Source: an uncultured Gammaproteobacteria bacterium
GTDB taxonomy: Bacteria > Patescibacteriota > Microgenomatia > Woykebacterales > RBG-16-39-9b
Direction: 5' to 3'
Assembly (NCBI GenBank): GCA_964349395.1
Contig: CAYGGA010000004.1
Span: 1 to 59,301 of the forward strand
Length of the DNA stretch: 59,301 nt
Part shown: piece after piece, positions 1 to 59,301 of the stretch
Numbering within the stretch: position 1 is the first letter of the stretch
Layout of the letters: each line of letters starts with the position of its first letter
Position numbers and translations under genes: made by a program
The notes under the pieces: generated by a model
Databases searched by the model: none
Told to the model about the DNA's origin: nothing
The model's input: only the letters and a program-made list of their open reading frames with translations

Positions 1-7
1 CCGACTA

Positions 8-1087
8 CTAATGATGAGGTATTTTAGAGTTTGCATCTCTTTTTCTCAAAACTAAGCTCACGGTTATCAAAAGCCCAAAAATCCCAGTCGCCACCAAGGC
101 TAAAGCGAACAGTTTACTTTGACTATCCAGCAGCAGTGAGACTGTGCCAAAAATAGCACACACGAAGATGTAAAACAAGGAGATTTGCGGAATGCTGAAA
201 CCTAAATCAAGCAAATGGTGATGCAGGTGGTCCCGATCTCCCCAGACCGGGGATTTCCTACTCAATAGACGTCTGATGATGGCCCAAAAAGCATCCACCA
301 GGGGTACTGTCAATACCAAAAGAGCGGTGGCGAGTTTTCCACCGGCAAGAATGGCTAGTACTGCCAAGAGAAAGCCAGCTAGGGTCGACCCCCCATACCC
401 AGGCATAATTTTTTGGGGGTAAAAACTAAAAAGCAGAAACCCTAAATAGGCTCCCATCACACTGAAAGAAAGTACGGCTACGGGAGTTTGGGTCGGGTCA
501 CTGTTTACGTATTTTAAGGCGACCATACCCATGATAAAGGTTGAGACTACGACGATTCCGGAGAGTTGTCCATCGACACCACTCGACCAGTTTAAAGCAT
601 TCATCACCCAGACAATCCAAACTAGAGCAAAGAGGTCTGCAAATAAAACTAGCTGATGCATCCCAAAAAAGTTGAAGGGTAGAATAATTTGGTCAAAACG
701 TATTTGTCCACCAAAAGGGTTGGTAATCCAAGTAATCCCGATCCCACTAGCTACTACCACTAGGGCAGCTAGAAAATTGGCAATTAGTCGCAAATATGGA
801 TTTAGGTCATATTTGTCATCTAAAACTCCGACTAGAACCAAGATAAGACCACCGATAAAAATTCCCACCAAATGCTGATCTAGAGGAGTAAAGAGCAGAG
901 TGGTTAGAAAAATAGCCAGAAAAGTCGGTATACCCCCGCCTCTGGGGATGGGTTTTTTGTGCAAAATAGCGGGGTGGGATCTTTTAGGGTTATCAACCAA
1001 ACCAAATTTTTTCGCAAGGAGAATAGTTAGGGGTGTTGTTATGACTGCCACTAAAAAACTGCCCAAGACAATGAGTAAGTAGTTCAT
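8..1087 (-). CDS. Undecaprenyl-phosphate GlcNAc-1-phosphate transferase (WecA/TagO/MraY family, GT4)
   Basis: Multi-TM; motifs PRGGG, GVLDDKYDL, NALNWSSGVDG, IMPGYGGS and DRDHLHH are typical of WecA/TagO. Confidence 0.88.
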   Translation of the reverse strand: MNYLLIVLGSFLVAVITTPLTILLAKKFGLVDNPKRSHPAILHKKPIPRGGGIPTFLAIFLTTLLFTPLDQHLVGIFIGGLILVLVGVLDDKYDLNPYLRLIANFLAALVVVASGIGITWITNPFGGQIRFDQIILPFNFFGMHQLVLFADLFALVWIVWVMNALNWSSGVDGQLSGIVVVSTFIMGMVALKYVNSDPTQTPVAVLSFSVMGAYLGFLLFSFYPQKIMPGYGGSTLAGFLLAVLAILAGGKLATALLVLTVPLVDAFWAIIRRLLSRKSPVWGDRDHLHHHLLDLGFSIPQISLFYIFVCAIFGTVSLLLDSQSKLFALALVATGIFGLLITVSLVLRKRDANSKIPHH

Positions 1088-1434
1088 ATTAAAAGCAGCG
1101 TTTTATGAATGGCAATCAAACCAATTAGCGCGGTAGCTAAGGCAGTCCAAATCAAAAGTTTGCTTAAAGCTAAATTACTGGAGGAAAAGAGATTGGCAAG
1201 GTAATGATTAATGATTAGAAAAATCAGGGCGAGAGCGGGGACTACATAGAGAGTCACCGGAGGGGTGAGGCGGTCAAGCCCCCAGGGTCGGGAATACCAC
1301 AGAGGTAGATAGGGAGGGTAATTGGTTTTTGATAAAAGCAGTGTCAAGGTTAAAAAAATAACCATCAGACTTAAAACAAAAAGTAGCAAATTGGCTGGTT
1401 TAAAAAGTCTAATTAAGTCTGTATACCTGCGCAT
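1084..1434 (-). CDS. Small 3-TM membrane protein (PLWYSRPWG motif)
   Basis: Three hydrophobic segments; overlaps both neighbours; ATG at 1434 preferred over the longer ORF-track start. Confidence 0.6.
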   Translation of the reverse strand: MRRYTDLIRLFKPANLLLFVLSLMVIFLTLTLLLSKTNYPPYLPLWYSRPWGLDRLTPPVTLYVVPALALIFLIINHYLANLFSSSNLALSKLLIWTALATALIGLIAIHKTLLLI

Positions 1435-2878
1435 CGTCAAATTCTCCTGAAAGTGAGTAATGAGTTTTAATAAAATCATCTAGCTGCAAAAAGGGGTAAG
1501 GTGCTGGTGACTCGGTAATTATAATCCTCGGCGGATGGGCATTCAATTTTTCCATCACGTCTTGGTAACCATTATAGTTATGGACGTGATACGCAGCGGT
1601 GTAACGATGAATATTACTCCTATTGGCTAAGAAGTAAATTTGGGGTTCATTGGCCCAGATAAAAAGACTATCTCTTGGGTCACTCAGTCTCTTAGCCACC
1701 TCTCCTAAGGTGTAATTTCTTGAGACTTTTCTATCAAAACTTTTGTTAAAGTCTTCTTGACTCATTTTTCCAACTAAGTAACTTACCGCATTAGGATAAT
1801 AATTCCATTTAAAGTAAGTTGGCCTAAACCCAAAGAGGGCGACTATAACCAGGCCGACTACAAGGGCAGTGATCGCCAATTTTACCTGCAGTTTTTTGAA
1901 AATAATTCCCGTTAGCAGTAGAGTCACCGGAGGGACAATTTGAATTAGGTAATGAGAGTAATTTCTACCTCCAAATAAACTTCCATAAAGAGAGAAAAAG
2001 AGCCACAAAATCAATGTACTGGTGACCATCTCTTCTTTCTTTAGAGTCCCTTTTCTCCAAGAACGCAAGATATTTCTCAGGAAGAACAGACTAATCAGCC
2101 CCAAGGCGGCAGCTTTTACAAAAAGTAGCCCATTGGGGATATTTAAAAAGCGGTTACCAAAGTCAGTGTAAGAGACATTGCTACTTACAACCGAGAAGTA
2201 AAAACTGTCCCAATGGCCGCGGAGAAAAAAGTAGACCGAAGTAATAGCCAGGGGTAGCGCAAAACCCAACCCCGTGAAAAATAAACGACGACTAATTTTT
2301 TCGACATCGTCGGTTTTTTGATGCAACAAAATAAAGAGCCCAAAAGCAAAAAAGTCAAAGATAGCGGGAGCTTTAAAAAGAACAGCCATTGCAAAACTTA
2401 ACCCTGCCAGAAAATACCTTTTCTTGAAACCATACAGGTACCCTAAACTAGTAAACAGGATAAAAAAGATTTCCCCATTACCAATATTTCCTTCTATCAG
2501 TGGGGTAGCGGTGAGCAAACCAAAAATAGCTGCTGATACTAAACCCGCTTTTTTAGAATCCCAAAGATTTTTTGCTAAAGAAAAGATAATTAGTTCTGTC
2601 ACGAGGACCCAAAGAAGAAGAACAAATCTCAACGCCCAGATGGAGTGACCAAAGATGGTCATGGCAAAAGCGCTAAGAAGATAGATCGCTGGTGGTTTAT
2701 TGTCAAAAGCCTCAGTGTAGAGGGGTAAATCATAAGTTAACGCTTGGCCGACGGCCATGTAAACTCCCTCATCCCCATACCAAAATGGTTCCAAAAGAGA
2801 AGGGATTCTCAAAATTAAAGTAAAAAAGAGAATTAAGATTAAAGGAAGATGTGGTTTGATAGCGTCAGTTTTAATCAA
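1409..2878 (-). CDS. GT-C fold membrane glycosyltransferase (ArnT/PMT_2-like)
   Basis: N-terminal DEGVY and DNKPP motifs, about 11 TM helices, soluble C-terminal tail. Confidence 0.8.
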   Translation of the reverse strand: MIKTDAIKPHLPLILILFFTLILRIPSLLEPFWYGDEGVYMAVGQALTYDLPLYTEAFDNKPPAIYLLSAFAMTIFGHSIWALRFVLLLWVLVTELIIFSLAKNLWDSKKAGLVSAAIFGLLTATPLIEGNIGNGEIFFILFTSLGYLYGFKKRYFLAGLSFAMAVLFKAPAIFDFFAFGLFILLHQKTDDVEKISRRLFFTGLGFALPLAITSVYFFLRGHWDSFYFSVVSSNVSYTDFGNRFLNIPNGLLFVKAAALGLISLFFLRNILRSWRKGTLKKEEMVTSTLILWLFFSLYGSLFGGRNYSHYLIQIVPPVTLLLTGIIFKKLQVKLAITALVVGLVIVALFGFRPTYFKWNYYPNAVSYLVGKMSQEDFNKSFDRKVSRNYTLGEVAKRLSDPRDSLFIWANEPQIYFLANRSNIHRYTAAYHVHNYNGYQDVMEKLNAHPPRIIITESPAPYPFLQLDDFIKTHYSLSGEFDDAQVYRLN

Positions 2879-4371
2879 CTTTGATGATCCTGTTTAGGGG
2901 TGACTTTGTACTCCAGTCTTTTCCCTAACAAAAGTCTAGTATGGGCGTCCATCCCTGGCAAGGCCCCAAATAGAAAAGCCGTGACCGGCATGAGTAAGTA
3001 TTGGGCGATTGTGAGTGGCAGCATTCTTTTTTTGAAAGTAACGGGCCGGGGTGGCTTGAGAAGATAATCAACTACAATGATTGATAAAATAAAGACTGTA
3101 CTGATCGTCAGAATAAACCCAGACACTTTAGGCAAATTTTGGCCATAGACGGTATATCTGAAAGCTGGGTTGATAAGTAGGGGCAAAGTGGCTCCGAGAG
3201 TAATAATCCACCAGTTTACTGGCCAAAGAATGTGTTGTTCCAGCACTCTTAAAAATCTAAACAAAAAATTGGTTTTAGAAATCTCTTTTCTTTGTTTGAG
3301 GAACTGTTTAAAAGCGTAAGCAATGTCAGTTACTCCCCAAGCCCATCTACGGTTTTGAGAATACTGAGTCATAAGTGACTGCATGTAAGTTGGGCCTTCA
3401 GCCGCGTCGGCAAAAAGAGGCAAAAAGACGGAGTCGACCTCCACCTCTCCTTTCGAGACAAAGAAACATTTAAAAAAGAGGTGCCAATCTTCAGCGATAA
3501 CGTCTGTGTCCCAAAAACCAGCTTTCTCTACTAGTTTCCAACTGGTGGAGTAGGTGGAATAGTTGAAGTTACTTTTTGGTCTCATCAAATCAGCTACTTG
3601 CTGGATAGAGTAAATAGTGTGAATGACTCGCACCGGCATGGGTACCCGCCAGATATTATTGTAAAAAAGCAGTGCTGCCTGCCAAAAGCGTTGATAAGGA
3701 TGGGCGGAAGTCAAAAATTGATAGCTTAGATTAGAAAAATACTTCGGGTGGATGGCAACATCGGCGTCACAAGAAGTCACCAAAAGATTATCAGTATCAA
3801 TTGTCGTTTCTTTGAGTTTTTCTTGGAGGATGTGAGCACTGAAGGCTAAATTGGAAGATTTACCCGCGACTTCGCCTTCGACCAATGTGTGCTGGGTAAT
3901 CCAAATATTAGCAAAAAAGTGGCCGTATTCTTTTTTAAGTTCCGCTGATTTAGTCAAAAATTCTTCTTCTCGTGCCTCTCCCGCCAGACAGATAGAAATA
4001 TTTTTCGTGGGCATCTCTTGAGCACTTAAAAAAGTGAAGGTTCTTTTCAGAATCGTCATTGGTTCTTTGTAAGTGGGGATAATAATAAGGTGGTGAGTCT
4101 TTTCCATCGGCAGATTTTCGGCTACCCCTTTGTCCCACCACCCGATCTTCGAAGTTTTTTGGATTTTGCGGTAAGCGCGGACTGAATTTACCCCCAAATG
4201 GGCGGCGCGGTAGAAAAAATACAGGTCAAAAATAATGATGAAATTAGCTACGGCAATCGGCCATAAAAAAGAGGCCCACAGAGGTAGTGTCAAAAGCGTC
4301 CAGGAGGCTAAGGCGGGAGTGATTTCCAAAAGGCGGGTAAATTGTCGATCGTATTTTTCAAAAAAGTTCAT
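2875..4371 (-). CDS. Membrane-bound GT2 family glycosyltransferase
   Basis: IPTYKEP, GKSSNL, CDADV (DxD), AEDW and QxRRWAWG motifs of processive GT2; flanking TM segments. Confidence 0.85.
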   Translation of the reverse strand: MNFFEKYDRQFTRLLEITPALASWTLLTLPLWASFLWPIAVANFIIIFDLYFFYRAAHLGVNSVRAYRKIQKTSKIGWWDKGVAENLPMEKTHHLIIIPTYKEPMTILKRTFTFLSAQEMPTKNISICLAGEAREEEFLTKSAELKKEYGHFFANIWITQHTLVEGEVAGKSSNLAFSAHILQEKLKETTIDTDNLLVTSCDADVAIHPKYFSNLSYQFLTSAHPYQRFWQAALLFYNNIWRVPMPVRVIHTIYSIQQVADLMRPKSNFNYSTYSTSWKLVEKAGFWDTDVIAEDWHLFFKCFFVSKGEVEVDSVFLPLFADAAEGPTYMQSLMTQYSQNRRWAWGVTDIAYAFKQFLKQRKEISKTNFLFRFLRVLEQHILWPVNWWIITLGATLPLLINPAFRYTVYGQNLPKVSGFILTISTVFILSIIVVDYLLKPPRPVTFKKRMLPLTIAQYLLMPVTAFLFGALPGMDAHTRLLLGKRLEYKVTPKQDHQS

Positions 4372-5147
4372 AGATTAAAAATATTTTTGGCATTTTGAGT
4401 GGTAATTTGGGCAATTTCAGATTGGGTTGTATTTTTTAAATCAGCCAGTAGTTCTGCCACAATTCTAACATTTACAGGTTCATTTCTCAAACCTCTCTTT
4501 GGGTGGGGAGACAGAAATGGACAATCAGTTTCTAGCAAAAGCCTATCTTGTGGAATCAATTTAGCCGACTCTTGGACAAAGAGAGCATTTTTAAAAGTAA
4601 CAATGCCATTAAAAGCAAAGTAAAAGTCAGTTTCTTTTAAGGCTTCTCTGGTGATATCTTCATTGTAAGTCCAGCTGTGAAAAACACCCTTTTTTAGACC
4701 AGAGTCTTTGACTATTTCTAGTGTTTCTGGCCAAGCTTCCCGGGAATGTACTATCAATGGCAGGTCTTCTTTCTTGGCAATGTCTACTTGTTTTTCAAAA
4801 AGTTCTATTTGTCTTTTTCTTTCTTCTTTATTTTCTTGTCTATAAAAGTCCAAACCACACTCCCCCACTGCCACTACTGGGTGTTGTTCAACTAACTTTT
4901 TTAACTCTGTCACCTCTTTTTCAATGTTTATGTCTGGAGAATCGGTGGGGTGAATACCAGCAGTAGCAAAAATAAAATTATATTTTTCGGCCAGCTCAAT
5001 ACTAGTTTTGCTAGTAGGCAAGTCAGTCCCCACATTGATTATTGTGGTTACCCCTTCTGCCAGGGAGGTTTTAATAACCTCTTCCAGGTCTTTTTCAAAG
5101 GCCGGAAAATTTAGATGTGCATGAGTATCAACCAGTTCCATAATCAA
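4368..5147 (-). CDS. tatD: TatD family hydrolase
   Basis: DTHAHL, GIHP, GECGLD, HSR and ETDCPFL motifs. Confidence 0.95.
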   Translation of the reverse strand: MIMELVDTHAHLNFPAFEKDLEEVIKTSLAEGVTTIINVGTDLPTSKTSIELAEKYNFIFATAGIHPTDSPDINIEKEVTELKKLVEQHPVVAVGECGLDFYRQENKEERKRQIELFEKQVDIAKKEDLPLIVHSREAWPETLEIVKDSGLKKGVFHSWTYNEDITREALKETDFYFAFNGIVTFKNALFVQESAKLIPQDRLLLETDCPFLSPHPKRGLRNEPVNVRIVAELLADLKNTTQSEIAQITTQNAKNIFNL

Positions 5148-6532
5148 TTTATTCTGGGGAAAAGAGGAATAGTGCTTTTGATCTCGGGTGCGGAATAAAT
5201 CTCAGTAATTTTCTCAGAAGTTTCTGGGAGAAACGGCTTGAGATTAAAAGCGATTTGCAGAATGCCATTTACTAAAATAGAGTAAATCTCTTCTTGATTG
5301 GTAGTTCCTTCCCAAGGTTTTTTATCTTGTAGATAGTTATCAAGTCTACTGATCTCTCTTTGGATTAAAGCCAAACCTTCATTAAATTCCAACTTCTCCA
5401 AATGACTAACCAACTCTGGATAGAATTCTACTTCCTCAATTTTTAAAAACTTAGTTTGAATATTATTGTTTTCACATAGCTTAGCCACTCTGGAGACAAG
5501 ATTGCCTAACCCATTGGCCAAATCAGAATTGTAGACTTCTTGTAGTCTATGGAAAGAAAAATCGCCATCATTACCAAAAGGAATCTCTTTTAAAAGATAA
5601 TACCTAAGTGTGTCATTACCATATTTGTTAGCTAGTTCCACAGGGTCAATGCTATTTCCCAATGATTTAGAAATTTTGACATTATCAATGGTAAAAAATC
5701 CATGGCCAAAGACTTTTTTAGGTAGCAGGTAACCTGCAGAGAGCAACATAGCTGGCCAAATCACGGTATGGAATCTCAAAATATCCTTGCCGACAATGTG
5801 TAAATCAGTTGGCCAGAACTCTTTTGGTGCTCCAGAAATATAATTGATCAAAGCATCAAACCAGACATAAATCACTTGACCACTATCATTGGGAGCAGGA
5901 ATTCCCCACCTGACACTTTCTCTGGTAATAGAGATATCCGTCAACCCACTTTTGACAAAATTCACAATCTCGTGCTTACGGTGCTCAGGTGAAATAAAAT
6001 CTGGATTGTCTTCAAAATATTTTAAAAGTTTTTCTTGATAGCCAGATAGTTTAAAAAAGTAATTCTCTTCTACAATCTTTTCTGGTTTAGTCTTGTGGTC
6101 TGGACAGAAACCATCTACTAGGTCTGACTCGGTCAAAAAAGCCTCATGACCAGTACAGTACAAGCCCTCGTACTTTCCTTTGTAGATATCACCGGACTGC
6201 AAAACTTTATTATAGAAATCAGTAACTACTTTTTTATGTTCTTCACTAGTAGTCCTTATAAAATTATCATTAGAAATATTTAGTTTTTTCCAGGTTTCTT
6301 GCCAGACTGCAGCCTGAGAATTGGCATAGTCTTCTACCGATTGGTTGGCTTTCTGCGCTGCTTGGACGGTTTTTTGAGAATTCTCATCAGTACCAGTGAG
6401 GAAAAAAGTTTTGCTGCCTTGTTGGCGGTGGAAACGAGCCAAGACATCGGCAGCAATAGTCGAGTACGCATGCCCAACATGCGGCTTGTCATTTATGTAA
6501 TATATAGGAGTTGTAACGTAGTATTTTTCCAT
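5144..6532 (-). CDS. metG: Methionine--tRNA ligase (short form, no C-terminal dimerisation domain)
   Basis: TTPIYY, HVGH (HIGH), YVWFDALINY, KISKSLGN (KMSKS). Confidence 0.96.
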   Translation of the reverse strand: MEKYYVTTPIYYINDKPHVGHAYSTIAADVLARFHRQQGSKTFFLTGTDENSQKTVQAAQKANQSVEDYANSQAAVWQETWKKLNISNDNFIRTTSEEHKKVVTDFYNKVLQSGDIYKGKYEGLYCTGHEAFLTESDLVDGFCPDHKTKPEKIVEENYFFKLSGYQEKLLKYFEDNPDFISPEHRKHEIVNFVKSGLTDISITRESVRWGIPAPNDSGQVIYVWFDALINYISGAPKEFWPTDLHIVGKDILRFHTVIWPAMLLSAGYLLPKKVFGHGFFTIDNVKISKSLGNSIDPVELANKYGNDTLRYYLLKEIPFGNDGDFSFHRLQEVYNSDLANGLGNLVSRVAKLCENNNIQTKFLKIEEVEFYPELVSHLEKLEFNEGLALIQREISRLDNYLQDKKPWEGTTNQEEIYSILVNGILQIAFNLKPFLPETSEKITEIYSAPEIKSTIPLFPRIN

Positions 6533-6931
6533 TTAAATCAACCTTGAGAAATATATCTCCAGCAGAGAGAAAATCAGGACTACAAAGAGAGTATTGACCA
6601 GACCTCCTTGACCTAACACATTCAGAAGTAAGATCCCGGTGACACTGGCTCCTACAAATATACCTCTTCGGAGGCTAGCAATCAGTACTGGTTTCCACAA
6701 GAAATTTTTAGTCATTCCTTGATGCCTCATTCTCCTGATAATTAGATGGGGGGAGTATAGCACCAGAGTGATCAACGTAGCAATGGAGAGGAGCAAGGTG
6801 ATTAGAAAAATTTCAATTATAAACAGGTTGGGTGAGTCATTCTGAACTGGGGAAATAAAAAAGTAGAGGTAGACTGCGGTGCAGCTACTTAGAAAGAAAA
6901 TTAGATCTATAAAGATGAGCAGTCTTTTCAC
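6533..6931 (-). CDS. Hypothetical 4-TM membrane protein
   Basis: Four hydrophobic helices; abuts the metG start; TATACT 6 nt upstream of GTG. Confidence 0.65.
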   Translation of the reverse strand: MKRLLIFIDLIFFLSSCTAVYLYFFISPVQNDSPNLFIIEIFLITLLLSIATLITLVLYSPHLIIRRMRHQGMTKNFLWKPVLIASLRRGIFVGASVTGILLLNVLGQGGLVNTLFVVLIFSLLEIYFSRLI

Positions 6932-6971
6932 ACCTTAAGTATACAATAGCCAGGGAAAGGGGCCCGACCCC

Positions 6972-9158
6972 CTAGCCCACCACTTCAAAGCTACTGCCAG
7001 TCGTATTTTTAGTGACTACAATTTGATTTGGGAATGCTTCTTTAAGTTCTTCCACATGAGTGACTACCAGAACTTTGGCATAATCATTTTTGATGGCATT
7101 GATAGCCTCAATCATCCGATCTCGACCTTCCGTGTCTTGAGTCCCAAACCCTTCATCAATGACTAAAAATTGCAGTTTTGCACCCGCCCTGTGAGTGAGT
7201 AATTTTGATAAAGCTAGTCTGATTGCAAAATTGACTCTAAACGCTTCTCCGCCTGAGTAGAGCTCATAAGGCCTACTGCCACTCTCATCTGAAATCACAA
7301 TATCCAATGTCTCTATAGTAGTGCCTGATTTTGCTTCTTTTTGGGTGACAAACTCTACTCGCATGCGCCCGTCAGTCAGTTTATCAAGCAGGGCATTAGC
7401 CTCAGCTTCAATCTCAGGAATGGCATTCTCGATAATCATCGCTTGAATACCTTTTTTACCAAAGGCTAAAGAAAGCTCTTCATAATCTTGTTTTTCCAAA
7501 GAAAGCCTATCTCTTTCTTTTATCTTAGTTTGCTTGAGAGTTTCTAACTGAGTGGACCTAGTTACTAGCTCCTTAGCTGCTCCCCTCTCTGATGTTTTCT
7601 CACTTTTTTGGGATCTAATTTGTTGTAAAATATTTTCTTTTTTCTGGTAATCATTTCTTAAATCTAAAAGTTGAGATTTGTATAAATCATAATCTTTTAA
7701 ATCTTCACTTTCTTTCTCAATTGTTTTTCCTCTCGCCACTAGCAGTGCTTCTAAATCTTTTAACCCTTTACTTTCTGTTTCAATCTTACCTTTGGCTTCT
7801 GATAGCTTTATCTTTAAAACATCATTTTCCCCTAGCTCCTCAATCTTCTTTTGAATCTCCTCATACTCACTAAACTCTTTTTTAAAAAGATTGATTTTTT
7901 CTTGCAGAGGAGGGATCTGCACTAAGACCCTATTTAGCTTTTTTTTCGCCTCAGTTTTTTCCACCAGGGTGTTTTTATAGTTGTTTCTTTCTTGGGCAAT
8001 CTTGTCACCAAATTCTTTCTGCAGGTGAGCTTGGGAATCTTTTTCCAATTTTTGTCCACAAGTTGGGCAAAGAGCATTATTTTTACCTGTTGTGGCTAAC
8101 TCTTTGGTTAATTTTTCTCCTCTTTCTTTGATTTCTAAAAGCTGACTCTCAATCACCGCTAGATTGCTTTTGTGATCTCCTTCTTCGGTGGTGAGCGCTA
8201 GCAGCTCTTGTTGGAGGGAATTGAGCTCCACTTGCTTTATCTGCCACTCTTTAGCTTTAGTTTTGAGCTCTTCTAAAAGCGAGGCATTTTTTTCAATTAT
8301 TTCTTCTTGGGCCAAAATAGTTTGGAAATCTTTCACCGAAATTTCTTTACTAGCTTTTTGGTTTTTTAAAGACTCAATCTCTTCCTTTAAAGACGCGATC
8401 CTTTCTTGCGCTTTCTCCAAAGTAGACACTTTAGTTCTCAAAAGTTCCCCTTGGGCTTGGATTTCTTTTAGTTTGGCCTCAGCTTCTTTCTCTTGAGCCT
8501 CAATGATTTTTAGCTCACTCTCAATTTGCGACAAAGTTACTTGCCGTTCTTCTTTTTCTCCCAGCTCATTATCTATTTCTACCAAACTATAATTTATTGC
8601 TTCGACATTCATCCCAAGAGCTTTAGCACTCTCTTTTGCCTTTTCTTCCAGGAAGTCGTATTTACTTAGGTTTAAAATCTCAGCTAAGATTCTTTTCCGA
8701 TCAGTTGCCCCTTTGACCGTAAACTCGTCCGCATTGCCTTGTCTCAAAAAAGAAGAATTAGTAAAAGTCTCATATGTCAGATGCAGTGTGTTAATGATTT
8801 TTTCTTGAGTTGATTTGATAGTGCCTTCGGTGAGATTTTTTTCTCCCCCGTAAAAATCCAGCCGGGTGAGCCCACCTCCTTTGAGAGTCCGACTTCTTAA
8901 GACTTTAAAAAGCTGGCCATCTAAGTCAAAACTGAACTCCACTTTCATTTCTTTACTTCCTTGTTTGACCAAACTATCGCTACTGTCACCAGCCCTGGAA
9001 GTACCCCAGACACACCACGTAATCGCATCTAACAAGGAGGATTTACCCGCCCCATTTCTCCCCGAGAGCACGGCGAGGTGGAAAGAGGAGAAATCTAGCG
9101 CCGGAGTATCTTCGCTATAACTAGTAAAATTGTGGAGTTTGAGGGAGACTGGGATCAT
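6972..9158 (-). CDS. sbcC: SbcC/Rad50-like SMC ATPase
   Basis: Walker A GRNGAGKSS, coiled coil with CPTCGQ zinc hook, YSGGE signature, Walker B LVIDEGFG. Confidence 0.93.
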   Translation of the reverse strand: MIPVSLKLHNFTSYSEDTPALDFSSFHLAVLSGRNGAGKSSLLDAITWCVWGTSRAGDSSDSLVKQGSKEMKVEFSFDLDGQLFKVLRSRTLKGGGLTRLDFYGGEKNLTEGTIKSTQEKIINTLHLTYETFTNSSFLRQGNADEFTVKGATDRKRILAEILNLSKYDFLEEKAKESAKALGMNVEAINYSLVEIDNELGEKEERQVTLSQIESELKIIEAQEKEAEAKLKEIQAQGELLRTKVSTLEKAQERIASLKEEIESLKNQKASKEISVKDFQTILAQEEIIEKNASLLEELKTKAKEWQIKQVELNSLQQELLALTTEEGDHKSNLAVIESQLLEIKERGEKLTKELATTGKNNALCPTCGQKLEKDSQAHLQKEFGDKIAQERNNYKNTLVEKTEAKKKLNRVLVQIPPLQEKINLFKKEFSEYEEIQKKIEELGENDVLKIKLSEAKGKIETESKGLKDLEALLVARGKTIEKESEDLKDYDLYKSQLLDLRNDYQKKENILQQIRSQKSEKTSERGAAKELVTRSTQLETLKQTKIKERDRLSLEKQDYEELSLAFGKKGIQAMIIENAIPEIEAEANALLDKLTDGRMRVEFVTQKEAKSGTTIETLDIVISDESGSRPYELYSGGEAFRVNFAIRLALSKLLTHRAGAKLQFLVIDEGFGTQDTEGRDRMIEAINAIKNDYAKVLVVTHVEELKEAFPNQIVVTKNTTGSSFEVVG

Positions 9159-10312
9159 GCTTCTCCCATGAGTTTCTGAGCCAAAGATTGCAAGTGAAGT
9201 AGGCGCTCTTTATTGAAGTTTTTACTCTCCAGATATTTCTGTAAGGCACTAGCGGGGTCAAGCTGTTCCACATTTTCCATACTGGCCACTCTTTTGGCCT
9301 GCAAAATATTACGGTGCACGCCCGCGACGAAAAAAGCATCTTTTAGACTAAGTCTGATTTTTTCCACATCCAGATCAATATTGCCATCTTGGGGTAGATC
9401 CACATTGATTTTAACGACACAGTCTTTAAGATTTTTTTCACTCAGAGCTTTTAAAACATCATCCGTGGGATGATCAGTACTTGCTTTGATATTAAAAGAG
9501 ATAAATCTCCTTGCATCTGTAGAAATAGTTTTATATTTAGTTTTAAATCCTCTACCCACAGGGGTAATATCAACATCAATAAAGACTTTATCTTCTTTTT
9601 CTTCCCCAAAATCGACTCTTTCGATGCTACCGGCATAAATCATTAGAGGTTCATGACTGATAACTTGATGTTGGTGGATATGGCCTAAGGCCACATATTG
9701 AATTTTGGGCGTTTTCCATGGCTCTTTATCCACGACTTGGTCACCACCAAGCATGACTAGCTGCTCAGACCCATATTTCGCCCCCGTCACGCTAGCATGG
9801 ATTACCCCAATGGCCGGTAAAGTCGGATCAATCTCAGAAATTAGTTTTTCTAGTCTTTCTCGGTATCCTTCGTGGTCTTTTCGAGATTGCCATGGAAAGC
9901 CCAAGACTTGGAGCTTGTCACCATTTTTCACTTCCACGGTTTGCAAAGAAAGTTCTCTGATCACGGTGGTGCGGGGAATTTCCATGACGGAATAAATATC
10001 TAAAGAATTAGCTTTACCAGCTGAATTGGGGGTATCGTGATTACCTACCAAAAGCACGGAAGGAATACCATTTTTGGATAATTTGAGGATTCTTTTTGCA
10101 AATTCGCGCTGTTGGGTGGGAGTAGGTTCTCTGGTTTTAAAAGCATCACCAGAGAAAACAAAAAGGTCAGCATTTTCAGCGATTGCATAATCAACGACTT
10201 TGTCATAAGCGCGCAGAAAGTCAGCTAGCCTCGTAGAGAGGCCAGTTTCGGGGTCAATTTTGCCATAATTTTCCACCCCAATATGAATGTCAGAAGTATG
10301 AATTAGTTTCAC
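9155..10312 (-). CDS. sbcD: SbcD/Mre11-like exonuclease
   Basis: SDIHIG, GDAF, GNHD and LGHIH metallophosphoesterase motifs; overlaps sbcC. Confidence 0.93.
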   Translation of the reverse strand: MKLIHTSDIHIGVENYGKIDPETGLSTRLADFLRAYDKVVDYAIAENADLFVFSGDAFKTREPTPTQQREFAKRILKLSKNGIPSVLLVGNHDTPNSAGKANSLDIYSVMEIPRTTVIRELSLQTVEVKNGDKLQVLGFPWQSRKDHEGYRERLEKLISEIDPTLPAIGVIHASVTGAKYGSEQLVMLGGDQVVDKEPWKTPKIQYVALGHIHQHQVISHEPLMIYAGSIERVDFGEEKEDKVFIDVDITPVGRGFKTKYKTISTDARRFISFNIKASTDHPTDDVLKALSEKNLKDCVVKINVDLPQDGNIDLDVEKIRLSLKDAFFVAGVHRNILQAKRVASMENVEQLDPASALQKYLESKNFNKERLLHLQSLAQKLMGEA

Positions 10313-10413
10313 CGTGTAATTATGTTAGTGAAAGTCAGCTTCATTGGCAAGCGTTCAAACTGGTTGTTAGGATAATTGGCCTAAGAGCCTTTCAGCTGCA
10401 AGGGCTTATAGCC

Positions 10414-10442
10414 TTGACATAGGCTTGGAAATATGTTATACT
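10414..10442 (+). promoter_or_regulatory. Near-consensus sigma70 promoter
   Basis: TTGACA-17 nt-TATACT with extended -10 TG. Confidence 0.8.
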
Positions 10443-10470
10443 ATAGGACAGTAAATTTGGGAGGGCAACT

Positions 10471-10656
10471 GTGGCTGACTTTTCCATCCTGACAGGTCCT
10501 GTTATCCGGCGCAAATCCGTGGACACTGTCGCCATCGGCGGCCAGTTGAGGGTACAGGCAAGGACAACCCCGCCCCAGTCCTACATCGCCAACGACGGGA
10601 CCCTCTGCACCAGCCGATCAGAAATGATCGACTACAACAGGGACCTCGGCCGCTAG
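10471..10656 (+). CDS. Small orphan protein (61 aa)
   Basis: GGGAGG SD 6 nt before GTG; downstream of a strong promoter; C/G-ending codons. Confidence 0.6.
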   Translation: MADFSILTGPVIRRKSVDTVAIGGQLRVQARTTPPQSYIANDGTLCTSRSEMIDYNRDLGR

Positions 10657-10734
10657 TTCGACCTCAGCCAAGGAGAGACACTTTGAAGTAACTATTCTTG
10701 AGTCTTTGCTTTCTTAGGTTGGACTAAGAAAAGT

Positions 10735-10773
10735 GGAGGTGTTTATTTGCCTAAACAGCAACTAAACACCTCC
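10735..10773 (+). terminator. Hairpin GGAGGTGTTTA...TAAACACCTCC
   Basis: 11-bp perfect inverted repeat after the small ORF, preceded by a second hairpin TTTCTTAG/CTAAGAAA; no clear U-tract. Confidence 0.45.
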
Positions 10774-10788
10774 CGAATCTTTCAAATT

Positions 10789-10863
10789 AATCTTCAGCAA
10801 TCTGCTTGAAGGCTAGAAAAACTTGGTGAAAGCCAGGTCCTTTCAGGCAGATTCTTGGAGGTT
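10789..10863 (+). ncRNA. Candidate structured RNA or leader: long stem, asymmetric internal loop, GAAA-capped hairpin
   Basis: AATCTTCAG/TTGGAGGTT and AATCTGCTTGAAGG/CCTTTCAGGCAGATT stems enclose CTTGGT-GAAA-GCCAGG; several G-U pairs favour the + strand. Confidence 0.45.
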
Positions 10864-10908
10864 AAATCCTTTCAAGAACAACCAAATAAACCAATTGGAG
10901 GAGATCTC

Positions 10909-11157
10909 GTGTCCACAACATTCATGGCTGAAGTCGGACGGTTGGTAGAGCTCTTCGAGCAGTACCCGCCGGAGGACCCAACGCTGAGCATCGACCAGAG
11001 CGAGAAGTACATTGAGTACTTCACGCATCAACCGCCCTGTCCCGAGAACCAGTCTCCATGGCTGCGCCTCGAACGCCTGATCGCCCTCCGCAACAAGACA
11101 ACGAGCGGCGGCAACGAGCGGTACGAAGGCAACAACTGGTGGTATCCCGGCCGTTAA
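10909..11157 (+). CDS. Small orphan protein (82 aa)
   Basis: GGAGGAG SD before GTG at 10909; GC3-rich codons unlike host genes. Confidence 0.65.
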   Translation: MSTTFMAEVGRLVELFEQYPPEDPTLSIDQSEKYIEYFTHQPPCPENQSPWLRLERLIALRNKTTSGGNERYEGNNWWYPGR

Positions 11158-11179
11158 CCCGAGAAACCGTCTATACCCA

Positions 11180-11218
11180 GGGGAAGTCTGTTTGACAGCA
11201 ATGTTCAACAGCTTCCCC
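11180..11218 (+). terminator. Hairpin with GCAA tetraloop
   Basis: GGGGAAG-T-CTG...GCAA...CAG-CTTCCCC directly after the ORF. Confidence 0.5.
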
Positions 11219-11223
11219 GCTAC

Positions 11224-11252
11224 TTTACCTTTAGGAAACTATTCACTAAAAT
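11224..11252 (+). promoter_or_regulatory. Putative sigma70 promoter
   Basis: TTTACC-17 nt-TAAAAT upstream of the 62-aa ORF. Confidence 0.45.
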
Positions 11253-11305
11253 GTGGCTAGTTTCTTGAGGGCAAAGCTCTTAAGAGTTTACTAAAGGAGA
11301 AGAAC

Positions 11306-11494
11306 TTGACCAGAATCAAATCCTGGTTACAGCGGGTTGGGGAGTGGTTCAAACCGCCTGCAGACATGAAGAAGTGGCGGATCAGGACCGACCCTTTCCA
11401 TCCCTTCCATCGACTCATCCCAAAGGACCATGAGGAGCTGGAAAGCCTTCATGTGAAGCACCGCCCAGATACCTACCCACCCGAGAAGGAGTAG
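11306..11494 (+). CDS. Small orphan His/Pro-rich protein (62 aa)
   Basis: AAAGGAG SD before TTG; GC3-rich codons. Confidence 0.6.
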   Translation: MTRIKSWLQRVGEWFKPPADMKKWRIRTDPFHPFHRLIPKDHEELESLHVKHRPDTYPPEKE

Positions 11495-11505
11495 TTGTCA
11501 CCACC

Positions 11506-11542
11506 GGAGGTTTGTTTACAACCTAGTTGTAGATAGGCCTCC
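11506..11542. terminator. G-U-rich 17-bp hairpin between convergent genes
   Basis: GGAGGTTTGTTTACAAC-CTA-GTTGTAGATAGGCCTCC pairs fully when G-U is allowed on the + strand. Confidence 0.6.
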
Positions 11543-11552
11543 AAAATTTTGC

Positions 11553-12440
11553 TCAGAAGGCACGATTGGCTAGCTGGAAAAGTGGACTCAATATTGGGTT
11601 GTAGACTTTTGTAAATGTCCCTACAGAGGTGAGAGTTTCCCCTCTAAACCCCTTTTTAAAATGACTAAATCCTTCCCAACTAGCAGTACTAGGAATTCTA
11701 CTATCTACAACCCCTTCTAAATCCAAGAATTTATACCCTCTTTTTTTAGAATCTTTTATTATCTCCCAAATCAAAGTGTAAGGAGCCAGGAATTCTCTTT
11801 TTTGTGCACTAGACCCAGCATAAAGATAATAGGCAGTTTTATCCCAATAGTAGACCATGGCGGTGGCCAGTGGGTCTTTGTCCAAGTAGGCTATAAAAAT
11901 CTGGGCCTTGTCCTTTTTGGAAAAAATTTCCCATCTTCTAGTTATATTTTTTTCTCCTTCAGTCCAAAATTTATTTCTCTTCGCAGTGGTCAGATAGAGT
12001 GGGTAAAAAGTATCAAAATCTTTACCTACCTCGACTCTCAAACCCGTTTTTTCTCCAAAACGGATGCTATAGCGAGTATCCTTTTCAAACCCCTTTAAAG
12101 TGTCTTCCAAGGGCTTAGAGAGGTCAATGCAGATAGTTTTAGTGGGGGCTAATGCCCATTTATCAGCGACAAAGCCACTCTTTTTAATATCTGGCAAAAT
12201 ATCATCCCCCACTGAAAAATCTGGCTCTAATTTGGCAAATAGGGAATTTTTCTCTTTAAAAAATTGGTTCGCTTGCTCAATATCTAAAGTACTATTAAAT
12301 CTTAAAATTTTGCTCAGGTGAATACCAAAAGTAGAAAAAGTGTAGGCATAGTGGTTTTGGTGTCTGTCTACTGCCCATCCCAAAGATTCCATATATTCAG
12401 CCCACAAGTCAGATTGTCGTAAGTCAGTATTAAGTAGCAT
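11553..12440 (-). CDS. FemABX-family peptidoglycan interpeptide bridge transferase
   Basis: QSDLWAEY...GW start, TRYSIR, YYLYAGS, WEIIKDSKKRGYKFLDLEG, FKKGFRG. Confidence 0.85.
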   Translation of the reverse strand: MLLNTDLRQSDLWAEYMESLGWAVDRHQNHYAYTFSTFGIHLSKILRFNSTLDIEQANQFFKEKNSLFAKLEPDFSVGDDILPDIKKSGFVADKWALAPTKTICIDLSKPLEDTLKGFEKDTRYSIRFGEKTGLRVEVGKDFDTFYPLYLTTAKRNKFWTEGEKNITRRWEIFSKKDKAQIFIAYLDKDPLATAMVYYWDKTAYYLYAGSSAQKREFLAPYTLIWEIIKDSKKRGYKFLDLEGVVDSRIPSTASWEGFSHFKKGFRGETLTSVGTFTKVYNPILSPLFQLANRAF

Positions 12441-12475
12441 GTATTAAGTATTATGCATTGGGTTGTTCCCAACAA

Positions 12476-14311
12476 CTACAAATGCAGAGGAATCAGGAGG
12501 TCTTCGGGTATGTCGGTGATGAATCTGGACACAATACCTGGAGTTCTGGTACCAAAATAAAGTCGTTCACGAGTATAAGTTAAAAAGAGTTGATCTTTGG
12601 CTCTGGTTATCCCGACGTAGGCTAAACGACGCTCTTCTTCTAGCTCTTGCAGATCCATCAGGGCCCGAGAGTGAGGGAAAAGCCCTTCTTCCATCCCCAC
12701 CATAAAAACAATGGGAAATTCCAGACCTTTGGCTGCGTGCATGGTCATGAGAGTGACTGCTTCGCCCCCTTCTTTAGAGGATTTATACTCACTTTCTACC
12801 AAGGCGACATTTTCCAAAAAATCAGTCAAGGCAGGGAATTCTGCGGCCACACTCCGCAGTTCCTTCACATTTTCAATTCTAGACAATCCTTCTGGAGTAC
12901 CATCATCTAAAAACCTTAAGTATTGGGTGGAAGCTAAAACTAGATCAATAGTTTCTAAAGAATTTAAACTCTCGGCTTTCAACCGGTGTGATTCCAAAAG
13001 TTCATGAAAAGCAGCAACTTTTGGATTGGACTTTTCCAAAAGAGCCGCCGGACCAATCCCGCGAGGGGGTACGTTGATAACTCTTTTGATCGAAACAGTG
13101 TCTTCTGGATTTACAATCAGTCGGAGGTAGGAAAGAATGTCTTTAATTTCCTTGCGGTCATAAAATCTCGTACCCCCAATCAAAGTATAAGGAATACCTT
13201 CCTGTAAAAAATGTTCCTCCAAAACTCGGGACTGAGCATTGGTGCGATACAAAACTGCAAAGTCTTTTAAAGAGTATTTTTCCGTGCTATTGAATTTAGT
13301 AATCATTTTTAAGATAAAGTCGGATTCATCAGTTTCATTTTTAGCCTCATAGACTACCACGGGAACACCCTCATCATTACTCGTCCACAGTTTCAAAATC
13401 GGGTGCGTTTTATTCATCGAGATTACAGCTTGGGCCGTATTTAGAATTGTTTTGGTAGACCGGTAGTTTTGCTCGAGATTAAAGATCTTCGCCTTTGGGA
13501 AATCTTTTTCAAAATTTAAAATATTTCTAAAATCCGCCCCGCGCCAGCCGTAGATGGCTTGGGAAGCATCCCCGACTACAAAAAGATTTTGGTGACCACC
13601 CGAGACTAGTTGGGCAAAAAGGTATTGAGCGTGGTTGGTGTCTTGGTACTCGTCAATGGCCACATACTCAAATTGGATTTGGTATTTTTCCAAGACTTCT
13701 TTTCTTTCCTGAAAAAGGTGGATGGTTTCTAGCAGCAAATCATCAAAATCCAAAGCCTGATTTTTCCGCAGTTGTTTTTGGTACTCGGCATATACCTGCG
13801 AGGCTGTCTCCTGAAAAATTCCTCTGGCTAGTTTAGAGTACTCCGCCGGACCTAAAAGCTCATTTTTAGCACTACCAATAGTGCCTAAGATGGCCCCCGG
13901 TGAGAAATTTTTCGGATTTATTCCCATTTCTTTCATAATATCTTTGACTAAAGACATCGAGTCTGAGGTGTCATAGATACTAAAGTTGGGTGACAGACCT
14001 ATTTGATGTCCATCACGCCTGAGTATTTTGGAGCAGATTGAGTGGAAAGTCCCAATCCAAGGAGGACGGGGAGTGTCTTTTCCCAAAAGATGGGTCAGTC
14101 TTTCTTTCATCTCACCAGCCGCCTTGTTGGTGAAGGTCAAAGCCAGGATTTTTTCCGGGCTGACTTTTTTCTCCACCACCAGATGGGCAATACGGTGGGT
14201 GATCACTCGGGTTTTACCACTCCCAGGACCAGAAAGGACTAAAACTGGACCTTGGATGCAAGCAGCAGCTTTTTGTTGTTCTGGGTTGAGCGCATCAAGA
14301 ATAGGAGCCAT
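12476..14311 (-). CDS. pcrA: UvrD/PcrA ATP-dependent DNA helicase
   Basis: GPGSGKT, TFTNKAA, DEYQDTN, QNYRST, LYRTNAQSR, TMHAAKGLEF and EEERRL motifs. Confidence 0.96.
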   Translation of the reverse strand: MAPILDALNPEQQKAAACIQGPVLVLSGPGSGKTRVITHRIAHLVVEKKVSPEKILALTFTNKAAGEMKERLTHLLGKDTPRPPWIGTFHSICSKILRRDGHQIGLSPNFSIYDTSDSMSLVKDIMKEMGINPKNFSPGAILGTIGSAKNELLGPAEYSKLARGIFQETASQVYAEYQKQLRKNQALDFDDLLLETIHLFQERKEVLEKYQIQFEYVAIDEYQDTNHAQYLFAQLVSGGHQNLFVVGDASQAIYGWRGADFRNILNFEKDFPKAKIFNLEQNYRSTKTILNTAQAVISMNKTHPILKLWTSNDEGVPVVVYEAKNETDESDFILKMITKFNSTEKYSLKDFAVLYRTNAQSRVLEEHFLQEGIPYTLIGGTRFYDRKEIKDILSYLRLIVNPEDTVSIKRVINVPPRGIGPAALLEKSNPKVAAFHELLESHRLKAESLNSLETIDLVLASTQYLRFLDDGTPEGLSRIENVKELRSVAAEFPALTDFLENVALVESEYKSSKEGGEAVTLMTMHAAKGLEFPIVFMVGMEEGLFPHSRALMDLQELEEERRLAYVGITRAKDQLFLTYTRERLYFGTRTPGIVSRFITDIPEDLLIPLHL

Positions 14312-14336
14312 GGACAATATCTTAACATTTTCTTTT

Positions 14337-14510
14337 CTACCTTTGTAACCAAAGGTAGAGCCAAAGTTCTGCCACGCTGCGTTCGCTATCTACACTATGC
14401 AAAAACCTTCGCAAACCCACTGGAATTCCTGCACTTCGTGCTAGTCAGTTCCAGCTTCCACTTGGTTTTTGCTAGTGCGATGACTCTCACTCCACAAGTG
14501 GCGATCTATC
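14337..14510. other. Multi-hairpin intergenic region between divergent pcrA and trxA
   Basis: Stems CTACCTTTG/CAAAGGTAG, CTGGAA/TTCCAG (enclosing GCAC/GTGC) and CCACTTG/CAAGTGG (enclosing AGTG/CACT). Confidence 0.4.
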
Positions 14511-14632
14511 TTATAAGAAAACAGGAGCTAGCTAGTTACTTGTGTCTTGTTAGTTGTTACCGTTTTGTTTACAATGATTATTGTCCCAATTTCCCCATTA
14601 AGTTAAAGTGTCGCGGGGCAAAGGTGAATTTT

Positions 14633-14899
14633 ATGGCAGTAGAACTCTTAGATTTTTATGCAGATTGGTGTGGCCCTTGTAAGGTCATGGATCCGATTAT
14701 CCACGAACTCACTCACGAGTGGGGTGACAAAGTCAAACTCACGCAGATTGATGTCGATAAAGAGCCAGAAAAAAGCACTACCCATGGAGTGATGAGTATT
14801 CCGACCTATATTGTCATGAAAGATGGCCAAGAAGTTGATCGGATCGTAGGTGCCGTGCCCAAACAAACTCTCAAAAATAAAATTGAATCAGCATTTTAA
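14633..14899 (+). CDS. trxA: Thioredoxin
   Basis: WCGPC active site, SIPT; ATG at 14633. Confidence 0.95.
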   Translation: MAVELLDFYADWCGPCKVMDPIIHELTHEWGDKVKLTQIDVDKEPEKSTTHGVMSIPTYIVMKDGQEVDRIVGAVPKQTLKNKIESAF

Positions 14900-14905
14900 T
14901 TGACT

Positions 14906-14998
14906 GCGGGTCCTGTCGCAGGTTATCCCACCTGAGCGTGCTCGCTCACGTTGTTCGTCTGCGCGCTGTCGGGATCCCTATCCACCTGCACCACCCGC
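14906..14998. repeat. 93-bp palindromic repeat, family 2, copy 1
   Basis: GCGGGTCCTG...CTCGCT...GGGATCC...CACCCGC; same length and ends as the copy at 53190. Confidence 0.7.
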
Positions 14999-15020
14999 TA
15001 ATTTCTAGTAGTATACTTAT

Positions 15021-16055
15021 ATGAGATTTCTTAAAGAAGCCTCAGTTACTGATAAAAAAGTCTTAGTCCGAGTTGGTTTTGATGTGCCAGTAGATAGCAC
15101 TGGTCAGATTAGTGACGACCTCAGGATTCAAGAATCCCTTCCGACTATAGAGTACCTGAGAAAAAATAACGCCAAAATTATTTTACTTTCTCACCGTGGC
15201 CGGCCTAATGGCCAACTTGACCCCGAAGACTCCCTACTGCCGGTTGCTCAGTATTTAGAATCTCTTTTGAGTGAGCCCGTGGAGTTTATCACGGAAAAAA
15301 TGGAAGAAAAAGTGAGCTACTTGATTGGGGAACTGCAAGACTCAGAAATTATAATGCTTGAAAATTTGCGCTTCCACGCAGGAGAAGAGGAAAATAGCCC
15401 TGAGTTTGCAAAGTGGCTAGCTAGCTTTGGAGAAGTATATGTTAATGATGCATTTTCTGATTGCCACCGCGCTCACAGTTCCATGGTGGGGCTACCCAAA
15501 CTTTTACCTTCCTTTGCTGGCTTAGCCCTAGAAAAAGAAGTTACTACCCTGACTACTTTAGTTAAAAACCCAATTCACCCGGTAGTGGCAATCATTGGTG
15601 GCGCCAAGCTAGAAAGTAAACTACCCGTGATCACTCATCTTTTACCGCTGGTTGATTCAATATTAATTGGCAGCAAATTTTTAGGAGAAAATCTTCCTCA
15701 ATCAGAAAAAATCATTACTCCGATTGATACTATCCAAGACAGCGCTGGTAGTCATATGGACATTGGGCCCAAAACAATTTCTATGTACACAGATATTTTA
15801 AAAGGGGCCAAAACTATTTTTTGGAGTGGTCCTTTGGGGATGTTTGAAGAAGAAAAATATTCTCAGGGAACCCAGTCTATTGCGCAATATGTGGGGGATA
15901 GTTCTGCTAAGACAATTGTCGGCGGAGGAGATACGATTGCCGCTCTGAGAAAATTTGGCCAGCTAGAAAAAATCAAATATACATCTACTGGTGGGAGTGC
16001 TATGCTTGATTTTATAGCGGGCAAGAAATTGCCTGGTCTAGAAGCGTTGGGCTAA
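15021..16055 (+). CDS. pgk: Phosphoglycerate kinase
   Basis: RVGFDVP, SHRGRP, LENLRF, NDAFS, GGAK, GGGDT and STGGSA motifs. Confidence 0.95.
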   Translation: MRFLKEASVTDKKVLVRVGFDVPVDSTGQISDDLRIQESLPTIEYLRKNNAKIILLSHRGRPNGQLDPEDSLLPVAQYLESLLSEPVEFITEKMEEKVSYLIGELQDSEIIMLENLRFHAGEEENSPEFAKWLASFGEVYVNDAFSDCHRAHSSMVGLPKLLPSFAGLALEKEVTTLTTLVKNPIHPVVAIIGGAKLESKLPVITHLLPLVDSILIGSKFLGENLPQSEKIITPIDTIQDSAGSHMDIGPKTISMYTDILKGAKTIFWSGPLGMFEEEKYSQGTQSIAQYVGDSSAKTIVGGGDTIAALRKFGQLEKIKYTSTGGSAMLDFIAGKKLPGLEALG

Positions 16056-16071
16056 AAAGAGTTAGAAGGGA

Positions 16072-16180
16072 AGTAAAAAGGCAAAACCCAAAAGGCAAAA
16101 ATGCAAGTTAAAACTTAAAAGTAAAAAATTTTGACTTTTGCATTGAAATTTTGAATTTTAATTTTTGATTTTTGAATTAA
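16072..16180. repeat. A-rich then T-rich short (6-7 nt) tandem repeats forming an imperfect hairpin
   Basis: AAAAGGC/AAAACCC-type units followed by TTTTGAC/TTTTGAA/TTTTTGA units; ATGCAAGTTAAAA pairs with TTTTGAC-TT-TTGCAT. Confidence 0.6.
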
Positions 16181-16182
16181 CT

Positions 16183-16860
16183 ATGATCCTACCTATTATT
16201 GTTGCCAATTTTAAAGCTAATCTAAATCTTAAAGAATCAGCGATGTGGTTTTCTCGGGCAGTGCCCCATTTGAAGGCCGAAACTCACGTAGAAATAGTGG
16301 TTTGTCCAACCTTTTTATCTTTGGAAACAGCCAGCAGCGCGCTGGTAGGTACTCAGCTATATTTAGGTGCTCAATCTGTGTCCCCCTTTCCTCATGGAAA
16401 ATACACTGGTGAAGTCCCTGCTGATTTGCTCAGAGGAGTAGTCCGATTTGCTATCGTGGGCCATTCGGAAAGACGAAAATACTTTGGCGAAGATAACCAT
16501 CTTGTAGCCGAAAAAGTAAAAAGACTAGAGGAAAATAAAATCAAACCGATTGTCTGTGTGGAGAATACCGATGATGCGAGTGAGCTTTCCAACCTGCTTA
16601 AAACTAGGGATTTGATAGTAGCTTATGAGCCTACTTTTGCAATTGGCACCGGCACTCCTGATACTCCCGAGAATGCCCAGAAAGTAGCCGAGGGTATCAA
16701 ACTTTACTTCGGCGAAAATACTCCAGTTTTGTATGGGGGGAGTGTAACTGCCGAAAACATCCAAACTTTTTTGGCTCAAAAAAGCATTGGGGGTGCTTTA
16801 GTAGGTGGGGCCAGCTTAAATCCAGAAGATTTCGTTGCTTTAGTTCGAGCAGCTAGTTAA
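16183..16860 (+). CDS. tpiA: Triosephosphate isomerase
   Basis: ANFK, TGEV, GHSERR, AYEP, LYGGSV and LVGGASL motifs. Confidence 0.96.
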   Translation: MILPIIVANFKANLNLKESAMWFSRAVPHLKAETHVEIVVCPTFLSLETASSALVGTQLYLGAQSVSPFPHGKYTGEVPADLLRGVVRFAIVGHSERRKYFGEDNHLVAEKVKRLEENKIKPIVCVENTDDASELSNLLKTRDLIVAYEPTFAIGTGTPDTPENAQKVAEGIKLYFGENTPVLYGGSVTAENIQTFLAQKSIGGALVGGASLNPEDFVALVRAAS

Positions 16861-16863
16861 GAG

Positions 16864-16931
16864 TGTCATTGCGAACATAGTGAAGCAATCTCAAACAGGA
16901 TTGCCACGTCACTTCGTTCCTCGCAATGACA
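16864..16931. repeat. RPE-like palindromic repeat, family 1, copy 1
   Basis: TGTCATTGCGA...GCAATCTC...GATTGCCACG...CGCAATGACA. Confidence 0.85.
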
Positions 16932-16962
16932 TTATTTTATGCTAAAATGTTGAGACCTCTTT

Positions 16963-18195
16963 ATGCAATATGTTGACCTAGGAACTCTAAAAACACCAAA
17001 AAGAAAAAGACCCAAGAAAAAAATCCTCAAAGTTATTTTTCTTTTTCTAGCTTTCTTTATGGGTGTCTATGTTTTGGCTACTCTCTTTTTACCCAGTGGC
17101 AATATTATCCGTGAAGTTTTAAATGCCCCGGGCACTGCTTTAAGTGTTTTAAATGACCCGCTTGCTCATCTCAAAAGCACTAACGGACGAACCAATATTT
17201 TGGTTTTAGGAATCGATAAAAGGAAAGATATACCCTACTCTTATAAAGGAGCTGGGGGTAAGATTTATCACAACGGCTTTTTGAGCGATACGATGCTCGT
17301 AGTGTCAATTGATCTGAAGACCAAAGATGTAGCTATGGTTTCTCTCCCTCGGGATTTGTGGGTAACTTTTGGAGGTAGCAACCACTTACAAGCTCAGTCC
17401 GGCAAAATCAACTCAGTTTACAGTACTGGAACTATGGCTGACTACCCAGGTGGGGGACTAGTTTTAGCTAAAGAAACGGTGAGCAAGTATTTGGGACTTG
17501 ATATTCATTATGGAGCGAGAGTAGATTTCGAGGCTTTTAGAAGAATGATAAATTCGGTGGGTGGGATTGATATCACTGTTGACAAAGCTTTTGAAGATTA
17601 TGAATATCCGATTGAAGGGAAAGAAGAGGCTGATTGTGGGGCTATCTCGGTTTTAAGTCCTGAAGGGACCCCAGTAGCCGTCCCTACCTACAGTTGTCGT
17701 TATACTACCCTGAAGTTTAAAACTGGAGAGACTCATATGGATGGTGAGACTGCTTTAGGGTTTGTTCGTAGTCGACATGGTACAAATGGCGAGGGGAGTG
17801 ATTTTGCGCGGGCGGCGCGGCAGCAAAAAGTCATTGTTGGGTTAAAAAACAAGGTTCTTTCGACGCAAACTTTGCTCGACCCAATAAAAATCGCCAAATT
17901 AGTGAACGATTTTGGTGATACTATCGAAACTGATTTTGATCTCGCGACCCTGCCTGGTCTTTTTAAACTTGGTAAAGAGTTTGATAATGATAAAGTCAGA
18001 ACTGCGGTGTTAAATATTGGGGAAAAAGAACTACTTTTTCACCCTGAAAATGGCCAGTACGGCGGAGCTTATGTCTTGGTCCCCAAAGACCCCACCTGGG
18101 GAGAGGTCAAACTGTACATCAAACAAGTTCTAGCAGGGTTAGCTCCCACTCCCAGTACCACTCCGACTCTTACCCCCACTAAAAAGGCCAGTTGA
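16963..18195 (+). CDS. LCP (LytR-CpsA-Psr) family protein
   Basis: N-terminal TM; NILVLGID, SDTMLVV, SLPRDL, FVRSRH and DFARAARQQ motifs. Confidence 0.92.
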   Translation: MQYVDLGTLKTPKRKRPKKKILKVIFLFLAFFMGVYVLATLFLPSGNIIREVLNAPGTALSVLNDPLAHLKSTNGRTNILVLGIDKRKDIPYSYKGAGGKIYHNGFLSDTMLVVSIDLKTKDVAMVSLPRDLWVTFGGSNHLQAQSGKINSVYSTGTMADYPGGGLVLAKETVSKYLGLDIHYGARVDFEAFRRMINSVGGIDITVDKAFEDYEYPIEGKEEADCGAISVLSPEGTPVAVPTYSCRYTTLKFKTGETHMDGETALGFVRSRHGTNGEGSDFARAARQQKVIVGLKNKVLSTQTLLDPIKIAKLVNDFGDTIETDFDLATLPGLFKLGKEFDNDKVRTAVLNIGEKELLFHPENGQYGGAYVLVPKDPTWGEVKLYIKQVLAGLAPTPSTTPTLTPTKKAS

Positions 18196-18196
18196 G

Positions 18197-18844
18197 ATGT
18201 TAACAGTTTTGCATGGCGACAATCTAATTGCTTCTTACAATCTTCTGCAGAAGTATAAAAAAGACTTTAGTGGTGAAATAGTAACTTTGGAGTCAAAATC
18301 TACTACCCCCAAAGAGTTGGAAGAAGTATTGGGCCAGAGTGCACTTTTTGACACTAGCAAACTGGTGATTTTAGAAGGCAATCCCAAAGCAAATTTGGTA
18401 GAGGCGATAAATGCCTTAGCTGCTTCTTTTGACCTGATTGTCTGGGCAGATAAAAAGATTACCACCACTCCTTTTAAAGGGAAGATTTTAGAACTTAAGG
18501 ACACCACTAATACTAATTTTAAATTTGCAGACAGTTTTACCAGTCGGGATTTGAAAAACTCCTTGCACGATCTACAAACGTTGCTAGATGAAAAAACCCC
18601 CAGCGAACTAATAGTGGGGATTTTAACTAGACAATTGAAACTTATAATGCAAGTTCTTGATGGTGAGGTAAGTAATATCAATCCTTATGTGGTGTCTAAA
18701 ATAAAAATTCATCTGAAGAAGTGGACTCCAGAAAAGGTCAAAAAGGGGTTGAAAGAATTGTTGGTGATTGATCACCATCTCAAAACTGGTAGAATAGACC
18801 CACAGTCAGCACTATTTAATTATCTGACTAAGACTCTTGTATGA
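18197..18844 (+). CDS. DNA polymerase III delta (HolA)-like, short
   Basis: LxxLHGD start, LFxxxKLVILE, C-terminal LLVIDHHLKTG collar motif. Confidence 0.7.
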   Translation: MLTVLHGDNLIASYNLLQKYKKDFSGEIVTLESKSTTPKELEEVLGQSALFDTSKLVILEGNPKANLVEAINALAASFDLIVWADKKITTTPFKGKILELKDTTNTNFKFADSFTSRDLKNSLHDLQTLLDEKTPSELIVGILTRQLKLIMQVLDGEVSNINPYVVSKIKIHLKKWTPEKVKKGLKELLVIDHHLKTGRIDPQSALFNYLTKTLV

Positions 18845-19560
18845 ATGACCCTTACCGTTACGAAAAACACTACCGTTACGATCGTTCCTTCTCTTTTAAA
18901 CCACTAATTGAGACTCTTTTTGCACGTAAAAAATCTTTAGGTGGCTTTACTTTAGTTTTGGGTGGGGTCTTTATTTTAAGTTATTTAACTTTTTACTACT
19001 CAAGTTATATTTTAGCTACCAGTGATTTGGGAACTGTTTCTCCTCTGGTGAAAGCTAAAAATGACTTTACCGACTACTCCCAAGAAGTTTTAGGAAAAAG
19101 TGTGGAAACGTCCCTAGTCTATCAAAATTTTACCTTGTCTATCCCAACTTTAAAGATTGCAGATGCCATCGTGACCACCAATGTGGTCTCTGATAAAAAA
19201 GAAGCTTATATGCCGGTGCTGGAAGAATCAATTGCTCACTATAAAGGCACTTCTTTGCCGGGACAAGAAGGGGATAGTTTTCTTTATGGTCACTCTGTCT
19301 CCCCTAGGTTTTTTAATACCAATGACTACATCACTATTTTTTCTACTCTTCACAAATTAAAAATTGGGGATCAAGTCTCAGTCAAATATGGCGATAAAGA
19401 ATTTAAATATGAAGTCGAAGAGATTGAGATTGTAGATCCTAAAGATTTAGAGGTGTTAGATAAAACTGGTGAAGGAGACAAAACCATGACCCTGATGACT
19501 TGTTCACCTCCTGGAGTACCCCTTAAAAGACTTTTAGTATCTACAAAGTTGGTTGAATAG
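18841..19560 (+). CDS. Sortase
   Basis: N-terminal TM; catalytic His (GHS), Cys (LMTC) and Arg (KRLLV). Confidence 0.92.
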   Translation: MNDPYRYEKHYRYDRSFSFKPLIETLFARKKSLGGFTLVLGGVFILSYLTFYYSSYILATSDLGTVSPLVKAKNDFTDYSQEVLGKSVETSLVYQNFTLSIPTLKIADAIVTTNVVSDKKEAYMPVLEESIAHYKGTSLPGQEGDSFLYGHSVSPRFFNTNDYITIFSTLHKLKIGDQVSVKYGDKEFKYEVEEIEIVDPKDLEVLDKTGEGDKTMTLMTCSPPGVPLKRLLVSTKLVE

Positions 19561-19564
19561 GAAA

Positions 19565-20275
19565 TTAAAACTTCTTAAGGATATTTTTCTCTGCTCTTCT
19601 TTTGGCCCATTTGGGGGCAAAAAGATATGGATTGGCAATAAATAGCCCACCAAAGACAAGGGTGAAAGCAATCGCAATTAGAGTGACAGCCGAGTCATAA
19701 ATCCCCGAGTCAGGTAAAGCTGCCCCACTAGCAGTCGTGCCAGTATCCCCACCCCCAGTAGTAGTGGTTCCTGAGGCGGCTGCAGCAGAGATAGTGTAGC
19801 TGCCATTTTTCAGAGCGGTGAAATTTAAAACATCAGTGCTATCTGTGCTACTGATGACTCGGGAGTCAGAAGTAAAAGTCAGAGTCGAGGTACCAGCCTG
19901 TTTGGCGCGCAGATTTAGAGTGGCCACCAAACCATTGGTCCCAGTGTAACCATTACCGCTAGCTGCCCCAGTAATATGAATCGTGCCATTTAAATTATCC
20001 GGCTCATTTTCTGTAAAAATAGTGGCCACTGACCCAGAAGTGCTTATAGAGAGAACTTCTAAGACATTGGGATCAAAAGTAAGATAGGCTTTGATGGTAT
20101 TAACAGCTTCACCGGCAGTATTTACGCGGATCTCCACTGAGAAAAGGTTATCGACTTTTTTAGCGGCCGTCAGAGGGGATAAGTCTAAAGTAGCATTACC
20201 AACTGCTAGAGCGGGAGCAGCACTAAAAAGGGAAAGTATTAGTGAAAAAAGGACAGCAGTAAGTTTTTTCATCAT
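19565..20275 (-). CDS. Secreted cohesin-domain protein with LPxTG-like (LPDSG) sorting signal
   Basis: Signal peptide ending AxA; cohesin-like beta-sandwich (LTFDPNVLEV, ATLNLRAK); T/G linker; LPDSG-TM-basic tail. Confidence 0.78.
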   Translation of the reverse strand: MMKKLTAVLFSLILSLFSAAPALAVGNATLDLSPLTAAKKVDNLFSVEIRVNTAGEAVNTIKAYLTFDPNVLEVLSISTSGSVATIFTENEPDNLNGTIHITGAASGNGYTGTNGLVATLNLRAKQAGTSTLTFTSDSRVISSTDSTDVLNFTALKNGSYTISAAAASGTTTTGGGDTGTTASGAALPDSGIYDSAVTLIAIAFTLVFGGLFIANPYLFAPKWAKRRAEKNILKKF

Positions 20276-20372
20276 TGGCCTGTTTTACCTAGGCGCAGAA
20301 GTTTTCTTGCAAGAAAACTTCTCTTAATAAATATATCAGTCAGTATACTAAGTAGTCAAGCGGTGCCCTTTA

Positions 20373-21134
20373 CTACCGTTTGGATTTGAATAATCCTTCA
20401 AAGATCTTGAAGTCGGTTTGGTCGACTTGACCGTCTTTATTCAAATCAGCCGGAGAATTGGTTGTTTTGGTACCCATCACTTTAGAAAAAAGGTGCAAAT
20501 CTTGTTCATCTACTTTAGAATCTTTATTCAAATCAGCACTCAAACTAGCAGAGGGGGTACCCTCTTCCTTTGTACCATTGGCCCCTTCCACATTAAAAGT
20601 AGCTGACCTCATTGCCGTGAGAATATTTTGGGCACTGCCTTGCTCAGTAATTTTAGTCTCTCCTTCTACAAACTTTAAAGTTGCCGTTCCGTTTTTCTTA
20701 GCTTGGAGTTTAATAGTTCCAAAAACACCTGCCCCTTTAAAAGGAGTAAAACTATTAATTGATAAGTAAATCTTATTACCCTCAACTTTGTTGGCCAAAA
20801 TTAAAGGTTTATCAAAAAAGCTTCCGGGCTGAGTTTGAACTCCACCAATATCTCGCCTTTGATCAACCACAGAAAAAACGGTGTTATCAAAACTAATCAC
20901 ACTGTCACTACCAACAATACTTTTGCCATTGGTATTGAGAAGAATTTTTATTTCTACTTCTGCTCCTCTGACAATGGTGCCTGAACTTGGATCAAAGGAA
21001 AAAGAAGCTCCTTCGCTGTCGGCCTTTTTTCTTGGGTCTAAATTACCTTGGAGCAATAAAACAGTCAAAGGAATGGCAATAACTAACAAAATAAAAGTAA
21101 TGATTAAGAGTAATTTTCGCCGCGTAATAAGCAT
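20373..21134 (-). CDS. Cohesin plus dockerin domain protein
   Basis: N-terminal TM ending AIPLTV...DPRKKA; cohesin-like domain; duplicated Ca-binding loops DLNKDSKVDEQD and DLNKDGQVDQTD. Confidence 0.82.
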   Translation of the reverse strand: MLITRRKLLLIITFILLVIAIPLTVLLLQGNLDPRKKADSEGASFSFDPSSGTIVRGAEVEIKILLNTNGKSIVGSDSVISFDNTVFSVVDQRRDIGGVQTQPGSFFDKPLILANKVEGNKIYLSINSFTPFKGAGVFGTIKLQAKKNGTATLKFVEGETKITEQGSAQNILTAMRSATFNVEGANGTKEEGTPSASLSADLNKDSKVDEQDLHLFSKVMGTKTTNSPADLNKDGQVDQTDFKIFEGLFKSKR

Positions 21135-21203
21135 AGGTTTTCTTTAAATTAACAAAGCTTGATCTTTTCCTGTGCTCAGATTTAGCATAAAGTTAGTATA
21201 TTT

Positions 21204-21398
21204 CTAATTACTTCTCTTTTCCAATCTTTCCAAAATCTGAGGATTAAAATCAGGACGCAATTCTTGGGTGTACTTGGCGTCGACATTTTCAAACGCGACA
21301 CCGCTTTTTTGCAAACGGTTGATTTGATAAATTCCCCACGATAACAAGGTAATTAGGGTTAAGATTAAAACTACAATTGTTGGTTTTGAAACTTTCAC
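21204..21398 (-). CDS. Small bitopic membrane protein (PilP position)
   Basis: Single N-terminal TM; overlaps the pilO stop. Confidence 0.55.
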   Translation of the reverse strand: MKVSKPTIVVLILTLITLLSWGIYQINRLQKSGVAFENVDAKYTQELRPDFNPQILERLEKRSN

Positions 21399-22027
21399 TC
21401 GGTTACCCCCACTGTTTTTTTGTCTGCAACCTCAGGTGAACCGTAAAAATAAGTTCGCGCTGCCAAAACTAATTTCAATTCTCCGCCAGTCTCTTTTTTA
21501 GCAGTAAAAGTAGCCGACGTAATATCTGTGAAGCGGCTCAGAGTTTCGAGCTGGTTCAACGCTTGTTTTAAGTTTTCAAAACTTCCTGAAAGAGCCAGGT
21601 TGTAATTTACCGGGATGAGTTGGGGCGGCCGTCCTTTTGAACTACTGATAAGTTGGGTTTCGTCCATTGTAATATTGGAAATAACTGCCAAGCTTCCCTG
21701 AAGTTCCGTCTCCAGGTTTTTGAGATACTCGGCGATTGATGCACTATTTGGTAAGGAGGTATCAATGGTAGTCAAACTTTCCTGCAAACTACCTAAATAT
21801 TGTTTGGCACTATCTAAATTGGTGATCTTTTCTGATAAAAGTTTATCAATCTTGCGATTGGCAGTCAGCTGACTGTTTAAGTCTAAAAGATAAAAAACTG
21901 CGGGGTAAATCATCAATACTAAAACAATCAGAGTGACCAAAGTCACCCCCAATCCTAGATAATTTTTTCTCTGCGGAGTGTCAAAATAACTGGCGTAGTT
22001 TTTTACTATTCCTGGGTAAGAAATCAT
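21395..22027 (-). CDS. pilO: Type IV pilus assembly protein PilO-like
   Basis: TM, coiled coil, LP motif, ferredoxin-like SGSFENL...RFTDI. Confidence 0.8.
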   Translation of the reverse strand: MISYPGIVKNYASYFDTPQRKNYLGLGVTLVTLIVLVLMIYPAVFYLLDLNSQLTANRKIDKLLSEKITNLDSAKQYLGSLQESLTTIDTSLPNSASIAEYLKNLETELQGSLAVISNITMDETQLISSSKGRPPQLIPVNYNLALSGSFENLKQALNQLETLSRFTDITSATFTAKKETGGELKLVLAARTYFYGSPEVADKKTVGVTE

Positions 22028-22665
22028 GGGGTACCCCCTTCTGTCTCATTAGATACGGTTGGGGCAGTGGAGCTAGATACTGGAGCTTCGATTCCGGCGC
22101 GCACTATCCCAGGTTTTAGTGTGGCTGAGGCCGTGAAAAGATAAAAAGGTTGGGCAGAAGTCGGCACGGACAGATTGGTAATGTCTAACTCCTGAAATTT
22201 CTGAGAGCTATTTAAGGAAGAAATTAGGGTTTGCAAAGATCCAGGATTCGGTAAACTGCCGGAAATTGTGAGTTTACCTCCTTCAAGCTTAATCTCATCT
22301 AGTAAGGCATCTGAAGGTAAAAGCGTGAGCAAATCAGCATAAAAACTATAGGAATTGGAATGAGAGTCTAAAAGGTCCCCGATTCTCTCTACTTTGGCTT
22401 GATAGTTACGGAAGAGATTCTCACTTGAGGCTTTTGTATCAATAATCGCCTTTTTATCGACAATGGATTCTTTGAGATTGTTTTTATCAATGGTGAATTT
22501 GACACTTAAAGCAAAAATAACCAGGGCGACAATTTCAGTAACAATCACTAAAGTCCGACCTACCCCTAAAAGCCAGTGTACTAAAATGGCTGCACTTCCT
22601 TGCCCATCACTAGTCGGGATGAGATTAATGTCTAAGTTTTGGAGAGTGTGGGCAGTTTTGGCCAT
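22024..22665 (-). CDS. pilN: Type IV pilus assembly protein PilN-like
   Basis: DINLIP (INLLP-type PilM-binding) motif, TM, coiled coil, ferredoxin-like domain. Confidence 0.8.
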   Translation of the reverse strand: MAKTAHTLQNLDINLIPTSDGQGSAAILVHWLLGVGRTLVIVTEIVALVIFALSVKFTIDKNNLKESIVDKKAIIDTKASSENLFRNYQAKVERIGDLLDSHSNSYSFYADLLTLLPSDALLDEIKLEGGKLTISGSLPNPGSLQTLISSLNSSQKFQELDITNLSVPTSAQPFYLFTASATLKPGIVRAGIEAPVSSSTAPTVSNETEGGTP

Positions 22666-22667
22666 GG

Positions 22668-22976
22668 TTAGGATTTACTAGTAACTTTTTTTGCCCTAGG
22701 TTTCTTTTTTACAGGCGCCGCAACTGTCTTTTCCGGCTTTAGTTCTTTGAGCAAATGAGCGAGCCTACTTTTTTGACGAGCTGCTTTATTTTTGTGAATC
22801 AAGTTTTTCTTGGCAGCTCTATCCAGGGCTGACATAGCATTCTGGAAATCCGCACTAGTGCTGGTTTTTTTAGCTTTGGCAATCACGGTTTTGAGATTGG
22901 TTTTCATAGCTAAATTGGACTGAGTTTTCTTAACATCAGCGCGCATTTTTTTAATTGCATTTTTTAGAATCGGCAT
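22668..22976 (-). CDS. rpsT: 30S ribosomal protein S20 with Lys-rich C-terminal extension
   Basis: MPILKNAIK...LDRAAKKNLIHKNKAARQKSRL; ATG at 22976. Confidence 0.93.
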   Translation of the reverse strand: MPILKNAIKKMRADVKKTQSNLAMKTNLKTVIAKAKKTSTSADFQNAMSALDRAAKKNLIHKNKAARQKSRLAHLLKELKPEKTVAAPVKKKPRAKKVTSKS

Positions 22977-23136
22977 CTTTTCCTTTTTTTGAATTTTGAT
23001 AATTGTTTCTAATTGAAGCAAAGCTTGGCTTTTCAAGCGCGTGCTTTGTGTCCGAAGGACCGAGCTTAGCTCCTATTCGGATTTTATCATAATCTCTCGG
23101 TTGTACGCAACCTGATGATGCACTATACTTTTTAGG

Positions 23137-24831
23137 ATGAAGAATCTGCTTAAAAGTAGCACCTCGCTTCTCTTCCGTCGGCAATCTTCCATCCTCTCTG
23201 CGGCTATCATCATGATGATTTTGATGTTGGCCTCCAGAATTTTGGGACTTATCCGTAATTGGGTATTGGCTGGAAGTTTCGGAGCGGGTAAAGAACTAGA
23301 TATTTATAACGCGGCCTTTGTCTTGCCCGACTTACTCGCCAATATTTTGATTACAGGGGCGCTCTCAGTTGCTTTTATTCCCGTCTTTACCACTTTGATT
23401 ACGGATAGAAAAGAAAAACAAGCTTGGGAGATGGCCTCCACACTGATTAATGCCTCAATCTTTATTTATCTGCTTGCTTCCTTCTTTTTTATTATCTTTG
23501 CTCCCTTTTTCGCCCGATTGCTCGTCCCTGGTTTTACCCATGATCAACAAAATGAAGTCTCCAATTTAATGAGAATGCTAATCTTTGCGGAGTTATTTTT
23601 AATTGTTGGGTCTTTTCTCACCTCAGTTTTGCAGAGTTATCACCGGTTTATTGTCTCGGCCATGGCACCTGTAGTCTATAACTTAGGAATTATTCTAGGT
23701 ATCATCTGGCTTAGCCCTCACTTTGGTATTTATGGGGTGGTAGTGGGGGTTATTTTTGGGGCGATTTTGCACCTTTTAATACAACTGCCCATTGTAAAAG
23801 GGCTAGGGTTTCACTACCAAACCGTTCTTAATTTAAAAGATTGGTCAGTCTTGAAGGTAGCTCGACTTTCTCTTCCTAGAGCGGCCGGCGTGGGGTTATC
23901 ACAGCTGGAATGGGTAGTGAGTGTCTTCTTGGCTTCTTACTTATTGTCGGGGTCAGTAACGATTTTAAAATTTGCCTCGGATTTGCAGAATTTCCCGATT
24001 GGTTTGTTTGGTATCACCATCGCGACTGCTTCCTTGCCCACCTTATCGGGTGAATGGGCCACTAATAATATTAATCATTTCAAAGCTACTTTTCTCTCTT
24101 CCCTGCACCAAATTCTTTACTTAGCTGTGCCTCTGAGTGTTATTTTGATGGTGCTGCGTATTCCAGTGGTGCGTCTGGCTTTAGGTAGTAGCGGTAAATT
24201 TACTTGGGAAGATACAGTTTTGACCGCAGTTACTTTGTCTTTTTTTGCCGTTGGTGTTTTTGCCCAAGCTGGTTATCTACTAGTCGCCCGGGCATTTTAT
24301 GCGATGCATGACACCGTCACCCCCTTGCGAGTCTCGGTAGTTTCGCTACTAGTGCATATTCTTTTAAGCACCTTTTTTATTTTTCAACCAACGGTCGCGG
24401 AAGAGTTTAAAGTCGCCTCGTTAGCTATCTCCTCGACCATTACGAGCACTATTGCCTTTCTGCTCGCCCTCTTTATTCTTAGTAAAAGGGTAGGTGGTTT
24501 TGATTCTCAAAGGCTGTATTTACCCGCGGCCAAGATTTTTGTCGCCTCCATCGTGATGGGGATAGTACTCTACTTACCTTTGCATATTCGTTTCTATGAT
24601 CGGTACTTGATTGACTATATTATTGATACCACTAGAACTTTGAATCTCTTTTTCTTAACGGCTAGTGTTGGGGTAGTTGGTTTAGTGGTTTATTTCCTGT
24701 TGACCTGGTGGTTCAAGAGTGAAGAGCTGAAAACCTTCTTAAAATTGCTAAACAAACTGCGCGGTTGGCAGAAAGCCTTTAAACTAGATGAGCCTATCGA
24801 TGGCGCCTCTACTGATAAAAGAGCTGGTTAA
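23137..24831 (+). CDS. murJ: Lipid II flippase MurJ
   Basis: SRILGLIR, AFVLPD, AFIPVF, PIGLFG, RAFYAMHDTVTP; many TM segments. Confidence 0.93.
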   Translation: MKNLLKSSTSLLFRRQSSILSAAIIMMILMLASRILGLIRNWVLAGSFGAGKELDIYNAAFVLPDLLANILITGALSVAFIPVFTTLITDRKEKQAWEMASTLINASIFIYLLASFFFIIFAPFFARLLVPGFTHDQQNEVSNLMRMLIFAELFLIVGSFLTSVLQSYHRFIVSAMAPVVYNLGIILGIIWLSPHFGIYGVVVGVIFGAILHLLIQLPIVKGLGFHYQTVLNLKDWSVLKVARLSLPRAAGVGLSQLEWVVSVFLASYLLSGSVTILKFASDLQNFPIGLFGITIATASLPTLSGEWATNNINHFKATFLSSLHQILYLAVPLSVILMVLRIPVVRLALGSSGKFTWEDTVLTAVTLSFFAVGVFAQAGYLLVARAFYAMHDTVTPLRVSVVSLLVHILLSTFFIFQPTVAEEFKVASLAISSTITSTIAFLLALFILSKRVGGFDSQRLYLPAAKIFVASIVMGIVLYLPLHIRFYDRYLIDYIIDTTRTLNLFFLTASVGVVGLVVYFLLTWWFKSEELKTFLKLLNKLRGWQKAFKLDEPIDGASTDKRAG

Positions 24832-24868
24832 TTTTGCATTATTGCACAAAATCACTTAGAATTGGTAA

Positions 24869-25708
24869 GTGGGCAGACCGAAAGTTGCTATTCCTAAAGA
24901 TGAACTCCACAAACTTTATTGGGAAGAGAAATTATCTCCGATAAAGATTGCTGTTTTATATAAGTGCAACCCAGTAACAGTCAGAACGCGAATTCGCGAA
25001 CACGGTTTAGCCACCCGTTCAAAGTCCATGGCGCAGATGCGTTATGAAAAGTATGATTTTTCAGGAGACGAAATTGAGAAAGCATATCTAATTGGTTTTA
25101 GATTAGGAGACCTAAACGTTTATCAAACTAGTGAAAGGTCGGAGCTAATCGTGGTGCGTTGTAATACCACACAACAGGCGCAAGTAAAACTAATAACAGA
25201 TCTCTTTTCTTCATACGGAAAGGTAACTCTTTCGCGAGGAAGTTATAGTACTAACATAAACTGTTTTTTAAATACCTCGTTTTCGTTCTTATTACCGAAG
25301 AGTACCGAGATACCAGAGTGGTTGGGACTAAATAAACTAACCTCTGCCGCTTTTACAGCAGGCTACATTGATGCAGAAGGAAATTTTATTCTAAACCAAG
25401 GAAAAGCAAGATTAAAAATTGATTCTTACGATAAAGAAGTCCTTCATTGGATATCTAACTGGTTGAATAAACAAGGTATAAACGTTAAAATTCGACGCAT
25501 TGCAAAACTTGGTGACATACAAAAAGGATCGATGTTGTTTAATAAAGATCTTTGGAGATTAAATATTAACGACGCCCCATCACTATTAAGGTTTATAAGT
25601 ATAGTGAAACCGTTTATTAAACACGAGACACGTTTAAAACATATTATGATTTGTGAAGATAATATAAAGCAGAGAACTCTTAAAAGAACAATTTACAATG
25701 CTAGATAA
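24869..25708 (+). mobile_element. Free-standing LAGLIDADG homing endonuclease with N-terminal HTH
   Basis: Motifs AYLIGFRLGDL and AFTAGYIDAEG; N-terminal HTH (LSPIKIAVLYKCNPVTVRTRI); overlaps the lepA start by 11 nt. Confidence 0.82.
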
Positions 25709-27464
25709 AATTAGGAACTTCGCAATTTTGGCACACATAGACCATGGTAAGTCGACCTTAGCAGACCGTATGCTCGAAATCACGGGTACGATTGCCAAAG
25801 ATAAAATGAAAGAGCAGCTCTTAGACACCATGGATATTGAAAGAGAACGGGGGATTACTATCAAACTCCAACCCGTGCGCATGCAGTTTAAAGGATATGA
25901 GCTGAATTTAATCGACACTCCGGGACATGTGGATTTTACTTACGAAGTTTCTCGTTCTTTAGCCGCGGTGGAGGGGGCAATTTTATTGGTAGATTGCACG
26001 CAAGGGATTGAAGCCCAGACTCTTTCCAATGCTTATTTAGCCATTGACCAGGGGTTGACCTTGATTCCAGTGATCAACAAAATTGACCTCCCCAATGCCC
26101 AGGTGGAGAAAACCACCCAAGATTTGATGTCTACTTTTGGTTTTAAGGAAAGTGAGATCTTGCAAGTATCCGCTAAAGAAGGTACCAATGTCGCCTCATT
26201 ATTGGACAGTGTTATCGGTCTGGTGCCACCTCCCAAAACGACCACGACTGATTTTCGGGCTTTGATTTTTGATTCCAATTTTGATTCTTTCAAAGGCGTT
26301 TTGGCTTACTGTCGCGTCATGGACGGGGAAATAAAAGCCGGCAGTGATATTGTTTCTTCGGGAACCAAACTAACTGCTAAGGTCTTGGAGGTGGGGATTT
26401 TTAATCCACAATTATGGGTAGTTGAGAGTTTAAAAGCAGGTGAGATAGGGTATATTGCCACGGGTCTAAAAGATGTCTCGCTCGTGCGCGTCGGTGACAC
26501 TTTAGCTAAAAGTGGTGAAAAAGCCTCTCCTTTAACTGGTTACCGGGAAGTCAAACCCATGGTTTTTGCAGGTATTTACCCGGTGGATAACCAAGAATAT
26601 CCTCAGCTGAGGGAGGCCTTAGAAAAACTAAAACTCAATGATGCGGCCTTGCAGTTTACACCCGAAAATTCTATTGCTTTGGGGTTTGGGTTTAGAGTGG
26701 GCTTTTTAGGACTGCTCCACCTTGAGATTGTCCAAGAAAGACTAGAAAGAGAATATAATTTAAATCTGATCACTTCGGCTCCCACGGTAGAGTACCAAAT
26801 TACCACCACCAAAAAAGAAGAGTTGGTGGTGGACTCCCCCTCCGAGCTGCCTAAAAAAGAACTAATTATGGAAATTAGAGAACCTTGGGTCAAGGGTAAT
26901 ATTATTGTACCGAGTGGTTATTTGGGGACGATCATGCAGCTGGTGACTGACCACCGGGGGCGAGTCAGCGACGTAAACTATATGGGAGATAGAGCCCAAG
27001 TGGTCATTGAAATCCCCTTGGCAGAAATTATCACCAATTTTTATGACCAACTCAAATCAAATACCTCTGGGTATGGGTCTTTTGATTATGAAATCACCGG
27101 CTTCACCCCTGTGAAAGCCGATAAACTAGATATTTTAGTAGCCGGGGAGATAGTGGACGCTTTAGGAATGATTGTGGTGAGTAGTAAGTCAGCGTCAGTG
27201 GGTCGAGATTTAATTGATAAACTAAAAGATGTCATTCCCAGGCAAAATTTTGCTGTCAGTTTACAAGCCGCAATTGGGGGAAAAATAGTGGCTAGAGAAG
27301 ATATCTCCGCTCTCAGAAAAGATGTGTTAGCAAAAATGAGTGGCGGTCACCGAGAGCGTAAGGATAAATTGTTGGAAGCCCAGAAAAAGGGTAAAAAGCG
27401 TTTAAAGAAGTTCGGTCGAGTAGAGATTCCTCAGGAAGCCTTTTTAGCCATAATGAAAAGTTAA
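25698..27464 (+). CDS. lepA: Elongation factor 4 (LepA)
   Basis: IRNFAILAHIDHGKST, ERERGITIK, DTPGHVDF, NKID, GFLGLLH, KLLEAQKKGK. Confidence 0.98.
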   Translation: MLDKIRNFAILAHIDHGKSTLADRMLEITGTIAKDKMKEQLLDTMDIERERGITIKLQPVRMQFKGYELNLIDTPGHVDFTYEVSRSLAAVEGAILLVDCTQGIEAQTLSNAYLAIDQGLTLIPVINKIDLPNAQVEKTTQDLMSTFGFKESEILQVSAKEGTNVASLLDSVIGLVPPPKTTTTDFRALIFDSNFDSFKGVLAYCRVMDGEIKAGSDIVSSGTKLTAKVLEVGIFNPQLWVVESLKAGEIGYIATGLKDVSLVRVGDTLAKSGEKASPLTGYREVKPMVFAGIYPVDNQEYPQLREALEKLKLNDAALQFTPENSIALGFGFRVGFLGLLHLEIVQERLEREYNLNLITSAPTVEYQITTTKKEELVVDSPSELPKKELIMEIREPWVKGNIIVPSGYLGTIMQLVTDHRGRVSDVNYMGDRAQVVIEIPLAEIITNFYDQLKSNTSGYGSFDYEITGFTPVKADKLDILVAGEIVDALGMIVVSSKSASVGRDLIDKLKDVIPRQNFAVSLQAAIGGKIVAREDISALRKDVLAKMSGGHRERKDKLLEAQKKGKKRLKKFGRVEIPQEAFLAIMKS

Positions 27465-27497
27465 AAAGAAAAAGCCCCAGAAGTTTTCCGAGGCCTT
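27464..27497 (-). terminator. Intrinsic terminator (GCCTC-core family, copy B)
   Basis: Minus strand AAGGCCTCGG-AAAACTT-CTGGGGCTT-TTTCTTTTT. Confidence 0.65.
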
Positions 27498-27528
27498 ATT
27501 GGTTGCAATTTGTGTCAGTAGGTTATCT

Positions 27529-27702
27529 CTACCTTGAGTGTCTACTGTTCTCCCAGCTCCTAGAACGTTTGGACAACCTGGCGTCAAATTTTGCCAGATT
27601 TTGGTCCCTCTTTCTCTGTCTCTCCGCCTCTCTTTCCCTACATTTCTTGCACGGACAACCTGGGGACGTTTCTTCGTTCCTATTGTAACCCCCGCCGACC
27701 AT
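27529..27702 (-). CDS. Small basic protein with CxCxxC motif (57 aa, below ORF-track cutoff)
   Basis: Hand-translated: MVGGGYNRNEETSPGCPCKKCREREAERQRKRDQNLAKFDARLSKRSRSWENSRHSR; GAGGTG SD; lies between two related terminators. Confidence 0.6.
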   Translation of the reverse strand: MVGGGYNRNEETSPGCPCKKCREREAERQRKRDQNLAKFDARLSKRSRSWENSRHSR

Positions 27703-27744
27703 ACTACACCTCTTTCCTTTGTAGTTAGATGTAATTATACACCC

Positions 27745-27777
27745 AAAGAAAAAGCCCCAGGTGTTTTTCTGAGGCTT
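27745..27777 (-). terminator. Intrinsic terminator (GCCTC-core family, copy C)
   Basis: Minus strand AAGCCTCAG-AAAAACAC-CTGGGGCTT-TTTCTTT; homologous to copy B. Confidence 0.65.
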
Positions 27778-27782
27778 AGGGT

Positions 27783-27992
27783 TTAGCTGAGGGTGATCGT
27801 CCAGACTCGCAGTCGCTCTTGAGCAATGCGGATAGGTACGCTATAAAGTTGGGCAAATTCCTTGAGCTGACGCTCCAACTCCTCTAAGGTTTTTGCCGAA
27901 CAATGACCAGCAGGTAGTAATCCCACCACATCCCCGCGGTAGTACCCTGCTTTGTTGGGATCAGGATAGACAAGGGCGGTGAAAGTTAGCAT
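27783..27992 (-). CDS. HicB-like antitoxin N-terminal domain protein, no HicA partner
   Basis: FTALVYPD...GYY...GLLPAGHCSAKTLEELERQLKE resembles the HicB RNase-H-like pattern; AGGAGAG SD. Confidence 0.55.
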   Translation of the reverse strand: MLTFTALVYPDPNKAGYYRGDVVGLLPAGHCSAKTLEELERQLKEFAQLYSVPIRIAQERLRVWTITLS

Positions 27993-28009
27993 CCTGCTCT
28001 CCTTCCTGA

Positions 28010-28273
28010 TTAATTTGAGGATTGTGTTTTGTCATCTTGGGGACTTGTTTTGGACACACTCAAAGTCAAGCTGTGAGCATAAACCAAAAGTCCAAAGATG
28101 GCCACCAACCCTACAATCGAGATAACTCCCACGCTTTCCCAGCTATTCATGAGAGAAAGGAAGCAAAGAGCTATAGCAGCCAGTAGTGCCCACCGGAGCC
28201 AAAACTGCCATTTCTCTAGTTTCTTGATCCTGGGATTTTTAGTCACCACAACTTCCCCTTTCTTTCTTTTCAT
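28010..28273 (-). CDS. Small 2-TM orphan membrane protein
   Basis: Basic N-terminus then two hydrophobic helices; ATG at 28273 preferred. Confidence 0.6.
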   Translation of the reverse strand: MKRKKGEVVVTKNPRIKKLEKWQFWLRWALLAAIALCFLSLMNSWESVGVISIVGLVAIFGLLVYAHSLTLSVSKTSPQDDKTQSSN

Positions 28274-28289
28274 TATTATACCAAATCTC

Positions 28290-28318
28290 TTGACATCTGT
28301 TAGCACTCGTAGTATAGT
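28290..28318 (+). promoter_or_regulatory. Sigma70 promoter of the hrcA operon
   Basis: TTGACA-17 nt-TATAGT. Confidence 0.8.
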
Positions 28319-28326
28319 TTTGCTAA
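28300..28326 (+). promoter_or_regulatory. CIRCE operator (right arm degenerate)
   Basis: TTAGCACTC-N9-TTTTGCTAA versus consensus TTAGCACTC-N9-GAGTGCTAA; overlaps the -10 upstream of hrcA. Confidence 0.8.
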
Positions 28327-28351
28327 ATTCCTACCTAAAAGGAGCCAGAAT

Positions 28352-29083
28352 ATGTCTGATTTGTCACCTAGGCAGCAAGAAATTTTAAGAGCCGTGATTG
28401 ATGAGTATATCTCTACTGCTGAGCCAGTAGGGTCAGAAAAAATTGTGGAGAAATACAATCTGGATGTTTCTCCCGCTACCGTGAGAAATGAAATGGTGGA
28501 TTTGACTGAACTTGCTTATTTAAAACAGCCACACACATCAGCCGGTAGGATCCCAACTCCCATGGCTTTGAAGTTTTACATTAATTCACTAATGAAAGAA
28601 ACTCAGCTTTCAGTTCGGGATGAGGTATCTATAAAAGAAGAACTTTGGGATCGGAGATTTGAATTTGATCGTCTGATGAGACTAGTGGCGCGTAAACTGG
28701 CCGAGCAGACTGGGTCACTCGCGGTGGCTATCAATGAAGATGGTGACGTCTATGCCGCCGGGGCAGCCTCCATGCTGGACATGCCGGAATTTTATGACAT
28801 TGATCTGACCAAGACGATTTTAACCATGCTGGATGGTGAGGATTTACTTGCTGCAATACTAGCTCGGGCAGTGGGTGAAGACTCGGTCCATGTATTGCTG
28901 GGAGACGAACTTGGGATGGAGTATTTAGAGCCGTGCGGATTTGTCTTTGCTCACTTCGGCGCCGGCAAGAAACACTCCGGCAGTATTGGAATCATTGGCC
29001 CTGCAAGGATGAGGTACGCGCGTGTGATCCCGACGGTCAGATATTTCAGTGATTTGCTAGGGGAAATGAGTGGTAGCTGGTAA
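28352..29083 (+). CDS. hrcA: Heat-inducible transcription repressor HrcA (short)
   Basis: RQQEIL...YISTAEPVGS, SPATVRNEM, PHTSAGRIPT, GIIGPARM. Confidence 0.93.
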   Translation: MSDLSPRQQEILRAVIDEYISTAEPVGSEKIVEKYNLDVSPATVRNEMVDLTELAYLKQPHTSAGRIPTPMALKFYINSLMKETQLSVRDEVSIKEELWDRRFEFDRLMRLVARKLAEQTGSLAVAINEDGDVYAAGAASMLDMPEFYDIDLTKTILTMLDGEDLLAAILARAVGEDSVHVLLGDELGMEYLEPCGFVFAHFGAGKKHSGSIGIIGPARMRYARVIPTVRYFSDLLGEMSGSW

Positions 29084-29085
29084 AA

Positions 29086-29523
29086 ATGTCTAAAGGAATG
29101 CAGAAATTGGAAGAGGAAATAAAAGATCTCAAAGCTAGATTGCTGCGCACCTTAGCTGATTATGATAATTTGCAAAAAAGGGCGTTGAGTGAAAAAGAGA
29201 ATTTAGTTAAAAGAGCTAGCTTAAATTTACTTGGGGATATCCTGCCGTTAGTAGATTTGATTAAAAAAGCACAAGAGAATTTAAACGACCCCGCATTAGA
29301 ATTGGTGGTCAAAAATTTTGAGGAGCTGTTTAAAAAAGAAGGTTTAGAAAAAATAGGTGAAGTAGGGGAGGAGTTTGATCCTGCTTTTCATGAGGTAGTA
29401 ACCGTGGTTGCGGGGAGCGACGTGGGCAAAATTGCCGAAGTCATCTCGCCTGGATACAAAGCCGGGGAGTGGGTAGTCAGACCAGCAATGGTAAAGGTAG
29501 TACAAAAAAATGATAAAAATTAG
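29086..29523 (+). CDS. grpE: Nucleotide exchange factor GrpE
   Basis: LRTLADYDNLQKR, FDPAFHEVV, GY...VRPAMV. Confidence 0.92.
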   Translation: MSKGMQKLEEEIKDLKARLLRTLADYDNLQKRALSEKENLVKRASLNLLGDILPLVDLIKKAQENLNDPALELVVKNFEELFKKEGLEKIGEVGEEFDPAFHEVVTVVAGSDVGKIAEVISPGYKAGEWVVRPAMVKVVQKNDKN

Positions 29524-29788
29524 TTCTCTTCTATGGTCTCTGTTAGCAGGTCTGATTGTGAGTTCGGTTAGCTATTTCTATATTACCAGGGAAGGCAGCC
29601 ATGGGTTTCCTTTTAGATTTGTGCAAGAAGCCACTCAAAGTGCTTCGGCAACTTTAGACATTGGGGCCAAAGGGTACGAAAAGATTAATTTTAGCTTTTT
29701 AGTTTTTGCACTAGATTTACTTTTTTGGTGGCTGCTCTTTTCAATTGTCTTAGTGGTTATCAAAAATTATGTCTTTAATAAAGATTAA
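29510..29788 (+). CDS. Small 2-TM membrane protein within the dnaK operon
   Basis: Two TM helices with an HGFPF loop; overlaps the grpE stop. Confidence 0.6.
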   Translation: MIKISSLLWSLLAGLIVSSVSYFYITREGSHGFPFRFVQEATQSASATLDIGAKGYEKINFSFLVFALDLLFWWLLFSIVLVVIKNYVFNKD

Positions 29789-29793
29789 CCATT

Positions 29794-29867
29794 TGTCATT
29801 GCGAGCTTTAGCGAAGCAATCTCGACCTAAAGGGATTGCCACGGAACTAAAGTTCCGCGCAATGACA
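29794..29867. repeat. RPE-like palindromic repeat, family 1, copy 2
   Basis: TGTCATTGCGAGCTTTAGCGAAGCAATCTC...GATTGCCACG...CGCAATGACA. Confidence 0.85.
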
Positions 29868-29884
29868 TTAAAGGAGGAAAAATT

Positions 29885-31777
29885 ATGGGAAAAATTTTAG
29901 GAATAGATTTAGGAACTACTAATTCAGTGATGGCGGTCATGGAGGGTGGTAAACCCAAAGTGATCCATAGCTCTGAGGGAGAAAATATTATCCCATCGGT
30001 AGTTGACCCAGTTAAAAAAATTGTGGGCCGAGCTGCTAAAAGACAGGCGGTCTTAAATCCCAAAAGCACTATTTTTTCCATCAAAAGATTGATGGGCCGC
30101 AAGAACTCTGACAGTCAGGTCCAAGAGGATAGAAAATGGCTTCCCTATGAAATCGTTGCGGGGCAAAACGGTATGGCCGCAGTTAAAATCGAGGATAAAG
30201 TGCTTACTCCCCAAGAAATCTCGGCCCAGATTTTGCAGAAGATAAAAACCGACAGCGAAAGCTACTTAGGTGAAAAAGTCACTGAGGCGGTGATCACCGT
30301 GCCAGCTTATTTTGATGACGCCCAAAGACAAGCTACTAAACAAGCAGGAGAGATCGCCGGGTTTGAGGTGAAAAGAATCATCAATGAACCTACCGCGGCG
30401 GCTTTAGCTTACGGACTGGACAAAAGTAAAGCTCATACGATTATGGTTTATGATTTGGGTGGTGGTACTTTTGACGTCTCCGTACTAGAACTGGGAGAAG
30501 GTGTTTTTGAGGTAAAATCTACCTCAGGAGATACCCACTTAGGTGGGGACGATTTTGACCAAAGAGTCATTGATTTTTTGATCGAGGAGTTCAAAAAGGA
30601 CCAAGGAGTGGACCTCAGAGGTGACAAACAAGCTCTGCAGAGACTTCGAGACAGCAGTGAGAAAGCTAAGATTGAGCTTTCCAGTACCCAAGAAACCAAA
30701 ATCTCTATTCCTTATCTGACAGCGGATTCAACCGGACCCAAACATCTGGATGTCACTTTAACTCGAGCCAAACTCGAGCAGCTGACCCAAGATTTAGTTG
30801 ATAAGACTTTCGAAGCTGTTAAGACAGCTTTAAAAGATGCTGGGGTTACTAAAGAAAAAATCGATGAGATTGTTTTTGTTGGTGGTCAGACGAGAATGCC
30901 GAAGATCTTTGACGAAGTCAAAAGCTTTTTTTCTAAAGAACCGCACCGCGGTATTAATCCGGACGAGGTTGTCGCTATTGGCGCGGCTATCCAAGGAGGA
31001 GTGCTAGCCGGAGAAGTTAAAGACGTTTTACTGTTAGATGTCACCCCACTTTCTTTAGGGATTGAGACTTTGGGTGATGTGAGCACGGTTCTTATTCCCA
31101 AAAATACGACTATTCCGACTGCCAAAACTGAAACTTTTTCGACTGCCTCTGATAACCAACCCGGAGTAGAGGTCCATGTCCTGCAGGGTGAGCGCGGTAT
31201 GGCCGCAGACAATAAATCTCTAGGGAGATTTAATCTCGATGGGATTCCACCCGCTCCTCGGGGTGTGCCCCAAATTGAGGTGACTTTTGATATTGACGCC
31301 AATGGTATCTTAAATGTTCATGCCAAAGATAAAGCGACTGGTAAAGAACAAAAAATCACCATCACTGGTTCGACTGGTTTAAGTAGCGAAGAGGTCGAAA
31401 AAATGACCCAAGATGCTGAAGCAAACGCTTCTGAAGATCAAAAGAAAAAAGAGACAATTGAAGCTCGTAATTTCGCTGATAATTTAGTTTACCAAGCAGA
31501 AAAGGCCTTGAAAGAAGCTGGGGAAAAAGTGCCCACCGAAGTTAAAACCGAGGTTGAAGACAAGATTAAAAATCTAAAAGAGAAAGTCGCAACCGCGGAG
31601 CTGGAAGAACTAAAGACACTAACTCAAGAGCTAAGCACCAGTCTCCAAAAAGTCGGGGCCAGTATGTATGAGCAAAAACCTCCTGAAGGCACTGCCGAAA
31701 AAACTGAACCAACTGAAAATAAACCCGTGGAAGGTGAGATTATGGACGACCCCAAAGCAGAAGCTAAACCTTCCTAA
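29885..31777 (+). CDS. dnaK: Chaperone DnaK
   Basis: [39 protein letters not shown]. Confidence 0.98.
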
Positions 31778-31780
31778 TCC

Positions 31781-31843
31781 ATGGCCACTAAGAGGGACTT
31801 AGTTCACGAAGTAGGCGCAGGATTTTTAAAATATGGATACTAA
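31781..31843 (+). pseudogene. Out-of-frame duplicate or remnant of the dnaJ 5' end (MATKRD...)
   Basis: ATG GCC ACT AAG AGG GAC..ACGAAGT parallels ATG GAT ACT AAA AAA TCC TAC TACGAAGT 52 nt downstream; 20-codon ORF. Confidence 0.5.
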
Positions 31844-32921
31844 AAAATCCTACTACGAAGTTTTAGGTGTCAGTAAGACAGCTTCCAGTGAGGATATTAA
31901 GAAAGCATATCGAAATCTTGCGCGCAAACACCACCCGGACGTCGATAAATCCCCTGACAGTGGCACCAAATTCAAAGAAATAAATGAAGCTTACCAAGTT
32001 TTATCGGACCCTCAGAAAAAAAGTGCCTATGACCAGTTTGGCCACAGTGCTTTTTCACCGGGTGGGGGACCTGGTCGCAGTTCGGGTAGTTATCAGACCT
32101 ACAATTGGGAGGATCTAGGAGGCTTTCGTGATCCTTTTGAGATTTTTGAAGAATTTTTTGGTGGCAGAGGTTTTGCAGGAAGTACCCGCACTTCTAGAAA
32201 TCGTGGCGAAGATTTACATTTTGAAATCACCTTACCTTTTTCCGAGGCTATTTTTGGGGTAGAAAAAAAAGTTACAGTTGATAAATATGTGGCCTGTACC
32301 AACTGCCTGGGTAGTGGTAAGACTAAAGATAGTGTCGAAAATACCTGTTCTCAGTGTAGTGGTCGTGGAGAAATAAGTGGTAGCACCCAAACTATTTTTG
32401 GTAATTTTGCCACTCGCCAAGTCTGCCCCACTTGCAATGGGGTTGGTAAAACGGTCAAAAATCCTTGTTCTAAATGTAGGGGTTCAGGACGAATAAAAGA
32501 CCGAGTCGAGATTACCTTGAAAATACCCGCTGGGGTAGATGATGGTCAGACGATCCGTTTTCCTACTCTTGGGAACATGGGTGGAAAAGGGGAAAGTGCT
32601 GGAGATTTGTATCTCCAAGTTCATGTTTTAGGTGATAAAAACTTTCAGCGCGACGGGAACAATATTTACTGCACTTTACCGATCAGTATGACCCAAGCTG
32701 CTATTGGCGACGTTATTTCCGTACCCACAGTGGATGGGGAAGTAAACCTAAAAATTCCCGCGGGGACTCAGCCTGAGACTGAGTTTAGACTCACTGGTCA
32801 TGGCGCCACTGTTCTGGGTACCAAGAACAGAGGTGACCAAATTGTTAAAGTGAAGGTTCAGATTCCATCCAAATTGAGTAGAAGACAACAAGAGATCCTT
32901 AAAGAATTTGAAGATAGTTAG
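31833..32921 (+). CDS. dnaJ: Chaperone DnaJ
   Basis: YYEVLG, HPD, four CxxCxGxG repeats. Confidence 0.97.
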
Positions 32922-32925
32922 CAAT

Positions 32926-33021
32926 TGTTATATTTCACGTTTTTTATAAAAATTAGCCTCAAAGTTTTCTGGATAAAAAATCTGAGGCTAAGAAAATTCA
33001 CTTTTTCAGTAAAATAGGACA
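32926..33021. repeat. About 96-bp palindromic element, copy 1 (MITE-like)
   Basis: TGTTATATTTCAC...TTAGCCTCA/TGAGGCTAA...GTAAAATAGGACA; direct repeat of 33474-33573. Confidence 0.8.
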
Positions 33022-33022
33022 C

Positions 33023-33124
33023 TTGTGTCTAGGTGTTGCGCTGGGGCTATCTCGGGTAGAAATGGACAACCTGCTGTACGCCGCCGACTACAAGCCCATC
33101 ACCCTGCCGCAGTCAGTGCGGTAG
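33023..33124 (+). pseudogene. 3' fragment of a probable XRE/HTH regulator gene
   Basis: Hand-translated LCLGVALGLSRVEMDNLLYAADYKPITLPQSVR*; GC3-rich; begins at the edge of the repeat; stop abuts that of the convergent ORF. Confidence 0.45.
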
Positions 33125-33382
33125 TCATCGGGTAGGCTGACTGGCCCGTCCTCCTCGCTTTTCTGCAGAGCCGCTGGTCTTCCATTGCCAAATTTGTCGT
33201 ACGACTAGCCAGATAAGAACCACAATCGACCAGGCACCCGATAATAGGAGAACCAAATACGCTGTAAGTCCTCCGGAATGTTCCTGCATGACGAGGAAGA
33301 AAAAGAGGCCAATAAGTGCTAGCCATATTCCGTAGATAATGGTGCTCACTATTCTTGAAAGAGACATAACTCTCATAAACAT
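33125..33382 (-). CDS. Small 2-TM orphan membrane protein (85 aa)
   Basis: Two hydrophobic helices with a basic C-tail; lies between the two repeats. Confidence 0.6.
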   Translation of the reverse strand: MFMRVMSLSRIVSTIIYGIWLALIGLFFFLVMQEHSGGLTAYLVLLLSGAWSIVVLIWLVVRQIWQWKTSGSAEKRGGRASQPTR

Positions 33383-33473
33383 ACAAGCGTCATAGTCAGC
33401 TTGTCAAATATCACCCATTTTAAGAAGGTCATTAGGCCCATTTTAGTGGAATCACAAATCAACGCAGTCAATG

Positions 33474-33573
33474 TGTCATATTTCACGTTTTTTATAAAAA
33501 ATTTAGCCTCAAAGTTTTCATTGCATGAAAAATCTGAGGCTAAAAAAATTCAGTTTTTCAGTGAGATATGACA
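33474..33573. repeat. 100-bp palindromic element, copy 2, with 13-bp terminal inverted repeats
   Basis: Ends TGTCATATTTCAC / GTGAGATATGACA (12 of 13 complementary); internal TAGCCTCA/TGAGGCTA stem. Confidence 0.8.
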
Positions 33574-33637
33574 GAGACAAAATTAAAACAAGCACCTGCA
33601 GGTTTAAAAACAGGGAAATTTAAAGGAGTTAAAGAGA

Positions 33638-33892
33638 TTAATTAGTTCTGAAGGCGCGGACCACTGCTAAGAGTATAACTGAGCCAAGCATAGCTACAAT
33701 CAATGAGTAGAGATTGAAGCCCACTGTACCTGGACCACCTAAAATTGTAATTACAAATCCACCGACCAAAGCACCCATTACTCCGACAATAATATCAAAG
33801 ATGGGTCCTTGCTCTTCATGCATAATCATAGACGCAATCCAACCAGCCATAGCACCAAAGACAATCCACATGACAAATTCCACCACTACCAC
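33638..33892 (-). CDS. GlsB/YeaQ/YmgE family (transglycosylase-associated) membrane protein
   Basis: WIVFGAMAGWIAS...DIIVGVMGALVGG...GSVILL; AGGAGGT SD. Confidence 0.9.
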   Translation of the reverse strand: MVVVEFVMWIVFGAMAGWIASMIMHEEQGPIFDIIVGVMGALVGGFVITILGGPGTVGFNLYSLIVAMLGSVILLAVVRAFRTN

Positions 33893-33999
33893 CTCCTAAC
33901 TAACAATCAGTAATATATATTATGTTACAGTAATAATATAATGCTACTTGGTTAGTTGTAAAGGACCAACCAAGCTAAACTTTGTGACTAGCTCACTAC

Positions 34000-34028
34000 T
34001 TGACCTTAGAGGCTCTTAGAGTTATACT
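34000..34028 (+). promoter_or_regulatory. Sigma70 promoter of the nusA-infB operon
   Basis: TTGACC-17 nt-TATACT. Confidence 0.75.
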
Positions 34029-34058
34029 CGCCTTACTAGTTAGATTACGACGATTTAG

Positions 34059-34081
34059 AAGTGGGTTTGCGCCCACTTTTT
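34059..34081 (+). promoter_or_regulatory. rimP-leader-like terminator hairpin
   Basis: AAGTGGG-TTTGCG-CCCACTT-TTT in the nusA leader; resembles the GUGGG/CCCAC leader known upstream of rimP-nusA-infB. Confidence 0.7.
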
Positions 34082-34092
34082 AAATATTAAAA

Positions 34093-34165
34093 GTAATAAG
34101 AGATAAGAGAAAAGCGATAAGAAGTGAATGAAATTTCTTTTCGCCTATTGCTTCTCGCTTATTGC
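34093..34165. repeat. Heptamer-repeat hairpin upstream of nusA
   Basis: TAATAAG-AGATAAG-AGAAAAG-CGATAAG followed by complementary TTTTCGC-CTATTGC-TTCTCGC-TTATTGC. Confidence 0.55.
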
Positions 34166-34180
34166 CAAAAGGAGTTATAC

Positions 34181-35452
34181 ATGGCCCTTAGAACTGAATT
34201 TGCAGCCGCACTAAATCAAGCCGCTTCCGAGCGGGGTATTGACGTGGAGGAGATTGTTTCCATCATGCAGGAAGCCATCAAGGCGGCTTACCGAAAGGAT
34301 TTTGGTGGGGAATTAGAGAATTTAGAAGTAACTCTAGATGATAGTAGTGGGGAAGCGAGAGTTTTTGAAGATGGCAAAGATGTCACCCCGGGTGGTTTTG
34401 GGAGAATTGCCGCCCAAACTGCCAAACAAGTGCTATTGCAAAGAATCAGGGAAGCAGAAAAAACCGCTATTTTGACAGAATTTGAAAAAAGAGTAGGTAC
34501 GATTATCAATGGTATGATCCAGAGGATTGAAGGACCAAATATTGTAGTCGACTTGGGTAAAACCGAAGGGCTGATGCCGCAAAGTGACCAATCTCAAGGT
34601 GAAAGCTATCGTTTAAATCAAAGACTCAAATTTTATATTGTTGGTATTAAGGAAGGCCCTCGGGGCCAAGACATCTTAGTCTCGCGCGCTCACAAAGGGT
34701 TAGTCGAAGGACTTTTCAAACTAGAAGTGCCGGAGATTGGTTCTGGCATCGTGGAAGTAAAAGCAGTAAGTCGGGAAGCGGGAGTGCGCTCCAAAGTAGC
34801 AGTTTCTTCGAAACAAGCTGGAGTGGATCCGGTGGGTAGTTGTGTAGGTCAAAAAGGGGTTCGGGTCCAAGCCGTGATTGCTGAACTTGGCAATGAAAAA
34901 ATTGATGTAATCCAGTACTCCGAAGAGACTTCTAAATTTATTTCGGCCGCTCTTTCTCCGGCCAAAGTGGACAACGTGAAGCTGGAAGAAGAGGGAAAAA
35001 CCGCCCATGTAGAAGTACCGGAAGATCAGCTCTCTTTAGCAATTGGAAAAGATGGACAGAATGTGCGCCTCGCGGCCAAACTCACTGGCTGGAGGATTGA
35101 CATCCAGGGTGCGAATGTCATTGCGAGCAATAGCGCGGCAATCTTAAAGCAGGAAGAGGAAGTTAAAGAGAAAAAAACTAAGAAGAGTGTGAAGGCTAAG
35201 AAAATCGATAAAGTAGAAAAAGAACCAAAAAAGAAGGTTGCTAAGAAAACAACTAAAACCAAAAAGAAAGATGAAGAGATCACCACGGCTTCGACTGACA
35301 GCCAGCCTCGTGATGACAAGGATACAAGTGAACCAAAAGATGAACAGGAAGAAAAAGTTGAAGCTGCTTTGGAGGCCCAAGAAGAAGAAAAAGCCTCCGG
35401 GGACACTGAGGAGCAGTTAAAAGTTATTGAGGATGGTCAGAAAAATGGCTAA
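34181..35452 (+). CDS. nusA: Transcription factor NusA with long Lys/Glu-rich C-tail
   Basis: FGRIAAQTAKQV, S1 and KH domains, REAGVRSKVAV, LAIGKDGQNVRLA; AAGGAG SD before ATG 34181. Confidence 0.96.
   Translation: MALRTEFAAALNQAASERGIDVEEIVSIMQEAIKAAYRKDFGGELENLEVTLDDSSGEARVFEDGKDVTPGGFGRIAAQTAKQVLLQRIREAEKTAILTEFEKRVGTIINGMIQRIEGPNIVVDLGKTEGLMPQSDQSQGESYRLNQRLKFYIVGIKEGPRGQDILVSRAHKGLVEGLFKLEVPEIGSGIVEVKAVSREAGVRSKVAVSSKQAGVDPVGSCVGQKGVRVQAVIAELGNEKIDVIQYSEETSKFISAALSPAKVDNVKLEEEGKTAHVEVPEDQLSLAIGKDGQNVRLAAKLTGWRIDIQGANVIASNSAAILKQEEEVKEKKTKKSVKAKKIDKVEKEPKKKVAKKTTKTKKKDEEITTASTDSQPRDDKDTSEPKDEQEEKVEAALEAQEEEKASGDTEEQLKVIEDGQKNG
35117..35317 (+). repeat. Family-1 RPE-like repeat split and embedded in frame in nusA
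   Basis: Left arm GTCATTGCGAGCAATAGCGCGGCAATCT (24 of 28 identical to the copy at 29795); right arm GAGATCACCACG...CTCGTGATGAC at 35276-35317. Confidence 0.75.
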
Positions 35453-36908
35453 AGGCGAGTCTGTAACCCAAGTAAAAACTGCCACTCGACCGCCAGTTGT
35501 GACCATCATGGGCCATGTTGATCATGGAAAAACCACTCTTCTAGACAACATTAGAAAAACTCATGTGGCCGATCGTGAGTATGGTGGGATTACCCAACAC
35601 ATCGGTGCTTACCAAGTGGAAGTGAATGGCAAATTAATGACTTTTATTGACACTCCTGGCCATGAAGCATTTGCACAAATGAGAGCTAGAGGGTCCCAAG
35701 TAACTGATATCGTCGTTTTAGTCGTGGCTGCTGATGACTCGGTCATGCCCCAAACCAAAGAATCAATTGCTCATATCCAAGAAGCCAAGGTCCCTTTTGT
35801 AGTCGCGGTCAACAAGATTGATACTCCGGGGGCCAACCTCGAAAGAGTAAAAAAACAGTTATCAGAAAATAGTGTTTTAGTAGAAGGGTACGGGGGTAAT
35901 GTTCCCCTTGTCAGTCTGTCTGCTAAAACTGGAGAGGGGATTAAGGAACTTTTAGAAATTATTCAACTTCTAGCTGACTTAGAAGAGTTGGAAAGTGACC
36001 CTAAGGCCCCTTTTCAAGGGGTAGTGATTGAATCCCAACTTGATAAATTCCGTGGCCCAGTCGCTTCTATATTAGTAAAACAAGGAACTTTGAAATTTGG
36101 CGACCCGTTGATTGCTGGAAATGCCCGAGGGAAAGTTAAAGCACTTATTAATGATAAAGGGGTGCAAGTAAAAGAAGCTCTGCCCAGTGCTCCCGTCGAA
36201 GTTATGGGTTTTAGCCAAGTCCCTCCGGTCGGAACGATTGTAGGTGAGACCACAACTGCGGTTGAGGAAAAGAAAGTGGAGGAAGAAACCCCTACTGATT
36301 TATTTGCGAGCGAGAAACAAGAGCTAAAACTTTTGATGAAAGCTGATCGTTTAGGGTCTTTGGAAGCGCTTGATTACGCCATTAATCAAATTCCAACCGG
36401 AGACTTGAAGGTGAGACTTATTTTGAAAGAAACTGGGGATATTACGGAATCTGATGTATTGCTAGCTGCCTCTTCTAAAGCAATTATCATTGGCTTTAAT
36501 ATCAAAGTTTCCCCCAGTGTGCAGAAACTAGCGGATATTGAAAAAGTAAATATCCGTACCTTTAATGTTATTTACGAACTTCTAGATGAGTTAAAAGATG
36601 GTCTGGAAGTCTTGCTCAAACCAGTAGAGACTGAAGAAATTCTAGGTCAAGCTAAAGTCAAAGCAGTTTTCGAATCTTCCAAAGGACCAGTGGCTGGTTG
36701 TGAAGTAGTCGATGGTAGTCTCAGAAAAGGCGATCTAGCTAGAATTACGCGTAGTGAAGTAGAAATTGGTCAGGGTCGGATCAAATCTCTCAGGTACCAA
36801 AAAGAAGATATTCCTAAAGCTGAGAAGGGGGAAGAGTGCGGTGTCATCTTGGACCCTTCCTTTGAAGTTGCCATTGGTGATATAATCATAGCCATTAAAA
36901 AATTGTAA
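35445..36908 (+). CDS. infB: Translation initiation factor IF-2 (lacking N-terminal domains)
   Basis: [38 protein letters not shown]. Confidence 0.97.
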
Positions 36909-37018
36909 GGCTATGATTTTTTTGCTTCGCTTTAGCTAAAGCTTGCAAAAATAATTCACGCATTGAAAAATAATCATCGCTATTATTAGTTTAACCCTCT
37001 GCCACTGCCCCCAAAAAC

Positions 37019-37849
37019 ATGCAAGACATAATGAATGAAAACAAATTAAAAGAGTTAATCACGAGTAGTTCTAAAATACTATTAGTTACTCGGGAGCGAC
37101 CGTCAGTTGATGGTTTAGCTAGTATGCTCGCTTTAGGGAATGCCTTAAAAGAGAATCATAAAGTGGTTTTCTTTGCTACCAGTGGCGATATTCCAGAAGA
37201 GGCCAAGAGTCTGCCCGGTATTGAAAATATTTCTAAAGAACTTCAAAGCACCAACTTAATTATTTCTTTTGACTACGTCAGCGGGCAAGTAGAGAAAGTT
37301 AGCTACAATATTGATGGCGATCATTTTAACTTAATTTTAACTGGTAAAGACAGCACCATTGATCCAGATAAGATTGAATTTAAGGAACAAGGGGCAGAAT
37401 TTGATTTAATCATCATTGTGGACACACCCAAGCTTGAATACTTAGGGAAACTTTTGGAACGGGATCAAGATTTGTATGCCAAGCTACCGACGGTGAACAT
37501 TGACTATCACCCGAGCAACACCGGGCATTCGAACTATAAATGGGTAAATGATAATGAACAGTCGACATCGGAGATAGTTTTCGATATAATCTCACTTCTT
37601 GGGTTAGCCTTATCGCGTGAAAGCGCCGAATTACTCCTGGCTGGTATTAAAGATGCAACGAGCAATTTCGCTAAAAACGTGAGTGCGCAGACCCTTGAGA
37701 GAGCGGCTGCTTGTATGCGTGCCTTAGGACAAGTAGATAAAAACCGTGGTAATAGTAGTGAGGAGGATAAAGTTGAAGCTCCTCATCAGAGCCCGGATGA
37801 ATCCTGGTTTGCCCCTAAGATTTATCGCAGTTCTAAAATTATTGAATGA
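37019..37849 (+). CDS. DHH-family phosphoesterase-like protein, degenerate
   Basis: DHH fold signs (DGLASMLAL, IIIVDT, NIDYH); catalytic motifs altered; no DHHA1 domain. Confidence 0.7.
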   Translation: MQDIMNENKLKELITSSSKILLVTRERPSVDGLASMLALGNALKENHKVVFFATSGDIPEEAKSLPGIENISKELQSTNLIISFDYVSGQVEKVSYNIDGDHFNLILTGKDSTIDPDKIEFKEQGAEFDLIIIVDTPKLEYLGKLLERDQDLYAKLPTVNIDYHPSNTGHSNYKWVNDNEQSTSEIVFDIISLLGLALSRESAELLLAGIKDATSNFAKNVSAQTLERAAACMRALGQVDKNRGNSSEEDKVEAPHQSPDESWFAPKIYRSSKIIE

Positions 37850-37957
37850 TTTGCTCTTTAGAGCAATTTAAATGATAGCCTGTCTTCGTTTTGGGTTACT
37901 AGATGTAACCATTGTACGAGAAACTCTACCTCTGATATAATTGAGGCAAGGATTATT

Positions 37958-38227
37958 ATGGCACTACTGAAGGACGAAAAGAAAAAAATATTAGATAGCT
38001 TTGCTCAACATGAAGGTGACACTGGTTCACCGGAAGTTCAGGTGGCTCTCTTAACGGAGAGAATTACCAAATTAACTGGCCATCTCAAAGATCATAAAAG
38101 CGACGTCCACTCTCGTCGTGGGCTTTTGCAGATGGTAAACAAACGAAGAAGACTACTATTGTATCTTACCAAAAAGGATCCGGACCGATATAAAAAAATT
38201 GTGGAAAAATTAGGATTAAATAAGTAG
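37958..38227 (+). CDS. rpsO: 30S ribosomal protein S15
   Basis: [29 protein letters not shown]. Confidence 0.98.
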
Positions 38228-38300
38228 CTTTTTGCTTTGCAAAAACTACTTGCGCCAGTTTGATAACTGGCTAAAGTAATTATAAATAATTGAAAGGAAT

Positions 38301-38351
38301 GGAGTTTGGGGGTTTAGTTCAGGTATCACTTGAACCAAGCACCCAATCTCC
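38301..38351 (+). promoter_or_regulatory. Long hairpin in the pnp 5' leader
   Basis: GGAG-T-TTGGG-G-GTTT-A-GTTCAG...TGAAC-C-AAGC-A-CCCAA-T-CTCC, ending 11 nt before the ATG. Confidence 0.6.
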
Positions 38352-38362
38352 GCAAAAGAAAA

Positions 38363-40438
38363 ATGGCAAAAAAATTAATCAAAAAAGAACTTAAATGGGG
38401 TGAGCGCACCCTCACTCTGGAAACTGGTAAATTAGCCAATCAAGCAGACGCTTCGGTACTTGCTCGCTATGGTGACACCGTGGTTTTAGCTACGGTAGTG
38501 GCTGTTCCCGCTAAAGAAGATATTAGTTTCTTTCCACTGGCTGTTGACTACGAAGAAAGACTTTACGCTTCCGGAAGGATCTCAGGCTCTCGTTTCATCA
38601 AAAGAGAAGGCCGACCCACTGAGGAAGCAATTTTAACGGGTAGACTGGTTGACAGATCTGTTCGCCCTCTTTTCCCTAAAGACTATATTGAAGAAGTTCA
38701 GGTGATTATCACGGTCTTGTCTTATGATAATGAAAACGACCCCGATGTTTTGGCTATTGTTGCCTCGTCAGCAGTTTTGACTATGAGTGATATTCCTTGG
38801 AAAGGCCCCCTTGGGGCTGTGAAGGTAGGTCTTAAAGACGGGGAGTTTGTTTTAAATCCAACTCGCAGTGAACTAGAAACTTCTGACCTGGAGCTAGTTG
38901 TCTCTTCTTCCACTGGCAAAACTGTCATGCTGGAAGCTGGTGCTAAAGAAGTACCCGAAGACATCATGTTTAAAGCGATCCAATTCGCGCACGAAAATAC
39001 CAAACCAGTTTTGGACTTTATCGAGGACTTTGTTAAAGAAGCAGGAAAACCTAAAAAGGAATACGTCTCCGCTTTAGAAAAAAGCGAAGTTCATGAAGCA
39101 ATTACCAACCACATTAAAGAGAATTTTAAAGAGCAGATTTTTAATCCGGATCGGGCCTCAAGGGAAGCTGCGTGGAAAGAGTTTAAAGAATCTATTTACG
39201 TAGTTTTCGAAGGTAAATTGACCAAAGCACAAATGAGCGACATTTTTGATGACACCGTGAAAAAAATGGTCCGTCACGCGATTATTGACGAGAAGAAACG
39301 TCCTGATGGTCGAAAAATGGATGAAGTTCGCGAGATCGAAACCGAAGTTGGTTTACTACCAAGAACACATGGATCAGGTCTGTTTAGACGTGGGGATACA
39401 CAAGTTTTAAATGTCGCTACTCTCGGATCTACTTCTTTGGAACAGTTAATTGACGGTATGCAGGGTGAGATGACCAAAAGGTACATGCATCACTACACCT
39501 TCCCTCCTTATTCAACTGGTGAAACCAAAAGAATGATGTCCCCCGGAAGACGGGAAATCGGTCACGGTGCTTTAGCCGAACGAGCTTTATTACCGGTTAT
39601 TCCAGATACTGAGAAGTTTCCTTATACTATTCGATTGGTCTCAGAGGTTCTCTCTTCTTCTGGCTCAACCTCAATGGGAGCAACATGTGCTTCAACTCTA
39701 GCCCTAATGGATGCCGGTGTACCAATCTCAGCACCTGTGTCTGGTATTGCCATGGGTTTGGTGACTGAAGAAGACAAGTGGGAAATTTTAACTGATATTC
39801 AAGCACTGGAGGATTTCTTTGGTGACATGGACTTTAAAATCGCGGGGACTCAAAAAGGTATCACCGCTATTCAAATGGATACCAAGATTGATGGTTTAAC
39901 AAACGAGATGATTGAGAAGACCTTTAAAGATGGCAAAGTAGCCAGAGCCTTTATCCTTGGAAAAATGCTAGAAGCTCTGCCCGAATCAAGGAAAGAGCTT
40001 TCAGAATTTGCTCCGAAAGTGATCGTGGTGATGATTCCACCGAAAAAAATCGGTGAAGTTATTGGTACTGGTGGTAAGGTCATCAACAAAATCATTGAAG
40101 AAACAGGTGTTGCCATCGACATTGATGATGACGGTACGGTGATGATCTCCGGTGTTGACCCGGTTGCAACGGAGAAAGCTAAAGCTTGGATTGAAGGTAT
40201 TACCAAAGAACCTAAACCAGGGGAAGTCTATGAAGGTACCGTCAAAAGATTAATGAATTTTGGGGCCTTCGTGGAAATTTTGCCTGGTAAAGAAGGTCTA
40301 GTGCACGTCTCTCAAATCTCAGAAGAGAGAGTCGAAGACATTAACACCGTTCTAAAAGTTGGTGACAGCCTTAAAGTCAAAGTTTTAGAAATTGACGCCC
40401 AAGGTCGACTGAATCTAACGGCTAAAGGTGTGAATTAG
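38363..40438 (+). CDS. pnp: Polyribonucleotide nucleotidyltransferase
   Basis: RSVRPLFP, RPDGR, RTHGS, RREIGHG, SSGSTSM, GDMDFK; KH and S1 domains. Confidence 0.98.
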   Translation: MAKKLIKKELKWGERTLTLETGKLANQADASVLARYGDTVVLATVVAVPAKEDISFFPLAVDYEERLYASGRISGSRFIKREGRPTEEAILTGRLVDRSVRPLFPKDYIEEVQVIITVLSYDNENDPDVLAIVASSAVLTMSDIPWKGPLGAVKVGLKDGEFVLNPTRSELETSDLELVVSSSTGKTVMLEAGAKEVPEDIMFKAIQFAHENTKPVLDFIEDFVKEAGKPKKEYVSALEKSEVHEAITNHIKENFKEQIFNPDRASREAAWKEFKESIYVVFEGKLTKAQMSDIFDDTVKKMVRHAIIDEKKRPDGRKMDEVREIETEVGLLPRTHGSGLFRRGDTQVLNVATLGSTSLEQLIDGMQGEMTKRYMHHYTFPPYSTGETKRMMSPGRREIGHGALAERALLPVIPDTEKFPYTIRLVSEVLSSSGSTSMGATCASTLALMDAGVPISAPVSGIAMGLVTEEDKWEILTDIQALEDFFGDMDFKIAGTQKGITAIQMDTKIDGLTNEMIEKTFKDGKVARAFILGKMLEALPESRKELSEFAPKVIVVMIPPKKIGEVIGTGGKVINKIIEETGVAIDIDDDGTVMISGVDPVATEKAKAWIEGITKEPKPGEVYEGTVKRLMNFGAFVEILPGKEGLVHVSQISEERVEDINTVLKVGDSLKVKVLEIDAQGRLNLTAKGVN

Positions 40439-40477
40439 AAAAAAGGTCGTGTGGTAAAATTAAGGTAAAACTTCTCT

Positions 40478-41512
40478 ATGGATTTAGCTGCTGCTCAAAA
40501 CAGTATTGAAACTGCCAATTTACCCGTAAAATTAAAAGAAACGGTCCAAGAAACATTAGACCGACTCAAAAATCTATCTCAAGGCAAAGAGTATTATACT
40601 GAGTACGATTCTCTACTACGCTACATTGACTGGGTAGTCAATCTTCCCTGGGAAAAAGAGAGTCAAGATCAGCTTGATTTAAAACAAGCTAAAGAAATTT
40701 TAGACCAAGGCCATTTTGGCCTAGAACCGATTAAAGAGAGGATCTTGGAGTATCTATCAGTTAGGAAACTCCAGAATCGGGTTGAAGGTAGTGTCTTTAA
40801 AGCTCCGATTCTGTGTTTTGCTGGTTTGCAAGGTAGTGGTAAAACTACTTTGGCAAAATCTATTGCTAAAGCTCTAAACCGTAAGTTTGAGCGTGTATCT
40901 TTAGGAGCGATTGGAAGTACGTCCCAATTGCGTGGCCGCCCCAGGTCAGAACCAGATAGCGAACCAGGTCAGATCATCAAGTCACTCAGACGGGCAGAAA
41001 CCAGAAATCCAGTCATCTTGCTTGACGAGATTGATAAGGTGAGTGGTGAGACTTCTCTGCGCAATGACGTCATGGCCGCTCTTTTAGAGATTTTAGATCC
41101 CGAGCAGAACCCCACTTTTAGGGATCACTACGTTGATTTTCCTTTTGACTTGAGGCATGTGATTTTTGTCTGCACGGCCAATGATCTGGTGACAGTTTCT
41201 CCAGCTTTGTTAGATCGTATGGAGGTAGTGCAAATGCCGTCTTACTCTGACAGCGAGAAAATCACCATTGGTAAGGACTACTTACTACCGCAAATTGCCA
41301 AAGAGAATGGCCTTAAGGATAAAGAAATCACTATTACCGAGTCTCTTTGGCCCAAAATTGTGCGTCCCCTGGGATTTGATGCGGGACTTAGGACTTTGGA
41401 AAGAAATTTGGATACCATTACCCGCAAGGTAGCTAAAAAAATTGTCACGGGAGAAGGCCAGAATTTTACTATTACTGAAAACAACCTCAAGGAGTTTCTC
41501 GAGAGTTACTAA
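40478..41512 (+). CDS. Lon-type AAA+ ATPase module only (no N-domain, no protease domain)
   Basis: DQGHFGLEPIKERILEYL, GLQGSGKTT, LLDEIDK, DPEQN, LLDRME; ends at the AAA lid. Confidence 0.85.
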   Translation: MDLAAAQNSIETANLPVKLKETVQETLDRLKNLSQGKEYYTEYDSLLRYIDWVVNLPWEKESQDQLDLKQAKEILDQGHFGLEPIKERILEYLSVRKLQNRVEGSVFKAPILCFAGLQGSGKTTLAKSIAKALNRKFERVSLGAIGSTSQLRGRPRSEPDSEPGQIIKSLRRAETRNPVILLDEIDKVSGETSLRNDVMAALLEILDPEQNPTFRDHYVDFPFDLRHVIFVCTANDLVTVSPALLDRMEVVQMPSYSDSEKITIGKDYLLPQIAKENGLKDKEITITESLWPKIVRPLGFDAGLRTLERNLDTITRKVAKKIVTGEGQNFTITENNLKEFLESY

Positions 41513-41536
41513 AGATAATTTTTCTATCTACTACTT

Positions 41537-42151
41537 ATGAGTAATAAAGCAGAATTATTAAAACAAGTCGAAGACAGACTTAAAGCCGAAGATTTTCCGC
41601 TTAAAAAAACAGCCACTAACCTAGTTTTTGGCGAAGGCGATCCAGGTAGCAAAGTTGTTTTTATTGGCGAAGCACCTGGTTTCCATGAAGACAAAACTGG
41701 GCGGCCGTTTGTGGGCGTGGCGGGTAGGCTTTTGGAAAAACTACTTGCTGCCACTAATTTAAAGAGAGAGGCTGTGTATATTACCAATATGGTCAAATAC
41801 CGTCCGCCAGAGAACCGCGATCCTTTGCCTTCGGAATTAGAAATCTTTGGTCCTTATTTGGATCAGCAGCTCGAAATTATTAATCCGGAGGTAATTGTGA
41901 CTTTGGGTAGATTTTCCATGGCAAGGTTTTTGCCCGGAGCCAAAATCGGCCAAGTTCATGGTAAACCAATCAGAAAGAATGGTAAAATTATTCTGCCCCT
42001 TTATCACCCCGCGGCGGCTCTAAGAAATGGAGCAGTACTGCGCGAGTTAGAAAAAGATTTCGCGGTGCTGCCGCTGGTTCTGCAAGATCCAAGCATCGTC
42101 GCAATGGAAAAAGTTACAAACAATGATCCCAATCAGATAGGACTCTTCTAA
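41537..42151 (+). CDS. Uracil-DNA glycosylase, family 4
   Basis: [34 protein letters not shown]. Confidence 0.93.
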
Positions 42152-43956
42152 TGGAAATAAAATTTAACCCTAACCAAAAACCAAATCAAAAAAACGAGCG
42201 GCCCAACTTTGCACAAGGTAGACCCCAGCACCCAAGCCAACAACATCAACAACCTCCCAAAAAGGGGATGGTGCCAAGGTTTTCTCCTCAAGATAAAGGG
42301 GGGAGCAAAAACACTTTGAAATTTATTCCTCTCGGGGGCAATGGGTTAGTAACGAAAAACTTCTTTATCTACCAGTATGGTGATGACATTTTGATCGTGG
42401 ATTGTGGTATGGGGTTCCCATCAGAGGAGATGTACGGCATTGATATTATCATCCCAGACATCAGCTATTTAAAAGATAAAATTCACAAGATCAGAGGGAT
42501 TTTGATCACTCATGGGCATGAAGACCACATTGGGGCGATTCCTTATTTGATTGATACCTTAGCCCCGGTGCCAATTTATACCGCCAAATTAACGGCTGGT
42601 TTGATCAAGCAAAAACTAACTGAGGTAGATAAGCTGCGCCATGCCCGTATCAATGAAGTAAAGCCCGGCCAAAAACTACAACTGGGGCAATTTTTAGTTG
42701 AACCTTTTCACGTCAACCACTCCATTCCTGATTCTATGGGTTATGCCATTACCACCAAAATGGGAACGACGATTCATACTGGGGACTACAAATTTGACTG
42801 GACACCCGTCGATAAAGTACCTGCTGATATCAGAATTTTGGCGGAGTATGGAGAAAAAGGAGTTTTGGCTCTGATGAGTGATTGTCTGAGGAGTGAAAAA
42901 CCTGGGTATACTCATTCAGAAATGCTGATCCAAGAAAGATTCGAAGAAGTGATGGAGCAGGCAGGAGGGAGAGTACTAATCACTACTTTTTCTTCCAATG
43001 TCTCGCGCATTCAGCAGGCGATCAATGCCTCACAAAAATTCGGGCGTAAAGTCGCCGTGGCTGGGCGCAGTATGGAAAACAATATCATGGTCGCTCGAGA
43101 TTTGAATTATTTATCCCTACCGCAAGATATTATTGTTAAAATCGACCAAATTGGCAGAATTCCTCCTTCTAAACTTACCATTTTAGTCTCTGGAGCTCAA
43201 GGGCAACCCGGGAGTGCCCTAAATCGTATTGCCAACGCGGAGCATCGGTTTATCTCGATTCAGGAAGGAGATGAGGTAGTTTTTAGTGCCGACCCTATTC
43301 CTGGTAATCAAGACGCCGTCTATAACACGATTGATAATCTTTCCCGCCTTGGCGCCAATGTACGCTACTCTGATATTACCAATGACTTTCACGTCTCCGG
43401 CCACGCTGCTCAGAATGAGCTGATGCTGATGATTTCGCTCACCAAACCCAAATACTTAGTCCCAATCTCGGGCATGATGCGCCAGATGCAGCAGTATGCC
43501 AATATGGCGGAGAAAAGCGGTTACCGGAAAGACCAAATATTTCTAGTTGATGAGGGTGAGATTTTGGAGTTTAGTCCCGGGGGTGTGAAGAAAACAGGCA
43601 AATTAGAAGTAGAAAACATTATGGTCGATGGTCTCGGGGTAGGAGATGTAGGCAGCGTTGTCTTGCGTGACCGTCAAGTACTAGCCGAAGAAGGAATCGT
43701 GGTAGTGATTATCAGTATGTCCCATTCTACTAGCCAACTAGTCGGCGACCCAGAAATTGTCTCTCGTGGGTTTGTTTACATGAAAGAAGCTGAGCATTTG
43801 ATTGACAAAGCTAAAGAGATAGTTAAAAAAACTCTCAGTGGTAAGCAATTAAAAGGCCAATTTGCTCGGGAAAAAGTCACCAATGATTTAGAAAGGTTTC
43901 TTTATGAGCAGACTCAGCGCCGTCCTATGGTCATCCCCGTCATTATCGAGGTCTAA
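42151..43956 (+). CDS. rnj: Ribonuclease J with Q/P/N-rich N-terminal extension
   Basis: THGHEDHIG, NHSIPD, TGDYK, HVSGHA, RRPMVIPVI. Confidence 0.96.
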   Translation: MEIKFNPNQKPNQKNERPNFAQGRPQHPSQQHQQPPKKGMVPRFSPQDKGGSKNTLKFIPLGGNGLVTKNFFIYQYGDDILIVDCGMGFPSEEMYGIDIIIPDISYLKDKIHKIRGILITHGHEDHIGAIPYLIDTLAPVPIYTAKLTAGLIKQKLTEVDKLRHARINEVKPGQKLQLGQFLVEPFHVNHSIPDSMGYAITTKMGTTIHTGDYKFDWTPVDKVPADIRILAEYGEKGVLALMSDCLRSEKPGYTHSEMLIQERFEEVMEQAGGRVLITTFSSNVSRIQQAINASQKFGRKVAVAGRSMENNIMVARDLNYLSLPQDIIVKIDQIGRIPPSKLTILVSGAQGQPGSALNRIANAEHRFISIQEGDEVVFSADPIPGNQDAVYNTIDNLSRLGANVRYSDITNDFHVSGHAAQNELMLMISLTKPKYLVPISGMMRQMQQYANMAEKSGYRKDQIFLVDEGEILEFSPGGVKKTGKLEVENIMVDGLGVGDVGSVVLRDRQVLAEEGIVVVIISMSHSTSQLVGDPEIVSRGFVYMKEAEHLIDKAKEIVKKTLSGKQLKGQFAREKVTNDLERFLYEQTQRRPMVIPVIIEV

Positions 43957-43962
43957 GGTGCT

Positions 43963-44028
43963 TGTCATTGCGAACGAAGTGAAGCAATCTCAGATTGCCA
44001 CGTCGGCTTAAGCCTGCTCGCAATGACA
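43963..44028. repeat. RPE-like palindromic repeat, family 1, copy 3
   Basis: TGTCATTGCGAACGAAGTGAAGCAATCTC-AGATTGCCACG...CTCGCAATGACA. Confidence 0.85.
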
Positions 44029-44125
44029 TAATAAAGACTTATAGTACTTGACAAAGTGATATTATTGTGCTTAAATGAGGAGAGTAGGGGTTGATCGTAT
44101 TTGGAGCCCCGAGTATACTGTCTTT

Positions 44126-46273
44126 ATGCCAAAAAGAGTTCGAGTCAGACGAAACAGGAGTCCCTTTAAATTCAGACTGAAAAAGAAAACTGCTCAGGGT
44201 ATCTTTGCTGTGGTCTTGATAGCTACCTCCCTTCTTTTTTTCCTTTCCTACTTTCTTCAGGGTGAAGTCGCCAGTCAAATCAAAACTACGCTATTTGACA
44301 CTTTTGGTTTGGGGGCGGTTTTGCTCCCGGTACTACTACTAGTATCCGGGTTGATGTTAACTCGTCTTAAAATAAAATTCCTTCAAGCCAATCTGCTTAT
44401 TGGTTTAGCCTTGATTATAATTTCCTTAATTACCTTGATGGCGCCACTTTCCACCGAAGCCGGTGGGGTTGTGGGTCTCACTATCTGGGAAAATCTTACG
44501 TCGGTGATTGGTGGGCCTTTTTCTTCCCTTTTCTTAACCGCCACCTTTATCTTAGGTTTAATTATCTTTTTTAACACTCCGATTGAAGATGTCTTCGCCG
44601 CCGTTGGTAAAAGTGTTTCGTACTTAGGTCTTTCGGTGGCCCAAGTCTTTGAAAGAAAAGAAAAAGAGGCTGCTTTTGCCCAGAAACCAAAACTAGATAT
44701 CAAGGTGGCCCAGGAGCCAGCCCCTTCTCGTATTGATAAACCAGTAACTGCGGGAGGGGACATACCGGCTCTGGGGACTGGGATAGTGAGCAACCTACCC
44801 GGTAGCTCTCAAGTTTGGAATTACCCACCACTTGAGCTTTTAAGTGAAAATTCTGGTAGTAAAGCGGCTCGGGGAGATTTAAAAAATAGCGCGGCGATTA
44901 TTGAAAAAACATTAGAAAGTTTTGGTATCCAGGCTCGAGTGGTAGAAGTAAACTCCGGTCCCTCAGTTACCCAATACGCACTAGAAATTTCTTTGGGGAC
45001 CAAACTAAATAAAATTACCTCTCTTGCTGACAATATTGCCCTTTCTTTAGCAGCTCCGACTGGGACCGTCCGAATCGAAGCCCCAATTCCTGGGAAATCT
45101 CTAGTTGGGATTGAGGTACCAAATCTCAGCCCAGAAACGGTCATGCTTAAATCTCTTTTGGCCTCCGCGACTATGCAGAAAAACAAAAGCAAACTGGCTT
45201 TAGCCTTAGGACTAGATGTTTCTGGTTCTCCGGTGGTTGGCGATTTAGCCAAAATGCCCCACCTTTTGATTGCCGGGTCCACGGGATCTGGTAAAAGTGT
45301 GGCGGTGAATGGTTTTATCGCGAATCTTTTGTTTAGAACTACTCCGACTGAAGTAAAATTAATTTTGGTGGATCCAAAGATTGTAGAACTCTCTCAGTGG
45401 AACGGTATCCCTCATCTGCTTACTCCCGTGATAAATGAACCAGAAAAAGTACTATCTGCGCTTAAATGGGCGACGGCGGAGATGGACAGGCGGTATAAAC
45501 TTTTTGCCTCAATTGGGGCAAGAAATATCGATTCTTACAATGAGATGAGTGGTTTCCAGGCTCTGCCATATATTGTTATTATTTTGGACGAATTAGCAGA
45601 TTTGATGATGTTTGCTCCAGTCGAGATCGAAGATAGCGTGGTTCGTCTGGCCCAAATGGCTCGGGCAGTGGGGCTTCACCTTGTACTGGCTACCCAGAGA
45701 CCAAGTGTCGATGTTATCACCGGTTTGATCAAAGCTAATATTCCTTCTCGCATTGCTTTTAATGTTGTTTCCCAAATTGATTCTCGAGTTATTATTGACC
45801 AAGTTGGAGCTGAAAAACTACTTGGTAAAGGGGATATGCTGTATGTTCCACCAGATGCTTCTAAACCCTATCGTATCCAGGGAGTTTACGTGTCTGACAA
45901 TGAAATTAATAAACTAATCGACTTTTTGAAGAAAAGTGGGGTGGAGCCTCAATACACTGAAGAGATTGTCACCATGCCCATTTCCAAACTATCCAGAGGG
46001 GGGAGTATTGGTGCCAGTGGAGATGATAAAGATGAACTTTTTGAGGAAGCAGTCAAAGTCATTGTGCAGTATGACCGCGCCTCCGCTTCCCTTTTGCAAA
46101 GACGCTTGCGAGTCGGCTATGCCCGTGCCGCCAGGTTGCTTGACGAGCTAGAAAGTGCGGGGGTGGTAGGGGTCGCGGATGGCAGTAAAGCTCGTGACGT
46201 GTTAGTTCGGGATGTAAATCGAGCTTTGGGTGGAAGTCCAGCGGAGGGAGGACTGCCCCCTGAAATGGGATGA
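44126..46273 (+). CDS. ftsK: DNA translocase FtsK/SpoIIIE
   Basis: N-terminal TMs; PHLLIAGSTGSGKS, IILDELADLM, ATQRPSVDV; gamma domain LLQRRLRVGYARAARL. Confidence 0.96.
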   Translation: MPKRVRVRRNRSPFKFRLKKKTAQGIFAVVLIATSLLFFLSYFLQGEVASQIKTTLFDTFGLGAVLLPVLLLVSGLMLTRLKIKFLQANLLIGLALIIISLITLMAPLSTEAGGVVGLTIWENLTSVIGGPFSSLFLTATFILGLIIFFNTPIEDVFAAVGKSVSYLGLSVAQVFERKEKEAAFAQKPKLDIKVAQEPAPSRIDKPVTAGGDIPALGTGIVSNLPGSSQVWNYPPLELLSENSGSKAARGDLKNSAAIIEKTLESFGIQARVVEVNSGPSVTQYALEISLGTKLNKITSLADNIALSLAAPTGTVRIEAPIPGKSLVGIEVPNLSPETVMLKSLLASATMQKNKSKLALALGLDVSGSPVVGDLAKMPHLLIAGSTGSGKSVAVNGFIANLLFRTTPTEVKLILVDPKIVELSQWNGIPHLLTPVINEPEKVLSALKWATAEMDRRYKLFASIGARNIDSYNEMSGFQALPYIVIILDELADLMMFAPVEIEDSVVRLAQMARAVGLHLVLATQRPSVDVITGLIKANIPSRIAFNVVSQIDSRVIIDQVGAEKLLGKGDMLYVPPDASKPYRIQGVYVSDNEINKLIDFLKKSGVEPQYTEEIVTMPISKLSRGGSIGASGDDKDELFEEAVKVIVQYDRASASLLQRRLRVGYARAARLLDELESAGVVGVADGSKARDVLVRDVNRALGGSPAEGGLPPEMG

Positions 46274-47190
46274 GGACTGTTGGCGAAATATTAAGTGAAA
46301 AAAGAAATAAACTGGGCCTCAGTCTAGAAGAAGTTGAGAAAAAGACAAAAATCCGGCGCAATCTTTTAGAATCAATTGAAAAAGGGGAATGGGAAAAATT
46401 ACCTCCGCCTACTTTTACCAAAGGGTTTATCAGCAATTATGGTGAGTTTTTAGGGTTAAACTCCCCTGAGTTGCTCGCTTTCTTTCGACGCGAGTATGAC
46501 GAGAAGAAAAATCCTAAACTTACTACAATGGCCATGGTCAACCACCCTCGGTTTGCTGTCACTTCTACCACCGTCGTCGTGGGTTTTATCTCTTTAGTAC
46601 TACTTTTTGTTTTTGGCTATCTTTTTATCCAATATCGCTCTTTCACTGGTGCCCCGCTGCTAGATATCTCCGAACCTAAAAACAACTTAAAAACTTCGGT
46701 TTCTGATGTCTTGGTAGTTGGAAGAACCTACTCGGATGCTACTCTAAAAATCAATGGTCAAGATGTCCAGCTTTCCCCTGGGGGAGCGTTTTCAGTGGCG
46801 GTAGCTCTAGTAGATGGGGTAAATGAATTGATTATCACCTCTTCGAATCGGTTTGGTAAAATCGCGACTGTGAAAAGAACCGTGGTGGTCGAAATTCCCC
46901 CCGCGGCGATCACACAATCTCCCACGGCTACCTCCTCAGCTAGTCAGGCTGACCCCCTAACATTAGTCTTAAAGATTGGTCCGCAGAGTAGTTGGGTGCA
47001 CGTGGAGGTGGATGGAAATCTAAATTTTGAGGGGGTTTTGGTGTCAGGAAATACCAAGACTTTTGAAGCCAAAGAAAGTATTAAAATCACTACTGGTAAT
47101 GCGGGGAGTACTCAAGTCAGTGTGAATGGTGGGGCAGAGGAAATTTTGGGTAGTACTGGGCAGCGAGTAGAGAAAGAGTTTAGGAAATAA
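46270..47190 (+). CDS. RodZ-like protein (HTH, TM, Ig-like and DUF4115-like domains)
   Basis: TVGEIL...GLSLEEV...TKIR...IEKG...KGFISNY; single TM; C-terminal SWVHVEVDG...GNAG; downstream of ftsK. Confidence 0.85.
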   Translation: MRTVGEILSEKRNKLGLSLEEVEKKTKIRRNLLESIEKGEWEKLPPPTFTKGFISNYGEFLGLNSPELLAFFRREYDEKKNPKLTTMAMVNHPRFAVTSTTVVVGFISLVLLFVFGYLFIQYRSFTGAPLLDISEPKNNLKTSVSDVLVVGRTYSDATLKINGQDVQLSPGGAFSVAVALVDGVNELIITSSNRFGKIATVKRTVVVEIPPAAITQSPTATSSASQADPLTLVLKIGPQSSWVHVEVDGNLNFEGVLVSGNTKTFEAKESIKITTGNAGSTQVSVNGGAEEILGSTGQRVEKEFRK

Positions 47191-47332
47191 ATTTCCTAGG
47201 CCTTTGGCGCAAGGAGTAGTGCATTAAATTTAACTAAGCTTGTCCACTTTTGACCTAGTTGGTACTATATTGACTGTCTTGACCAGCCAACCTTTCCTCT
47301 GTTAACCTAAGATACAAGGTATACAGCTGCTC

Positions 47333-47632
47333 ATGGACACATCTATTTTTCTTCTCATAATTATTTTTCTTGTGGTTATTATCCTCACTGCTGTAGGTGT
47401 CTATATCATTATTGTTCTGAGAGAAGTGAAATCAAATCTGGAGAGAATTGGCAAAATTTTAGACCACTTTGAAAATATTGCTGACACTTTGGATAATAAA
47501 ATTGTGGGCCCTACTAGCTCGGCAATGGGAATGATCTCGGCTATCAAAGAAGGATTTGAAATCTTTAAAGCTTTTAAAGGTGAACATTTAGGCAAGAAAG
47601 AAAAAAGAGAGGACTATGAGGAGGCACTCTAA
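47333..47632 (+). CDS. DUF948/YoxC-like small membrane protein
   Basis: N-terminal TM plus helical domain; paired with a YtxH-like gene. Confidence 0.6.
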   Translation: MDTSIFLLIIIFLVVIILTAVGVYIIIVLREVKSNLERIGKILDHFENIADTLDNKIVGPTSSAMGMISAIKEGFEIFKAFKGEHLGKKEKREDYEEAL

Positions 47633-47955
47633 TGCCTCATTCCCATCCTGAACACAAAAACGGCCATCCTGACGATTCCCTTTTCAAAGGGTTAGTCATG
47701 GGGGCAGTGATCGGGGCCGGAGTTTTGTGGCTCTTAGGAACAGAAGAAGGAAAAAAGATAAAAAAACAAGTTTTGGGCAGCGGGGAAGATTTGTTAACTA
47801 AAGCTAAAGATAAGGTCGAAGACTTGGTAGATGAGGATGATGTGGAAGAAGAACTCCCTAAAGTAGTCAGCTCCGCCCCTGTTAGAAAAGCAGTCAAACC
47901 GCTCAAAAAACCAGTCACCACTAAAAGATTTTTCAGAAAAAACGTTAACCTCTAG
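47632..47955 (+). CDS. YtxH-domain protein
   Basis: FKGLVMGAVIGAGVLWLLGTEEGKKIK. Confidence 0.75.
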   Translation: MPHSHPEHKNGHPDDSLFKGLVMGAVIGAGVLWLLGTEEGKKIKKQVLGSGEDLLTKAKDKVEDLVDEDDVEEELPKVVSSAPVRKAVKPLKKPVTTKRFFRKNVNL

Positions 47956-47987
47956 ATACAGATTAGTCTTACTGGTATACTTCTCTC

Positions 47988-49772
47988 ATGAAAAAATTGA
48001 ACACCTCTGAACTTCGCGAAGAATTTCAGAAATTTTTTGAAAGTAAGGGCCATAAACGAATTCCTAGTGCTTCCCTAGTTCCTGAAAATGACCCAACCGC
48101 CCTTTTTACTACTGCGGGTATGCATCCTCTAGTTCCTTATCTGATGGGTCAAGAACATCCATCTGGAAAAAGACTAACCAATTCCCAAAAAAGTTTTCGA
48201 ACTGATGATATTGAAGAAGTTGGAGATCACTCCCACGCCACTTTTTTTGAGATGCTGGGCAATTGGTCTCTTGGAGATTACTGGAAAAAAGAAGCTATTT
48301 CTTGGAGCTGGGAATTTTTAACTAAAGTTCTGGATATTCCAGAAGAAAGAATCTTTGTCACTATTTTTGCCGGAGACGAGGACGCTCCCAAAGACACCGA
48401 AAGTAAAGAAATCTGGAAAAGTATTGGGGTGCCAGAAAATAGAATTTTTGAATATCCCAAAGAGAAAAACTGGTGGGGGCCAGTCGGGGACTCCGGTCCC
48501 TGCGGGCCAGATACAGAGATGTTTTATGACACTGTGGGTGGGCCACTAAATGAGGGTCACCCCAATGATGAGACAGGGAGATTTGTGGAGTTTTGGAATG
48601 ATGTCTTTATGCAGTATGAAAGACGTGCCCACGGGGAAAGTAAGAGTGAGCATGTTGATGGGCATTATGAATACATTCCCTTGAAACAACAGAATGTAGA
48701 CACCGGTATGGGTCTAGATAGAATGGTGTCTATTCTGCAAGGATTACCAAGTATTTATGAGGTGGATGTGTACCAAGACGCCATGGCTAAACTCAAAAGT
48801 TGGGCCGATATCACAGGCAACGACGATCGTATAATTGCTGATCATATGCGTGCCACCTTATTTCTTATTTCAGACGGGGTCATGCCCTCCAACGTCGGGC
48901 GTGGGTACATTTTGAGAAGATTGATTCGCCGTGCCCTTAAACTCGCTAGACGATGGGGGTTCCAAGGAAATCTTCACGAATTAATTGATAGTTTTGTACT
49001 GGCCTACAAAGAAGCTTTCCCAGAGGTAATTGAGGGTGCCAAGGTGGCCAAACAAATTGTAGTTGAGGAAAAAACCAAATTTCTCCAAGCTTTGGAAAAA
49101 GGCGAAGAAGTTTTTCATAAATATACGGCGGATAAAGATTTTTTGACCGGAGAGGAAATTTTTAACCTCTACACCACTTATGGTTTGCAGCCCGAAATTA
49201 CTCATGAGCTAGCCGAAGCCAAGAAAATAAAAATTGAGAAAGTGGAGTCAGAAAAATCAGAGAAAATGTTTAAAGCCCACCAAGCTAAATCAAGGACAGC
49301 CAGTTCTGGGATGTTTGCAGGGGGCCTGTCTGATCATTCTGAAATAGTCACCCGGATGCATACTGCCACTCATTTACTTCATCAAGCCCTTAGAGACGTG
49401 TTGGGCGACCATGTTTATCAACGGGGGTCAAATATTACTCCGGAAAGACTAAGATTTGACTTTTCGCACAGCGAGAAGCTGACTCCAGAACAACTGGCCA
49501 GGGTGGAGGAGATTGTAAACAAGCGGGTTAAAGAAGACCTGACTGTTCACAAACACATTATGAGTTTGGAAGAAGCTAAAAAAATTGGTGCCATTGGGCT
49601 TTTTGGTGAAAAATATGGAGAAACAGTGAGTGTCTATACCATGGGGGACTATAGTAAAGAATTCTGTGGTGGCCCTCACGTGGAGCACACTTCAAAAGTT
49701 GGAACTTTTAAAATTCTAAAAGAAGAAGCTCTCGGCGCAGGTCTAAGAAGAATCAAAGCGGTTGTTAATTAA
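47988..49772 (+). CDS. alaS: Alanine--tRNA ligase (no C-Ala domain)
   Basis: FTTAGMHPL, FFEMLGNWS, DTGMGLDR; editing motifs HTATHLLH and CGGPHV; ends after the editing domain. Confidence 0.97.
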   Translation: MKKLNTSELREEFQKFFESKGHKRIPSASLVPENDPTALFTTAGMHPLVPYLMGQEHPSGKRLTNSQKSFRTDDIEEVGDHSHATFFEMLGNWSLGDYWKKEAISWSWEFLTKVLDIPEERIFVTIFAGDEDAPKDTESKEIWKSIGVPENRIFEYPKEKNWWGPVGDSGPCGPDTEMFYDTVGGPLNEGHPNDETGRFVEFWNDVFMQYERRAHGESKSEHVDGHYEYIPLKQQNVDTGMGLDRMVSILQGLPSIYEVDVYQDAMAKLKSWADITGNDDRIIADHMRATLFLISDGVMPSNVGRGYILRRLIRRALKLARRWGFQGNLHELIDSFVLAYKEAFPEVIEGAKVAKQIVVEEKTKFLQALEKGEEVFHKYTADKDFLTGEEIFNLYTTYGLQPEITHELAEAKKIKIEKVESEKSEKMFKAHQAKSRTASSGMFAGGLSDHSEIVTRMHTATHLLHQALRDVLGDHVYQRGSNITPERLRFDFSHSEKLTPEQLARVEEIVNKRVKEDLTVHKHIMSLEEAKKIGAIGLFGEKYGETVSVYTMGDYSKEFCGGPHVEHTSKVGTFKILKEEALGAGLRRIKAVVN

Positions 49773-50196
49773 TCTTGGTTAAATCTTGATTAATGATAAT
49801 GGGATTAATACCCATAATCTCTTCGTAAAGCGGTGAATTTTTGGCTGGAGGCCTCCAGAGATAGATTTTTTTCTTCAAATAAAAAGCCACGGTCATCTCC
49901 ATTAGGACATTACCCCCGATGTAACCTTCTTGATCATGTTTCAAAGCATTAATTACCAGAATACTATCTCCCATCGCCACTTTCTTAAGGTGACCTTTGA
50001 TTAGGTTAGTCTTGAGTTTCCAATCTTTGGGGTCAGTAAACCAAGTTTTGTTGTAGTTAAAGTTGTTGCGTTTTATTTTTGCCGCCGTGGCGGGGACTAA
50101 AACCTTAAGACCACGTTTTTTAAGCTCGGTGGCTATTTCTAGAAGTTCTTTGTAAAAAGAAAAGCTGGCACAAAGAGTAATTACCTTTGTTTTCAT
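49765..50196 (-). CDS. Nucleoside 2-deoxyribosyltransferase-like protein
   Basis: ITLCAS start, D-S-I-L-V-I-N, GYIGGNVLMEM...AFYLKKKIY pattern. Confidence 0.55.
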   Translation of the reverse strand: MKTKVITLCASFSFYKELLEIATELKKRGLKVLVPATAAKIKRNNFNYNKTWFTDPKDWKLKTNLIKGHLKKVAMGDSILVINALKHDQEGYIGGNVLMEMTVAFYLKKKIYLWRPPAKNSPLYEEIMGINPIIINQDLTKIN

Positions 50197-50215
50197 GATT
50201 TTACTTTACCATAAA

Positions 50216-50428
50216 ATGAGTGCCTACCGACTTGCTTTTATAGGTGTAAAAAAGTATCATCAAGAGAGCCTTGAGGCTCAAGTACTTGCCCATATGAAAT
50301 TTACTTTAAAGAACTTTCTTCCACAAAAAGAGGATCCTGATTTTATATTCAGCTTGCTGAAAACTCTGATTTTTAGGTCAGGGTTGCAAGCAAATGAATA
50401 CATACTCCCCGGAGATTACGGTAGATGA
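50216..50428 (+). CDS. Hypothetical 70-aa protein coupled to the ftsA-like gene
   Basis: ATGA stop/start overlap with 50425. Confidence 0.45.
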   Translation: MSAYRLAFIGVKKYHQESLEAQVLAHMKFTLKNFLPQKEDPDFIFSLLKTLIFRSGLQANEYILPGDYGR

Positions 50429-51444
50429 CCTCAATTTTCAGCAACGTCATTAAACTTTTGAAGAACCCCCGGTCCACAGGACCGGAGGAGTTTATTGTTA
50501 TTGATATTGGTCTGCAAAGACTTACTGCCGCAGTTTTTAAACCATCGGCCGTGGGTCCTACTATCGTTCCCAAACTCATGGGTTTGAGCCGTAAAACAGG
50601 TTTAGATGAAGAGAATGTTTTTGCCTTGACTAGTGATGCTCTTAAAACAGTAGAATCAATCGTCATGCACCTACCCAAGAAAGTCTTGTTGGGTGTCAGT
50701 GGGTTGGGTTCCAAAACAGCCACCGTGGTGGCTAGAGTCCAGAGAGCAGACAGCACTAAACCAATAACCGAGTATGAGCTGCAAGAAATTTTGGAAAAAA
50801 GTGCCCAAAGCCAGACCCTCTTCTCTGTCGAAGAACAAAAAGACTACAAATTATTTTTCTCCTCCGTGGTGTGGGCCAATATTGATGGTGCCAAGATAAA
50901 TAATCCCGTAGGAAGTCGTGGCAGTAGCATGGAAGTAAGCTGTTTTCACGCCTACAAAAAAACTAATGAGCTAGACAATTGGGACCGTCAACTCCAAGAC
51001 ATGGGGCTGGAGATCAAAAAAATCATCCCCGCTGCTTTTGCTTTAAGTAAGATTATTATTAGAAATGGGATTCAAAGTCTGATTCTGATCCGAATTTCCG
51101 AAGAAAAAACTGAGGTGAGTTTTATCACTGACACCAATATTGCCGAGATTGCCACCTTTGATTTAGGTTATGAGAACCTAGATCTGTGGACCCAAGCTAT
51201 TTCCATCCTTTTTACCGAGGTAAATTTGCCTAAAGGGCTGCCAGATGTGATTTGGGTTTATCCTGAGGGAAAAGAAGAGGTTGGGGAAAGAGTCCGAACC
51301 AATTTGCTAGAAATAAACTGGACGAGAGACTTTAAAAGAGAAATTCCCAATGTGAAGCTTGGGCAGAAGCCCGAAGGGTTTAGTGTGGAAGATACCCCGC
51401 TGATCTCACTAGGGATGGAGGGAATAAGTAGTGGACTCGCTTAA
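50425..51444 (+). CDS. FtsA-like actin-fold protein, degenerate ATP motifs
   Basis: IVIDIG phosphate-1 remnant; FtsA 1C-like segment IDGAKINNPVG; phosphate-2 replaced by RISEEKT. Confidence 0.7.
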   Translation: MTSIFSNVIKLLKNPRSTGPEEFIVIDIGLQRLTAAVFKPSAVGPTIVPKLMGLSRKTGLDEENVFALTSDALKTVESIVMHLPKKVLLGVSGLGSKTATVVARVQRADSTKPITEYELQEILEKSAQSQTLFSVEEQKDYKLFFSSVVWANIDGAKINNPVGSRGSSMEVSCFHAYKKTNELDNWDRQLQDMGLEIKKIIPAAFALSKIIIRNGIQSLILIRISEEKTEVSFITDTNIAEIATFDLGYENLDLWTQAISILFTEVNLPKGLPDVIWVYPEGKEEVGERVRTNLLEINWTRDFKREIPNVKLGQKPEGFSVEDTPLISLGMEGISSGLA

Positions 51445-53161
51445 ATTTGATCGTAGCAGTACTTTAGCTGACATTATTAAGAAAATTACCTCTACCGAAA
51501 GTGAGAAAATCACTATTGTGATTGATAGTGACTCTCCGGTTTTAAAAAATCCTCTTAACTATAAAATTTTGGAGAAATTAGCAGCTGAAAAAGGAAAAGA
51601 AATTGAACTCACTGAACTTACTCCTAGTGGACAGATTGAAGAAGTTCCAGCTCAGGAACTAGAAGAGAATTTAGGCTTTGTGGAAGAGGGAAGTGATAAA
51701 GAGGTCATGAAAGAAGCCCAGACTGCAGAGGAAGCGGTGCAGGAGGGAACGCTAGCTTCAGAGTCAGAAACTTTAGAACTAAGTCCAGAATCTGACGTAG
51801 TGCAAACTTTGGGAGAAGACCTACCTAAATTTGGAATTGAGCCGCCGGATCAACCTTTAAACACCTCTCTACCTGACGAAGAGGTGTCCCGTGAAGAGGG
51901 AGCTGCGCCTGGATTTCTTCCTATAAAGGGTTTTAAATTTCCTAGTTTAAATTTTAAAAACCTGAAAAATTTTAAATTCACGCGCCAACGTCTGCTTATC
52001 GGCGGGGGAGCAGTAGGCTTTTTACTCGTGGTCTTTATCCTCTTTTACTTACTACCTTCTGCCCAAGTAACTCTTTACGTGGCTGCCCAGAATTTGGAGA
52101 AACAGGCCACCGTTACCGCTACCCCCAGGCTAAATGATATTAATGTCCCCTCCTCCTCAATTCCTCTCACTACCGTGGAAGTAAGAGAAAGTGGTTCTCT
52201 GTCAACCAAAGTCTTTGGTAAGAAAAATATTGGTGATCCTGCCAAGGGTAAAGTCACAATCAGAAATTACTCTACCAGTAAGGAAAAAGCCCTTCCTAAA
52301 GGTAGTACCTTAAGAGTTGTGGGTAAGTCTCCAGTCGTAGAGTTTAGTCTAGATCGTGCAGTCACGGTGCCCAGTGGGACGGCCTCTTCTTCGATAGATT
52401 CGTCCGGTCGCCAGGTAACTGTGGTTGATCCTGGAAGACTAGATGTCGAATCCACAGCCAGTAAAATCGGCACTGAGGGGAATATTAGTTCCGGTACCAG
52501 ACTAGCTATTAGTAATGAAGGGCTAGATGTAGTGGACGCCATTGCTGCTTCTGATTTTTCTGGGGGTAGCAGCAAGGAAGTGACGGTAGTTTCAGCTGCG
52601 GATCGTAATAATCTTTTGGCCACGCTCTCGGCCCAGCTGACTGACAAAGCCAAAGAAGAAGTGATGAAGAAATTAACTGACGGTCAAAAACTACCGGATG
52701 GGGGAGTAGAGACTACCGAAGTTAAAAAGGTTTTCAGTAAAGATATTGATCAAGAAGCTAGTGATTTGAATTTAAACCTGGAGATTTCTGCTAAAGCTAG
52801 CGTCTACAATGAAAAAGATTTAGCCAAACTTTTGGTAGAAATTCTTGCAGAAGATGTCTCGGAAGGATATAAAATCAGTGAAAAAGAAACTGAAGCCACA
52901 GCGGAAGTTTTGAAAGTAAATGATGATAAAACGGTTACTCTGGGCGCCAAGATAAAAAGTAAATTGGTTCCTGATCTAGATAATAGTGAAATAGCTAAAA
53001 ATTTGCAGGGTAAAAGTATTGATAAAGCTAAAGAGTATTTAGAATCCCTTAAAAATATTGATGATGTGGAGATTGCACTTGAGCCCCAGGCGCTGAATAT
53101 TTTTAAAATCTTTCCTCAAAATAGCAGTCGGATAAAAATCGAAATTGTTTCTAAGAATTAG
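51431..53161 (+). CDS. Bitopic membrane protein with baseplate J/gp47-like extracytoplasmic region
   Basis: Cytoplasmic N-domain, acidic linker, one TM, then AKGKVTIRN...LPKG...GTEGNI...FSGGSS pattern. Confidence 0.65.
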   Translation: MDSLKFDRSSTLADIIKKITSTESEKITIVIDSDSPVLKNPLNYKILEKLAAEKGKEIELTELTPSGQIEEVPAQELEENLGFVEEGSDKEVMKEAQTAEEAVQEGTLASESETLELSPESDVVQTLGEDLPKFGIEPPDQPLNTSLPDEEVSREEGAAPGFLPIKGFKFPSLNFKNLKNFKFTRQRLLIGGGAVGFLLVVFILFYLLPSAQVTLYVAAQNLEKQATVTATPRLNDINVPSSSIPLTTVEVRESGSLSTKVFGKKNIGDPAKGKVTIRNYSTSKEKALPKGSTLRVVGKSPVVEFSLDRAVTVPSGTASSSIDSSGRQVTVVDPGRLDVESTASKIGTEGNISSGTRLAISNEGLDVVDAIAASDFSGGSSKEVTVVSAADRNNLLATLSAQLTDKAKEEVMKKLTDGQKLPDGGVETTEVKKVFSKDIDQEASDLNLNLEISAKASVYNEKDLAKLLVEILAEDVSEGYKISEKETEATAEVLKVNDDKTVTLGAKIKSKLVPDLDNSEIAKNLQGKSIDKAKEYLESLKNIDDVEIALEPQALNIFKIFPQNSSRIKIEIVSKN

Positions 53162-53189
53162 TAAACTATACATTGTTGAACTTATTCTA

Positions 53190-53282
53190 GCGGGTCCTGC
53201 CTCACCTTGTCCCTCCCATCGTACGTCCTCGCTAATCGCTTGCGGGCGGTGCGATGGGATCCTTTCCAGGTGAGTCACCCGC
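53190..53282. repeat. 93-bp palindromic repeat, family 2, copy 2
   Basis: GCGGGTCCTG...CTCGCT...GGGATCC...CACCCGC. Confidence 0.7.
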
Positions 53283-53297
53283 CTTAATTGGAAAATT

Positions 53298-53672
53298 ATG
53301 AAATTATTGGGTGTGGATTATGGCTTAAAAAGAATTGGTCTTGCTTACTCTGAGGGTAGTCTAGCTCAACCCATGGGCAAACTTACGGTTGATTCTACTA
53401 CAGACGCGTTGCAGAAGGTTTTGCGCAGTGTTCATACTTACGAGGTAGATACTGTGGTCATTGGCGTGCCAGATCCAGATTCGATTGGCGCTCGTGAATT
53501 TGGGGAGAAATTAAGAGAAGTAGGGGATTTGGAAGTCGAATTTGTGGATGAGACCATGACATCTCTTGATGCTCAAGAGCGACTAAAATCCCATCCTCAG
53601 AAAAAAAGAAAAGAACTACTGGATTCCGCGGCCGCAACCTTAATACTAACTTCCTATTTGGAGCGTCAGTGA
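53298..53672 (+). CDS. yqgF: YqgF/RuvX family nuclease
   Basis: LGVDYGLKRIGLA, VIGVP, VDETMTS, DSAAATLIL. Confidence 0.93.
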   Translation: MKLLGVDYGLKRIGLAYSEGSLAQPMGKLTVDSTTDALQKVLRSVHTYEVDTVVIGVPDPDSIGAREFGEKLREVGDLEVEFVDETMTSLDAQERLKSHPQKKRKELLDSAAATLILTSYLERQ

Positions 53673-54676
53673 GAATATCGACGATGATGATAGATGGCTC
53701 TCTACCACCAAAAAAAAATTACAAAAAATGGCTCCTAGTTAGCTTGCCGATTTTATTAGTCCTGATTGGGGTACTAGTGGTTTTGTGGTACCACACCAAT
53801 CTTTTAGCCCCTTCAAAACAGGACACCCAGAAAGTTTTTATTATTCATGAAGGGGAGTCGGTGAAAGAAATTGCGGATCGGTTAGAGAGTGAGGGGCTCA
53901 TAAAAAATAGTCTCGTTTTTAGAATCTATCTGAGATTTGGGGGGAAAGATATTAATATCCAAACTGGAGATTTTAAACTAAAGACCAATATGACTGCCCC
54001 AAAACTAGCTCAAAATTTAGAGACGGGGGTGATTGATGTTTGGGTGACCCTTTTTGAAGGATGGAGAGTCGAGGAGATGGGAAAAGCGCTTAAAAGTAAA
54101 TTAGGTATTGATGAAGAAGCCTTTATCAACACTGCCCAAGAAGGGTACATGTTCCCGGATACTTATCTGGTTCCCAAAGACGCTACCGCTGAAGAGATAA
54201 TTACAATTTTGAAAAATAATTTTGACAAAAGACTAAAGGATAATAATTTGACCCCTACTAGTGGGACTAAGGAGTTGACCCTGGAAGAAAAAGTTACTCT
54301 CGCCTCTCTCCTAGAAAGAGAATCTAAAGGTGGTTTGGAAGAGAGAAGTACAATTGCAGGTATTTTGCTAAATAGATTAAGACAAAGTATGCCTTTGCAG
54401 GTGGATGCCACTATCCAATATGATTTGGGTCATGATGGGAATTGGTGGCCGGAGATAGTACCTCAAGATTATGAAAAAAATACTCCCAATAGCACTTATG
54501 CTCATCTTGGTTTACCACCCGCGCCCATCTGTAATCCGGGGATTGATAGTTTGAAGGCCGCTTTTAACCCTAGTATTACTGACTACTTATACTATCTTCA
54601 TGGCACCGACGGGAAAATCCATTACGCTAAGACTTTAGAAGACCATAACCAAAATAAAGCAATGTATACTCGTTAA
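53669..54676 (+). CDS. mltG: Endolytic transglycosylase MltG
   Basis: TM, EGYMFPDTY, LASLLERE, NRL...MPLQVDAT, GLPPAPICNPG, YLYY. Confidence 0.94.
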   Translation: MRISTMMIDGSLPPKKNYKKWLLVSLPILLVLIGVLVVLWYHTNLLAPSKQDTQKVFIIHEGESVKEIADRLESEGLIKNSLVFRIYLRFGGKDINIQTGDFKLKTNMTAPKLAQNLETGVIDVWVTLFEGWRVEEMGKALKSKLGIDEEAFINTAQEGYMFPDTYLVPKDATAEEIITILKNNFDKRLKDNNLTPTSGTKELTLEEKVTLASLLERESKGGLEERSTIAGILLNRLRQSMPLQVDATIQYDLGHDGNWWPEIVPQDYEKNTPNSTYAHLGLPPAPICNPGIDSLKAAFNPSITDYLYYLHGTDGKIHYAKTLEDHNQNKAMYTR

Positions 54677-55221
54677 GAGTTTCTAGGTCGAGCACTCAGT
54701 ACTTTGGCAAAGATTTCTCTAAGGTAAGGGTGAGTAAGATGGGTTTGCGTATTATCAAAGAACTCAGTTAAATTTTTACCAAATTCAATCTCGTACTCCA
54801 AGGCTTGGATAGCCATTTCTAATTTATCCAGCTGTTTAAACACCCTAGCTTCAGGAGTCTGGACTTCTTGCATTTCTTTAAAAAGGTCAATATAGGTTTG
54901 GCTTTCTCCCTCAAATAGTTCTCGTATTGCTTCTAATTCGAGCTTATCTTTTTGTTCTCTAATACTCGCCATTTTTTCTTTACCTCTTTCCACAATCAAA
55001 TCCCCTGTTTTAGTTTCAGAAATATCATGAATTAGAGCCATTCTGACTAGTTTTTCTCTGTCCACACCTAGTTTTGGTCCCAAAACCATAGCTAAAAAGA
55101 CCGTCCCAAAGATATGTTCCGCCACACTTTCTGGATCAGGAATATTCTCTCTGACCCAACCAGTTCTTTTAATTCTTTTTGACAGATTTACTTGTCTGAT
55201 CAAATCCAAAATTTCCATCAC
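54673..55221 (-). CDS. HD-domain phosphohydrolase (YfbR/HDDC2-like)
   Basis: KRTGW, ESVAEH, ALIHDISE, DKLE. Confidence 0.88.
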   Translation of the reverse strand: MMEILDLIRQVNLSKRIKRTGWVRENIPDPESVAEHIFGTVFLAMVLGPKLGVDREKLVRMALIHDISETKTGDLIVERGKEKMASIREQKDKLELEAIRELFEGESQTYIDLFKEMQEVQTPEARVFKQLDKLEMAIQALEYEIEFGKNLTEFFDNTQTHLTHPYLREIFAKVLSARPRNS

Positions 55222-55279
55222 CTGTAGTTTACTACATCAGGTGTTTGACTTATAGGTAAGGGAGTTTTAATCTAAATCT

Positions 55280-58237
55280 GTGGGTATCCTAAAATCCTTT
55301 TTATCCTTACTTTTCTTTTTTATCCTCACTACCCTACTATTTTCCAAACCTACTTTTGCACAGGCCGTTGATTTTGAAGTAAACAATGAATACAAATCTG
55401 GAATAAACTTCACTTTTTTTGTTCCCAAGGATAAAGCTACTCTTGGAGTTCCTTTTAAAGTAGGGACAAAAGGCAGTTATAAAGATTTTCAGTTTATGCT
55501 TCAGCAAGGTCAGTACGTGGGCCGAGGATTTGGCTATCCAGTTTCTACCCCCTATTTTGACCCAGTGACCCTCTACCCAACTCAAGGGTATTTTGACCAC
55601 CTTAAATTAGCAATTCTGCCAACCAAGGTTCCTAGTAGTGGGAACTATCCACAGTCACCTGAGTACCCCTATTGGCAAGATTATGGGCATACCGCGGGGT
55701 CTATAGCAATCTTCTCTAAACCAACACTCTTGGAGCCAGAATTTATAAAAGATAGCACGAGGTTTAAATGGCTACAGTTTAATTCCCCCACTGGAGTAAC
55801 TTTAGATACAGATACTTGGTATTGGCTGATAATGTACTCCGACAATAATCCCGTGGGCACTCAAGAATGGGAGTACACGGGCATGAAATTCAGTGTTGGA
55901 TATTCTAAGGGGGTAGAGGCCACTAATAACTTTGGGGTGGTCAAGGGGTGGCATGACCAAATTAAGTGGCATTATATAAATAATGGTGACTATATTGGGT
56001 TTAGAATTGGGAAGTCATCCCCTCTTCCAGTAGATAAAACTCCAGTAATTATTATTCCTGGAATTGGAGGAAGTGAGTTTAGAGCTGCTCAAGATTTTCA
56101 GTCAACCATAAGGGAATGTGGGGACAGTGGGGCTTCCCCTTACTATTATCTGAAAGATGAGGTTATTTGGGTGAATGAGCTAAAAGCAGCTGATATTGCC
56201 TGTGATGACTATTTTGATGTGCTTAAGTTAAAAATAGATGGAGTCACCCCAGATTATCCTGAAGTAGTTCTAAGTGGAGATATATATTCTGGTACTTATT
56301 CTAAACTGATTAAATTCTTGGTAGACAATGGGTATGAGCAGAATAAGACCCTTTTTGTTTTTCCTTATGACTGGAGAAAAGATGTAGCTTTAACTAGCTC
56401 CCAACTTCAGAATCTAATTACAAGTATTAAAAACCAGACAGGTGCAGCTAAAGTGGATATCATAGCCCACAGCATGGGTGGGCTAGTAGCCAGAAACTAC
56501 ATCAAGGACGCGGATAAAGCATCCAATGTTAGAAAATTAATCACTCTTGGAACACCATATCTAGGCAGTGTCGAATTTCTCAAGGCAATTTTGTATGGGA
56601 AGAGAATTGGACCTGACGAGATCGGAAAGATGTTAGCTGTTCAATCTAGTGAGACTAAAGATATCTTCCAAAACATGACTGGGGGGTTTAACTTAATACC
56701 CAATAAAAAATACTATCAATTTTATGACGGTACTAACTCTAGATATCCAAAGCCCTTTAATGATAAACGAGATATTGACTCCAATAATATTACCGGGGCA
56801 CTGAACTATGATCAGTTAAAGGAATTACTTACAAATAAAAGTTACAATACAAGTTTGTTTACCTCGTCCGAGAGCTTACATCAGTCAATCGGTGATTTTA
56901 ATCAAACCCACGGCATTGCGATCACACAAATCGTAGGGTCTGGGATAAGAACAGCAGGAGAACTCATTGAAGGCTATTGGGTAGACTTTGGTGGTATCAA
57001 GATTAATCGATTTGATGAAAATACAGTTAATGGGGATGAATCTGTACCCCTTTTCAGTGCATCACTAAATGATTCTGAGAGGGGCATAAGTTTATTCAAC
57101 AATGGTGAAATTGCTTACATTAAACATAAGCACGGGGATCTACCAAACTCTAACTTAGCACAGGAATTAATTAAGAATACACTGGAGGGAAACAATAGCC
57201 TACCCGAAGGAATTCAAACTACACCGTTTGCCTTAAACGGACAGCAAGTCTCAGTGCATTCCCCCATCGATATACATGCTTATGATTCCCTTGGAAATCA
57301 CACTGGGCCACTTCCAAATGGAGAATTTGAAACAAACATCCCTGAAAGTTCTTACGACACTTTAGAAGATTCCAAATATATTTGGCTGCCAAAAGGAGAG
57401 TTTACCGTTGAATTTGAAGCAACTGATAATGGCCATTTTGATTTTAAAATCAGAGAATACGTTGATGATATAAATACCGAGACAACTACTTACCAAGAGG
57501 TCCCTATTCAAAAAGAAACTCAAGGGGAGATATTTCTAAATTCTGATTCTACCGAACCACCAGTTTTAGAGCTGGATAAAGAGGGAAATGGCTCCCTTGA
57601 AACACAAGTAGTAGCCAGTAGTGTTTTAAACTCCGAAGAAAACCAAGATCAAACACCTCCAACTACCACTACCCATTTGGCAGGCACCCAGGGTAATAAT
57701 AGCTGGTATAAATCAGATGTTTTAGTTACTTTGGAAGCAAAAGATGAAAATTCAGGGGTTTTAAAAACAGAGTACACTTTAGACAATGGGACCACTACCC
57801 AACTTTACTCCGGACCTTTTTATGTGAGCAAAGAAATTATAAATACTTTGTTTGCGAAATCTACTGACCAAGCTGGGAATCAAGAATCACCATTGAGTCA
57901 ACAAATAAAAATTGATAAAACTAATCCTGTGGTAAAAATCTCTGCCTCTCCAACTACTTTATGGCCTCCCCTACTGCAAAAAGTAAAAGTCAAAGTTTCA
58001 GGTGATGCTACTGATAGTGGTTCTGGGGTATTGGGTAAAGTTTTTGAGGTAGTAGATGAGTATGACAAAGTAGAGCCCAAATTCACTGACTTTGGTCAAA
58101 CTATTAGTTTAGAGAGTTGGAGGAGGATTTTAGATTGGGATGGAAGAATTTATACTATCAAGGTAAAGGTGACTGATTTGGCGGGCCATACTACTGAAGC
58201 CCAAACAGAAGTCCGAGTTCCTTATTTTAGGAAATAG
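55280..58237 (+). CDS. Large secreted alpha/beta-hydrolase (LCAT/PGAP1-like lipase) with C-terminal Ig-like domains
   Basis: Signal peptide; IIIPGIGGS, PYDWR, AHSMGG nucleophile elbow, GTPYLGS, GDESVP; DQTPPTTT...YTLD and IDKTNP Ig-like repeats. Confidence 0.85.
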   Translation: MGILKSFLSLLFFFILTTLLFSKPTFAQAVDFEVNNEYKSGINFTFFVPKDKATLGVPFKVGTKGSYKDFQFMLQQGQYVGRGFGYPVSTPYFDPVTLYPTQGYFDHLKLAILPTKVPSSGNYPQSPEYPYWQDYGHTAGSIAIFSKPTLLEPEFIKDSTRFKWLQFNSPTGVTLDTDTWYWLIMYSDNNPVGTQEWEYTGMKFSVGYSKGVEATNNFGVVKGWHDQIKWHYINNGDYIGFRIGKSSPLPVDKTPVIIIPGIGGSEFRAAQDFQSTIRECGDSGASPYYYLKDEVIWVNELKAADIACDDYFDVLKLKIDGVTPDYPEVVLSGDIYSGTYSKLIKFLVDNGYEQNKTLFVFPYDWRKDVALTSSQLQNLITSIKNQTGAAKVDIIAHSMGGLVARNYIKDADKASNVRKLITLGTPYLGSVEFLKAILYGKRIGPDEIGKMLAVQSSETKDIFQNMTGGFNLIPNKKYYQFYDGTNSRYPKPFNDKRDIDSNNITGALNYDQLKELLTNKSYNTSLFTSSESLHQSIGDFNQTHGIAITQIVGSGIRTAGELIEGYWVDFGGIKINRFDENTVNGDESVPLFSASLNDSERGISLFNNGEIAYIKHKHGDLPNSNLAQELIKNTLEGNNSLPEGIQTTPFALNGQQVSVHSPIDIHAYDSLGNHTGPLPNGEFETNIPESSYDTLEDSKYIWLPKGEFTVEFEATDNGHFDFKIREYVDDINTETTTYQEVPIQKETQGEIFLNSDSTEPPVLELDKEGNGSLETQVVASSVLNSEENQDQTPPTTTTHLAGTQGNNSWYKSDVLVTLEAKDENSGVLKTEYTLDNGTTTQLYSGPFYVSKEIINTLFAKSTDQAGNQESPLSQQIKIDKTNPVVKISASPTTLWPPLLQKVKVKVSGDATDSGSGVLGKVFEVVDEYDKVEPKFTDFGQTISLESWRRILDWDGRIYTIKVKVTDLAGHTTEAQTEVRVPYFRK

Positions 58238-58755
58238 TCATTACTGCTTTTCAGGTATTTTTTTAAAAAACCTTGGGTAAATAGCACCACTTCAAACCAA
58301 AAAACTAAATTAAAAGCGAGTGCGTAGAATTGAATATCCCTCTCATATGAGCAAACGGGTATAGGGATACCAGTAAATAAACAATCTGGACCCCCGAAAC
58401 TCAATGGACCAGGAAAAAATATCATGAATGCAAAAAACACTACGTAAGACATACCAACCCAAATAAGTGGGGTACAAATAAAAGCAAACATTACAAACCC
58501 AAGTTTCTTAGTATGAACTATACTTTTTAAGTGCTTCCAAAAGAAGTATGTAAATAAAAAAACAATAAGTAAATTTAAAAGCGACGACACGAGGAAAACT
58601 GGAGTTGCTAAACAGTTAAATGTAGAATCAGACTCGCAAACCAGGTATGTAGATGTTAAATATTGAAGGGGTCCTTTCTCTGGGAATATAAGTCCAGTAA
58701 GTACCCAAACTCCCACTGAAACAATAATAATAATGCTGAGTTCTTTTTTCTTCAT
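58222..58755 (-). CDS. Hypothetical 4-TM membrane protein with Cys pairs in loops
   Basis: Four hydrophobic helices; 3' end overlaps the lipase gene. Confidence 0.6.
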   Translation of the reverse strand: MKKKELSIIIIVSVGVWVLTGLIFPEKGPLQYLTSTYLVCESDSTFNCLATPVFLVSSLLNLLIVFLFTYFFWKHLKSIVHTKKLGFVMFAFICTPLIWVGMSYVVFFAFMIFFPGPLSFGGPDCLFTGIPIPVCSYERDIQFYALAFNLVFWFEVVLFTQGFLKKYLKSSNDYFLK

Positions 58756-58814
58756 GGCAGATGTTTAAACTATATTTCAAGATAAAGGTTTTGTCCAGAA
58801 AAGAAAAAAGGGGG

Positions 58815-58843
58815 TTGACTGTTGTCAAAAGATTACTTACAGT
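58815..58843 (+). promoter_or_regulatory. Putative sigma70 promoter
   Basis: TTGACT-17 nt-TACAGT upstream of a structured non-coding stretch. Confidence 0.5.
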
Positions 58844-58856
58844 GGTATTAACAAAC

Positions 58857-59156
58857 AATCTATAAATCCAAAATGGGATTATAGATTTAAATTGGCCTCC
58901 ACGTTCTAGCCCGTCTTACCCAGGGCGCAGAAGTTTGCAAAGCAAAGCTTCTACATACGAGAGTTTGATTTATCTAAATCCCCGCAGAATGGGGATTTGT
59001 GTGTTTCGAGGAGGTGATAACTATAAAAGTCCTAAAGAAAACCAGACTACTGCTTTTAGCTAAGCCCAAAAGGAGATTGATCAGGATGAGAAGTAAACTC
59101 TTAAATAGCTGGAGTATCTACCGTCTAGGTAAACGCAGCCTGACTTGATCACCTCT
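58857..59156 (+). ncRNA. Candidate structured RNA (three hairpins plus a ~147-nt rod)
   Basis: Hairpins at 58857-58887, 58929-58952 and 58976-58998; GAGGTGAT (59011) pairs with ATCACCTC (59148), enclosing further stems. Confidence 0.4.
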
Positions 59157-59158
59157 AG

Positions 59159-59229
59159 TGTCATTGCGAACGAAGTGAAGCAATCTCAGAGATCGCCACG
59201 CCTTCGTTGCCCTCAGGCTCGCGAGGACA
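59159..59229. repeat. RPE-like palindromic repeat, family 1, copy 4
   Basis: TGTCATTGCGAACGAAGTGAAGCAATCTC-AGAGATCGCCACG...CTCGCGAGGACA. Confidence 0.8.
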
Positions 59230-59301
59230 TTGACCCACACGCTTTTTCTTGTTAGAATTCCCATCTGTTATGCCAACAACTCACGAAGTAAAAAAATTAG
59301 G

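Follow-up and report, generated by a model that had tools for sequence, protein, structure and literature searches.

A structural question is raised by the 3' part of nusA in this CPR/Patescibacteria genome, namely how two inverted arms of a dispersed palindromic repeat come to lie within a single open reading frame, separated by 129-132 nt of Lys/Glu codons. The window, which is the whole stretch of 59,301 nt analysed here, is contig C4 of a genome of 953 kb in 35 contigs, and the names borne by its nearest NusA homologues point to Candidatus Woykebacteria. In the reading preferred here, held with a probability of about 0.7, two repeat units stand head-to-head with their tags outside around 132 nt of pre-existing NusA tail, and would have arrived by two insertions and been kept as translated passengers.

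The earlier note on this DNA would have been refuted by a nusA stop codon before 35117; the frame is in fact uninterrupted by stops from 34181 to 35452 and closes with TAA at 35450-35452. Pfam places NusA_N, S1, KH_5 and KH_NusA_C (278-310) in the protein, and the last KH domain (KH2) covers residues 275-311. The left arm begins three residues past the conserved GWRIDIQ, and its peptide VIASNSAAI corresponds to residues 313-321. In the AlphaFold model (35-sequence alignment), pLDDT is below 50 at residues 311-389 and 405-423, and the former segment is coil; the tail is thus a permissive site predicted to be disordered. Each arm begins on the first base of a codon, the arm regions correspond to the peptides VIASNSAAILK and DEEITTASTDSQPR, and the open frame suggests that both are translated. 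The locus is identical, with zero differences, in four metagenome assemblies (runs of one study), and since the same sequence was assembled in all four, the split repeat is not an assembly chimera. The features are collected in Table 1.

Table 1. Features of the nusA locus and copies of the repeat in the window and in other genes (positions refer to the window, or to the contig named before the colon)
Feature	Position	Strand	Description
nusA CDS	34181..35452	+	423 aa from ATG; domains NTD, S1, KH1 and KH2, followed by ~111 aa of disordered tail
Left REP/SRM unit, short type	35117..35143	+	27 nt, possibly to 35146; outside tag TGTC; VIASNSAAI, phase 0
Lys/Glu-rich NusA tail segment	35144..35275	+	LKQEEEVKEKKTKKSVKAKKIDKVEKEPKKKVAKKTTKTKKKDE; ancestral and not from the repeat; as in tails of repeat-free relatives
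Right REP/SRM unit, long type, inverted	35276..35317	+	42 nt; outside tag; EITTASTDSQPRDD, phase 0
Acidic end of NusA tail	35318..35449	+	KDTSEPKDEQEEKVEAALEAQEEEK...; also in nearest relatives
infB	35445..36908	+	ATG at 35445 overlaps the nusA stop (ATGGCTAA)
Intergenic head-to-head doublet (reference copy of the earlier note)	29795..29866		long hairpin, z=-5.8
Further copies in the window	16865-16930, 43964-44027, 59160-59228		
LeuRS	C9:33605-33676		internal; clean insertion of ~21-24 residues relative to 17 orthologues
PolA			linker insertion
DnaX			internal
Mfd	C6:38627-38698		72-nt doublet inside the RID domain (CarD/TRCF RNA-polymerase-interacting)
NusG			N-terminus
DUF2298 membrane protein			internal, another phase
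Histidine kinase	C5:56337-56408		C-terminal end
278-aa protein of unknown function			internal
UvrA	C1:86914-86990		stop codon within the repeat; last 12 residues repeat-encoded
L1			one 27-nt unit, inside the N-terminal extension

The repeats form a genuine family. Searching with the core GTCATTGCGA and pairing the hits yields 17-18 head-to-head palindromic doublets genome-wide, together with several partials and single units. The doublet consensus is GTCATTGCGAGC-(6-20)-GCAATCTC-loop-GAGATTGCCACG-(12-30)-CTCGCAATGAC, bordered by T on the left and A on the right; the T stands before GTCATT at 22 of 24 loci, and every listed ..ATGAC end has the A after it. The units are 26-43 nt long and contain an outer stem of 5 bp, an internal loop and a CTC(A) tail. 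All of them possess GTC-ATTGC...GCAAT-C, and the tags of a doublet face outward. Each half of a doublet forms a hairpin of its own (ATTGC...GCAAT), with an inner stem that varies among copies; as single-stranded DNA, compact doublets fold into one long hairpin (z about -5.5 to -5.8). With a strict pattern for the unit, 28 matches are counted in this genome, whereas 40 relatives contain 0-10 apiece, and those of the same family mostly contain zero.

Both NusA arms are members of this dispersed palindromic family. The left arm GTCATTGCGAGCAATAGCGCGGCAATCT (35117-35144) fits the strict unit pattern and shares 26/28 positions with C10:32231-32257. With the family profile in nhmmer over the whole 953-kb genome, where true members score at least 11.6 bits and noise at most 7.5 bits, it reaches 24.2 bits (E=2.6e-5). 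The earlier description of this arm, 24 of 28 nt identical to the copy at 29795 and encoding VIASNSAAI after the last KH domain, is confirmed by alignment and by Pfam. The right arm (35276-35317) is absent from the nhmmer output for the genome with both the right-arm and the whole-family models, because both conserved halves of its stem are altered, and ungapped and local pairwise statistics were used in place of the profile. Together with two flanking bases (35274-35317), it matches the right arm of C21:3152-3195 at 32 of 44 positions, ungapped and at equal length, whereas the best of 1.9 million random or unrelated positions in the genome-wide null reaches 26/44. Its local alignment score is 20, versus a null maximum of 14.5 (2989 random windows), and its peptide EITTASTDSQPRDD is similar to EIASSTDSPRND from the copy in PolA. 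The pairwise similarity and the peptide resemblance thus point to a right arm of the same palindromic family in phase 0, as had been proposed from the sequence.

The outer tag is carried by both NusA units, and their stems differ in state. Conserved positions are intact at 19/19 in the left unit and changed at 4/23 in the right unit, a difference that is not significant. In the right unit, ATTGC has become ATCAC and GCAAT has become GTGAT, both by transitions, and Watson-Crick pairing inside the unit is retained. These paired changes could reflect selection on the hairpin or templated mutation within a quasi-palindrome, and are no proof of selection. The copy at C1:86914 displays a comparable paired change, ATCGC/GCGAT. 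Folded as DNA, the single NusA units give weak structures that do not surpass shuffled sequence (z -0.06 to -0.92).

A Lys-rich tail is situated directly behind KH2 in all of ~70 nusA loci from relatives, and in 30/30 whole-genome relatives a Lys/Glu-rich tail of ~40-60 aa immediately follows GW(R/K)IDIKGA. Most relatives with such a tail carry none of these repeats, and family matches in relatives' nusA number 0 among 33 loci and 40 further metagenome loci. In one relative with 0 repeat units (G006), KEETEIKEKKTKKPVKIKK occupies the place of our KQEEEVKEKKTKKSVKAKK, and its tail reads GLVKEETEIKEKKTKKPVKIKK compared with our ILKQEEEVKEKKTKKSVKAKK. Motifs common to our NusA and those of relatives include EVKEKKTKKSVKAKK versus EIKEKKTKKPVKIKK, and KKTTKTKKK versus KKKTTKKTTKK. 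Protein search yields only three close NusA relatives, with a core identity of ~90-93%; all three lack both arms, and in each GWRIDIQGAN is followed by a Lys-rich block ending in KKTTKK-like motifs, collinear with ours. Two of them (P0002 and P0003) retain the full order of KH2, Lys-rich block and acidic end DEQEEK..LKAQAEEKE, collinear with ours, the acidic end being aligned to DDQEQRVVDTLKAQAEEKE and DEQEEKIADTLKAQAEEKE, respectively. Since it is shared with the nearest relatives, the acidic end is older than the repeat insertions. In the MAFFT alignment, P0002-P0004 show a gap of 30-36 nt at the site of the right unit. It was also considered whether the right arm might be older than the split and survive in decayed form in the nearest relatives; the P0002 stretch GCGGTTGCCGCT..CCCCAAGAC is suggestive by eye but not significant (p about 0.17-0.23), and the idea was dropped.

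The similarity of the interior to relatives' tails increases with core identity (rho=0.47, p=0.007). The interior is thus the pre-existing NusA tail and not an expanded repeat loop, a homology read from collinearity and short motifs because these tails are of low complexity. Aligning the NusA tails across relatives, as the earlier note had advised, gives a divided answer: repeat-free orthologues carry a peptide like the interior, which speaks against expansion of a loop, and they do not carry the arm peptides, as expected of inserted arms. The proposal that the element seeded part of the tail survives in part, in that the arms are in frame and orthologues lack them; the seeding itself does not, because repeat-free relatives have the tail. 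The repeats contributed about 23 of roughly 111 tail residues, and the tail itself is older.

A scan for other in-frame copies, also suggested before, is productive: ORF analysis of the genome finds about ten more copies inside or at the ends of other ORFs, among them LeuRS, PolA, DnaX, Mfd, NusG and L1, and nearly half of the repeat loci in the 0.95-Mb genome lie within genes. In-frame inserts in conserved proteins that are absent from orthologues, the criterion used for Rickettsia palindromic elements (RPE), occur in NusA, LeuRS, PolA and L1. The length of doublets inside coding sequences is a multiple of three in 8/8 cases and that of intergenic doublets in 4/10, and phase 0 (VIAS...PRND) is most often stop-free. 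This pattern of length and phase indicates a survivorship filter. In all relatives, the MGRPK start of L1 is conserved, so translation runs through the unit in its extension, and single units can persist in frame.

Several individual copies show further features. The Mfd copy places its 24 extra residues midway through a folded domain, not in a linker. The LeuRS and histidine kinase copies encode the identical peptide VIASNAKQSQPKGIATSPAAPRND, and their DNA differs at two synonymous loop positions (CAA CCT versus CAG CCC). In another relative (G003), LeuRS contains an unrelated insert of ~22 aa, QHALGSAAFADAKVSESFADAKV, with an internal direct repeat, exactly at the site of our REP doublet; a hotspot is conceivable there, as is a permissive loop. 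L1 (rplA, loci L075-L088) in this CPR family possesses a conserved N-terminal extension of ~60-100 aa starting MGRPK(I/V)K.IE. On the minus strand at C2:64041-64120, an ATG in the terminal CGCAATGAC appears to start a type IV pilin-like gene (MTSEAGQTLVEAIV...).

At one further locus, inverted units of the family at C1:22115-22146 (+) and C1:22486-22511 (-) bracket an ORF of ~100 aa on the minus strand that matches the GIY-YIG family (PF01541, E=2.5e-15). A degenerate third unit is found at C1:22452-22479. Ssn GIY-YIG proteins are site-specific ssDNA nucleases of cd10448 that cut beside their motif (PMC11893778), and the succession of unit, single-domain GIY-YIG gene and inverted unit is the NTS-ssnA-NTS architecture described for them in the same paper. 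Similarly, our TGTCATT-stem-AATC parallels the NTS CGTCATTCCC..GGGAATC, our GTCATT-hairpin-AATC parallels the Neisseria NTS CGTCATTCCCGCG..GCGGGAATC (PMC11893778), and directional hairpin units are common to our family and SRM/NTS (Chenal et al. 2025, PMC11893778). The published SRM string HGTCWYN(0-2)YYVSBRHN(0-5)WNVSBRGN(0-2)RNCYNB matches 0 family units and gives 2 unrelated hits in the genome, and our family is therefore a sequence variant. Judged by these likenesses, the family is a TGTC-tagged REP and a variant of the Ssn-related motif class, the Ssn-like gene with its units at C1:22115-22511 is likely its 'master' locus, and the Ssn-like nuclease may have had a role in the spread of the units.

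Because the interior is ancestral, plain insertion of a compact doublet cannot explain the NusA pair. According to the preferred reading, the units would have arrived in this lineage after its split from the nearest sampled relatives, most likely by two separate single-unit insertions into the disordered, permissive tail. Their survival would have depended on three circumstances: unit lengths of 27 and 42 nt, both multiples of three; codon phase 0, which is stop-free more often than the other phases; and a disordered tail able to accommodate extra residues. The units would then be presumably neutral, translated passengers, which add VIASNSAAI and EITTASTDSQPRDD to a tail that they did not create. 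The unequal state of the two units, with 0/19 positions changed on the left and 4/23 on the right, hints at different ages, although the difference is not significant. A parallel for two single-unit insertions in one ORF is R. conorii uvrB. No NusA allele with only one unit occurs in the four runs holding the locus or in the metagenome scan, in which no NusA is closer than 79% identity.

The arrangement of the pair counts against two independent insertions. A short left unit and a long, inverted right unit would rarely be combined by chance alone, and the chance of two independent hits within 200 nt in the usual doublet arrangement is roughly estimated at a few per cent. Hence, an alternative in which a head-to-head REP/SRM pair formed round host DNA in a single step, or in which the first unit attracted the second, is the strongest of the rival readings, though still unlikely. 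In its favor, the short left unit, long inverted right unit, outside tags and T...A flanks reproduce exactly the layout seen in the 17-18 doublets and around the GIY-YIG gene, single units so arranged by coincidence would be uncommon, and dimers with 20-100 bp spacers and DNA between the partners are reported in PMC3733652. Single-strand breaks made by Ssn and repaired from another copy could provide a route, as for the pair that brackets the ssn gene. Nevertheless, no mechanism is known for such an event, and Ssn is shown only to cut ssDNA; the intact left unit (19/19) and the changed right unit hint, without significance, at unequal ages; and neither the 201-nt block nor its interior has a second copy in the genome. 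The more specific version, in which the NusA pair is the footprint of one Ssn-dependent event, by an SRM pair forming round host DNA or by homing of the second unit, is rather more doubtful. If it were true, Ssn/SRM would be truly mobile and could bracket, and potentially mobilise, arbitrary host segments including coding sequence, which would help to explain the clustering of units and the units surrounding genes in Neisseria.

Compared with the single-step alternative, growth of the loop is far less probable. Here, a compact element would have been inserted after KH2, and its short loop, expanding as the earlier note had supposed, would have grown by slippage to ~130 nt of Lys/Glu codons. 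Slippage can lengthen low-complexity Lys/Glu runs, and some loops of the family are A-rich and encode Lys (KPSIKKE in the loop of C21:3109). The account is contradicted by the Lys-rich tails of repeat-free relatives: the block is at the same place in every relative with no element there, specific motifs are common to ours and theirs, and our NusA lacks any second Lys-rich block to serve as the ancestral one.

Also very improbable, if anything a little more so, is a structural function in RNA or DNA, whereby the arms would pair at long range in the nusA-infB mRNA and so adjust the translation of infB or the stability of the message. RNA folding predicts a 12-bp stem (35116-35128 with 35305-35317), by MFE and by centroid alike, and REP dimers have been proposed as post-transcriptional elements (PMC3733652). 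However, the stability of the RNA fold equals that of shuffled sequence (z=0.0), the stem is found in no relative (33 and 40 loci), and the changes in the right arm, two positions per side, keep the pairing within the unit and weaken the pairing to the left arm. Chance resemblance or an assembly artefact, to which the failure of the profile HMM on the right arm might be ascribed, can hardly be credited when both arms are significant genome-wide and four runs assemble identically.

The nearest described relatives of the family are REPs tagged with CGTC/TGTC, which are mostly head-to-head dimers and include Neisseria dRS3 and R. conorii RPE-4 and RPE-6 (Di Nocera, De Gregorio & Rocco 2013, PMC3733652). 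Copies of CGTC REPs that lie inside genes code for 20-30 aa and favor repair, replication, tRNA-synthetase and RNA-binding genes, and some ORFs hold two single REPs (PMC3733652). Our family resembles them in the terminal tag, the stem opening with AT, the head-to-head dimers with tags outside, the in-frame intragenic copies and a similar bias in host genes. There are also differences: ours has a 5-bp outer stem ATTGC/GCAAT, a variable inner stem and a CTC(A) tail, whereas those in PMC3733652 have a stem of 8-9 bp, a loop of 4-5 nt and an unpaired CCA-like tail. In addition, the host belongs to the CPR/Patescibacteria, which is not among the five phyla surveyed there, and the NusA pair is unlike described REPs in that 132 nt of ancestral coding sequence lie between its units. 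Our family is a variant that fits none of the four CGTC families already described.

The comparison with Rickettsia palindromic elements made before the present analysis is apt, RPE-4 and RPE-6 being in the same CGTC-tagged REP class, and the suggested link to RPE follows from PMC3733652 equating these two with CGTC REPs. RPE-1, as Ogata et al. (2000) is presented in PMC3733652, is likewise a palindromic repeat carried in frame by essential proteins, whose surface or disordered sites tolerate it; unlike our units, it is longer, 100-150 bp, and inserted as one block. The inverted doublets that form one long hairpin, with single units alongside, also resemble REPINs (Bertels & Rainey 2011). Searching the literature with the sequence words of the repeat returned nothing relevant, and a further literature search gave no paper tying Rickettsia palindromic elements to GIY-YIG.

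The NusA case is a fresh example of an already known phenomenon. With it, an ultra-small CPR genome joins Rickettsia, Opitutus and proteobacteria, in which hairpin repeats of the CGTC/SRM class had mainly been documented as in-frame 'decoration' of essential proteins. The bias to repair, replication and RNA-binding genes noted in 2013 is seen again in a phylum far removed, and calls for an explanation. In annotation, peptides of the VIAS..AKQS..IATS..PRND type in CPR proteins are best read as repeat-derived inserts, not lineage-specific motifs. Furthermore, NusA offers a clean case of two units round ancestral coding sequence, useful for testing single versus paired arrival.

A RAYT was also considered as the mobilising enzyme and rejected, since the sole Y1-transposase gene is flanked by CGAGGTTCGACCTCG palindromes and not by GTCATTGCGAG units. 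This RAYT-like gene on C8 encodes 217 aa, with a Pfam Y1_Tnp/REP_Tyr_transpos-like match of 34.1 bits and an NF047646 match of 49.2 bits, which is under the cut-off of 80. The palindrome CGAGGTTCGACCTCG flanks the gene (C8, locus L034, 1306-1320 and 1985-2025) and is present twice downstream; together, the palindrome and the RAYT-like gene are a second, separate REP-like system.
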